Below are positions 1 through 64,000 of a stretch of 64,000 bases of DNA, piece by piece. The first letter of the stretch is position 1; every line of letters begins with the position of its first letter. The notes under the pieces were generated by a model. It was given only the letters and a program-made list of their open reading frames with translations. It searched no databases and was not told where the DNA came from. Made by a program: the position numbers and the translations under genes. The stretch is from Okamejei kenojei (Eukaryota): assembly GCA_035221665.1 (NCBI GenBank), contig CM069156.1:27466001-27530000 (forward strand), written 5' to 3'.

Positions 1-3000
1 CTGAGAACTTGCACTCGATATGCGGCCGAGGTGCCAGTCCTCGCACCGGGCTTGTCTTGTGCCGCAGCACGGGGATGCAGTTACCGACACGGTGCGCTCA
101 CTCTCTCAATGGGGCTCTCACTCCAAATACTAAACAACTTTAATCCAATTGCGAATGTTTTGACATCGCCACATTATAGCTTTCACATCAAACTTTGCAC
201 AGAGAAGCAAGGAACTGCAGATGCCGCAGAATCTTGACCAAAACACAAAGTGCTGGAGGAACTCAGGCAACATCTTAATTCAGCTGCCTGGCCCACTGAG
301 TTTCGTCAGCATTTTGTGGTTTGCTGTTAACATCACAGATCCTTCAACTAGAAAGCGTGCAAACAGCACAGAAATAATCTAAAATATCCAAATACATTTT
401 ATTCACAATTACAAAAAATATATTCTGTTATTATAACAGCCAATTAATTTGAATGGTCTATTAGTCGACTCGATAATACAATAGTTTCATTATATAATTT
501 AAACCAAGGAATACAATCTGATTTATCGGGAATATGCTTCCACGTATACGTTTTTTTTTAATATTCTGAGTCAACCGGCCAGTGATCCCTTGAATGGACG
601 TGAGGCACCACTATTAGAAAACAGTCTAAAGACTCACATAATAGTTGTCTCAGTATAGTTTCAGCTTATTCAGCAGCGTCCAGGGAATGAACAGGGCACT
701 GGTCCGGCAGCATCGGGCCGAGCAATAAATAAGAAAGCCTCTCTTATCGTGGAAATAAATATAGAAAGCAATTAAGAAGTAACTAGTTTTACGACACGGT
801 GAAATCAGATCATGAATTGGCTATGGAGTCCTTTTAATACAAACTATAAAATACTGTAATTGCACATAAACAAAATCAAATTCTGTTATACAAGCAATTA
901 CTTATTAATGCAAGTGAATTGTGACAATTTATTCGTACCGAATTGAAATGAAATGTTTGAGTCAAAAGCCGAAGGAAACGTGCAAGGGGCATCGCGATGA
1001 CGGGGTGGGGTTGTTTCTTTCAGGATATTTACCAATTTTTAAAAAAACATAATATTGGAAAATATCTGAATAACCGGTGAAATTGAACAGTCCTCGCTCT
1101 CCATCATCCATCCGAGATGTTAAAATAAAGTCGAAATCTGCCCCTGAGCACAGAATTAGGAAGCAGAGAGGAATTGGAATAACACGATTAAAGTATAATT
1201 TTTCTCCTGAGCTTTGAGTCCACATATAAACATTTAAACTCAGTAAATAATGCTTTTAATTAACACCTGATAGTAAAATGTTCTATTGTACTCCCTTCAA
1301 TTAATAACTTTACCACAAATTTCGGATTTCTCATGTTTAATAAAATCTCTTTCCGATTATAAATATGGCTCTTGAATTGACCAATTGTTTATTATGTATT
1401 ATCAGCTCCTAATTAGGTGCGATGTTTCAAATCCCCTCTGATACTAATTATCTCTTTCAAATTTAAAGCAAAACTAAGTGGACGGATTTCTGTTGGGGAC
1501 ACAGCGGGAGTTTCCTTGGTTTGACAGGTGAGCGAGGTTTCTGGCCGTGGCACATTTTTAGGGGATTGGAAAAGGTGGGGTCGGTCGGTAGGTGTGAGAC
1601 TACTTAGCCACGTCATTCAGCTTTTGTACAGTGAAGCACCCCAGTGATACGAGCGGTGGGCTGCACAACCCAGAGCTCGCTCTTAATTAAAGGGAGAAGA
1701 AGGAAATTAAAAATATACTCAGGTCGAACTTCTGCCTCCATTTAATTGTTGCCTCCAAATATCTTTGCCTGGTTCGCTGCTTATTTGTTAGACCCTCTTC
1801 CCAGAAATAATCTAAATGGATTTCAGATAACGGTCATTGAAAAAAAATGTCACAACTTTTTTTAGTTCTGTAAAATTTCCAATAAACTTATTAGAATTGT
1901 CATCGTTAGTATGAACTTTTTTTCTTAACTGCTGGAAGTCTAAAATTAAAAAATTAAAAAAACAGAAGTGCTGGAAATACATTTGTTCAGCCATCTCCCG
2001 CTCTCAGAGATTTTATTAAAGGGGTTGATTTTGCTGAAAGGTTTCGCGCTACACTCTCTTTGAAAGGTCCCCCCCCCCCCCCCCCCCCCCTTTCCAAATA
2101 CTCGTTTCATTAAATTCCAGTAAGGTCGATTTTTGCGTCACGTGACAGGGGAGTCTCCGCAGATAAAATTCAGTGTTAAACTCAACGAAGCTCCCAACCC
2201 CTGGCTGCTACGCATATTCCTTTTGAAGGAACGAGGCCCTCTGTTTAAGAACCATTTACCACGGCATTGGACTGCTCATCAACCTAGCCAAGAAACGCTG
2301 GATTATCTATTTGCAAAGACAGTACGCGTTAGGTAAGAACTTTTCTCAAAAAAAACAAAATCAAACTTGCAAGCATAAATGTAGAAACCAGAGTGGTTTT
2401 AATTCATGTTTAATTTGAAGAATTGTTTTCCAGTTTATTGTTCTAACCCACAGGCCGCACTGAGAATGTCAGCAGCCAGCAGACGAGCTTTAATTTAATT
2501 GAATACAACCCGAATAGCCCGATATTAATATCTGGATTGAAATGATACTTTCCGGCGTTAAGCTGACAAGTTCTAACTAATTCTCAATGCACGCGGCGTT
2601 TAAAATGAACACAGGAGATTAAAGAACGAGATTTTCCATCTGAAGTATCCAACTAACTTTGGGATCATTGTCTGGTTGGTTGAAAGTCTGACAGCGATGA
2701 CAGAAGATGATAAATAGGAGGGAGACCAGCAAGAGGTGGGGGTTGGGTGCAGGATGTCACTGGAAGAAAGTGGCAGCACACAGGACACCGACTAACAGGC
2801 AGAAAGAAGGGAAGTAGCAATGAGTTAGGAAGAGGGAACCGTGAGCGGGGGCGGTAAAGTGAAACACTCAAATTGTGGGAGTGTTTATATTTGATGACTG
2901 TTACTGTATCTGTAAGAATTTTATAGTGAAACAATACAAACAAACACAGCATCCAAGCTGAAAGTGCCCTTTCAGAGAGAGTGGGTACGATTTGGGCAAC

Positions 3001-6000
3001 ACTATTGTTTTTTTTTCTGTGTGCACTGACGTCGATTGGAATTTCCTAAAGATTTTGAGTTTAGTGTTGAGCTTGGTCACAATTTCTCCACTGTTGTTCA
3101 GTAGTTACATTCAAGGACAGAAAGAATCCTAGCCAAGCCATCACGTGCCCAATTTTCTAAGAAAAAAAAATACTCCTATGAAATAAGATAAGATGTCATG
3201 AAATTGTTTTGGGGGAGAATCTGTAGGTTTCATAAATGTCCGCATGTTTTGGTGTGCAAATGGGACTTTGGTTAATTTATCATTTGTTTTTTGTTAATGT
3301 AAATGATGCGGCGATTAACAGTCATGTCCCATAAGCATTATAGTTTTAGCGGAGGGAGTGGGAAAAAAGTCCCCGAGTTCCTGAATCGTGGGGTTTTCGG
3401 CACCGTCCCCGGGTTCCCTGATTCGGGCAAGTTCTACGTTACATTAAGTGGGAATCCTAGTCGCCACCGGCTTGTTGGAATCTGTCTGAAGCAGGGTCCC
3501 GATCCGCAACGTCACCTACCCATGTTCTCCAAAGATGCTGCCCGGCCCACCGTGTTACTCCAGTACTTTGTGTCTTTTTTGACGTTTAGGAAAATCTCGA
3601 TTAAAAACCCATTCACTGGACTCTAAGCTGCCCTGTGACAACCGTGTAACGATTGCAATAAGGCCGTCACCCTAACCGCTCCCAAAACATTCTATTGCAA
3701 ATCATTTCATACTAAAGTTGAATGGTTTAAAAATCAAAACATATTTTCGCCCCCCCCACCCCACTATCCTGCTCGACTAAAATAGTAAATCACCTAAAGG
3801 TTCAGTGTACGTAGACGGAGACTTGTTTATCATGATTATTTATTACACTTAAAACCAGTGTGATATAAAAAATGTATAAATGCACTTGACCTGTTAGCGT
3901 GAAATAAACTTGCTTCAATACAGGGCCAGGCGTTCCATTTTCTCACATCTGGATGATTTATGCCGGGAGGGTCGTCGATAATAGATTTCAGCAATATCAT
4001 TAAATCATTTTCTTTCAATGGGTACAGGAATGTAAAGGACATTTTATAAATTTGGCGGGGGCGGGGTGAGGCTGGAGGACTACCGAGGCCAGCCTAAAAA
4101 CAATCCACGGTTGTAAACACGATTCTTGTCTCAATTTAAAAAGTCAACGCCGAGGAAGGGTACGTTTATTCCGATTTCCTCCATTAACGATGGCGAATGG
4201 GCGTAGGGGGAAAGTCAGGAGTGATGATTGGAGCAGAGGTGACTGTTGACTGACGTGTGTGGATCTATTAATGTTTAGTTCAGGGAGATACATTTTGAAA
4301 AATAAACTTTGGGTGTGGATTGAATGGTTTAGAAAAAAACGCGTCTTCCACATTAGTCACACGCTAGTTAATTTGAGAAAATAATAGAGAACTTTAAAAT
4401 AGGAATTGTCAAATAAAAATAAACTCAAATAAAAGTCTTTAACAGTTTAAGTTTAGCAAGGCCTCGGACCGTTAGCAAACCATCCCCCGAACATAGCTGG
4501 ATTCTGTGGATTGGGGAATCTTGAATTTTCATGCCTGCTATACATAAAGAAGTAGATATTATTTCGTCTTTCCGGGAGAAATCTGAATTGCAGGACTTAG
4601 AATATGAACGATGCGAGCCACCCGGCCTAATTCGAACTCGCTCCCAATCATTCTAGGCTGAAATGAATTTTCCTGACGCTTTTACTCACTGCTTTCCTGC
4701 ACGTTCCCACTTAGCTCCACAGCATCTATATGCCGCGTGGCCACGGTGCGACAACACAACAGCAAGTTGTCCTGGCCTTGAAGAGGGAATGTGTCCCTGA
4801 CCGTGTGCTGTTGAATAGTGACACCGCGTTACCCGTCGATTGCCGCCCCTTTGAATGAAGTTTACTTAAATAATCACAGGCAATTAGTGGTTATATTGGG
4901 AACCGAGCCTAATTAAAGTGCATCCCGCAACACTCAAGTGCGCATTTGCTGGAGTAATTGACCTTAATTTAAACCTATTTTGAGTTTTGGGGGACTCCAG
5001 CCGCCTAGATCTCAAACGCAGTTCTTTAACCAAGGACAACGGCACAGCTGCTCTGCGTCCTACAATTTATTTCCCCCCAAAATTCACGAATTAAGGGATC
5101 TAATAAACTAAGCTCTGCTCTTATACATTCATCGAAATCAGAGAGATACGACGGCTATTATAGTGACATTTAACCATTCTAAAAGTTAAAATCCGCTGCA
5201 CTGAATGCCTTAGTGACAATTCAGGGGTTGACGATTAATTGGTGTAACTTCACAATTGATATACTCGTGAAAGCTGTGTATTGTGGCCTGGATAAATATC
5301 AGTATCGGTCGGTGCGAACAAGGAGCGGTATCTCCAGAATGGACCCGAAGGTTAACAGACCCTTAAGAAACAGGGCAACAAACCTCTAATGCCCGTGAGC
5401 GGAGTTGTATTCCGGGCTAATCCGTCCATTCTCGGTTAATCCTTCGCTCCCCTATTTCTAATTATGAATTAAGTTGTTGGCCAATATCAGAAGGCTCATT
5501 TAGAACGATAATAGTCTACGTTACAAAGGCAATGATCGAAAAGTGGGAATGTTGTCAAGTCGACTGAAGTTGACTCCTGGATCTTGCTAAGATGCTTCAC
5601 GAGTAGGTTGAACTCCAATTTCTTTCTCTAAACTGAAACTCCGTTGTCTTCATCTGGCATTTAATTAGGCATCAAAAGCACACATTTTCGGCCTAGGAAT
5701 TATCGTTACTTTCTTCCGTTACCGTCGTGATGTTTCAAAGAAACTTAGTAAACATGTCATAACGCTTGCATTATTTTCCCCTCCCCGTTATTATGTCTCT
5801 AATTCTAATTCAACGTCATTAACAATCTGTCATATCATCAAGCTAAGAATGATGTTTCTAATTCATGGAAGCGAATGAATGAAGTAAAGGAGAAATTTCG
5901 GGGCATATTTTATTCGTTAATTGTAAATTCAATTGAAGCCTTTAATTCTAATTTTTTTTTAATCCTTTGAATGTTGTCACGGTAAAGGACGGACAAGCTG

Positions 6001-9000
6001 GGACTTGCATATCAATGTACACTCCTTTCCTGTGGCAACATTAATATCCGAGTGGGAAACACAAGCTAACCAGCACGTTTTCTCTGTACGACAATGGTCA
6101 AGAACTGAATAATTCTCAAACCTATAATATTTTAGCAACATAGTTTGGGACTAGATGAAAACCACCTACTCTTGTCTTTGGATCTTTGAGGTGGTCGGTG
6201 AATAGGGATAATTTAGCTATGAATCTTGATTCATAAGAATAAACCTTAAAATGTCATTATTAATAATCAAGGCGCAAATCATTTCAAATCGTCCTTGTAT
6301 TGAAAACTAAAGCAATTCATACAAACCGCCCAGCCTTAGATATGACTGGTTAAACGATTTTTGGAAACGTTAACTCCATTGCTAATTGGTATTGGGCTTA
6401 CTGTTTTCATATTCAGCTGGCTGATGACTTGGCTTTAAAAACATTTCACATTTATAGTTAAATTGTTTCATATTCAATATTTACTCCTCTTTACCAGAGG
6501 GCGGGCAGGGAGGACGCTTGCGGAGATATACATTTGGATAAAGTGAAAACACTTTGAGGCCATTAGTTCAATTGGTTTGGGAAAGAGAAAAAAATGTAAC
6601 CTGAATAACGGTCCAATCCCACAAAGGCAGCCAGGGCCCAACACAGAATGAACAGAGTATCAATTGTAGAGGTGCAGAGAACAGTTACTTGAGAATAATC
6701 GCCAACTTGTCTGCCTTTAAATTTATAGAATCGCGGGGTAGAGTATTAACTCCGCGCCCACAGTTTATGCATTGCTCGTGTTAAACCGCTGAGCAGGATA
6801 TTGGGCATGGTGGATTAAGACGGTGTCTCGAATGGGAATTTAACCTTGTCTATCCACAGTTCTATTCTAAATCAGATTAGCTCTCAGTCTTCACCCACAA
6901 CTCATGAAGCAGCCACTACATTGCTTAAACCGACATCTGAATGATGGCGAGAAATGAGAATATAAACTTGACTATTTGTATACAATCTCTCATTATTGAG
7001 AGTTCATCATTTTCCTCCCTTCCCATATAAACTGGAGGCCTGCGTGGGAAATGTTGTTTTTATCTGATGACACTAAATTGAACTGTTTGTATTGGAAACA
7101 CGCATATTTGTGGATGCCCGCTATCAGTAAATAAAAAACCTTTAAAATTTTTATCAGGAGCAACACACGACTTTCATGGGAAAATAACAATAGAAAAAAA
7201 AAACTCACTGGAATAAACTTTAAAACCGCCTGGAGTGAGTTCAGCGGTGACGAATTTTCCAGTTCTCCAACCCCTTCGGTACATTTCAATGTTTCTCTTT
7301 CGGAGGCACCCTGGAATTTTCGGTTGTCCCTCTGAATGCTCCCTGCAGTTTAGCAGCGAGGTTGGGCCAGGATAGACAGGAGCTCTCAGGCGGATGGGGG
7401 TGGGGTGGTAGGTCGGTGGTGATTGCTTTTGGTGATGGTTGTCTGTACTGTTGGGTCCAGTTGGCAGCCTAATGTGCGCCGGGGAACCCGTTGAAACACC
7501 CTAATGGGTCCCAGACAGTGGCTCCTTGTTGTTTCTTTGTCCCGCCGTTTTACGACCATCTCAAATAATCCGCAATGCTCTAATTTCCTCATCATGATTC
7601 CCCAGGTAAACGATTTCCGCCTTTCTCATTATCGAGGTTACTGAAAGCACATGGAAAAGTCAGATTCAAACTAGCCAGACCAGACCCTAGATTGGTACAG
7701 GAAAAGAAAGGACCAATAAAATAGAAATACGTTTCCATTTTGGATGGCTAACTTACAAAACACGGCGAAATATTAGGAAAGCAACTCCGATGCATTTCAT
7801 TCAATCTTTGAATTGAATATACGTGTTTTCTTTTTCTTGACTATTCTAAAATGAACCTTTTATTATTTTGCAACAACAATTAAAGTGAACAGTTTTCATG
7901 GGCTTTGCATGTCTCCCGAATTTCCAGAACCCATAAATAGTTTAATTGCAACACTGGACTGTTTAGAACAGCAATTTCATAAACTGCGATTATAACCTCC
8001 GACATAATTATAAATCGTTGTTCTGTGCTGTTTATCACACTTCAATGCTGTAAGTCACTGGAAACCCTTGCACCTCGCAAGGAAGTTTAATCTAAGGCCT
8101 GCTTCACACAGTGGCAATGTGCTGACGCAAATGATCGATATTAATTGTTGCTTGACTTGGACTTCTATGCATGAGGAATGTCCGAGCACGAAGTGGATTT
8201 AGTCGAAGAGGGATATAAATACCTGTTGTAATGTTATTTATTTCGGGGTACAGCAGCATGAATATACGCGAGTGTCGATTGTGGGGATGACTTGCAAGAG
8301 CCAGGGAACTCTGATGTTGCGTTTGTTTTGTACATTTACATCTACGAGATTGTGTTGGCCAATGTGATTGTGGTCGGAGATTGCTGCTGATTTTATATAA
8401 ATAGGCTACTTCAGGCTGTAGATTTGCACGGAAAGTGAGTGTTGATTTATACAGGGGCTGACAGCAAGCTCCTGGGACAATTGCGTTTGGAGTGCTGCAT
8501 TATGTGTTGCGCGCGGTTTGTGGGGTGACGATGGGCAGATGTGGGAACTCAAGAGACTGCAGATGTTGGAATCTTGACCAATACACAAAGTACCTGAGGA
8601 ACTCAGCGGGTCAGGCAGCATCTGTGGAGGGCAATGGGCAGGCAACGTTTCGGGTCAGGACCCTTAATCTGGTAACAGTGAGGAGTTGACATCGGTGAAG
8701 GGAGTAAGCACAACACCGTTTATTGAGTTTGTACCGGGTTAACTATGATGTCTGGGCGCTAGTGCACTGGGAAAACCAGTCATTTCCCGAATTGGCGAAC
8801 GTTATACGTTGGTGAGAAGTCAAAAAATGTAACAATCGCTTTGTGGAATTTACACACATGGAGTAAAATTTGTTTAAAGTTTATTTGAAAAGTCTGCGAT
8901 TCTTCAAATATGCATGAATATACAATGCAGACCGTTCTTCTGTAAACTCGCTGGGTTTTATTTTATTTGGGACTTCTGCAAGAAAGGGTTATTAAGATCC

Positions 9001-9916
9001 AGTGTTCACGTTGCAGTATTGTGGAACAGAGTAACTGGCACTCTTAGAAAGTTATGGATGGGCTTCAGAATATTCTGTGGAATGAGGTGGATGGACACAT
9101 GGTGATTTTTTTTTTTGGAACGTGGTTTGCTTTGAAGTGAAAAGGGACTGGTCGGCTGCTCAGAATGTTATTTGGTCCTCTTGTAGGAGCTTGTGGGTTA
9201 AGGAGCTGACGATGATCGATGTCTGGGGCCGTTTATTATTGTTGAACTTCGCTGAAAGAATTTTTTTTTTTTAACGTAGTCTGTTACAATGAGACTTGAA
9301 TGCAAAAGAGTGCTGGAGTCGACTGTATGTGTGCAAGGAGGCGGGTTCTGATTGACAGATCGACGTCAGCGCTAAGGCAAGTAGGCCCAGTACTCAGAAC
9401 ATTAACGAGCACCAGAGCAACGGAGAGATTCTGCAGCATCCAGCAGGTTCACCGTGAGAATCATCCGATAACCTTCAACTTTGCTTTATCTACATTGATA
9501 ATATAAAGATATACATCAGACATCCCCCCCTCCCCCCAATTATTCCAGGAGCAGTTGGGGAGTGGAACGCGCTCAATCGGGGGATTTCTGCAGAAATCAA
9601 CTTGGTTGCAAGACCTGGGATATCTTTTACTGGGCTCGCCCGAGGCCGTACATTCCGAGACTTTGGTCCAGGGTCGTACTTTCACCAGTGGAACTACTGG
9701 AGGCCCCCTTAAAATAATTTGGATTTGCTGCATATTGAAAATCTTCGAATGGCGAACCGCTGATCGATTCGGATAGAAGTCGAGGTTCAGTTTGTTGTAA
9801 GTGATCATCCGTGACGGTTGTTTAATCGAAATGCAATGCAAAGGGAGTATGATGAAATTAAAATACAGATCCGTTAGAATCTATAACCGGGCTGTTACAT
9901 TGTAATTGAAAAGGCC

Positions 9917-9919
<3 letters not shown>

Positions 9920-9961
<42 letters not shown>

Positions 9962-9962
9962 C
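9920..9962. repeat. (CT)n microsatellite
   Basis: Seen directly. Confidence 0.95.
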
Positions 9963-12347
9963 CCTCGTTCTGTCAGATGTTGATTGCAGAAAGGGAAATG
10001 AGTTTTCGCATTGAAACGCTTCTGTCCAAAGGAGGAGGCCCTTGAGTTTGAAGTTGTGCAGAGTTTAATTCCTAATTGTACAACACCTTAGAGGAGACAG
10101 TTTTCGCTAGACCTGGCGGACCAGTATATTATCTGTCTCTCCGTCACAGCGTGACCCTACTGTGGACTATAACCTTTCTGTATATTTTATTTTTATCTCA
10201 CTCTCGCTTGTCTGGTCACATCGGCCTAGGAGTGGAAGTGCTTTACAAGAAAACTTGTCTCCCCTTGTCTGCCTTTCAACCTTTGGTTCAACTTTCCCAT
10301 TTAAACCAAAACGTCGAAATTCCAAATTGAACGTTGGATTTGTACGTTTTCCAGCAATGTTTATTTTCGCTAACCGGAGAATAAAAATGATTTTGACAGA
10401 TTACAGAAAATCTCAGTCAGATTTTACATAATCTAATCAAATAATTCGGACTTTGTTCGTTTTAGTCGAATGTAGGAATAACTCTACACATATTTATTAA
10501 TCTGCATTAAATTGGCAAATGGCAATTATTATATCAATACACCTCCTGAAGTCCTGCTTTAATTTGTTCAGGGTATGTTACTTCCCGCTGAATGTTCATT
10601 GTCGAAAACCAAGAATATCTTCATTATATATTTTGGCAAACCACGGAACGCTAGTTCCATCCCAGTTCATTGGTCTCAAGTATCAATCTGAATTTTCTCT
10701 GCCATTAACCATTACCTGACGTTGTTAAGAAATGTGATGTTACAGTTAAAACCTTCGATAGCTTCGACTTTGAATCCACACCCGGTAATGGATGTAAATT
10801 GCTTGGCGCCTGATACGTTCTATTGTGGATTGTGCGCGCACAATCACACAGGGACAGAAATGTATATAATCTAGTGAGATATGAATGCAAAGGTGAGGTC
10901 AATAAGGACAACTTAATAATTGGAAAAACGAAAAGAGAAAATGCTGAGCCGCATTTGCTAAAACTGGCTCCGGACGTTTATGCAAGGAATCTATTTAACT
11001 CGGCGCAAGAGTGTTTGAATGTTTTATTTTAAGAGTATATTTTAAAATGCATTGTTTATGTACTTGCTTAATGTTGTTGGGGTCTTTCAGTCTAACATGC
11101 TCCGAGAAGACTTCCTGCATGCACGCCATGTGTCAAGGTAGATACAGCAGGATTTGAAAGTTTTGAATCCGTCTGGAAATGTATACCACATCCTGACGAC
11201 CAGTAGTAAACTTAATTATTGCAAAACATTTTGTAAATGTCTCTCTGAGTGTTCAGAAGCAACACGGAGTGTCTGCAGAGAACAAAAATAAAGGTGTTTT
11301 TCTTCTATTTAATGTCTGTTGTTCTAAAACAGCAAGTGCTTGACAGCGAATCTGAGAGATCTACATCTCGTCACTTTAGTCTGGACATTTATTCTTTGAG
11401 ATATAAATCACTGTCCTGCGCCATCAGGCACATTCCAAGTTGTTATTTGAAGGTTGCGAGTTTAAATTATTGCTGACTCCTCGCCCTATACATTTGACAC
11501 ATTGAGTTGTGTATATTGGTACCTTACCAAAGCAATGTGCAACCCAGACAGAGCGAGAATCCAGGGGTTGCAAATCCTTACTCTGGGATCCCGCCGAGGA
11601 ATAGATCCTCAATGTTTAGATATGTGGGTAAGATAGACCCATAGTGATATCGTTAAATTAGGTTATTCAACAAAATGTGGATAATAAAGCAGAATATTTA
11701 GCTGTGCTGAGTAATTGCATCAACGCTGTTAGGGATGTTTGAATTTACTCTGCCAAGATTTCTCCCCCAACAACATATCAACACCCCTCCCACCCTCACG
11801 GCCAACTATAAAGGAGAATTACCGTGGATGTTCCGGACGATAGTAACTTTAAAAGCCATTCTTTTTCTAACCATATTCCATTGTTCAAAACAGGATTACA
11901 ACAAACAATCGGAGACATACCATTGCCATTAAGAGTTTAACGAGACCGTTATTTTGGGAGAACATTATAATTATAGAGCCATTCGAAGAGGAACAGACAA
12001 AAACTAAGTGAAATTGATTTTTTTTTTAAAGTGGAGATATGCCCAGTTCCATCGCTCCATATTCGATTGGCAAATTGGTCAACAGACCCAACATAAAGGC
12101 ATCTAATGTGACGCGGGGATAATGTGATCGATGTGCGAAAGAACACCACAAGGATTTTTTTTTTTTTGGCATTAATGAAATATTGAATGGAGAAGGCGGG
12201 ATGTGAGGAGAACCCGCTACAACTGCAGGTAACGGGCCTAATGTATAAATCTAAATAAAACACAACAAAATATAATACACTTTTAATTAATCTTTCGCTT
12301 TCAAAACAAGCAGGAAATACAATTCGCTCTGAAGATCAGGGTGTGAA

Positions 12348-12382
12348 AGAGAGAGAGAGCGTGAGTGAGAGAGAAAGAGATG

Positions 12383-12417
<35 letters not shown>

Positions 12418-12459
12418 TGAGAGAGAGAGATAGAGATGGATAGAGAGAGAGATAGAGAG
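12348..12459. repeat. (GA)n/(GATA)n compound microsatellite
   Basis: Seen directly. Confidence 0.95.
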
Positions 12460-15400
12460 AATGCGCGCGTTACTTGTTTTGTTGCGATTCTGTCAAATGT
12501 GTTTTCCTGTGTGTTGAAGCTCCAAAATCAACCCAAAATACATTTAGAGTTACCTCTGATAATTTTAACTTAATTTAACCCTTCTTCTAATTTACACGTG
12601 TATTTTTCTGTTAGAAATCTTGTTACGCTTACGAGGGTCTTAGAACCAAAACCATCAACACACCGATAAGTGGGAGCGAGGTCTCTGTCTGTAAATGGCT
12701 GTGCCACTTGTCAGTGATAACAAGGTCAAAGTATTTTAATGAAAAGTTGATTATCAAATCAGAGAGTTTTGACAACAACAAAAATGACCCAACCGAATCT
12801 AGAGGGGCGTGAGATTTTCGATACCAGTTTCTTTCCGGCTCACCCACATATCTATATATCAAACTCTTATTTTTTGTGTGCATGGGCACCTGAAGGTTTG
12901 GGTTGTCTCTTTCAATTCTCGGTTTATTCTTGAAGTTAGCAACTTCATCCCATTGAATGCTCTCTTGTGAATAATTGCAGCGCCTCGCACAAATTGCGTG
13001 GAGCTCTTTCGTCTCCCACTGTCGTGAAATGTCTAATGGTGTTGAGCTTCACTCAATGTGTTAGAGGTTGCTGAAAACTCTGGGCACAGGTTTTGTGCCC
13101 CTTAAGTGTCTCGGCCTGAACACGTGGGCAGTATTAAGGCGAAATAAAAGGCGATAATCGGTGCAGAGGAGGAAAGAAACAAGCGACAGAAAAGGTGATG
13201 GCAATGTTTTGCAGCAAATGGTCATATTACATTCCGATGATAGAATCCAGGTACAAATAGGTCACATTATACAGAAGCTAAAACTGACAAGCTGATAAAG
13301 TGAGGGGGCAGGGAGATGAGAAATGACCAAGGAAGCCTTTGCGTGACGTAACAGTCCCAGAAATATACTTAATTCAAGGTAATTTATAATCGATTATTGA
13401 TTTATATGCTAAATCTCGTGAACAGAACCAGATAGTATCGAGACTGCAAACTCCTGCAAGTTGCAGACACATTTTCAATATTGTGCATAATAGAAAGTTC
13501 CATCTTATGGGGGCTAATGTTTTTTTCTGTGTAGGAAGGAACTACAGATGCTGGTTTACACCGAAGATAGACACAAAACGCTGGAGTTTTGCGGGGCTCT
13601 TCTATCCAGATATACTGCCTGTCTCGCTGAGTTAACTCCAGCATTTTGTGTCTATCTTTAATGTTTTATATAGTTCCTCCCGGATACCTAATGATCGGTG
13701 TTTACTCTGGCCCGAGTTTGGTTGGATTTCCCGAAGGAAATTGAAATTAGGCTGTTGACCCGATTGTTTGGGAAATCGGCGGCTGATTTCATGGGAGGAT
13801 TTACGCGCGGCCTTAACATTGGAGGACGTTCTGTGTCAAGATATGTCTTCGAAACGACTTCTCAAAATATATGTTACAGGTTGTTTTATTTTCATAGTTG
13901 TGAGATTGCACATCATACATCAGAAACAATTTCTCGCTTAATAGAAACATGAACGCGTGGAGTTACAGACGCAAGAAGTTCATGGCAGATAATATTTCAG
14001 GTGTCTGGGACATCCTGTTCAGTGAGTTTATTATGTATCGACGTTCAATTGTAATGTTGATACGTTTTCGTTAGGCTAAAATAGTAAAGGATGTTGACAT
14101 GAAATCAGCTACGAACTCATTAAAAAATGGCCGGGCTTGCTCAAGGAAGTGAACAATCCCTATTTAGGAAACTGCATCAGACCGATTTAGTTCCCACATT
14201 CCCGCAACCCATTATGTTGTTAGCTGAATCTTCAAGTCAACGGCACTATGTCATCCCCATTGCCAATCTCAGCGTTCCGGTCCGGAACCTAAATCCATCT
14301 ATCTCAGTCTTGAGTATACGCGATCTCATTCCCGACTGTACTGAACAGCTGAGCATCTGAGTCGTAGGCAATTCTCAAAGATTCGCAACACTTTACGTGA
14401 AGGAATCTCTTTGCGTCCCCTACCTCACCGGCGGCGTATGGGCCAGGTTCTTCAATCTCTTGCCAGACACCCTCGTCGCCCACCAAGTAACGCTCTCTGA
14501 AGATTTAAATTTCACCGAGATAATCTATTCTTCTAAACTCAAACGAGTATCATCATCGCAGGCAGTCCTTTCTATGGAGGCAATAGTTTAGTGAACGTTC
14601 GTTGCCCACATTTGGGGTACTTCATCAGCGAAGAGGGCCACGCAATGCTTCAGACCATGTCCGGCCAAACCAAAATAATGTCCAATTGCAGCAGGTCTGT
14701 TGCGTGCCTGACACATCGATGATTAGCGATCCAATTACCTGTCGGATACCTTGCTTTAATTGTGCCTCAACCGCCTATGATTTGTGCACAAGGACAGACA
14801 AATGTCACCGAACTAACTATCTGTAAACTATTCTAATTTTCTATTCTTTATACCAAATTGGGGAATTCTGCATATTCCCGCGATGTAACATTTGTACACA
14901 CGATCGCTTATCAATTTATGTCATATTTCCATCCTCCTCAACATCCGCTCTCCCGCTTGGCTTTGTGTCGTCGCTGGTGTAATCCGTTAGCGTTGCTCAT
15001 TTGCAATTGATATTAAGTAAAATAAACTGGAACCCATCATTGAACTCGCCATTTCTTATACCTTGGCATATCTGCATGACTAATTAATTCCCAATTTGTG
15101 TTAACTAATCAAAATGTCGCCATTCGCTCCCTCCGATCCCATTAGCGCGTTCTGTTCCCACACCAAGTTACCCGGCCAAGTTAGATTTCGAACAATTGAT
15201 GGAGTTACTCTACATTTATTGGGCCAGCGCTTTTTGAAACTGGATAATGCCCCTGTCCCACTTTGACAACCTCTGGAAACTACGCGATACGGACCATTCG
15301 GGTCGTCTATCATATGCTGAACAGTCTCGCTTATTTTTATATTATTCCTTATCAGATATTTCCAAGGATCCATTTTACACATTTAAAATGTACATATATT

Positions 15401-17732
15401 TTCCGGAACATATTTCCAGCATAGGATCTTTTTAACCAACGTTTAATGTGTGTTCTTTGCAATATATGGGCTCCAACGTGTCTGATATTAATTTGTGGCC
15501 TTTGCGCTGATTTTCAAACTAGCTGGACCAAATATAGAAACAAAGTGCTGGGATTACTCCAGTACTTTCTATCTATATTTGGTATAAATTAGCATCTGCA
15601 GTTCTTTGTTTCTACAATTCAGAACTTTTTTTTTCTGACTGAGAATCACTCCTGTTTGGTGGGGACTCCTGAGGCTAACGTGGAGACCATAGACTGTTCC
15701 CAGACGTGGTATTCTGTGTGGTTATGCTCTGTTTCGCTTCCACGGGGCTTCTGTGTGCTCCTGATGCACGATTCTAGATTCTACACACTGTCCTGAACGC
15801 TGCTTCCGCAGTTTGAGCGGCCATGGCTGGTAATCTTCTTGAGCCAGTTCTTTACGGGTAAAGGGATCTTACAAACTATGTTTCTCACTCGCCTTTCCTT
15901 CAGAAAGCCTGAGCGAAATAAGAGGAAACAATTTAATAAAATATAGTTTAATATCATTCCATATTTCCATTTATTCTAGAACTTTGTGTTTTGCTCAGGA
16001 TTCCAGCGTCTGCTGTTCCCTATGTGGCGATCTCCTTCAATTGTCGCCACTATTCAGAGTCAACGTGTTACATTGTTTGAACGTATAACCGGGAAGAAGG
16101 AGATGGTTATTTAAAAGTCAACACCACAATAGTTTAAAATGCCGATCGCATCTTGTTAACGTTAACAATGATAATGCGATCTCCTATCTAACAATGGGCG
16201 GACAGTTGATTGTGCGGTGGGCATTATCTGTATTATTTTTTATAAGTACATCCAGTAATTAATTCCTGGAGAGACTTGCCTTCTTCATGTTTTTTTGGGA
16301 CGAGTGCTTAGATTGTCTCCAGTATTTTCCCAACTGGCTTTCAAAGACCACACATTTATTATCCACTGCCAGACCAGTTTATACCTCCTTTACTATCTCG
16401 GCTCGTTATTGGGGGGGTTCCAACCAAGCAGACCCTTCTACGCTCCGTCTGAGACACAGTTCTGCCACAGACGCACATCAGAGGAGTTTTTCATAGTAAT
16501 AAAATCTTCCAAATGTTTAGAGTGTGCAGGCAGTTCTGTCCAAACATTTCAGTGAACTGTAAGTATTAAAATTGCCGGGAGGTCCGAAGGAAGGTTGTTG
16601 GGGTTTAGGGTGGGGGTGGGGCGGGTGAAGGGTGGGGCATTTAGCATGGTCCTAAACGGGGAGTTACACTTTGTACCACACCAAGGTCTGTGCCTCCCAG
16701 AGCAATCGTTTTCTCCTTCGTGCCGAGTGAGGGTGATTTATACCAACAACTGGGCATCACTGCCAAGTGCAAATCCAACTGGAAAAACAGAAGATCTGAA
16801 GTTGCGATACAGACGCAAAACAAACATGCCATTCACTTTCATTTGGTTTAGGGAGGTTGTGTCAAAAAACGATGATACGATGAGCATATCGCCTTAATCA
16901 CAACTAAACAGCAAGTGCAGGGAACCCGGAGCAATAGAAAGAAACAGCTGGAAACACACACTGGCCAATCGCGCAGCCACTTTCTTTCCTCAGTCTATGT
17001 GTTTTGGGGCAAGTTAGCTCTAACGCTTCACAAGGTTAAAGTCAGGAGCTCTCCGATATTTTTATATATGTTATTAACACAAAGATCAGGGGTTGCCGGG
17101 AAGCCCGCTGCCAGGGGTTGTGGTGGTGGCAGATAGGATAGTGGCGTTTAAAGAGGCTTCCACAGAGGCACAGAGATATGCGGGGAATGGAGGGATATTA
17201 ATTCAACTTGATATCTTGCTCCGCACAAGCAATTTGTGCGGAAGGGCCAGTTCCCGCGTCGTTCTTTGTCGTGTGGCCCGCCGTGCGCACACTTTCTGAT
17301 TTTGTTCCAAATATGCAGCATTTGCAGAACTTTGCTTTTTCTGTAATTATTTTTAACACAGAGGGTAATGGATGTATAGAATGAGTTGCCAGAGGAGGAA
17401 GTTGAAGCAGGTACTATAACAATATTGAACAGATATCTGGACAGGTACATGGACAGCAAATGCTTCGTGGGAGATCGGCCAAACAAGGACCAGTGGAACG
17501 AGCGTAGATGGGGCAGCTTGGTCAGCATGGGTAAATTGGGCCGAACGGCCTGTTTCTGTGCTGTATGACGCTATATATGCAACACTTCTATAAATCTCTA
17601 TATCTATAAATCCAATCTATACATCACTTCACAATTATGAGGGTATTGTCGCCACTGGTGAAGGATTTGGTCATACGGTGGCAATGATGGGGTTATCTGC
17701 GTGTATTAAGGTTGCTTGACACAGTTGCTCGG

Positions 17733-18010
17733 AGTTTAGTTTAGTTTAGAAATACAGCGTCCGCACCGACCTGCGACCCCCGCACACTAACACTATCCTA
17801 CACACACGAGGGACAGTTTACAATTATACCGAGCCAATTAACCTACAAACCTGCAATTCGCTGGAGTGTGGGAGAAAACCGGAGCCACGGTGGGAAACCC
17901 ACACAGGTCACGGGGAGAACGAACAAACAAACATCGTGCAGACAAACACCCGCAGTCAGGACCGAACCCGGGTCTCTGGCGCTGTGAGGCAGCATCTCTA
18001 CCGCTGCGTC
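17733..18010 (-). mobile_element. V-SINE (HE1-like)
   Basis: (agttt)n tail first, then reverse-complement V domain and tRNA head. Confidence 0.85.
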
Positions 18011-21000
18011 CGTTTACCGCACAATAAGTTTTATCACAGAAATCTTGAAGTTAAAGTCTCTAATTCCTTCACAGAAATATTTTAAAACATAATAATTTAA
18101 AAGTTTATCAAATTAATATATTATTAAGTTTTCCCCCTCATCGTATGGGGTGTTCTAATCTTTATTTAATGCTCCTTATTTTGTTTTAAATAATAAAATA
18201 TCGTGCTCTCTACCTGCTTATATACCTATATCCTTATTAAATGATTAGAAACAAAATAAAAATACGGATTTGCAGCTTTATAGTAAACGGTGGCCCTATT
18301 TAAGGCGACACGGAGCCACATATCTGAGTACACACATGTTCAGAAGAATGAGCTTCCAACAAAATTCTTAAATAAAATAGAAAGACGAATGTACTTTAAA
18401 AGAATGGTCTCAGCCCATCGTGTCGGTGTCAACTCTTTGAAAGAGTTCGCCAATTAGTTCTAATCCAGTGGCTTCGCCCCACATTCCAGACAAGACTTTT
18501 GAATCCATCTAAACATCTTATACCCGTTTGAAAGATTCCATTGAATCTTCTTGTTAAATTTGAACATTACGGAAGAACGATTTAGAAAGTCGGCCATTCA
18601 AAGTCGGTGAACAAAAATAACTCTTGCGAGTCCAGCACACCACATTGTTCACGTGACAATTTTAGATCGAGCTCAGGAGATATACAATCCAACTGTTAAA
18701 GTCGAGTCAGGTAGAGTTTATTCTCACATGCATAAGTACGGCGAGGTTCAGGTACATTTGAAATCTTGCTTGCAGCAGCTACTTTCCTACAATTATTGAA
18801 CCTATTCGCATTTTGGCTCAGACATCATGCAGAATTATGCACACATTCCACAGGACAGTGAAACGTTGAGCTCATAGGACTTGATATTACAATCCCTACT
18901 ACAATCGGCACCTTCTCAATATCTTGAGTGGGGGTAGGGGTAAAGACTTAATTGGGGTCATCAGGTAAATAAAAATACCGCAAAATCAAACCATTAGTGC
19001 AAAACATAATGAGAAAAACAAGGTGGAGCAGGAGGTGGTCCCATTGCCGAGGTGGAATTAGGGTTGTGTGGATCGGTTCAGGAACTGGTGGTTGCAGTAG
19101 AGTGGTTGTTCGTGAACCGTGTGGTGTGGGGCTTTAGGCTTCTGCACTTAACTTTGTTTTAATTTGCAATGCTTTCAATTGTACCGCAGTGTTCTCAAAC
19201 CAGATCAATCCTCAAGCCTGACCTGCCGAGTTCATCCAGCCAGCGGTTTGTGTTTTGCTCAGGATTGTAGCAGTTGCAGTTTCTTGGGGATCCTTAAAAA
19301 GGACCTCCGATTACCTGTCTAATTTTGGTTGGGCAATCGCACACGCCGGGCATACTACTGAATATGAATCAACCAGAGCTGCAACTGCTTTACTGCACAG
19401 GTTGGTTCTTAACCAGCATGAAACTCTGCTGATAAGGGAATCTAATGTAAGTCCATACTTTGCATTCTAGACTGATGAACAAGGCAGCTCAAGAACAACT
19501 TGAAAATCATTGTGCATCCTTAGTTACCATTTGACGTGGTATCAATTTTCATTACTTGAGTTAATAAAGAAGGGTGGACTGCTGCATGAGATTTGTTTGT
19601 ACTTTGGTTCCAGTGCAGCTGCAGGGTGTGTGAATGCCAACAGGCCCATTATCCTGGGATGTGGGTTTGGATATTGCTCTGAATATTTGAGCAATTTGAA
19701 CATTTCTTTGATGTAAAAAAATGAAAGAAAACAGAGATTTTGTTAGAAAGCGGTGCATTGGCCCGTGGAATTTGAAAATGGCTGGAAATGGCTTATCTTT
19801 AATCTTTGAATCCTATCTAAACACTAGTAATAACAGAGACAGTGCTAATTAACACCCTTCTGAAATATATCAATTTCCCATTTTTAGAAACGGAATTGAA
19901 AACTAGCATTGATATTACATGAGTCCAAGCTTGAGGATTTTGGAGCAAAAAAGAAGAGAGAATTCCAGAAAGTAATTCCAAATCACTGGTAAATAACTAG
20001 GCGTACCATGTAATAAAAATTGAATTTCACTCAATCACTAACCATACACCAGTGTATCTGATTGTAGGGAATAGCGGAGCCATTGCATATTACAGACAAG
20101 GGCATTCATTTTTAGTTGACATGGAAAAATATACTGAATTATATAAAGCAAATTGAAAATAATTGTTAAAAGTCAAGGGATACTGTGAAATAAAAATAAC
20201 ATTTGATTTATAAATCAGATTAAAGCAATGTACTTGGCCTTGAATGGAAATGTCAAATACTAGAGGGCATAGCTTTAAGGTGAGAGGGCTAATGTTTAAA
20301 GGAGATGAGAGGGGCAACTTTTTTTACACAATGAGTAGTGGGTCCCTGGAATTTGCCAGGGATGCTGGTGGAGGCAGATAAAAAAGTGGCTTTTAAGAGC
20401 CTTTTAGAGAAGCACATGGATTGCAGGGAATGGAAGATATACAAATTATGTATAGGTAGATGAGATTGCTTTGACTTGGCAACACGTTCTTCACAGACAT
20501 TATGGGCCGAAGGACCTGTTCATGTGATTCCATGTTCTATTTCATATGAGTAGAGAGGTATGTTGAGGTAGCTTGCAAACCAGATTGTTGCAGAAAAGTA
20601 TTGCTTTTAAAGTCATATCTTCATAAGAGATGTCATGTCCAAGTTTGCCTTCCATCACTTAAACTTTTTTAATGTCAGCACCCCAGCAACTAGTTACTTA
20701 TAGTATTACAGGCTGCAGAAACAGATTCAGATACAAAACAGAGAATCTATTTTGAAAAAAGGCAAAAGGATATACTCCAACAATTTAGGTTTAGAATCTA
20801 ACAACTTAGCCAATTTCAGAACCATGTTAAGTTTTCCTAATTATATTTGTGAAAATCGCTTCAAATTAATTCAGAATGTATTTATGTTAAACATCTCCTG
20901 CCTCTGAGATTGACAATGATATTCTTCAGGTGGAACAAAACCACATTCAGAAATGTTGAGCGGCATAAAGATGAAAGATGAATCTATATTCTATCAAGTA

Positions 21001-22873
21001 TCAGAGATATGTATTGATTATACAAACTAAATACAATTGTAATTGCAGCAGAGTAGTAACTTCAACCCATCTGTTCTACAGTAACATTGAAGCTTCCTCC
21101 TGAACTTAAACAATATTGTCAGAATCTCCTTCGATTCATTCCCGTAACTGTCACCAGGCTATTCAACTCAACCACAGATGTTTGAATTTTTACTACATTG
21201 CAGAGAAAGATATTTCTCCTGATTTTTCTTTGAATCCATTGTTGGCCACAACACTTTTATATAATGTGAGTGGTTATTATTTATTTTACAAAGACATTAA
21301 TGATAGGCACACAGCATTAGAAGAACTGCTTATGATACACCAATAGCATTAGTTATCAGTTAGTGACATGACAATGAATCAAAAACATGCATTGTGCACA
21401 TGACCATTAATAATATATGATGACCTGTTCAAATCAGCTCCCATTGTGGGCAGCCCACCTGATGGGATATGTCTCCAGACATCCTTTGGATCAAAGTATC
21501 GGAATCAATTGAAATGAAGAACAAATTCTCGAATGAATAACCCTGTGCTTTTCCACTATTGCTATTGAAGTTGTCAGATTTGCTTTGTGCTGATGGAAGC
21601 CAATGGTTTTCCCCAAAAGGAATACATGGGACATTTATATTAGATTTGATTTTTGTTACTCAAAATCTACAACTCAATTTTTCTTTAATTTATTCAATTT
21701 TCAGTATCTGGGCATCATTGGCAAAAGTAACATACATTGCCTATCTCTGGTTACCTTTTAGAAGGTGGTAGGTAGCAAGCTGCCTTCTTGAACCACTGCA
21801 GACCTTTTGTTAAAAGGTTCCCACACTACTGCAGAGGGGAGAATGGAGGGGGATTTCTGGTATTTAGTTCTAGTGATGATGAAGGAATTGCGACACCTTT
21901 ACAAGATTGGACTTTAAGGGGAACCTGCACCTGGTCAATATGTCAAATGTTTGGGAGTTCTGTTGGATGGTACTCCACAAGATGGTACACACTGTAGTCA
22001 CTGTATGCAGTAGTGGAGGGAATTATTATTTAAGGCGATTGGAGTTGTATCAATCAAGCTTGGATGGTATTGAGCTACTTGACAGTTGGAGCAAGTGGAG
22101 AGAATTCTGTTGCATTTCCTGATGGTGGCAAGGTTGAGTGGCGTCAGGAGGTGAGTTAGAACACCAAGCATCTGACCAGCTCTTGTAGTGTTGTTATATA
22201 TGTCAATGGTTCACTCGAGTTTCTGATCATCTATAAGAAGAGCTGCAGTTACTCAGTTTGGCAACTCTCACAGCATTCCAAATCCTCACAGGACTTTGAC
22301 TGTGAGGGGACTTGTTGATGCTGCAGAATGTTAAGGATAAATGATTGGGCTCTCTCTTATTGGAAATATTTAATGCATACCATTTCTGGAGTATGAATTT
22401 TACTTGCCACTTCAGTTGGATGTTTTCTAGGTCTACCCACGTGTATGTATAGACTGGTTCAATTGGTGAGGAGTTACAAATGCAATTGAACATGGTGCAA
22501 TCATCAGTGGACAACTTACTTCCTACCCTGATTGAAGGAAGGTCATTGATGAAGTAGCTGAAGATGGTTGGTGTTAAGACTCTGGTTAAAGGATGATGGC
22601 AGATAACTTGTCTCAGTTTTTTACTACAGTTATAAGAATCTAATGGCAGTAAAGTAGAACATTAAAAACAAAACCTATTTGGAGTTAAGTGATAGAAAAA
22701 CAACTTGTTACCTACCAGATTACTGCACTTCAAAGTCCTCATGATCACACAGGCTCCTTTGCACGTGAAGCATTCTGTGTTTTATGTCTCCTTGATATGT
22801 ATTAAATAACCCAAGTCAAGGGAATGAGCCTCCCCGTTGTGCTTGGGTGTCAACAGATTTCAATAATCTGACT

Positions 22874-23180
22874 GCACAATGGCGCAGCTGGTGGAGCTGC
22901 TGCCTCACGGTTCCAGAGACCCAGGTTGGATCCTATCATTGGGCGCTCTCTGTGTGGAGTTTGCACATTTTCCCTGACTGCATAGGCTTTTCCGGATGCT
23001 CCAGTTTCCTCCCACATCCCCTGGATGTGTGGCTTTGTAGGTTAATTGGCTGCAGTAAAATTGTCCCTAATGTGTAGGGTGTGGATAACATAGAACTAGT
23101 GTGCATGGGTGATCGATGTTTGGTGTGGACTTCGTGGGACAAATGGCTTGTTTCAATGCTGTATCTCTAAACGGAACTGA
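22874..23180 (+). mobile_element. tRNA-derived V-SINE (HE1-like)
   Basis: tRNA-like head tggcgcagctgg..ggttggatcc, V domain tgtgtggagtttgcac...tttcctcccacatccc, CR1-like tail tgctgtatctctaaa. Confidence 0.88.
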
Positions 23181-23184
23181 ATGT

Positions 23185-23757
23185 AATGCTGAGGCCCTTT
23201 AAGGCGCTGATCTGGCCACATTTGGAGTACCGTGAGCAGATTTGGGCCTCGTATCTGAGGAAAGATGTGCTCGCTCTGGAGGGGGCTCAGAGGAGGTTTA
23301 CAAGAATGGTTCCAGGAGTGAGTGGGTTAGTATATGATGAGCGTTTGACAGCACTGGGTCTCTACTTGTTGGAGTTTAGAAGGTTGAGGGGGGAACCTCA
23401 TTGAAACTTGCAGAATAATGAAAGGCATAAATAGAGTGGATGTGGAGAGGATGTTTCCACTGGTGGGAGAGTCTCGGACCAGAGGTCATAGCCGCAGAAT
23501 TAAAGGGTGCTCTTTTAGAAATGAGGTGAGTAGGAACTTCTTTACTCAGAGGGTAATTAATCTATGGAACTCATTGCCACAGAGAGCTGTGGAGGCCAAG
23601 CCAGTGGATATTTTTAAGGCCAAGATAGACAAATCCTTGATTAGAGAGGGTGTCACGGGTTATGGGGAGAAGGCAGGAAAAATGGATTAGAGGCAGACAA
23701 CAGCCATGATTGAATGGCAGACTCGATGGGCCAAATGGCCTAATTCTACTCCCATAA
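23185..23757 (+). mobile_element. CR1/HER1 LINE 3' fragment
   Basis: LIWPHLEY..LRKDVLALEGAQRRFTRMVPG and RMFPLVGESRTRGH..FFTQRVINLWNSLP. Confidence 0.92.
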
Positions 23758-24309
23758 TGTGAATTTGTAAATAGGGTTTCACCCAAATTAAGCAGCTTTT
23801 TAAGGACACACAAATTATTCTAAAGCAGACACCACCCTTTTCAGTTCCAGACTATGATCCCATTCACAGAAAATTACCATTACAGCTGAAATGCCTCCTC
23901 ACATTGGAGTACAATGTGCCAGCAGCTTTCAATCTCTGAGAACGTTGCTAGGAAAACCCACAAATAGTATTTTCCCTCTGACTCACGAGACTGCCTAGCG
24001 ATAGAACAGCTGTGGTGAAATCATCAGCTATAAATTAAATTTTCTTCCATTGAAAGAAAATATATTTTAAACAGCATTATTCCTTGAGACTCATATCTTT
24101 ACTCATTCAACACCACAAAGGGTCTCTATCATATTCTACTCCACGTGCTTATTTGCTGCTGAGATTCTCAAATTTCAACAAATATTATACTTCAAAATAT
24201 TTGTATATTAGCCTTGGAATATCATGAGACACATAATAGAAATCCAAGTCTTTCCTTTTCTTTGTACCAATAGATCATACATTAATAAAAAGTGTGAAAT
24301 GAAGTGTGG

Positions 24310-24668
24310 AAATATCTGATAAAAGTATATGAAGTTATGAGAGCCATAGTTAGGACAGTTAGAACCTTTTCCCCAGGATGGAAACATCAAAGACTAGAGG
24401 GTATAGCTTTTAGGTGAGAGGGGCAAAGTTATGGGGGGTAGTTTTTACACAGAGAGTGGTGGATGCCTGGAACGGGCTGCCAGGGAAGGTGGTGGAGGCA
24501 GATATGATAATGGTGTTTCAGGAGCTTTTAGATAGGCACATGGATGTGCAAGGAATGGAGGGATATGAATCACGTGCAGGCAGATGAGATTAGTTTAACT
24601 TGACACCATGTTCGGCACGGACGTTGTGGGTTGAAGGACCTGTTCCCGTGTTGTACTGTTCAATGTTC
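24310..24668 (+). mobile_element. CR1 3' fragment (similar + strand fragments at ~17345-17570, ~20235-20540, ~45890-46120 and ~58030-58470)
   Basis: actagagggtatagctttt..tttttacacagagagtggtggatgcctggaac..tgttgtactgttc tail. Confidence 0.85.
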
Positions 24669-25937
24669 CAAGTACAATCAATAGGATGATAATAACCCTC
24701 AGAACTTGGATTATTACTGGGAAGGAGAGCTTCTCCAGCATTTTTGTCTACCTTCGATTTTTCCAGCATCTGCAGTTCTTTCTTAAAGACTGTGAAGTTG
24801 GGGTCATTTAGTTCATCATTAGTCAGCAAGGTGTATTCCTGAAACCATTAACAAAGCACTGAGTGATCATACCTCTCACCCCCAGCTGCCGTGCTCTTCC
24901 AGAAAGATCTAAGCAGCAAGCTGTGGGTTGACTAATGCAGTGTGCAGCAATGGAGAGAGCAGGGGTTCGTGCCAGGTTTCTAGCACTGGCTTGCTGGCAC
25001 AGCAAGGCACAGCAATGTGCTGTTGGTGATACTCCCCTCTGTGTAAAACGCTCTAGCACTAGTTCCATGAACTCCCAGGAATACAGGTTCCCAGCAATAC
25101 ATCCTGCACTCCAAGTGACGGCTCAGTGAGAAACTTAAAAACATCTAGCTTTGTCAAACATTTTCTCCCTTTCATAAATCTTTGTTGTTACTGCCTAGTT
25201 ATTACTTTCCAAACGTTGTGTGCCATCTGATTATAACAGAGCTCAGTAATTTCCCTCCATTGATATTAATCTAATGTTCTATATAAAGGATATTTAAATG
25301 TCTGTGGGATCAGAATAACAATATATCTTCAAATATATTTCCCAAACGGTTTCAAACTTATTCTCTTTAGAATTTACGAAAATCAAACTGCTGAGTCTGA
25401 ACAGTTTGTTACAAAATACTACTGTACCCAAATAACTCTTTATTAGAATAGAGGGAGCAATAACCAGAATCAAATTTACAACAAAACTTCTTTTTTAGCT
25501 ACAATGGAGACAGAAGATGTTGGAATCTTGAGCAGAAAACAAAGTGCTGGAGGAACAGTAGGTCAGGCAGCTTCAGAGGAGGGAATGAACAGGCAATGCT
25601 TTGGGTTGTGACGCTTCTTCAGAATGATTGGGAAGAATTAACTTTCAGATAAAGCATACATTGGAAAAAATCATCAAACCAAACTTTTAGTGGTATGATT
25701 TCAGGTACTTCTCATTCTTTGCGAATATTTTTAACATTAGAATTAATTGCTACATCTAAACCTTTAGCTTCTTTGTTGTTTTGCAATCTATTAACATTAT
25801 ACCGAACAAACTGATTATACCGAAGCATACTTTTTCATCTGGATCAAACCAACACATTTCTTTGTAAAATTATTAATTTTTAAAATTTAATTCCAATGAA
25901 ATAATATTGAAACATTGTTTTATTCATAAATAAAACA

Positions 25938-27076
25938 TCTATCTATCTTCTATNNNNNNNNNNNNNNNNNNNNNNNNNNNNNNNNNNNNNNNNNNNNNNN
26001 NNNNNNNNNNNNNNNNNNNNNNNNNNNNNNNNNNNNNNNNNNNNNNNNNNNNNNNNNNNNNNNNNNNNNNNNNNNNNNNNNNNNNNNNNNNNNNNNNNNN
26101 NNNNNNNNNNNNNNNNNNNATTTATTGTTATATTATATTATATATTATATATTATATATAATATATATTATCATTATATATTATATTATTTTATTATTTT
26201 GTATTAATTTATTATTATTTTATTATACATAACTAAAACTCTCACCTTATCTTCCAGTTTGTGCGGTCTCTCTGTTTGCGCAAAAACGGTTCACGATAGC
26301 GCTATGATTTTTCGCCAGTTCATTCACCGTTCTTCTATGCTGTGATTGCACCAAGTTTCGTTCTAATTGGTTGAATGTCGTAAAAGTTAGCGAGGTTTAA
26401 AATATCTTAAAAACCAAGCGTGCACAGATCGATCTCTTCTCCTGCCGTTCAGCGCTGCCCAGATTAGTTTCTTTCCCTGTCACTCACCGGGATGGTCCGC
26501 CCCTTCCTGCGCCATCGCGTCTTTGCTGGAGCTGAGGCTGGCCGGCGGAGGTTTCCAACCGGACACAATTTTCGGAGGGACCCGAAGCAGCCCAGTCTCG
26601 AGTAGCCCAGTGCGAGCAGCTCAGCGTCGGAGACCCAACCCAGCGTCAGAGACCCTGCCCAGCCCAGCGTGGGAGTCCCAGCCCAGCACGGAGTCAGAGA
26701 TGACGCTGATGTCGCCAAACGGAAAGGGGAGACTCTGATCCAGGCAGAGGAGAACAACGAGTGACCAGCGCCCGCTGTGCGTTCCCATCGCACCGCCAAT
26801 TCCAGCCATTACCCCTCTGGTCCCCCTCGCTGGCTCCTCCCCCCCTCCCCTGTGATACCCCTCTCTCGCCCATGGCTCTTCCCTGTCTTTTCCCCCAAGT
26901 TCACTCCCATACATGAAGAGGATGGGGAGGGAGTGCTCAGGGATGAGGGGAAATGAGCCGCGCCTGCGCAGTTAGGGGCTATGGGTGAGTGGTGGAATAT
27001 TGCGTTGGGGAACGGGTTGCGTTGGGGGACCAGGCCTCCCGTGTGACTGGAATCCAACGGGTCCCACGTAGTCTTG
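25938..27076 (+). mobile_element. Non-autonomous Helitron-like element spanning the assembly gap
   Basis: A|TC start followed by a TA-rich microsatellite, CpG-rich body, subterminal hairpin tggaatcc-aac-gggtccca (27048-27066), CTTG|T end (consensus CTRR), no TSD. Confidence 0.6.
25954..26119. other. Assembly gap (166 N)
   Basis: Run of N next to an AT-rich low-complexity tract. Confidence 1.
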
Positions 27077-27569
27077 TACATTTTAAAGATTTGGGCTGTT
27101 CTGCAAAACACTTTACAAATGCTCCTTTTTCAAAAATAATCTCGATATATCGATATATAAGTTTTATGTTCAGCTGCCGTTGTAAAACCATGGCAATGGC
27201 AGCGTTGCTCATTATACAAGCTTGTTATTAGCAAATGAATTTTGGTATTGTGGGAGCAGTTGGCATGACCATGTTATTGTGTAGAATGTATCAGTATTGA
27301 ACCTCACTGACAACTAAGGAATAGTGTTTTATTTCCAAGTCAGTGTAATGTATGGTTTGGTGGAGAACCTAGGGATGGTGGTGTCCCCAACAATGTCCTT
27401 TACTCTTTCAAGGTGGTAGAGTTTGGGAGATACTCTAGAGAAGAAGCCATGATGTGTTGCTGTGGTGCGTATTTAAATGGCCCTGACTGCAGCCAGCATG
27501 AGCCATATTGAAGGTGGGTGTCAACCTAGCAAGCCATTTTGTCCATTTTGGCATACTTCTTCAACGACG

Positions 27570-27681
27570 CCACACTAAATATTCTATCAAACTTGTGATA
27601 TGCCTCATAAGTGATGGAGATTAATCTTAATCTCCATCGCTTACGAGGCATATCACAAGTTTGATAGAATATTTAGTGCGG
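27570..27681. repeat. Near-perfect inverted repeat, 55-bp arms, 2-nt spacer
   Basis: 27570-27624 pairs with 27627-27681 with 3 mismatches. Confidence 0.97.
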
Positions 27682-28394
27682 TTTTATAGGGTCAGGAAGT
27701 GACTCATTCACCACAGAATATCCAGCCTCAGACTTGCTTTGTAGCTTCTGTTGTTCTTGTAGCTTGACTATTTTCAGTAGTCTATAAACAAGAAATGGGA
27801 ATGTGTTCAGAGAGTTCCTGAATACATATGTTTAATTCAATGAAAAATGATTGAGTAACACAAGGTCACTGCCAAGGTCGGGACTGCAGAATGTTGAAAT
27901 ATTTGCCACGGTCCTGAATCTGCTGTTTGAGTTTTGAAATGTGATCATATTTATTTCTTACTCATTGGTGAATGGCATCACTACATTACACTGTCACTGT
28001 GATTTATACCTGCAGTTGATTCATTTGTGAATTTCCTTTAGCGACCATTGAAGTACTGCAGAAAATGCACAGAAAATGTATTGCTTAAGAGAATAGCTTA
28101 ATTAGCCGGCATTTTAAATGAGACATATCTGAATTCCATTTGACATTACTGTACCATGTTGTGATGCAGCACAGCAGAACTTCTATCACTCTTTGTATAA
28201 TTATGTGAGGTCCATGCCCATCTCTGATTTACAGTTCCTTGATTATTGAGGAGTCACGGTGTGGTGCTGTAATACATTTTTAGTTGGCATACATTGCATG
28301 AATCATATTCAAGGCGTCAGATTGACAGAGTTGGGGACGTGGGAGAAAGCTGAAAAATAAAGGTAGTGGTGGGGCAAAGCTTGGCCTCTGATCA

Positions 28395-28722
28395 TTAGAC
28401 AGAGGTTCACTTGCATGATTGCATCTCTTCGAACCCCATCAACTGCATTTAGTGCTCCCAATGTGGTCTCCTCTACGTTGGCAGAATGAAGTGTAGATTT
28501 TGCGACCGCTTTGCTGAACATCTGCACTCCATCTGGCAAGGCCTGCTGGATCACTCGGTTGCAAACCTTTTCAACTCCCCTGCCCATTTTCATACCGACC
28601 TTACTGATCTTGGCCTACGCCATTGCCAGAGAGAGGCTACACTGGAAACTGGGAGAACAGCACCTCATATTCCTCTTCGGTAGTTTACAACCCGACCTAT
28701 GAACATTGAATTCTCCAATTTC
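28395..28722 (+). mobile_element. Decayed Penelope-like GIY-YIG fragment
   Basis: RFCDRFAEHLHSI..VANLFNSPAH and EQHLIFLFGSLQP, homologous to 30860-31171. Confidence 0.85.
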
Positions 28723-29084
28723 CTTTCCCTTTCCCTTCACCGGCCCTCGCACATACATTTCTCCCACCATCTCCCACTACTCTAGTTACCCTGGTCCTTT
28801 CCTCTCTTCCGCACACTCATTTCCCACTCGTTCCATCCCTGGGTCCCCTATTGCACTTAAACCCTCCTCTTCTATTCCTCTCTGAACCTTTTCACCCATA
28901 TCCAACACACTGATTTTACATTTCAGTCCTCCTCTCCTTTCCTTCTGTCTCCTTTTCACTTCTAGCCTTTGTCACTCATTCCATCCATCTGCCAGTCATA
29001 CTGTCTCTAGTATCCAGCTATCACTTGCTAGGCTTTGCCCCAGCCCCTCCTTTTTTTACGCAACTTTCTTTCCTACTCCATTAA

Positions 29085-29865
29085 GGTCATAAGTTCATGT
29101 GAGAGGAGCAGATTTAGGCCATTCAGCCCATCAAGTCTACTCCGCTATTCAATCATGGCTGATCTATCTTTCTCTCTCAACCCCATTCTCCCGCACCTTC
29201 TCTTCATAGCCCCTGATCAAGAACCTATCTATCTCCATCTTAATTATATCCATTGACTTGGCCTCCACAGCCTTATGTGCCAATGATTCCACAGATCCAC
29301 CGCCTCTAAACAAAATCCTCTTCATCTCCTTCCTAAAGGAACATCCTTTTATTCTCAGGCTATGGCCTCTTGTCCTAGAATCTCCCACTAGTGGAAACAT
29401 CCTCTCCAAATCCACTCTATCCAGGCATTAGTGTGAAGCATCCCGATGTTTTTTTGATTAGTAATCTAACAGTGACTTTGAATGACATAGAAACATAGAA
29501 ACATAGAAAATAGGTGCAGGAATAGGCCATTCAGCCCTTTGAGCCTGCACCGCCATTCAATATGATCATGGCTGATCATCCAACTCAGTACCCCGTACCT
29601 GCCTTCTCTCCATACCCCCTGATCCCTCTAGCCACAAGGGCCACATCTAAATCCCTCTTAAATATAGCCAATGAACTGGCCTCAACTTCCTTCTGTGGCA
29701 GAGAATTCCAGAGACTCGCCACTCTCTGTGTGAAAAATGTTTTTCTCATCTCGGTCCTAAAAGATTTCCCCCTTATCCTCAAACTGTGATCCCTTGTCCT
29801 GGACTTCCCCAACATCGGGAACAATCTTCCTGCATCTAGCCTGTCCAACCCCTTAAGAATTTTGT
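29085..29865 (-). mobile_element. Two adjacent CR1/HER1 3' fragments
   Basis: Minus-strand ORFs RMFPLVGDSRTRGHSLR and YKILKGLDRLDAGRLFP..FFTQRVASLWNSLP; (acatagaa)n tail near 29486. Confidence 0.9.
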
Positions 29866-30579
29866 AATTGATGACAGATAAATGTTGACTGGAGCTTTCC
29901 TTCGCTTCTTTGAAATACACCGTGGGATCATTAATATCTCTCTGAGAGGGCAGCTATAGTCTTGGTTGGACATTCATTAAAAGACTGCACAAGTAACAGT
30001 GCAGCACTCCCTCAATACTGTGGTGAGGTGTTAGCTCAGATGTTTGTCCATGAGTTGATGGTCTATGCCTCTGATACAGTCAAGTGTGCGAGAACTGAGC
30101 TGATGTCCTGTGCACTTGTCTGTGGTGAGTTAATGAACACCAACAAGAGGCAGATTTAAAATGTGAACCCCAGCCTTGGCTGGGTTAGAATAAGCACGTC
30201 TCTAGGATCTTGAGTGAGGCAAAAAATAGCTAAAGCTTTGGAAATCTATGCGATGTTCAGCAGTTCAATCAAAGATTCCAATTACCTCTTCTCGTGTAAC
30301 CAACCGATGCTCACTGTCCAGAAATAAAAAGAGGAGATTCTAGAAATGCTCAGCAAGGCTGTTTGCTTTTAAACTCAATGTTCAGAAATTGGCAGACACC
30401 TGGCTACTGGATTGAACGGCAACCAGTCATGAATGAATGAAACCCCATTCCAATGAGAATCATTAGCTTCAGTAGAGAAAGAGAGAAACATTGGGAAAAA
30501 TATAGCAGGGAGAGTTGAGATTTCAGTTATAATCCATTGCAAAACTATATATTTAATGGATAAATTCATCAATCCCACA

Positions 30580-31370
30580 CTGCCCCTTGTCCTCACCTTC
30601 CACCCTACCAGCCATCACATACAACAAATAATCCTCCAAAGTTTTCACCACCTCCAACGGGATCCCACCACTGGTCACATCTTCCCATCTCCTCCCCTTT
30701 CGGCTTTCCGCAGAGACCGCTCCCTCCGTAACTCCCTGCTCAATTCGTCCTTTCCCACCCAAACCTCCTGGCGCTTTCCCTTGCAACCGCAGGAAATGCC
30801 GCACTTGTCGTTTTACCTCCCTCCTTGACTCCATCCAAGGACCCAAGCAGACTTTCCAGGTGCGGCAGAGTTTCACCTGCACCTCCTCCAACCTCATCTA
30901 TTGCATCCACTGCTCTAGGTGTCAGTTGCTCAACATCGGTGAGACCAAGCGCAGGCTTGGCGATCGCTTCGCCCAACACCTCCGCTCGGTTCGCAATAAC
31001 CAACCTGATCTCCCGGTGGCTCAGCACTTCAACTCCCCCTCCCATTCCGAATCCGACCTTTCTGTTCTGGGCCAGAGTGAGGCCCACCATGAATTGGAGG
31101 AGCAGCACCTCCTATTTCGCTTGCGTAGTTTACACCCCAGCGGTACGAACGACTTCTCCAATTTCAGGTAGTCCCTGCCTTCTCCTTCTTTCTCCTCCCC
31201 TTCCCAGCTCTCCCACAGCCCACTGTCTTCGCCTCTTCCTTTGTTCTTTCCACCCCCCCAGCCCCACATCAGTCTGAAGAAGGGTTTCAACCCGAAACGT
31301 CGTCTATTTCCTTCGATCCATAGATGCTGCATCCCCCGCTGAGTTTCTCCAGCATTTTTGTTTACCTTGT
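30580..31370 (+). mobile_element. Penelope-like element 3' fragment (GIY-YIG endonuclease + terminal repeat with hammerhead motif)
   Basis: ORF 30860-31171 FTCTSSNLIYCIHCSRCQLLNIGETKRRLGDRFAQH..PVAQHFNSPSH, upstream PLVLTFHP motif, terminal ctgaaga..gaaacgtc. Confidence 0.9.
31271..31305 (+). ncRNA. Minimal type I hammerhead ribozyme motif (Penelope-associated)
   Basis: CTGAAGA (31274-80), an extra A, stem II GGGTT-TC-AACCC, GAAA, palindromic ACGT mini-stem III, GTC cleavage triplet. Stem I pairing is weak and activity is untested. Confidence 0.6.
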
Positions 31371-32499
31371 ATGGTTGTAATGTGTTTTAGATCATCCTGA
31401 TATCATTAAGGGAGCTGCATAAATGAAAGTCTTCCTTTTGGATTCATTTCTGAGATAATCCAGGTATATGTCAAATTCCACTGAATTTTTAATGGAATTT
31501 TGAAGGATTTAAGTTGGTGTTTGACACCTCTCCGTAACTTAAAGCAGTAGCCTTATTCCTGGTCAGTCAGATGGAGGTACTTTAAATTTAAATCAGTGCT
31601 TCAATTGTACATCATGGACCCAGTACTCCTGTGAATGCTGATTAAAGTTTTCATAAACAGTCAAAATATAGCCAGAAGTTCCGTTCAAGTCAGATTTGCG
31701 TCCAAATTCTCAGTGGTGATATAAACTCGAGGCACTCTTACAGAACTCAATACAAAGCCGCTGTTATAGAAATAGGTTAGTTACTGAAAGTTCTGAGACA
31801 GTAACAGGACACACTGCCAATCCTGGGAGGAAAAGTACACTTTTAATGGTGGATGTTAAAGAAATAAGGCTTGCATTTACATCTGACCCTCCCTACCCTC
31901 CCTGTGCTTCCAGCAAGGGATTGCCAGGTGGCAACAAAAAAGGGCAAAGAAGCCCATTTTATTTATTTTCCATAATGAAGGAGAACTGAGCCATTTGTAG
32001 CAATGTTCCGAACAAAACCTATGTCAGATTGAGAGCGAGTAATACTGTAGGTTGATACATCTCATCACTTAGTAGATGTTACAGGATGACATTGCAGGAT
32101 TCTGAAGAAGGATCCCAACCCAAATTTCATCTGTCCATTCCCTCCACAGATGCTGCCTGACCCGTTGAGTTCCTCCAGCACTTTGTATTTTGTTCAGGTT
32201 TCTTACCATTGTTTTAACAAAGCAGTGGCGCCAGCAGTTTGGAGGACTGCAAGCATTATACCTTCTTTTCAAAACGAGATGAACAGATAAACCAAGTAAA
32301 CAGATTAATTAGTTTAACTTTGGCAATGCTAAAAGTGTTGGAATCAATGTTGAGGCATGGTATAAACCTGCAGAAAGGTACGGGTGACATTTCGGGTCGA
32401 GACCTTTCTTTTTATCCAGAGATGCTGCCTGTCCCACTAAATTACTCCAGCATTTTGTGCCTGGTATCGGTGTAAACCAGCATCTGCAGTTTCTTCCTA

Positions 32500-33060
32500 C
32501 ACGGTTTAAAAAGGTACAGTCAGCATGGATTTGTCAAGGAATTGTTGACATTTTGAGGAATGATCAAGGCAGGGTCTGTGTTTGATTTAACCTTTAGAAA
32601 GGTTTCTGACAAAGTCCTATATGGTAGGTTGGTCAACAAAATAAAAGCCCAAGTGAACCAAGAGAGAGTCACCAATTATGCTTAGGGAATGGGTCACAGT
32701 CACCAAGGTGCTCTTGCAACTGGAAGATAAGTGTCCACAGGGCTCAATACCTGGCTCTTTGCTTTTATGGGAAATCTTAACGATTCAAACTTAAACGTAG
32801 GAGGCAAATGAAAGATGTGTGTAGATGATGCAAAGAAAAAATCGTATGGTTGAGGAACACTCCCTACAGCAAGGATATGAATGCTCCATTCAATTAGCAA
32901 GGAAAATAGCAAATGGAATTTAATCCATGGAAGAGTAAGAAAAAAGCAAATGGAATGGAGATACCAGATGTTAAGCAAATGTATACTGAATGAAATGGCA
33001 TGGAGGATCAAAGGGACCCTGGATCTATGTCCACAAATCCTGATAAAGGTAACAGAACAG
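32500..33060 (+). mobile_element. Older decayed CR1 RT fragment
   Basis: cagtcagcatggatttgtcaagg (QHGFVK), gacaaagtcctatatggtagg (DKVPxGRL) and gatgatgcaaag remnants. Confidence 0.65.
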
Positions 33061-34110
33061 ATTAGTATGGGGTTTAACGTGTGGGTTTCAACTAAATAGT
33101 GGGGGAGGGATTGACAAATTGGGAGTATAAAGATGGAGTTGAAGGGGAAGTGACTATAGGAAACGTTACAAAAGACTCTCGAAATAATGGGAAGGAAAGT
33201 TCGAGAAGGGGTAAGAGATTAAGGTCAGGGGCAATTGTGAGCGGTGCGAGAGGGGAGGTGAATACCGAGGTCAACGTGTTGTATATGAATGTGTGAAGTA
33301 TAAGAAATAAAGTGGACGAGCTTAGAAATTGGCAAGTATGATGTGGGAATTACAGAGTCATGGCTGCAAAAGGGCCAGGGCTGGGAACTGAATATTCAAG
33401 GGAATACCTTTTATCGAAAAGACAGACAGGTGGGCAGGGGGGGTGGGGTAGCTCTGTTGGTGAGGAATGAAATTCAGTCCCTTGCAAGGGGTGACATTGA
33501 AACAGGAGACATGGAGTCAGTATGGATAGAATTAAGGAATTGTAAAGGTAAAAAAACCCTAATGGGACTTATCTACAGGCCCCCAAACAGTAGTCTGAAT
33601 ATAGGGTGCAAGTTGAATCTGGAGTTAAAATTGGCATGTAGTAAAGGTAATGCTACGGTTGTTATGGGATATTTCATCATGCAGGTGGACTGGGACAATC
33701 AGGTTGGTACTGGACCCCAAGATAGGGAGTTTGTGGAGTACTTCCGTGATGGATTCTTAGAACAGTTTGTATTGTAGCCTACCAGGGAGAAGGCAATTCT
33801 GGATTTAGTGTTATGTAATGAACCAGATTTGATAAATGCACTTGAGGTCAGGGAACCATGAGGAGGTAGTGACCATAATATGGTCAAGTTTAATCTACAA
33901 TTGGAGAGGGAGAAGGGTAAATCGGAGGTGTTGGTGTTACAGTTGAGTAAAGGGGACTATGGATCCATGAGGGAGGAGCGGGCCTAAGTTGACTGGAAAG
34001 ATACCTAGCAGGGATGACAGCAGAACAACAATGGCAGGTATTTCTGGGAATAATACAGAAGGTGCAGGATCAGTTCATCCCAAAGAGGAAGAAAGATTCC
34101 AAGTGGAGTA

Positions 34111-34820
34111 ACAGTAAAGTAAAGTAAAGTATCCTTTATTGTCATTCAGAACTTTTGGTCTGAACAAAATTTCGTTACCTTGCAGTCATAACATATAATA
34201 AAAAACAAAGCACACAATAAACATATATTTAACATCCACCACAGTGAGTTCACCAGGCAACTCCTCACTGTGGTAGAAGACAAAAGTCTTAAAGTCATTG
34301 TCTTCTTCCCTCCTTGTTCTCCCTCTACGCTGAGGCGATCCAGGCCTCCGATGTTATCGCCCACTAGGCCCGCGGCCGAGCCTCCGAAGCCGGGCTGCCG
34401 CCACCGCCGTCGCCGGAACGCTGGAACACCGCCACAGCTCTGAAGCAGGGTCCACCGCTGGAACGCTGGAGCACCGCAGCTCTGAAGCCGGGTCGCCGCT
34501 GGAACGCCACTGCTGGAACGCTGGAGCGCCGCAGCTCTGAAGCCGGGTCGCTGCTGGAACGCCACCGCTGGAGCACCGCAGCTCTGAAGCCGGGCCGCCG
34601 CCACCGCTGGAAAGCTGAAACGTCGCCACAAGCTCCGAGGCCGCCAGCTCCGCCATTAGGCCACAGCACAGACGGATACGGTGACGGGGACACGACAAGA
34701 AAAGTCACCACCCCCCCCACACACATACACAGCCTAATAAACCAAAATTCTAACTAAAACAGACACAAGAAGACAAAAAGAAAAGAAAAAACAGACGGAC
34801 TACAGGTGAGCCGCAGTTGC
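34111..34820 (-). mobile_element. Nested non-autonomous retroelement with a Rex1-like 3' tail and an internal GC-rich minisatellite
   Basis: Splits the CR1 ORF2 between gtggagtaa and aggcaaccgtgg (RQPWL). Begins with an (aaagt)n tail and tttattgtca...ttaccttgcag, similar to the Rex1-like tails near 18715 and 51085. Confidence 0.7.
34380..34642. repeat. GC-rich minisatellite with 42-55 bp variable units
   Basis: Anchor cagctctgaagc at 34435, 34477, 34532 and 34579, with gctggaac/gctggagc subunits. Confidence 0.9.
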
Positions 34821-37309
34821 CAGGCAACCGTGGCTGACAAGGGACGTCAGGGACAGTATAAAAATAAAAGAGAAGAAGTACAACGTAGCAAAGATGAGCG
34901 GGAAGCAAGAGGATTGGGTAATGTTTAAAGAGCAACAGAAGATAACTAAAAAGGCAATACGTGGAGAAAAGATGAGGTACGAAGGTAAGCTAGCCAAGAA
35001 TATAAAGGAGGATAGTAAAAGCTTCTTTAGGTATGTGAAGAGGAAATAATTAGTTAAGACTAAAGTTGGACCCTTGAAGATAGAAAAAGGTGAATTTATT
35101 ATGGGGAACAAGGAAATGGCAGATGAGTTGAACAGGTACTTTGGATCCGTCTTCAATAAGGACACAAACAATCTTCCTGATGTACTAGTGGCCAGAGGAT
35201 CCGGGGTGACGGAGGAAATGAAGGAAATCCACATTAGGCAGGAAAAGGTGTTGGGTAGACTGATGGGACTGAAGGCTGATAAATCCCCAGGGCCTGATGG
35301 TCTGCATCCCAGGGTACTTCGGGAAGTGGCTCTAGAAATTGTGGATGCAATGGTGATAATTTTCCATTGTTCTATAGATTCAGGATCAGTTCCTGTGGAT
35401 TGGAGGGTAGCTAATGCTATCCAACTTTTTCAGAAAGGCGGGAGAGAGAAAACAGGGAATTATAGACCAGTTAGCCTGACATCGGTGGTGGGGAAGATGC
35501 TGGAGTCAATTATAAAAGATGAAATAGCGGCACATTTGGATAGCAGTAACAGGATCAGTCAGAGTCAGCATGGATTTACGAAGGGGAAATCATGCTTGAC
35601 TAATCTTCTGGAATTTTTTGAGGATGTAACTAGGAAAATGGACAAGGGAGAGCCAGTGGATGTACCCGGACTTTCAGAAAGCACTTGATAAGGTCCCACA
35701 TAGGAGAATCGTGGGCCAAATTAGGGCACATGGTATTGGGGGTAGAGTGCTGACATGGATAGAAAATTGGTTGGCAGACAGGAAACAAAGAGTAGGGATT
35801 AACGTGTCCCTTTCAGAATGGCAGGCAGTGACTACTGGGGTACCGCAAGGCTCGGTGCTGGGACCGCAGCTATTTACAATATACATCAATGATTTAGATG
35901 AAGGGATTCAAAGTAACATTAGTAAATTTGCAGATGACACAAAGCTGGGTGGCAGTGTCAACTGTGAGGAGGATGCTATGAGAATGCAGAGTGACTTGGA
36001 CAGGTTGTGTGAGTGGGCAGATGCATGGCAGATGCAGTTTAATGTGGATAAATGTGAGGTTATCCACTTTGGTAGAAAAACAGGAAGGCAGATTACGATC
36101 TGAATGGTGTCAAGTTGGGAAAAGGGGAAGTACAACAACATCTGGGGGGTCCTTGTTCATCAGTCAATGGAAGTAAGCTGGCGGTGAAGAGAGCAAATGG
36201 CATGTTGGCCTTTATAGCAAGGGGACTTGAGTATAGGAGCAAAGAAGTCCTTCTGCAGATGTTTAGGGCCCTAGTGGGACCACACCTGCAGATTTGGTCC
36301 CCTAATTTGAGGAAGGACATTCTTGCTATTGAGGGAGTGCAGCATAGATTTACAAGGTTAATTCCCAGGATGGCAGAAGTCATATGCTGAGAGAATGGAA
36401 TGGCTGGGCTTGTATACTCTGGAGTTTAGAAGGATGAGAGGGCATCTCATTGAAACATATAAGATTATTAAGGGTTTGGACACGCTAGAGGCAGGAAACA
36501 TGTTCCTGATGTTGGAGGAGTCCAGAACCAGGGGCCACAGTTTAAGAATAAGGGGTAAGCCATTTAGAATGGGGACGAGGAAACACTTTTTCTCACAGAA
36601 AGTTGTGAGTCTGTGGAATTCTCTGTGTCAGAGGGCGGTGGAGGCCAGTTCTCTGGATACTTTCAAGAGAGAGTTAGATAGGGCTCTTAAAGATAGCGGA
36701 GTCAGGGGATATGGGGAGAAGGCAGGAACGGGGTACTGATTGGAGATGATCAGCCATGATCACATTGAATTGCGGTGCTGGCTCGAAGGGCCGAATGGCC
36801 TACTCCTGCACCTATTGTCTATTGTCCATAGTAAGGTGGATAATAAAACATTGGATATTTTCTCTATTTGTCAATCATAGAATCTAAGGGATAGGAGATT
36901 ATGTTATAACTAGGAAGGACCCATTTCAATTTGCATCAGATTAGCTAGAAGTTGGGGTGGTTCAACTAATTAGTAGAAATATTTGAGGGTAAATGAGAAA
37001 AAAAAAACGTCCAAAAGGTATTAGAAGTCTAGATCCCAATGCTGGAATTAATGCTAGGGGACGGAAAACCTCATTACAATTAAATAGTTTTCAGACAAAT
37101 ACTTGAAGAGCTTGTAACCAGCAGGAATGGGGACCAAGGATTGATGGTAAGATCAGTTCTGAAGAAAGGTTATTTCTGCACAGATGCCTGTGGACTTGCT
37201 GAATTATGTATGGTTGTTTGAAATTTCCAGTATCTGCAGTTTTTGTTTGGCCAGGTACCTCTTTTTTCTTGAAGAGACATCACAGTTCTCAATAGTCTTT
37301 GGGTTCACA

Positions 37310-37628
37310 GCACAGTGGCACAGCTGGTAGAGCTGCTGCCTGACAGTACCAGAGACCTGGGTTTGATCCTGACCTCGGTTGCTGTCTGTGTGGAGTTTGC
37401 ATGTTCTCCCTATGACTGAGTTTCAACGGGTGCTCCGGTTTCCTCCCACATCTCAAAGGCGTGCGGGTTTGTAAGTTATAGTAATTTGCCTCTGTAAAAT
37501 GCCCCATGTTCGTAGGCGGTGGATGTGAAATAAGGATAACAGAACTTGGGTGAATGGCTGATGGATGGTTAGTGTGGACTCAGCCGGCCCAATGGCCTAT
37601 TTCCATGCTGTATCTTTAAATGAAATGG
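37310..37628 (+). mobile_element. V-SINE (HE1-like)
   Basis: Same head, V domain and tail as 22874-23180. Confidence 0.88.
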
Positions 37629-37659
37629 ACAAAAGTCCCAGAAAAATAACTACAGCTCA

Positions 37660-38030
37660 TTTTACAACCTATGTAGTGCTCTTCGAAGTGTAGTCCCTGG
37701 TGTTATGAAGGAAACATGGAAGCCAATACCTGCACAGCAAGACTCCACACTCAGAATATGATACTCATTAGGTAATTTTGCTGCACTTTGTTATAATTTT
37801 CCAGAAGTCTCTGGATAACTATTATGCTTCCCATCAAAGTCATTCCAAGGAACATTTAACATTTTCCTGAGAAAACTGAAAGGACCTTGATCTAATGTCG
37901 TCTTAAGGACAGTACAATATTTTGCCAGTACAGCAGTGGACAGCCCACCTAGATATTTGTGTTCGTGTACACGTTACTGGAATGGGCTTATTAGGCTAAG
38001 ATAGAAGGAAACTGCTAGGCCATAGTTGAC
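37660..38030 (-). mobile_element. Deu-domain SINE remnant (SacSINE1/AmnSINE1-like); others at ~29885-30105 (-), ~39120-39350 (-) and ~43545-43680 (+)
   Basis: Resembles the recalled Deu-domain reverse complement (gaagtgtagtc..tgcacagcaag..ctgagagggcag..acagtgcagcactccctca). Confidence 0.65.
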
Positions 38031-38034
38031 CAAG

Positions 38035-38212
38035 GAAACAAGGAATTGCAAATGCTGGTTTATACCAAAGATAGACATAAAGTGCTGGAGTAACTCTGGG
38101 GGTCAAGCAGCATCTCTGGAAAAAAAGGATAGGTGACGTTTTGGGTTGGGATCCTTCTTCAGACTCTCGAGTCTGACTTGTGCCTGATCCGCTGAGTTAC
38201 TCCAGCACTTTT
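38035..38212. repeat. Penelope-terminus repeat with a partial inverted copy
   Basis: aaagtgctggagtaactc...gagttactccagcacttt with an antisense hammerhead-like core. Confidence 0.75.
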
Positions 38213-39374
38213 GATTGTTGAGGAGGCTGGGTGAACTTTTGATTGGTGGAGAATCGGGGGAGCTGTTGTTTCAGTATAATCTCCCTGGAAAGTTAGTGGA
38301 AGACAATTTTAAAGGAAGCAGGGTAAAATGTGTGCAGGGAATGGGGCCAATTGGAGAGCTCTTTAAAAGTCCACAGTAAGAATAGTGGGCCAAATGGCAA
38401 CCTTTTGTGCTGTATAATTTTGTAAATATTGTAAACCTGCTCAACCTTAAACTGTACAGAAATATGTAGGTTAAATACCTGGAGTTAGTTAATTTAAAAC
38501 TTTTATTCCCTACTTGTCATCTCTATGTTATTTATTGTGACACTAAGTAAAACATTACAAAGATGGCACAAAGATCGGAAGCCAACTAGGATGAGAGGTG
38601 CGATTATGCTTACTGCAATTGGGAAAGTTGTGAAGTGCACTTAAATGGGCTTCTAATTAGTGTGCAGGCTGCAAAAACCACGAAAAAGAGCAAAGTTGTT
38701 ATTCCTTACTCCCAAGCGAGCAAAACTGGAAACTGCTCACTTAAAAGAAAAGAACAGAATCAATGGGCTTTGTTAACAGGAGTGTAATTAGTTCAAGCAT
38801 GTTGGCAACTGGTGAAAATGCTTCAGGATATCTTGGCATCTACATTCAATTTTGAAATTTTGTTAAATAGATGATGATTTTAATATGATTTTTTTCTGTG
38901 TTTGTAAAGGCTTTGGTTCTTTGAATTCGCTCCATGTGAAGAGATGTAGTTTGCTAGCCGATGGTTTGTGTCCTTCCTGCACTGTGTGTTGGAAACTGCA
39001 ATACCGATGAGAGAGAATCCCACTCGTTATCTCCGACTGATATTATCAGTAACATAAAAATGAAATAACATGTAGTTAAAGTATCTTTCATGGTCTTCGG
39101 CTATCCCAGTTAGTTGTACACTTAAGGTGCATCTGAAGTGGAGGCACTATTGTAAGGAAATACAAGCAAAGTCCAACTTCCAGTATGCAAGGTTTCATAG
39201 TGAGAATAATGACCAGGTAATCTGTTTGTACTGGTACTAATTGGGGATAACTGTGGCTAGGACACCAGGGCACCGTTTTCAAAGTTGTATTGTTGTCCAT
39301 TTTGCATATAGCTGAGAGAGCCAAGGGGGTCTCAGTATAATGGCTCAATCATCTGTCCAACACCAGAGATTCAG

Positions 39375-40129
39375 TCCAACACTACATGCGGGCAAAGACT
39401 TGTAAAGAAAAAAACACCGGTTTACATTATATTTTGAGGCCATCATATTCAAAGATATGATATTATAAAACCAATGTCCCAATGGATGCCCAGATCTCCA
39501 GCATGTCCAATTCCTGGAGAAGAACATTGTCATATAGTCTACGACACGTCCAGCTATTTATACTGTAAATAGGAGTGCCAGGTTAGATAAGGTGTTCAAA
39601 TGTTTAGAGCGGGGATTGAGTACACAATGCTTATGAAATCCATTTCAGGCAACAACACATGCAGGTTTCAGTCGTACAATGGAATACAATCATTGAATCT
39701 TGCCGACCACACGCATTTAAAAAATGAATAGAGGTATTTATAATTTGCTTGTGGAATCGCCCTAAGTGGCAGACTCAAAGGGCTAAATGTCCTACTTCAG
39801 GTTAATAACAATGATATGATTCTACGAATATAATTTTCTTATGGATAGATTACCAAAAAGATGATGAACTAGAACTCCCTGCAATTTCCAGCCAATGGTC
39901 AGATCCTACAACCAAAACGAGACTGTATGTCAACACTTCAATATTGATTTCCAACACTACATGCGGGCAAAGACCTGTAAAGAAAAAACACCGGTTTACA
40001 TTATATTTTGAGGCCATCATATTCAAAGATATGATATTATAAAACCAATGTCCCAATGGATGCCCAGATCTCCAGCATGTCCGATTCCTGGAGAAGAACA
40101 TTGTCATATAGTCTACGACACGTCCAGCT
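39375..40129. repeat. Direct duplication of ~180 bp (39375-39555 and 39950-40129)
   Basis: Copies differ by 2 substitutions and one A in a homopolymer. Confidence 0.95.
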
Positions 40130-40194
40130 GCACTTTTGTAAACAAATCTACACTTTGAGAGATCAGAGTTAAACTCGGCTTCAACCTTGCATTC

Positions 40195-40400
40195 ATGCTT
40201 GAAATTTCCATCCACCAGCGGTTTCAGTGGTTACATCTGCATGGCTGCAATGCACCCTGTGAGAAGATGAGATGCTACTGTTCCAACGTACGCAGAACTC
40301 CATTGGAGAGAGCAGCGGGCGGATGTCATGGACATATGATTACATCTGGGATGCCGAATTAAGTAGCAAGAGTAGGAGTGGGATGGTGAATTAAAATGTC
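40195..40400 (-). mobile_element. Highly decayed Penelope-like fragment
   Basis: gagaagatgagatgctactgttccaa is the reverse complement of the EEQHLI-coding segment seen in the other Penelope copies. Confidence 0.5.
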
Positions 40401-40999
40401 AGACTGGGGGTGGGAATGGGAATTAAGGTGTCAGTGTGGGAGTAGAATGAGAAATTGAGGCATTAGAGTGGGAGTGAGAGTAGAATGTTGTTGACAGCTC
40501 TCCATTTAATCCAATTGCCCTATTCTCATAACCCCGCAAATATCTCCTTCTTGAATGCATATCTAATTTCCTTTTGCAAGTTACAATTGAATCTGCTTTC
40601 AGTTATCTCAGGCCAAGCTTAATTTATCAGCTCAGTCCTCCTGGACAATGGACAGTCCACACATGGAGCAGTCAACATGTTTTATGTAGTAGTTACATTT
40701 GTAGATTGATCAGTTAGATTTCAGGTGGTGGCTTGTTGCCGAGTCATTCTGGTGCTTGAACCCCCAGGCATAATTGAAATCAGGGGGATTCAAAGTTTGA
40801 TCATATAAGGAAGAGAGAGGGAGAGAATTACCCTACAAACCTGCACAAATCTCAAAAACATTAGAATTGAACAAAATATTGATGGATGTCACACAAAGAT
40901 TAAATTTTCCATAATTGTCAAGAATAATTCAAAAATTCTACTTTTAAAACTATTAGTTGATAAGCCAGCAATACGTCATTGAGAGATATATATTTTCAT

Positions 41000-41420
41000 A
41001 GAACATAGAACAGTACATCACAGGAACATGCCCTTCGTCCAACAATGTCCGTGCCAAACACAATGCCAAGTTAAACTAATCTCCTCAACCTGCAGGTGAT
41101 CCATATCCCTCAATTCCCTGCATATCCATGAGCCTATGCCAAAGCATCTCAAATGCCACTATCGTATCTGCCGCCACCACATGGCAATGCATTCCATGCA
41201 CCCACCGCTCCTTGTGCAAAAAAACGTGGCCCGCACATTTTCTTTTCACTATGCTCCTGTCACCTTAAAGCTATACACTTGAGTCTTTGATTTTTCTATT
41301 CTAGGAAAATGGTTCTGTCTACCTATCTATGCCTCTCATAATTTTATATACTTCTATGTCCCCTCTAACGTTCCAGAGAAAGTAATCCTAGTTTGGCCAT
41401 CCTCTCCTTGTACAATGAGT
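41000..41420 (-). mobile_element. CR1 3' fragment (similar - strand fragments at ~14220-14830, ~42500-42770, ~48400-48720, ~51400-51635, ~56490-56850 and ~58560-58930)
   Basis: catagaacatagaacagtac tail followed by reverse-complement CR1 3' sequence. Confidence 0.82.
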
Positions 41421-41844
41421 GGAAATCCTGGGGGGGGGGGGGGGGGGGGGGGGGGGAACGGGGACACATGTCCCATCCATGTTTTGAGAGGTAGGGGTTA
41501 AGCTCTTGTTAAATGTCTCTATTAACACTGTATTAACATGTTGTATCACCAATTGTGTTTTGTCCTTCCAAAGCTGTCTGATGTGGGTAAAATTACCATT
41601 TGAACTAATTGGATGTATTGATGGATGGGAAAGATTTAAACGGGTATCGGATTTAAACGGGTAGGTCGTTAAGGAATCCAGTCGAACGGGTTTCCTGGCT
41701 GACTTGCAGGAAGCCCCTGTCTCAATTACGGGTCGTTGGCACACTAATTACGCGACCTTATGGTCGCATTGAGCCGCGACGGTCCCGCGAAGGTCGCGCG
41801 CGATTTCATGCGCCTGCACAGCCGCCTGGAGCACGTGACGTCAT

Positions 41845-42040
41845 TTGAAGATGGACACAAAATGCAGGAGGAACTCAGCGGGACCGGCAGCATCTCTGGA
41901 GAGAAGGAATGGGTGATGTTTCGGGTCGAGACTTTTTCAGTCTGAAAAAAGGGTCTTGACCCGAAACGTCATCCATTGCTTCTCTCCAGAGATGCTGCCA
42001 ATCCCATTGAGTTACTCCTGCATTTTGATTCTATCTTCAA
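41845..42040. repeat. Fold-back palindrome of two head-to-head Penelope terminal repeats (~95-bp arms)
   Basis: ttgaagatggacacaaaatgcaggag...ttttcag t ctgaaaaa...ctcctgcattttgattctatcttcaa. Confidence 0.88.
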
Positions 42041-42388
42041 TTTTCTTGGCCCCGCTCTGGGAGTAGAAGTGGGGGGGGATCCGGACCGCAACGGCCGTGA
42101 GCACCAGGTCGAGCTCGGCGATCGTTTGCCTGCTTCTGCTGCTGTTGGAGGTGAGACATTGCGTTGAGCCAGGGTCTTGGGCCTGTCCCATTTTGGCCAT
42201 CAGTTACGCGACAGGCCGTTGGCGCGCAAAGATTTTGTTTGCTACAAAATTTCGGAGCGCCGTGCGATATTGCGCACAACTACATACCCCTCCGCACTAC
42301 TCAGTGGTACCGGCCCCGTGCGGCCACAGGATGCCCATGCACGTCAATGCGACGACGAGGTCGCGTAATTTGCGTGCCAAGGACACAT

Positions 42389-42390
<2 letters not shown>

Positions 42391-42421
<31 letters not shown>
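42391..42421. repeat. (GT)n microsatellite
   Basis: Seen directly. Confidence 0.95.
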
Positions 42422-42423
<2 letters not shown>

Positions 42424-44542
42424 GCCGCCAAGAAATTGTGTCTCCCCCCATGTTTTGATAGTGATTTCCACCCCTGCCTTATACAGTAGCCACTACCTTT
42501 AGTCCAGGCAGTATTCTGATAAACCTCGTCTGCACCCTCTCCAAAGCCTCCACATTCTTCCTATAATAGTGACCAGAATTACACACAATATTAAAAATGC
42601 AGCCTAATTAACATTCTATAAAGCAGCAACATGAATTTCTGACTCTTACCGTATACTTAGAGTGCTGGCTGTTGAAGGCAAGTGTACCATGTGCCTTCTT
42701 TACTACTGTATCTACTTGTGCTGCTACTTTCAGGGAGCTATGGACTTGGACACCAGGAACCCTCTGAACATCATTGCAGAACAACTTACTGCTTTTCACA
42801 ATTTTGTTTTTAATTTATCATCGTTGAATTAGGTTGGACCTAACCTTTCACACTTTCGATGTAGTTCTCCAATCATTGCCACTCCTCCTGTTCTTTTCCA
42901 AAAGTCCTGCAACTTCCTCCTTCTCGAGTATTTATCCAGCTCTTTTGTGAATGTTACAAAAGACTGTACTCAGGATGGGAGAAAAGATTCACGGATGAAT
43001 GAATGCATTATTCCCACTGACCCTTGAGAGATCCTTGACAGCTCAAAATGGAGAAGGATCATTCTGGTGGTATTGATAACCTTGAATCCAGGAACATCAA
43101 TTAACCCGTATAGCCTGGTGTGGGAATGCACCACTTCACAAACTACCCACTCACCTACCCTGGCGGGCCTGCTCTCACCCCGTCTGTGGAAGAATCTGTG
43201 GCTCCAGAATTAGGCTCCTAGTCACCTCAGAAACCACAGAACTAGAGTGGATGAAAGCCATCCTTAATCCCGAAGGATTGCCTACAAGGAAGAATGTTGA
43301 CTGTTTTCATGATCTTTTCAGGAAGTGTAAATTTGATGCATTAAAGTACCAGTACTATTAAAAAAAACGTGATTTACAGTGTATTCATTTTGTCTGTTAT
43401 CGGAGATAGTAACTGCTGGGTACAACAACTGTGGGGACGCTTGTAAGTCACTCATGGAATGCTGAGATGGGAACTGTAGGTTGCTTCTCCTGGACCAATG
43501 AGCTAACATAACATAGATTAGGTGTTAGGTCCCTTCAGTATGTTTATCTGCTGACATGAATCTACAGAACATCTGGAGCGAGTGACTTCAACATTAGGAC
43601 AGCCAACTGAAAATTGGATTGAACAACCCTAGTGCTACCTCTCGTGAATAGCGACTGAGGAGAGATTTGGCTCAGAATCTCAAAAGTGATTTGAAGTAAA
43701 TGCACTGTGTAACTTGAGCAATAAGCCAAAGAGTAAATCGGTCAGGTGAAAAATTTGTAAGCTTCAAACAAGTTTAGGTATTGGAAAAGGTTGTATTTCC
43801 TTAGGACAAGGAATGTGGAATAGATTTTATGAGAGGGAAGTGCACTTGAGCTTGAACATCAAATTAAAGTGGAACTATATTTTTGCTTGGAAATAAGGTT
43901 GAGCATTGTAGTGCGGGAAATCACATTCTTTCAGCATAGATATCATGGGCCGAAGGATCTGCTCCTCTGCCACTGATCTCTTTTCTACTTGACAAGCCCA
44001 GGGACTTAGTCTTCAAGGCAGTTGATGTATGAACTCGAAACAGACAGGCTTGGTATACTGTGTAGAAAGGAACAGCAGATACTGGTATATACCGAAGTTA
44101 CTGTTGACACAGAGTGCTGGAGTAACTCGGAGGGTCAGGCAGCATCCCTGGAGAAAAAGGATGGGTGATGTTTCGGGTTGGTACCTTTCTTCAGAATGAA
44201 GGCTTGGTATATTCTCAAACTCCTTACAGTCTAACTGATACCCACCTAAGTGCAGACACACTAGTGTAGCGGACCTTCCATCTCTAAACTCATAGATGAT
44301 TAAATAAACATCTGGGTGTGGAACCAAATTAAGTGTCATCCAGCTCATGTGAATCGGTGCGTCGATCGAAAGTGATGATAACAGAAACAAACATAGGATT
44401 TATTGCCTCGTCATGCATGTTATTGGTAAAACCGGCTAATTACCACTTGAGAGAGGAACCTAGAGTTTCACTTGGTCATTGCAGCCAAAGTTCATCTTCA
44501 TAATGTCCTATGTTGAGCATATCTGCACTGTTTCATTAGGAG

Positions 44543-44698
44543 ATGCTGCAAGAAAAGAGTGCTGCAGAAAGTGAAGAGAGCTATCCAGCAGCTCAGGTGG
44601 ATGGACACCAGGAACACAATGTGCAGTCACCAGGGCACGGAGCTCCAGGAGCCAGTAGCATGTCTCCAGGCAGCCCACAGGGACAGGACCCCGACCAG
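44543..44698 (+). CDS. tbx4: T-box transcription factor TBX4, first coding exon (exon starts at 44540 with 3 nt of 5'UTR, GAG, before the ATG)
   Basis: Acceptor ctgtttcattAG (44538-39), then gag ATG, and donor cag|GTAAGA at 44699. Encodes MLQEKSAAESEESYPAAQ...SPGSPQGQDPDQ, resembling the recalled human TBX4 N-terminus MLQDKGLSESEE...GSPPG...EQ. The phase-0 junction joins in frame to the T-box exon at 50233. Confidence 0.9.
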
Positions 44699-46819
44699 GT
44701 AAGAAAGCGTCATCTTTCCCTGTGACGCAGAATAACGTAGGCTTATTTGGAATTGACAACCCACCCTGTTCACCCCAGTAATGAATCTGCCTCGATGCTC
44801 TTCTCCTTCGTGGATGCCGTGGACATTACACATCAAGATTAGTTCATCACCATATGCACAAGTACAGAGGTACGGGAATAATGAAAAGTTTGCTTGCAGC
44901 AGCAGCATCGCAGACACACAGATTCAGACACACCAAAATATAAATAATATATAAATGACTTATAAAATCCTGCAAAACAGCATAAAGACAAAGAAAGGAC
45001 TGCAATGAAATTAGTGCAAAACTCAATCAGTAGAAAAGCAAGCTCATGGTTGTGCAAGTGGTGGTCAATAGTGTTAGGGTGTCAAGGTAAGGTCAGGGTT
45101 GTGCAGGTAGATTCAAGAACCTAATAGTTTTAGGAAAGTAGCTCTTCCTGAATCTGGTGGTATGGGACAATGCATTGGCGTACTTCGATCTGAGCTTCAA
45201 ATCTTCATTCTATCAGTCACCAAAACCACCCCTTTCATCTGTGGAACTCACTTGCTTATTATCATCTGTTGTGAGAATCTCTTGCTTTTGTAACCTGCAC
45301 CCCTGACGTAGCTCAAGATGCCAGTATCTGCAGCTTCATGTCAACAAAAGGAGAATGCTGGAAATGCCCAAAACATCAGGCGGTGCGTGTGGAAAGAGGA
45401 AAACTGAGTTAATATCACTAATAGATTGCCTTGCAGCCAAATTAACCCTTTGTTTTGCTCTACATAAAGTCCCTCATTAATCGATGAACCAAACTGCTCG
45501 GCAAACAATGAGATCACTTCAGCAATCTGAGCTTCACTCTGTCACAGACTAGGGATACAAAGGGTGCAGAAGAAAACAGAATTCTGTCAATGCTTTAGAA
45601 CTGGAGGAAGTCAAGAGGAGCAAGTCCATGGAAGGATACATTTAGCATCAAATTTGAGGACTTTAAATTTAAAGCATTCTCAGACCCAATGATTAAGCAA
45701 CTAAAACAAAATGAATGCTGGAGACTCCACTTCTGATGGAGAGTTTCGGACCCGAAACATTATTTTTTTTTTTCCACAGCTGCTGTCTGACCAGGTGAGT
45801 GTTTCCATCATTTTGTGCTTTACTCCCCTATACAAAATTCTCCATTTCCAAAAAGCAACTTCACCACTTTTCGGTGCCTCTTCTGCATCTGTCTTTCACA
45901 CAGAGGATGGTGGTATATGGAACGAGCTGCCCGAGAAGGTACTTAAGGCAAAATTTAAAATACATTTGGGCAGATACATAGATAGGAAAGGTTATGAGGA
46001 ATATGGGCCAAATCTGGGCTGGTGGGACTAACATAGAAATCTATTGTCCTTACCCAGTATTGTTCGGCACGGTCAAATTGGGCCAAATCACCTGCTTCCA
46101 TGCTGTAGCACTCAATGACTCTAATGTAGCCTCTAACTTTGGCGGGTGGACTGTGAGTCATCTCATCTCCACACATCTATTCTCCTCTAAACTATTCAAT
46201 GTTATTTAATTCTTCACCATCATATTAACCATCCTTAATATCAACTTCTTTAGCAGTCGCCTCCCTTAATTCCCCACCTATATTTGTTTGGGTCCAGCCT
46301 TAAACTGGCAAGCAGCTTGAGGTATCTGGCAACGCATGTTGCAACTGTGAGACTGTACGAGATGTTCTTTCAGGTTCAACATTACTGGTTTCTTCCATAA
46401 ACATATTTTATGATCAGGATAAAGGAGGCCAGTACACACCTCCAGGAGACATGCTCATGGTTTCACAATATTAATTTTGAATTTTGTAACAAGAAAGCAA
46501 TTTATGTTAAGGTAAGGCTTGGGAGAATTTTTAGAAAAATAAAGTTGATTTAGGATATGGTTATTTTATTTTTTACTAAGGTGTTGAAGATCTCGATGAT
46601 GATAAACCAAATGCTGTTTTAGAGGTTTAGTTCAAGGTCCGGTCACAGGGGTATCACTGATGACCAACAGAAACATTTATTGCTTAAGGACTACATCACC
46701 ATGGCCCTTGCCAACCCCAATTTATAGGGAGGGGAAATATGCAGGTATTTATTTTATGAATTTAACATTCAGTTAACTTTGCTGAAATAGAACTTGAATC
46801 AATAACCCAATACGACACA

Positions 46820-47045
46820 AGAAACAGCAGATGCTGGAAACTTGAGCTAAACACAAAGTGCTGTAGTAACTCAGCGGGTTTGGCAGCACATGTGGAGGGA
46901 AAGAACAGACGACATTTCAGGTCTGGATCCTTCTTCAGACTGATTGTAATCCCATCCCCTTGCCTAGGATATAATCAGTCTGAAGAAGGGTCCCGACCCA
47001 AAACGTTTTTTTTCCATTCCCTCCACAGATGCTGCCTGACCTCCT
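46820..47045. repeat. Fold-back pair of Penelope terminal repeats with a short spacer
   Basis: ccttcttcagactgatt...aatcagtctgaagaagg, with flanking gcagcacatgtggagggaa / ttccctccacagatgctgc. Confidence 0.8.
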
Positions 47046-48097
47046 GCACCTCGTATTTTGGCTTTGTTAAAATATTAGGAAACCATGGGGTAATATTTCA
47101 AATACATGGTAAAACCTATTAAAATACTCTTGGCACTGGGCAGACTGGAAATTTCTAACCTGTGAGAAGCTTTAAAAACCTGGTCCCTTTGGACTTTGCT
47201 CATTATAACATAAAATAATTCAATTAAAAAAAGGATTTGTAGGAATTACTCTAGGTGGCTAACTATGAAATGACATTACTTTGTTGGTGACATTCTCCTA
47301 CTTTATGTATCAGTTCTGCACAATGATATATTTGAAATGTTTTCATCTGATGTTAAAATGATGCACTTATTCAGTCCCTTGCATACTCACCACATTACCT
47401 CTATCCACCACGTTAATGGCTACTTGTTGTGAATGTGATTTAAAGTCCCTACAGTGTGCTTGAGAAAGGTCTCAACTTATTTTTCCAGCCACCAAGGAGA
47501 GCTGAGTTTACACATTGGTCCTGGAGGTGAAAGGTCAGCCTGTCAACAGCTTCGCGCCAAATCACATCGCAGAAATACAAAATATATTTAAAATCAAGGT
47601 TGATACCAATGGTCTAGTGATTGAACAAATATAATCACCACAAGAAAAGACACTATCTGAACTGTTGAGATACTCCAGCACTTTGTGCCATTTTTTGTAA
47701 ACCAGCATCTGCAGTTCCTTGTTTCTCCATTTCACTACTCATCACAAGTACATGCTTCACAATCGCACTGGAAATGTGTCCAGAGTTTGAGACAAAAATC
47801 TATTTTTATATGGATAATATTGCATCAGTCAGATTTTTCAACAGGGTTCATGTTAATGAGTAATAAATTATGTATTTTATGTTCTGACTTCTGAGTGATG
47901 CATTATGTGAAACTTGTTTGATTTCTCTGGTAGTTTTAGTCCCTGACCATACATATACACTCCTCTGACCTGCCTCATTTACATTTCCTACTATTGTTAC
48001 ATATGAAGAATGGAAAAAAGATGGACATTGAGCGCCTAAACCCCACTTCCACCATCGAATTAGATCACGGATGAGCTGTACCTTAATTCCCCTTTTT

Positions 48098-48329
48098 TAT
48101 TTTATTTTTTTTAATTAAAAGCATATGTACAAATGATAATAAACGACAAACTGGTTACAGAGTTCTTACATACTTCCATTTTTTAAGTTTTTTTAAAGAA
48201 AATAAATAGAGAAAGAAAGAGATTAGAGAGACTGTAAACTAGTCTGTAAGCAAGAAAGAAAGTTCTCCTCCAATTCACACTATGGTGATTTGGAGGTATA
48301 CCATTGGTCCTCCTTTGTTGCTGGGTTTG
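48098..48329 (-). mobile_element. 5'-truncated poly(A)-tailed (L1/Tx1-like) insertion with a captured 67-bp local sequence
   Basis: T-rich tail at the left end; TSD ttccccttttt at 48087-48097 and 48330-48340. Confidence 0.65.
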
Positions 48330-48929
48330 TTCCCCTTTTTATGTCTATTGTTGCTGTCTCAGGTTAAATCTTTGCTACAATTTTTAATTCCCAAAACCAA
48401 CATAGAAAAGTACAGCACAGGAACAGGCCCTTCAGCCCACAATGTCTGGGCCAAACATGACAGATTCCTCTGCCAGCATGTGATCCATAAACACCCCATT
48501 CCTTGTATATCCATGTGCCCATCTAAAAGCCGCTTACATGCTCCTATCATATCTGCCTCCACCACCCACCCCTGGCAGCACGTTTCAGGCACCCAGCATT
48601 ATCTGTGTAAAACACACATGACCCACATATCTCCTTTAACTTTGCCCCTCTCACCTTAAAGCTATAACCTCTAGTCTTTGATATTTCCACCTTAGGAAAT
48701 AGGTTCTGACTGTCCATCCTTTAATAAGTATCAAGAACAAGGAGTAAAATTAACTTCTTCAAAGAGCCAAAGTCTTAAAAGTCTTTGGTGCAAAGACTAG
48801 AAAATACATTTATTGGTAATTTTCTGCTCTGGAGTTGATCTAATTTCCCCAGGAACCCTCTATTGTTATTGATAAATTATCATTTATCAATTAGAAATCT
48901 ACTTTCTATTTTTGTAAAATGTAATCATT

Positions 48930-50328
<1,399 letters not shown>

Positions 50329-51074
50329 TAGGTTTATTGTGTAAATGGGATTAGCCGGATATTCCCTACAAATTGATTTGGAATGTTTCATGGAACAACA
50401 TGCATTATTTTTCTGCTGCTTTGGGATACTGTTACATGTGCAATGTTGTTGCTAGTTTGTTTAAATTAATCACCAAGAATAAAACCCAATGGTGACTTGA
50501 GGAATATGTTGTTTTATGTGGGAAGTTCTTATCTGAATGCGTCATTAGAGAGGGTGATGGGTGTAGATTTAATTAACATTCATAAGGGAAATGGATAAAT
50601 ATTCTAAAGTTAGAACGTTAGCTGCACTGTAGGCAAAGAACAGGCAAGTGGGATTAAATGCATAATTCTTTCAAGGAGCTGGCACGGGTGTCGCTTAAAG
50701 GTCCCCTTGTGTGACTCTGTAATTCTGCAATCTCAAAACTATGCCTTTACAAATATTATATTTTCTCATTCAATGGATTAGTTTAGAATGCATGATCATT
50801 AGCACAGTGAGATAGATTGATGTAACCCAAACCTCTGGATGAAGGGTATATGGATTAAGCTGAAGGATTTCCCCCCTCCTTCCATTTGTATCATGTGGTC
50901 TGCTGTGAACATCCCTATGGAGCAGACTGTACAACACAACCCAGACTTCACAATACAAGCAACAAACTGCACAACAAAGCTAACTATCCATTCAATGGGT
51001 GTCCATCATTTCATTGAATTACTGATATTCCTTTTGTTCCACCCATTGCCCTACACACTTTCTCAGTTAATGTG

Positions 51075-51975
51075 TCAAGAATGTTTAATTGTCATTTGTA
51101 CCGATAATGGAACAGTGAAATTCTTACTTGCAGAAGCTTAACAGAACCGTAAATGCAATACCCAGAGATAAAAAAAATATAATGATCAATAAAATTCAAT
51201 AAAACAATAACTGGAATACTCGAAAGCCATACTAGTGCAAAAACAAACTCTATAGTACAACCAAAGACACATTCCATAGAAGCTTATAGTTGAGGTTTGT
51301 GTCGTGTTGTTTTCACGAGCCTGATAGTTGCTGGGAATAAGCTATTCTTGAATGTGGTGATCATGGTTCCTGTCCCTTGTGGTTATTTCATGTTCAAAAA
51401 GGTCAGGCTGATCTTCTATCCTGGACCCTATTTTCCTGCGCAGTCTCCACGTCTCTCGATTCCTTTGACAATCAGAAATCTATTGATCACTATTTTGTAT
51501 GCAATCAATGACTGTCTCTGTAGGTTCATCATTCTCTGAATGACGAAACCTCTCCTCATTTCAGTGCTACACAGTCTCCCTTGTTCTGAAACTGTGTCTC
51601 CTCGTTCAAGATTCTTCAGATGGGGAAACATCCTTCATGGAGTGTGGCCAAATTTGATTGATGTCAGCGTGGAATATATTCTAATTTGCTGAAAACACTC
51701 AGCAAGTTGGGCAACATCTACAGAGGGAGAAACAGAGTTAACATTTGAGGTTGAAAACTCTTTATCAGAATTAAATAAATGACTTATAAGTTGCAGAAAA
51801 GATGGGGAAGATATAGATTGGCCAAAAGGAATATCTCTGATAGGACGAGCATTGGTATCGTGATAGTTTTCAATGGGAGAAGCGAGAAGAAAGAATGACT
51901 AGGGTGGGAAAAGCCGGTGAATATGTTAGCTGCTACTCGGTGGCAGTGTGAAGTGTAGATGGAGTCAATGGTGCT
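51075..51975 (-). mobile_element. Rex1/Babar-like LINE 3' fragments interrupted by other repeats (similar tails at ~18700-19150 and ~44835-45170)
   Basis: Minus-strand IYTSHCHRVAANIFTGFSHPSHSFFSLLP resembles the Rex1 C-terminal IIKDPSHPxHxLFxLLPSG; tail tttaattgtca..gaaattcttacttgcag. Confidence 0.65.
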
Positions 51976-52716
51976 TTTCCATTTACCTAAATCACAGCAA
52001 GCTTTATAGCTCAATGTTCAGCTCAATGATGCCACTTCAGAGGTAAAACAAAAGGGTATTTTTCACCACCTTCAGTAGACTCCTATGACCAATTCAGATG
52101 CAGTGGTCCTTTGTGTTATCATTTGCGAGGTAATTTGTGTTGTCTCCAGATTCTGGGAGATCAGTTGTCTGTGTTAAAGTAGCAGAATTATGTTGAATTA
52201 TCACAAAATGAAAGGCCATTGATCTGAAACCATTATCTATTCACCACTCCACATATGCCGTCGACTTGCTGGGTTTTTCCATAATTTTCCATTTTTTTAG
52301 TGTAGACAAATTAAAATCAATGGTCGTTTCCCTTGGATCTTCATGTACGATGTCAAATGTGTGGAGTTCTGTCAAAAATATGTTACATAAACTACTGTTA
52401 TAAGGGGAAAGAAATACATATATTTATGCAGTTCCTCTCCATGTGTTCAGGATACAACATGCTTCACGACCAATATCTCTTGTCACGTATCACATCTATC
52501 TCTGAGTCATACTCTCTCAACTCTAATCAAGAGCTCACACAAAACAGAAGGAAGTTCTTAAATTTGGTTAACCTAAAAATGATATAATAAGAAATATGCA
52601 GTCCAAGAATATTATCTTTTCATGTCTCTTAATAAGTTTCAGAAAGCTTCATACATTAAAGTACATTAACCGATCAAACTGAAGGGCATTTTACCCAAAA
52701 TTATGAGTTTAAGTTA

Positions 52717-53046
52717 GGGCGGTACAGAGGCGCAGCTGTTAGAGTTGCTGCTTCATAGTGCCAGAGATCCTGGTTCGATCCTGAATTTTGGTGCTGCCTC
52801 TGTGGAGTTTGCACGTTCTCCCTGTTTGACAGTATGTGTTTCCTTTGGTTGCTCCAATTTCCTCTCACATCCCAAAGACATGCGGGTTTGTAGATTAATT
52901 GGCCTCTGTAAATTGCCTTGAGGGTGCAGGGAATGGATGCCAAAGTGGGATAACATAGAACTAGTGCGAACAGGTGATTAATGGTCAACATGGACTCAAT
53001 GGGCTGAAGGACCTATTTCCACGCTGTATCTTTAAACTAAACTAAA
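52717..53046 (+). mobile_element. V-SINE (HE1-like)
   Basis: B box ggttcgatcc, V domain, (aaact)n tail. Confidence 0.88.
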
Positions 53047-54284
53047 TGGAAGCTTTGAGCTCCACCGGCATTTATAAACAACTTGAATTTTACTCTGTAA
53101 CTTTTCAAAAAACTCACCACTATAACTGGAGTCATAGGCAGGCCAGACATTACTGAAAATATTATGGAGATATTAATATTTTGTGTCAGTTGCTGTTATT
53201 AGGTTAATATTGAAATGTGAACATGATTTTGATGCAATCAACCTGCCAGCTTAACACAAACCAAATGTACACTCTCATTTTCTTTACTCACACTCAATTT
53301 TGCTCACTATTTATGATCCATGCAGTGAAAAGGTAAAGAATAGCTATTAATATTTCATCGTTCTTCCTTTCACAATTGAACCAGATTACCCTGCAGTTGA
53401 TTGTTATTCCACATCTATTGTAAATGGGGTTATGCAAAGCAGCACCATGGAAATGCACCTTTATAGTAACGCATACAGAGAGACAACATGGAAACAGGCC
53501 CTTCAGCCCATCATTTCCGGACAGTCCTATAACTAATCCCACACTCAATCCCACTTTATTCTTCTCAATTCCCATGAACTCCCCCACATGCTATCATTCA
53601 TTCAAACAGCAGAGCAATTTACAGCTGTCAATAAACCTACCAACCTGCATGTATCAACAGTTAGTTATACTGCAAACTTAAAGCCTGCACAAAAAGTTTG
53701 ATTTAAACAAGTTGTTTCATACTCTGTACATTGTTTATGTCACTCAGCCAAGTATTATTGTGGATCATAGATAAATAGGCATGAATATATTTTTACAGAA
53801 GGATGCATTTTGGATGATTGTTGGGGGGGGGGGGGCGACGACGATGACAATGACCCTTATCTCACCTAAATCAAGGTCAGTTTGTTTTCCAATGACACTC
53901 ACATGAGGAACTTTGAGATGTTCAACCATACATATATAATAAAATGAGAATTTCCGCAAACGCTGTAAGCTAAAAGCTACAGAACAATTCACAGTATCGG
54001 AAGAGAGAGAGAGAGCACCTGTATATCACAGTACAGGATGAGCACAGATGGATCTCTAAAATGTGAATATTCAGGAGTCACTGCTTACCTGCTTGCATGA
54101 CTCACCCACACTTGGTACACGTGACAATAATGAACTAATGCCAATACCTATATATAATGTGAAGTGTCTGAAGTACACTCGACCTGCGACGTCACCTATC
54201 CATCTTCTCAAGAGATGCTGCCTGACCCACTGAGTTAGTCCAGCACTTTGTGTCTTCTCTTAAACAAAGCAAGAAGCTGGAAAT

Positions 54285-54412
54285 GAAGGGTCTCGACCCG
54301 AAGGGCCTGGAAGGGTCTGGAAGAAGGGTCTCGACCCGAAACGTCGCCTATCTCCTTCGCTCCTTAGATGCTGCTGCACCCACTGAGTTTCTCCAGCTTT
54401 TTGTGTACCCCC
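54285..54412 (+). mobile_element. Stand-alone 128-bp hammerhead-bearing Penelope-terminus insertion with 10-bp TSD
   Basis: agctggaaat at 54275-54284 and 54413-54422. Partial tandem stem II copy at the 5' end; ends ttgtgtaccccc. Confidence 0.85.
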
Positions 54413-55664
54413 AGCTGGAAATTATTAATTTGCTACGTTAAAAAAGCACTACTTTTCTTTTGGACAATTTCAGCCTTCACCCAATCCTCTTCACAAATCT
54501 ATTTCCTGTTTCCTGGATTGCATGAAGCAGTCCTGTCAAGCAACTTTTTGATTATTTTATGACATCTCTCCAATAAGTCAGTTTTGCAGAAATATCAGTG
54601 ATACATGGACAGATCCCATTCCATTCCACAATAATACCTGGTTGAATTACAAGGTACAGAGTATGAAAAATGTAAGTGCAAAAAGCTTGCTGAATTAATT
54701 AGATTTGTTTACCTCAGTGGAAAATCCATCCTGAAAGCACAGAAAGCACATTTGCCTTTCAAGTTATCACGTGACCATTAAAAACCATGAAATAGATAAC
54801 TTAGAAAGTCTCAGAGTGTTCATCATGAAGAGGAATCAGCACTACATTTTCAATGATACATAAGACAAATAAACACAGCTCACCGATAACAGCAGACATG
54901 TCTGCCCCTTCACAGTTTGTTAATAAGATTTACTGTTCACTGTTAAAATGTCCAGGAGATGAATGAGGATCAGGGCAAACCTTCAGAAGGATAAAAGGCG
55001 GGTTAGATGAACAAACAGAAAGAAAGTTGAGAAAATTAGATTGTTCCCTCATAAGTTAACAAAACAGCAGAAGGACCAGACGTGTGTGTAAAAATTCAAC
55101 GGGATTAATAATGTTAGCATTGTGGACTGAAGAGCAAGCAATCACCATTATAAGATTGTGATAGAAATGATACAACCTTTGTTGCACAGTGGTTGCTTCA
55201 TTAGAATTGAGATCACAATCTTCAAAAGCCAAAGGCCAGATTAAATTCTGACACAGTGACAGCTTTTTTTGTTTTTGTTTCATTGCCAAAGCTAATTCTG
55301 TTGGATTCTACGTGCAGTGGTCCAGACAGCATACACCATCATATGCTATCCTAAACCAGCACAGCTACACCGGACCTCTTGAGCCCATTTTACCATGGAT
55401 CTAAATACAAAGCCTGGAGGAATTTAGGGGTCGGGCAGCAAGTGTGGAGGGAATGGGCGGATTACTTTTCATGTCTGGACACTTCTTCGGGCTGATTACT
55501 CCATAGATATTGCCTGACCCACTGAGTTCCCCCCGCACTTTGTGTGTTGCTCATGTTCCAGCAATTGTAGTTCCATGTGTCTGCCATTAATTCAGATCAG
55601 GTTGCCTGTACCTTGCCTTCATTCTCATGGAGTAAATTCCAATCCAGACCGAACAAAAGTAATT

Positions 55665-55805
55665 CACAAAAGCTGGAGTAACTCAGCAGGTCAGACAGCA
55701 TCTCTGGAGAAAAGGAATAGGTGACGTTTCGGGTCGAGCCCCTTCTTCAGGCTGAGAGTCAGGGAAAAGTTTGAAGAAAAGTCACCTATTCCTTTTCTCC
55801 AGAGA
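55665..55805 (-). repeat. Penelope-terminus repeat with a near-intact antisense hammerhead motif (55721-55750) and partial inverted copy
   Basis: Reverse complement reads ctgaagaaggggctcgacccgaaacgtcacct; tctctggagaaaaggaataggtgac pairs with gtcacctattccttttctccagaga. Confidence 0.78.
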
Positions 55806-55949
55806 AAGTGTTTTGATTAGAGAGATTAGATTTGCATAACACTTTTGAATGGAGAAATTCTTCCCACATCCCGCTCCCAGAAGGCTGGGGTCAACTTTAT
55901 TTCTCCTTGTTCTTGTTCTGTTCCTCACTGGAGGAAATTGCTTCGAAAT

Positions 55950-56228
55950 TTAGTTTAGAGATACAGCATGGAAACAGGCCCTCCAGCCTACAGGGTCCAC
56001 TCTAACCATCAATCACCCATTCACATTAGTTTCATGTTATCCCACTTTCACAGCCACTCCCTACACATTAGAGGCATTAAAAAAACAAAAAACGAGGATA
56101 ATTAACCTACAAACCCACATCTTTGGGATGTGGAAGGAAACCAGAGCACTGGAGGAAACCAGCTAAGTTACAGAGGCCAATGAACCTATAAATCCGGACA
56201 TCTTCGAGATGCTCCACCGCGCCGCCCC
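55950..56228 (-). mobile_element. V-SINE (HE1-like), rearranged
   Basis: tttagtttagagatacagcatggaaacaggcc tail and V domain. Confidence 0.75.
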
Positions 56229-57064
56229 CAGCCTATGTTGGGTAAGTGCTAGCAATTCACTAGGAGTGAAATTGCACCAAGCATGAAGCAATGCTACAAA
56301 ATGCACCATGAACTCACAAGGCTAGATCACTAACACATCAATGTTCTCAATATCTTGTGGGATCAGCCAACACTGTCACAGGGAGGCAGTGCACTTCTCC
56401 CACCGTTCTCACTGGGTTCTGTGTGTTCTTGATGAATGGACTCAAGATGCTCGTTCTCGTCCCAGGCTTCTTCCCTTGAGTGGTCATATAACCATATAAA
56501 CCATATAACAATTACAGCACGGAAACAGGCCCTCTCGGCCCTTCCAGTCCGTGCCGACCATTTGTTTCCCCTAGTCCCATCTACCTGCACTCAGACCATA
56601 CCCCTGCATTCCCTTCACGTCCATATACCTATCCACTTTACTTTTAAATGTTAAAATCGATTCTGCCTCCACCACTTCTGCTGGAAGCTCATTCCACACA
56701 GCCACCACTCTCTGAGTAAAGAAGTTCTCCCTCATGTTACCCCTAAACTTCTGTCCCTTAATTCTCATGTCATGCCTTCTTGTTTGAATCTTCCCTACCC
56801 TCAATGGGAAAAGCTTATCCACGTCAACTCTGTCTATCCCTTTCATCATGTCATGTGTCAGGGATTACCAGGAGTTAGTGGAAATGTCGCATTCTTTTCA
56901 AGAAGGCGTTCAGAACATCTATGAATCTTTTCCTCCATGTTCCTGGCAATTATTTGACAGTGTGCTTCTCGGAGTAATGCCTGATTCAGGGGTCTGGAAC
57001 CGGGCCATGCGATGATATGGCCTGCCCGATGGAGCTGACATGTGTTACTGAAACTTTGGTGTTG

Positions 57065-57485
57065 GAGATTTTGATTGAAAGATGCAACATGGAAACAGGC
57101 GTTTCGTCCCACCGAGTTCATGCCAATCATCGATCACCCATTCACACTAGCACCGGAGTCTGAAGAAGGGTCTCGACCCGAAGCGTCGCCTATCTCCTTC
57201 GCTCCTTAGATGCTGCTGCACCTGCTGAATTTCTCCAGCCTTTTGTGTACCCCCACACTAGTACCATATCATCCCACTTTCTCATCCACACCCTACACAC
57301 TTTACAGAGGCCAATTAACCTATAAATCTATAAATCTTTGGGAGGTGGGAGGAAACTGGAGAATTTGGAGGAAACCCACAGTCACAGAGAGAACGTGAAA
57401 ATTCCACACTGTCAGCACCTGAGGTCAGTAACAAACCTGGGTCCCTAGCATGTCCGGCAGCAGCTCTACCAGCTCCTCCACTGAG
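57065..57485 (-). mobile_element. V-SINE (HE1-like) interrupted by the hammerhead-bearing insertion
   Basis: Tail, V domain and head on the minus strand, split at cacactag. Confidence 0.8.
57151..57253 (+). mobile_element. Stand-alone 103-bp hammerhead-bearing Penelope-terminus insertion with 8-bp TSD, nested in a V-SINE
   Basis: cacactag at 57143-57150 and 57254-57261 flanks gtctgaagaagggtctcgacccgaagcgtc...ttttgtgtacccc. Confidence 0.85.
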
Positions 57486-60400
57486 GTGTTTGCCTGGGTA
57501 AGGATTCTGATTTAGGAGTTGGAGGATTTTGCGGAGACAGTATTGATGGTACTCTGAGGTACTTGCTGTATTAGCCCATGTCACAGAGGCACACAGGAGA
57601 GCAGGGGGCACAAGGGCTTTTGGCCAGATTTGACGTCTCGAACTTCAATCATCTTTTCCTCAGATGGCCAAAGGCTATGCTAATCATCGACCGTTATTGC
57701 CAGAGATCCAGGTTGTACAATGCGGGGGGGGGGCATGAATGGAGGGAGAATAACTGTTTTGGAAATGTTTACTATAAGGTTCAATCTCTTATATCTTCAG
57801 TGAAGAATTCAAAGATGATTTGGAGATCAATTTCCACTGGCGTGAGCATCGTCTGCAGCCTGGTTCTCAGTGCTTGAAGCTGGGGTGACTGGAGTCTGAA
57901 GTGGAACTGTGGCAGGCTACATTGCCTCCCATTTGTGAGGTGCAGCAGTCAGCAGTGCAGAGAGGAAGATTGAAAGAAATGTTGGTGCTCCGACCCAACC
58001 TAAGACGCAGGTCCGACCCACCCCACAGGTCTAGATAGAATAGATGTGGAGAGGATGTTTCCAGCAAAACATAGAAACATAGACCTCGTTCCTGCTTTTT
58101 CCCCATATCCCTTGATTCCTTTAGTCCTAAGAGCTAAATCTAACAATCTAGTGGGGAGAGTCTAAAACTAGAGGACACAACCTCAGAATAAAATGATATA
58201 CACCTATAGAATGGAGATGAGGAGGAATTTCTTTAGCCAGCGGGTGGTGAATCTGTGGAATTCATTGCCACCAGAGGCTGTCAAGGCCAAGACATTGGGC
58301 ATTTTTAAAACGGAGATTGATAGGTTCTTGATTAGTAAGAGTGTCAAAGGTTACAGGGAGAAAGCAGGAGAATGGGGATGAGCGGATAAAAATAGATCAA
58401 TCATGGTCAAATGGTGGAGGAGACTTGATGGACTGAATGAACTGAATTCTGCTCCTATGTCTTATGGTCTATGCACATGTGCTTACATGCTGATACAAAT
58501 AAGTAGAAAATGCACAGGCAGACTTCGGTAAGTACTCACATACAGATCATGTGCGGCTCTGATTTTACCCTCTAAAACCTTTCAACATTTTGAACGCCTC
58601 AATCAAATCATTACTCAGTCTCCCTCAATGAATATGTCAAGTTTAAGCAACTTGGCTTCAGTAATTTATCCTCTAAGGTCCAGTATTATTCTGTTGAATC
58701 AAGGCTGATAGTCTTTTGAGGCCAATATATCCTTCCTTAGGTGCCATGGGCAATACTGCTGGAGTCTGGCCAAGGCTCTGTATATCTGAAACACCACATC
58801 CTTCCTTTGTAGCTGGTCCACTCACAATTCCATTGGGCTGTTTGATTGCTCTTTGTACATGTCCGCTGATTTTAGATGATTTATGTACATGTATACCAAA
58901 CATCCTTATTCACTTACAGTTCCTTGTTCTCACCACTTAAACTCCTTTTTTAAGTCTTAGATCCAAAAAAAAATTTGATTTGCTGGATCCAAAAATCCAG
59001 CCTGCCCAACATAAATTAAATATAGTTTTATCCATTCACTTCATTTCTCAATATCCCTTTGTCCCTTGACTCAGACACAGAGCACCCTTCAACATCGGGA
59101 TGCTTTTGGTGCAAGTATTTGCTTTCCCATAAAACTAAAAATATAGTTGTGCTACCTCCAACATCCATTGTTCTGATTGAAATCTTAAATGCTGGGTTAA
59201 GGGTTAAGAAGCCAGTCTGAGCCACTGTCAGATGTGATTGCAAATCTCTTAATTCACTTGGGACTCATGAAGCTTGATCAAAGCTGTTAGCTTGAACTTG
59301 CACCCTAACTCGCTGTGGACGTATAATCTAAAGATGCACTCACCAAGATAAGGACCTCCTCCCTCTTCTGCAAAATCAGTTGCCAATATTAACTAAAGCA
59401 GCACAGAAGCCCTTGAGTTACATAGCATCCTGAATTTCAACCACCTAATGAAATATTCATCTTCACCGAGTCGCTTTGCAGTAACGCTCACCAAATTGCA
59501 TGGTGGGAGCAGCAGCACCACGAGAAGACACATTATCACCTTGTCTGAGAAGCTAGATCTTGGCAATAAACGTGGCTCTGATGCCATTGCCTACATCTGA
59601 CCAACGAATAGTAAAGGGGTAGACTGATGGCAGTTCAGACTAGCTGTTCTATCCTTATGATATCTCCCAACCGGTAACAACATTTATTAATAATCAACAG
59701 CCTTGAGAGAAGTGAACAAAGGAATATCATGGAGCTCCTGCGGTAGTTGGCAAATTTCCATTGTATGGACGACTTTGGTTCCAATTAACCAATTCTAAAA
59801 TTGGCAGCAGAGATAATAAATGGTAGGGTATTGATAGTAAAGTGAGCAGATAGAAGTTATTTGATGTATTAATATGTAATGCCGTAGTGGAACTTGGATC
59901 TGTGCTCTTGATTCCCCACAACAAGGTCCCAATCTAGGGACCTGCTGAGTGACTCTCAGAAACCCAAAATGGCAAAAAATTGAAGCAAATTTTCATGATT
60001 GTTCTCACCAATACCTCCTACGCAGGTACAGGAATTGATTTTAGTCCATATCCTACAACCAGTAGCTACAAGTTAAACATTGCCATTTCTCACTATTACA
60101 GAACCACAAATAGTTGGTTACGTAATTAATGCCAGAAACTAGCCAGAGCCAGGGTGACAATGGAAGAACCTACGGAGCAAATCAGCACTTGTTCAATGAA
60201 AGCATCCAAAAGCAACAAAATAACCCTGGAGATGCGCACTGAGGTGGTTCAATTCAAAAATAGAACAGTATAGCACAGGAATAGAGCCTTCGGCCCACAA
60301 TGTCTGTGCTGAACATTATGCCAAAACAAACTCTTACCTGCCAATTCAGAACAAAGTAATGGGAAAATAAGAATGAGAATAGTAAATAAAAACACAATCA

Positions 60401-60734
60401 TGAATTATATTGTTAACATAGGAGTGGTCTGAAGGACATGGGAAGGGAAACAATGTTCTCTCGGTAGATTTGAAAAGTTTGCCCGGTTGTACATCTAATT
60501 CACAATGAACCAAGTATGGCATTAAAACATCAAAGAACAAGGTGGGGCAAAGAGATTGGTTTTATTTTTTTTAAATACAGAACAATCCCACGTTTCACTA
60601 GTGCCGAGTGAACAAGGGAATTATTTCGAAAATACAAAAAGCCAATCATAACATCTGTCCAGAACCAATCCAGACTAGATGTCACATCTGAACCTTTGTG
60701 TCCTGTGAGCTGCATCATTAAGCCACATAATAAG

Positions 60735-61092
60735 AGACAAAGTGCTGGAGCAACTCGATGGGTCAGGCAGCATCTCTGGAGAACATGGATAGGTGACATT
60801 TCAGGTCAAGACCTTTCCTCAGACTGGTTTTGGCGGGGGAGCGAAAGAAAGCTGGAAGGGCAGGATAAAGCTGGGCGATTGATACAGGTGAGGGGGTAAT
60901 TGATAGGCAGATGATTGGACAAAGGCCAGAGATGGAAGGATAGAAGAACTGTGAGGAAGGAAGGTATGTAGGAGGAAGGGGAAGGGGAGGGGAGAAATAG
61001 GTGTGAGTCCAGGTGGGGCCCAGGGAATTGAGAAAATGTGGAGAGCGAGGGTGTTGGGTTAGTTACAAATTAGATAATTCAATGTTCATACT
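60735..61092 (-). mobile_element. Penelope-like 3' UTR/terminal fragment
   Basis: Reverse complement resembles the 62320-62680 Penelope tail (aacattgaattatc..., purine/pyrimidine-skewed UTR, terminal repeat). Confidence 0.7.
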
Positions 61093-61299
61093 TGGGTTTC
61101 TTGTAATCCCAGGCTAGCTCAGTTTGTAATCCTAAATTCCAAAGACAATCCATTATCATAATACTTTCAGAATGTACCGGTGGTAGCATTCTCGAGGGCT
61201 ATAGTATGAGGTCTTACTAAAAATAATAATTAGTCGTGAGGCTTGTATCTTTAAATTAGACTTTGCTATTTTTATTCTTGGTTCCACATTAAATATTGA

Positions 61300-62065
61300 A
61301 ACACAGAGACTTGATAATTACCCAGGTGACTGCAGCCTGTCACCTTAACCTCGGATTGAATCATTCAGTGATTTAATTATCTGAGAAGGGAGGAGTTTAC
61401 AGCAAACTGGAGCATTGAATCACTTGCACAAAACACAAAGTGCTGGAGGAATTCCGTGCGTTGGGCAGCATCTATGAGAGAAATGGACAGGCGACAAAAG
61501 TTTCTGACCCGAAACATGCCTGTCAATTCCCTTCACAAATGCTGCCTGACCCACAGAGTTCTTCCAGTACTTTGTGTTTTGCTCAAGATTCCAGCATCTT
61601 TTCTTCTTTCAGTCTGCATCAAATCACTTGTTCGTCCTTCAGTGAAACAGATGGGAAAATTTCAGCTCCTTCGAACTAGGATATGACTTTACAGTTGCTT
61701 CACAAATTGGTGGGGGAGAGCAAGCAATGTAACAAATAATTGGCAATGGAGTTTACTCTTGTTTACATCAAAAACTTGAACAAGTTCAGTGATGCTGTAG
61801 AAAAAGGAATTGTGCAGTAACAAGCTTAATAATTGAACAGAACCTCTTCCCTGCTACAGCTTTTGATGAGAGGTCCAGGACCCAGCGAGCCCTCTTTCAA
61901 AACATTAGATACTGAAAATCTGTGGAGTTAATAAGCAAAGATTAGATAATTCATCTGTAGTAGGTCTTCAACAAATCATTAAAGTCTTTTCCCATACATT
62001 AATTGACCTGGCTGCCTGTAAATTGTTAATATTTTCGGAAGATTTTTGGTCCATAAACATTTGGA
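61300..62065. promoter_or_regulatory. Candidate intronic enhancer block in tbx4
   Basis: Mostly non-repetitive and motif-dense: TGTTTAC 61760, AGATAA 61944, TAAT clusters, CCATAAACA 62051. Conservation not tested. Confidence 0.35.
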
Positions 62066-62129
62066 GCTGACCGGTCAACATTTTTATATTTGGAATGGAA
62101 TTAAATACAAGTCAAGACTGTCACACATA

Positions 62130-62715
62130 TCGTTTCGCCGAACACCTCCACTCGGTCCGCAATAACCAACCCGACCTCCCGGTGGCTCAGGACTTCAACA
62201 CCCCCTCCCATTCCGTATCCGACCTCTCGGTCCTGGGCCTCCTCCACGGCCAGAGTGAGCAACACCGCAAGTTGGAGGAACAGCACCTCATATTGCGCTT
62301 GGGGAATCTGCATCCTCTGGGCTTGAACATTGAATTTTCTCAATTCTGTTAACCCTTGCTGTCTCCTCCCCTTCCCACCTCTCCCTCAGCTCTTGGGCCC
62401 TGGCATTCCCTCTCTCTCTATCTCTCTCCCCCACCCTAGTCGCACTAGCTTCTCATTTTCACACCACAAACAGTTTACAATGGCTTGTTCCCTTTATCAT
62501 CGATACTTTTTTGCATATCTTTCATTCATTGTTCTTTATCTCTCCACATCATCGTCTATATCTCTCGTTTCCCTGATCCCTGACCAGTCTGAAGAATGGT
62601 CTCGACCCGAAATGTCGCCTATCTCCTTCGCTCCTTAGATGCTGCTGCACCCGCTGAGTTTCTCCAGCCTTTTGTGTACCCTCGATTCTCCAGCATCTGC
62701 AGTTCCTTCTTTAAC
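62130..62715 (+). mobile_element. Penelope-like element 3' fragment with degenerate hammerhead motif at 62589
   Basis: RFAEHLHSVRNNQPDLPVAQDFNTPSHSVSDLSVLGLLH..RKLEEQHLILRLGNLHPLGLNIEFS, followed by a pyrimidine-rich UTR and ctgaagaatggtctcgacccgaaatgtc. Confidence 0.88.
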
Positions 62716-64000
62716 ACTGTCACACATAAGGTTGGTTCGGAGTGTTGAGCAGAACTTAAGCTGAGGCTGGAATGACACATGGGTCCGGTGCGGATTTATT
62801 TTGAAGTTAACTCTATTAAACATCAGTTCACAGGATAGAGCGAGTATGTTTTACCCCTGGATAGGTGCTTTCAGAATTAATTACCCTGATCGGGAGTAGG
62901 GAGGGGATTAGGAATGTCTGAAATTCTGTTTTCTGTCCCTTGAGGAAGGCTGGGGAAGAGCTGGATTCATTTTCCTGATACAGATCCATGCTTTGTGGTG
63001 ACTTTACTGCACGGACATTCACCAGGAATAGTTGCGTCTGGTAATGGAGTCGGAGACAAGGTTTCCCAGGAAGCTGTGTATTCAGAGCCTGCCTGTGTGA
63101 TTAGCAGCTTGGGATCAGCCAGGTAGGAAACGAACTGAGGCTGGATAGGGCTGGGGGAGTGGTACATCGTTAATGCGCCGAGTGCCGACCCAGATGAAAG
63201 CAAGACACCTAACATATGGGCAATAAAAATACTTTTGTTACCAACGAGAAACAAAAAATATAATGTGGAATAATGCTTAACTCTGATTACCATTAACCTG
63301 CTGACATGTTTTGTGAGTCGTAAAAATACCTAAAGATTTCTCAAGAGGAGTTACAGAGAGATGCCTGAGTTGGAGCTGAGACTAAATTGTCCCCCGACCA
63401 TTCAGCCCAACTAGACCACAACAAAGCTATATTCCACACCAACCTCCTACCGTGCTTCACTTCATTCCACATGTATTCACGACCAGCGCAAAGACAGTCT
63501 GCACATGGGATTCCCGTCGGCATCTCTCGGTTGTCCAACTGGACATTGATGGGTTCAACCTGGCAAACGTTTCTCTCAATCGTGTGGGCGAAGAGAGAAG
63601 TAAGGAACTGCAGACACTGGTTTTACAACAGAATGGGTGCACAAATAGTACAACAGTGGGAGAAATGGGTGCACACCCAGATGGGCACAAGAAAGAGAGG
63701 GGAAAAAGGGTGGGGGATGTTGCGGTAAATTGGGTATGAGAAGAGAGAAATGGTAAGTGGAGGTATCAAGTCCCTGTGAGATTAGACCATGACACCCAGG
63801 TCTCGCTGTCATTTAAATAATATGGTGTACATTTGCCCACTCACAGCCTATCCAAGTCACCTTGCAGTCTCCTAGCATCCTCCTCACAGAACACAGCTTA
63901 GTGGTGGGGCCTTCAATTCCCTCATCCAGATCATTAATATAATTGTAAATATCCCCAGCACAGGAATAGTTAATTGTGAAAAGGACCCGAATGTTTGGGA

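Follow-up and report, generated by a model that had tools for sequence, protein, structure and literature searches.

Short hammerhead-bearing insertions in the genome of Okamejei kenojei are copies of the front end of a Penelope-like element with a sharp 5' boundary

The genome of Okamejei kenojei contains short insertions with a hammerhead motif, and we found that each copies 100-130 bases from the front end of a Penelope-like element (PLE) and that they number in the tens of thousands. They have one sharp 5' boundary and two 3' ends, are flanked by TSDs, correspond to the start of the PLE 5' UTR and come from the same source as the long PLE copies. Their main 5' end is not made by ribozyme cleavage. 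The reading we favour, with moderate confidence, is that they are run-off products, for which the RT would prime at internal sites of the 5'-most unit and reach the RNA 5' end. The analysis started from a stretch of 64,000 nucleotides (contig CM069156.1, positions 27,466,001 to 27,530,000), here called the window. In it, an initial annotation had assigned two insertions, A and B, to a very small retrozyme-like family mobilised by the PLE, with extreme 5' truncation of ordinary PLE insertions as the main alternative.

Both insertions were found as described. Element A (54285-54412) lies between two copies of a 10-mer that occurs at only these two sites of the window. Element B (57151-57253) is flanked by 8-bp copies and splits a SINE-like repeat, of which a paralog at 55955-56110 has no insertion at that point. 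The split repeat is presumably a V-SINE and presumably lies on the minus strand. The additional 30 bp of A are a stuttered re-copying of its own first 25 nt and contain no new element sequence, and both elements stop at +96 to +98, the common endpoint noticed earlier. Judged by the established hammerhead core consensus, neither predicted ribozyme core is intact: the CUGA box of A contains one additional G, and in B GAAA is replaced by GAAG. As annotated, a 23-mer is common to A, B and the PLE copy at 62130-62715 (about 95% identity), and this copy continues beyond the endpoint of A and B, to +130. BLAST gave 28 hammerhead- or tail-related pieces across the window, counting A, B and the PLE copy, where two dozen or more had been estimated. 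The hammerhead core motif was matched 6 times in the window (0.00 expected from shuffling), and an Rfam scan of the window gave no match at the gathering thresholds.

Table 1. Features in the window; positions with a sign count from +1 of the PLE 5' unit
Feature	Position	Strand	Basis or remark
3' end of an older PLE with endonuclease, pLTR, hammerhead and short tail (only the part that aligns)	30963..31366	+	
Head-to-head inverted pair of older short copies	41855..42045	.	
Further head-to-head pairs, alike	46819-47046; 61433-61616		
Older-subfamily short copy directly upstream of A	54166..54253	+	
Left TSD of A (10 bp)	54275..54284	+	
Stuttered, partial repeats of the first ~25 nt of the element, 5' junction of A	54285..54314	+	sequence
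Body of A (PLE 5' unit from +2 to about +98), with short tail	54315..54412	+	
Hammerhead motif of A, with extra G in CUGA box	54317-54345	+	
Right TSD of A	54413..54422	+	
Older-subfamily copy with a few pLTR bases	55665..55765	-	
SINE-like repeat split by B (aligned part only)	57075..57330	-	paralog 55955-56110
Left TSD of B (8 bp)	57143..57150	+	
6 bases foreign to the element, 5' junction of B, the last a G	57151..57156	+	locus L001
Body of B, +1 to +97, short tail	57157..57253	+	
Hammerhead motif of B, GAAG in place of GAAA	57160-57187	+	
Right TSD of B	57254..57261	+	
Left TSD (13 bp) flanking the 5'-truncated PLE copy	62117..62129	+	right copy 62716-62728
C-terminal end of the PLE ORF (C-half of GIY-YIG endonuclease) to stop codon	62130..62352	+	
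Pyrimidine-rich 3' UTR / pLTR	62353..62585	+	
TATA-like motif in the pLTR, at -29	62557-62561	+	
Inr-like CCAGTCT, +1 = 62586, start boundary of most short copies; also fits a YAG splice acceptor	62584..62590	+	
Minimal hammerhead motif of type I, with the cut predicted after 62616 (+31)	62589..62616	+	sequence; PMC4209133
Stretch between the ribozyme and the first 3' end (+96)	62617..62681	+	
Optional tail of ~35 bp, reaching the second 3' end (+130/+131)	62682..62715	+	

The diagnostic 23-mer had 50,160 exact matches genome-wide, which bears out the abundance claimed for the copies, and about 35% of the sampled matches, corresponding to roughly 17,000 of the 50,160, were stand-alone short copies. 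The ends were mapped in an unbiased sample consisting of the first 100 matches of a 3'-anchored 23-mer, from the first 5 Mb of one contig. The first 30 loci were kept out of the end histogram because they had been picked by similarity to B. In this sample a 12-nt interval at the hammerhead's upstream edge (-4 to +8) held 57 of the 100 starts and the zone from -5 to -27 held none; 29 copies started at -28 or farther (4 of them reaching the reference end) and 14 at +10 to +35. The main peak of the short copies was at -1 to +2, about 30 nt upstream of the predicted cut (+31/+32), and the ending rate per base inside the peak was about 140 times the upstream and 21 times the downstream rate. Genome-wide, the exact counts dropped per base by 15-17% at +1, -1 and -2, by 6% at -3, by 3.3% to -5 and by 1.2% farther upstream. 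The same boundary was found in a second subfamily, where 59 of 90 copies are not long, and likewise in older subfamilies. A loose end at -1 was also listed for contigs (42, 37 and 21) in 3 of the 4 runs covered, from two organisms; all 24 runs available consisted of contigs, most of uncertain RNA status.

At the 3' side, the copies ended at two sites, +96-98 (short tail) and +129-134 (long tail), with an optional tail of about 35 bp between them. Long PLE copies end at the same two sites, which match the internal RT start sites of Poseidon of Anolis carolinensis (PAc); the common 3' end noticed earlier is therefore the ordinary PLE 3' end. TSDs of 7-25 bp were detected in 43 of 77 stand-alone copies, compared to 0.9 in shuffled pairings. 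The 77 were left from 119 short copies after exclusion of 35 that have an inverted partner and 10 carried by other repeats, 3 copies belonging to both groups. Of the features that the initial annotation had proposed to plot for all genomic copies, the copies sampled here show a sharp 5' peak, two 3' ends and TSDs of 7-25 bp. All 12 close inverted pairs combined one long and one short tail (p=4e-5). Direct tandems were seen twice among the 100 sampled matches, the others being monomers, inverted pairs or ends of long copies.

The parent element was then characterised. The 73-aa ORF piece of the PLE copy in the window (62130-62352) had no Pfam match, and a longer relative (L043) matched PF01541 at E=0.001, under the curated cut-off, which was the sole Pfam match and came from one of four proteins. 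Natural copies encode an RT core (YIDD) and GIY-YIG/CCHH motifs, as expected for a single-ORF PLE, and the PLE traits of a 30-40 bp optional tail and an inverted 5'-truncated partner are present. The PLE 5' UTR begins with the short unit, the ORF having its ATG at +166, and the element runs on past +131 into the ORF start (274 exact matches). In L235 and L217 the pLTR stands upstream of the ORF as a partial tandem, with pLTR, hammerhead, tail and ORF start unbroken. Among eight copies carrying 600 or more nt of the ORF, three started at -1, +8 and +19, three at +69, +88 and +93; the remaining two extend by read-through as far as -489 and -579. The hammerhead core and helix II were intact in 127 of 176 young copies, and helix I has only about 2 bp. 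A C-x4-C-x2-C motif precedes the endonuclease, and this Cys motif in the RT-EN linker suggests an EN+ PLE of the Neptune or Nematis clade as the parent, probably Neptune. Mobilisation by the RT/GIY-YIG protein of the PLE, as proposed in the initial annotation, is likely.

Short and long copies were then compared. Their divergence was 2.3% and 2.4%, respectively, and the long tail was present in 41 of 119 short and 19 of 57 long copies. No variant was significantly specific to the short copies among these 119 and 57, a comparison with the limited power of about 90 bp at 2% divergence; one tail variant leaned to the short copies (27/119 versus 6/57, p=0.06). The loci of the variant, TSD and G tests were pooled from searches favouring particular starts and therefore give no class frequencies. 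The short copies derive from the same source as the long ones. In 18 partial-tandem events, counted by hand, 7 had a short copy fused to ORF-start sequence, pointing to a master-derived template, and in 9 both segments started within 5 nt of each other. Four of these same-start tandems lie at the one-off positions +28, +46, -53 and -79/-81. Since both segments start alike at such positions, RNA ends appear to set the stop.

The boundary itself retains YCAGT in all subfamilies. A TATA-like motif was found at -29 in 57 of 63 long young copies and at -29 to -32 in two subfamilies, and most copies of the other subfamilies are without it. Of 55 short copies that could be tested for a G adjoining the 5' end, 25 had one, compared with 15.8 expected (p=0.006); among copies starting at +1 the figure was 12 of 17. 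Against an internal control of long copies (13/36), this excess gave a Fisher p=0.40, and p=0.037 for the +1 starts alone. A DPE-like match at +29 to +32 and a G at +24 were set aside, since the ribozyme core fixes these bases. TATA and Inr-like motifs are described in the pLTR of a rotifer PLE (PMC3846280). We infer that the boundary is an RNA end, and the Inr-like YCAGT, the TATA-like motif and the modest extra G make a transcription start likely, which would presumably be a capped Pol II start.

According to the run-off reading, the PLE RT would prime within the 5'-most unit of the element RNA, at one of two internal start sites, and then drop off the RNA 5' end, likely a transcription start just upstream of the hammerhead, to give insertions of about 96 or 131 bases with TSDs. 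Priming on the 3' copy of the unit would lead to ordinary long, variably truncated copies, and priming at both cut DNA ends to head-to-head pairs in which one tail is long and the other short. Cleavage by GIY-YIG and priming at the target would occur here as they do for the anole PLE in vitro. Three of the eight ORF-bearing copies (-1, +8 and +19) speak for this reading; the other five, which start away from the boundary, and the rarity of the TATA-like motif in other subfamilies speak against it. The short copies are likely dead-end by-products of the PLE and not an independent ribozyme-driven family, because they have neither the upstream pLTR nor the sequence past +131. A further step is possible, though we hold it only tentatively: the RT would mostly prime at the 5'-most unit and run off, filling the genome with short copies, and could then jump back to a downstream point to recopy the same RNA. 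Such a repeat-addition-like step could generate the partial tandems and pLTRs.

Both options of the initial annotation miss this fixed 5' end of the template as the best reading. Its description of discrete, TSD-flanked, abundant and probably PLE-mobilised copies stood, whereas the retrozyme-like family did not. In a retrozyme, unit-length or circular RNAs from hammerhead self-cleavage would be copied into the genome. The intact core and helix II of most young copies would allow this, 5 of 100 copies start at +33/+35 just beyond the predicted cut, and contigs of another organism join the tail back to -1 via short spacers. However, the main peak lies 30 nt upstream of the cut, self-cleavage would strip the ribozyme off and not delimit a unit, and four of the five +33/+35 starts are inverted partners. 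Dispersed monomers and inverted pairs, the rarity of direct tandems, the lack of variants of their own and the divergence and tail shares equal to those of long copies make a retrozyme very improbable. A smooth continuum of 5' truncation fits the long copies, whose truncation points scatter between -28 and positions beyond -1100, but is refuted for the bulk of the short copies by the roughly 140-fold ending rate within 12 nt and the empty zone at -5 to -27, and has practically no chance as a general explanation.

Other readings concern the nature of the boundary. If the RNA extends upstream, a telomerase-related RT might often let go after unwinding the hammerhead/tail domain, as telomerase stops at its template boundary element. 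The stuttered re-copying in A fits this, as do short and long halves inside one event. Two inverted events, L080 and L083, have one half that halts at the boundary and another that enters the pLTR, which counts against the run-off reading, as it needs two priming units or fits a stochastic stop. A single-sequence fold of L235 pairs +5 to +14 with the tail end and brings the unit ends together (z=-1.6, weak); across the single-copy folds z ranged between +0.45 and -1.6, and the hammerhead fold was not reproduced. But the tail helix conserved in a consensus fold of 15 copies (one on the wrong strand) is without covariation, a stem should presumably stall the RT at its 3' side and not beyond its 5' side, and the 5' peak is identical for short-tail and long-tail copies. 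The extra G is not predicted and the one-off same-start tandems favour RNA ends, and we consider such a boundary unlikely. More doubtful still is a self-propagating SINE-like family, in which long-tail short copies would be self-transcribed and re-mobilised in trans by the PLE protein. The very high copy number, the discrete ends with TSDs, the Inr-like motif and both priming sites retained in short copies and the leaning tail variant would suit it. Yet no variant is significantly enriched in short copies and ages and tail ratios are equal (at low power), the ORF-start fusions show a master-derived template, and the anole protein required RNA to ORF +172, past the priming sites at 111-118 (PMC11167929). 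Slightly less probable again is a splicing-related end, where the boundary would be a 3' splice site or lariat branch point at which the RT stops, or the RT copies spliced RNA. YCAGT is equally compatible with a splice acceptor; in several subfamilies the unit follows a pyrimidine tract, a branch-point-like motif and CAG, and an intron of Drosophila virilis Penelope ends at the equivalent position (PMC4209133). A CATT-for-CAGT subfamily, which would exclude an acceptor, was represented by only 4 scattered copies among 370. Against splicing, short copies have no upstream exon in common and share flanks only where another repeat carries the copy; spliced-exon and host-exon tests were negative. 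What lies between distant TSDs is mostly further PLE sequence, largely inverted partners, GT..AG is absent from the 15 of 35 contig joints listed, and in a subfamily with a branch-like A at -6 the short copies mostly still start at +1/+2 or downstream.

The element resembles the EN+ PLEs described in PMC8557442 and PMC3846280: an ORF with RT and C-terminal GIY-YIG, a minimal hammerhead ribozyme (min-HHR) in the pLTR, an optional tail of about 35 bp, a head-to-head inverted partner with the tail at one end, variable TSDs and microhomology joins. It differs in that more than half of the sampled copies begin within 12 nt at the upstream edge of the hammerhead. No description of such a pile-up was found in the PLE literature searched, which included few subscription papers. 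For PAc, PMC11167929 reports two internal RT start sites downstream of the hammerhead that define the tail, cutting and extension of both DNA strands, and insertion in vitro that needs no ribozyme cleavage. The PAc ORF begins inside the ribozyme, unlike the ORF at +166 here. The text of that paper does not discuss the 5' ends of genomic copies, which its Fig. S2 may show. Dispersed solo min-HHRs occur in metazoans by the thousands per genome and were read as probably truncated PLEs (PMC4209133), and solo pLTRs are reported in PMC3846280; the ends mapped here are fixed on both sides rather than random. Animal non-LTR retrozymes are likewise small, non-coding and derived from PLE termini with a type I hammerhead, but are tandem, with a ribozyme per unit, and cleaved to monomers and circles (PMC7229834; bioRxiv 10.64898/2026.07.22.740005). 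The copies here are dispersed, their starts lie 30 nt upstream of the cut, and long PLE copies come from the same source. In Penelope of D. virilis, a partial tandem also provides the pLTR promoter (PMC2377424). There, transcription starts 46 nt upstream of a 75-nt intron, the end of which maps to hammerhead helix I (PMC2377424, PMC4209133). The start lies about 120 nt upstream of the ribozyme with the intron between, whereas here neither an upstream 5'-end peak nor a spliced exon was seen.

The transposition cycle of PLEs is only partly understood, and the basis of tandem and pLTR formation has been named an open question (PMC2377424, Discussion). If the run-off reading is true, tens of thousands of insertions place the transcription start of a vertebrate PLE within a few bases, and the solo minimal hammerheads massed in animal genomes would be explained without ribozyme activity. 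For annotation, such repeats belong under copies of the PLE 5' unit and not under SINEs or retrozymes. The same-start tandems yield a prediction that is directly testable in the existing in vitro system. If the RT does prime mostly at the 5'-most unit and does jump back, the insertion record would reveal two undescribed steps of the Penelope cycle.

Both short insertions, A and B, and their target-site duplications (TSDs) were present in the window sequence exactly as the initial annotation had described them, and the SINE-like repeat interrupted by B has an uninterrupted paralog within the window. A and B each share about 95% identity with the 3' portion of the Penelope-like element (PLE) copy, and 28 related pieces were found inside the window. 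Positions are numbered from +1 (window position 62586), the A of CAGT directly before the CUGA box of the ribozyme. The hammerhead is predicted to cut after +31.

Features in the window (window positions) and loci with same-start partial tandems
Feature	Position or locus	Observation
Insertion A	54285-54412	Core not intact, extra G in CUGA
Insertion B	57151-57253	Core not intact, GAAG replaces GAAA
PLE copy	62130-62715	5'-truncated, flanked by its own 13-bp TSD
PLE endonuclease remnant	28507-28807	Old, broken; no recognisable hammerhead or tail match adjoining
Older-subfamily head-to-head fold-back pairs	41855-42045, 46819-47046, 61433-61616, 32383-32505	Arrangement as in the young subfamily
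8-bp body-tail helix	62638-62646 with 62690-62697	Kept across subfamilies, without covariation
Same-start partial tandems	L216, L218, L220, L226, L227, L228, L237, L238, L239	Upstream segment runs into the ORF start

The diagnostic 23-mer (+44 to +66) has 50,160 exact matches in the whole genome (2.76 Gb), whose repeats suggest a shark- or ray-like animal. The 5' ends were read from its first 100 matches, which lie within 5 Mb of the start of contig C1; this sample is unbiased for 5' ends because the 23-mer sits 3' of the ribozyme. Fifty-seven copies started at -4 to +8 and none at -5 to -27. A further 14 began at +10 to +35, and the remaining 29 reached -28 or further upstream. When the core was extended base by base, the genome-wide counts fell from 27,322 (+2) to 23,249 (+1), 19,669 (-1) and 16,266 (-2), and further out to 15,294 (-3), 14,303 (-5) and 12,661 (-15). 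The loss is 15-17% per base across the boundary versus 1.2% past it, and about 44% of the intact-core copies end at the boundary. A second, older subfamily showed the same pattern, with 31 long and 59 other copies (n=90); about 12 of the 59 are long copies that were missed or copies with a start slightly upstream. In further subfamilies conservation collapses at -1/-2, and a loose end at -1 was listed for contigs in 3 of the 4 runs compared. On these data, a smooth continuum of 5' truncation, which had been the main alternative, is refuted.

Five of the 100 copies (L048, L143, L168, L179 and L188), four of them inverted partners, start at +33/+35, just beyond the predicted ribozyme cut, possibly from a minority of ribozyme-cleaved templates. 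Among the long young copies, 4 of 49 5' ends cluster at -28 to -31, the place of a TATA-like motif, which may reflect microhomology with AT-rich targets.

Beyond +131, 274 exact matches run into the PLE ORF start (ATG at +166). This makes the short copies the leading part of the PLE 5' UTR, and every 3' end is closed by it as well. The short copies have no significant variants of their own compared with the long copies and are of equal age (divergence 2.3% versus 2.4%). The 3' ends lie at +96-98 or +129-134 in short and long copies alike, and long tails occur in 41/119 short versus 19/57 long copies. The common endpoint noted for the short copies is not special to them. These two 3' ends match what the available text of PMC11167929 reports for an anole element: two internal reverse transcriptase (RT) start sites and a tail of 30-40 bp.

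The 57 boundary-starting copies comprise 22 with an inverted partner and 35 that stand alone. In each of the 12 close inverted pairs a long-tail half meets a short-tail half, the 'tail at one end' arrangement known in PLEs from the accessible parts of PMC8557442 and PMC3846280. Of 77 stand-alone copies, 43 lie between TSDs of 7-25 bp (0.9 expected); 17 of their junctions show microhomology, 4 are blunt and 22 hold a short insert. A more distant TSD was found for 11 of the remaining 34 (1.1 expected), in most cases enclosing an inverted PLE partner. At L172 the TSD encloses, besides the short copy, 191 bases of non-PLE DNA on its upstream side, a possible capture of host sequence.

Some copies are carried inside other repeats. 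At L075, L077, L081, L089, L090, L167 and L197 one short copy with an inverted tail piece lies within another repeat and was amplified along with that repeat, and the flanks are 93-98% identical across more than 1 kb. At L049, L062, L065 and L067 an inverted pair lies inside a dispersed repeat of about 330-430 bp whose tandem units contain GC-box/TGACGTCA; this repeat may be a small non-autonomous DNA transposon.

A hand count gave 18 partial-tandem events in the 30 loci that carry ORF-start sequence; the downstream segment ends at a priming site, and the upstream segment stops between +170 and +350. The two segments start at most 5 nt apart in 9 of the 18 (hand count), four at one-off positions (+28/+28, +46/+46, -53/-53 and -79/-81) and five at +1 to +9. 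Such segments would arise if the RT runs off one RNA end twice, and they suggest re-copying of one RNA after run-off. This is the simplest account, in which case the 5' pile-up would mark a common RNA end. Seven of the 18 events link a short copy to ORF-start sequence, which suggests that a master, and not another short copy, was the likely source of its template.

The evidence that this putative RNA end is a transcription start is weaker. YCAGT is found at the boundary in all subfamilies, and a TATA-like motif lies at -29 in 57/63 of the long young copies; about half of a second group have it at -29 to -32. An extra G at the 5' junction, which would fit copying of a cap, was seen in 25/55 cases versus 15.8 expected; however, this excess is not significant against the long copies (13/36). 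In two sets of 100 listed letters, a hand count found G in 36 and in 44. The boundary sequence can be read as a splice acceptor too. In D. virilis the equivalent position is where an intron ends, and the start lies about 120 nt before it (PMC2377424 and PMC4209133, in the portions available). No upstream exon common to the short copies was found, there is no 5'-end peak further upstream except the four ends at -28 to -31, and the boundary does not shift with a branch-like motif. It is also possible that the RT is released after the structured domain, on an RNA that extends upstream.

The parent is an EN+ PLE, and its linker motif indicates that it is probably Neptune. The initial annotation had proposed a retrozyme-like family. 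In the accessible text of PMC7229834 and bioRxiv 10.64898/2026.07.22.740005, non-LTR retrozymes are defined by tandem units and by ends set by cleavage; the short copies here have neither, and the proposal falls. In two contig sets, X5 and X1, matching positions 1386-1526 of the tandem master copy L235, the tail end is joined back to -1 via short spacers. They may represent tandem units, retrozyme-like units or units with internal deletions from related organisms.

Solo minimal hammerheads, solo pLTRs, tails and inverted partners are already in print. In the papers searched, the available text of PMC8969392 included, we found no description of a fixed 5' boundary or of same-start tandems; Fig. 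S2 of PMC11167929 may be relevant here. The feature holds up and is sharper than the initial annotation knew, and the short copies are probably one class of product from a known element, not a new family.
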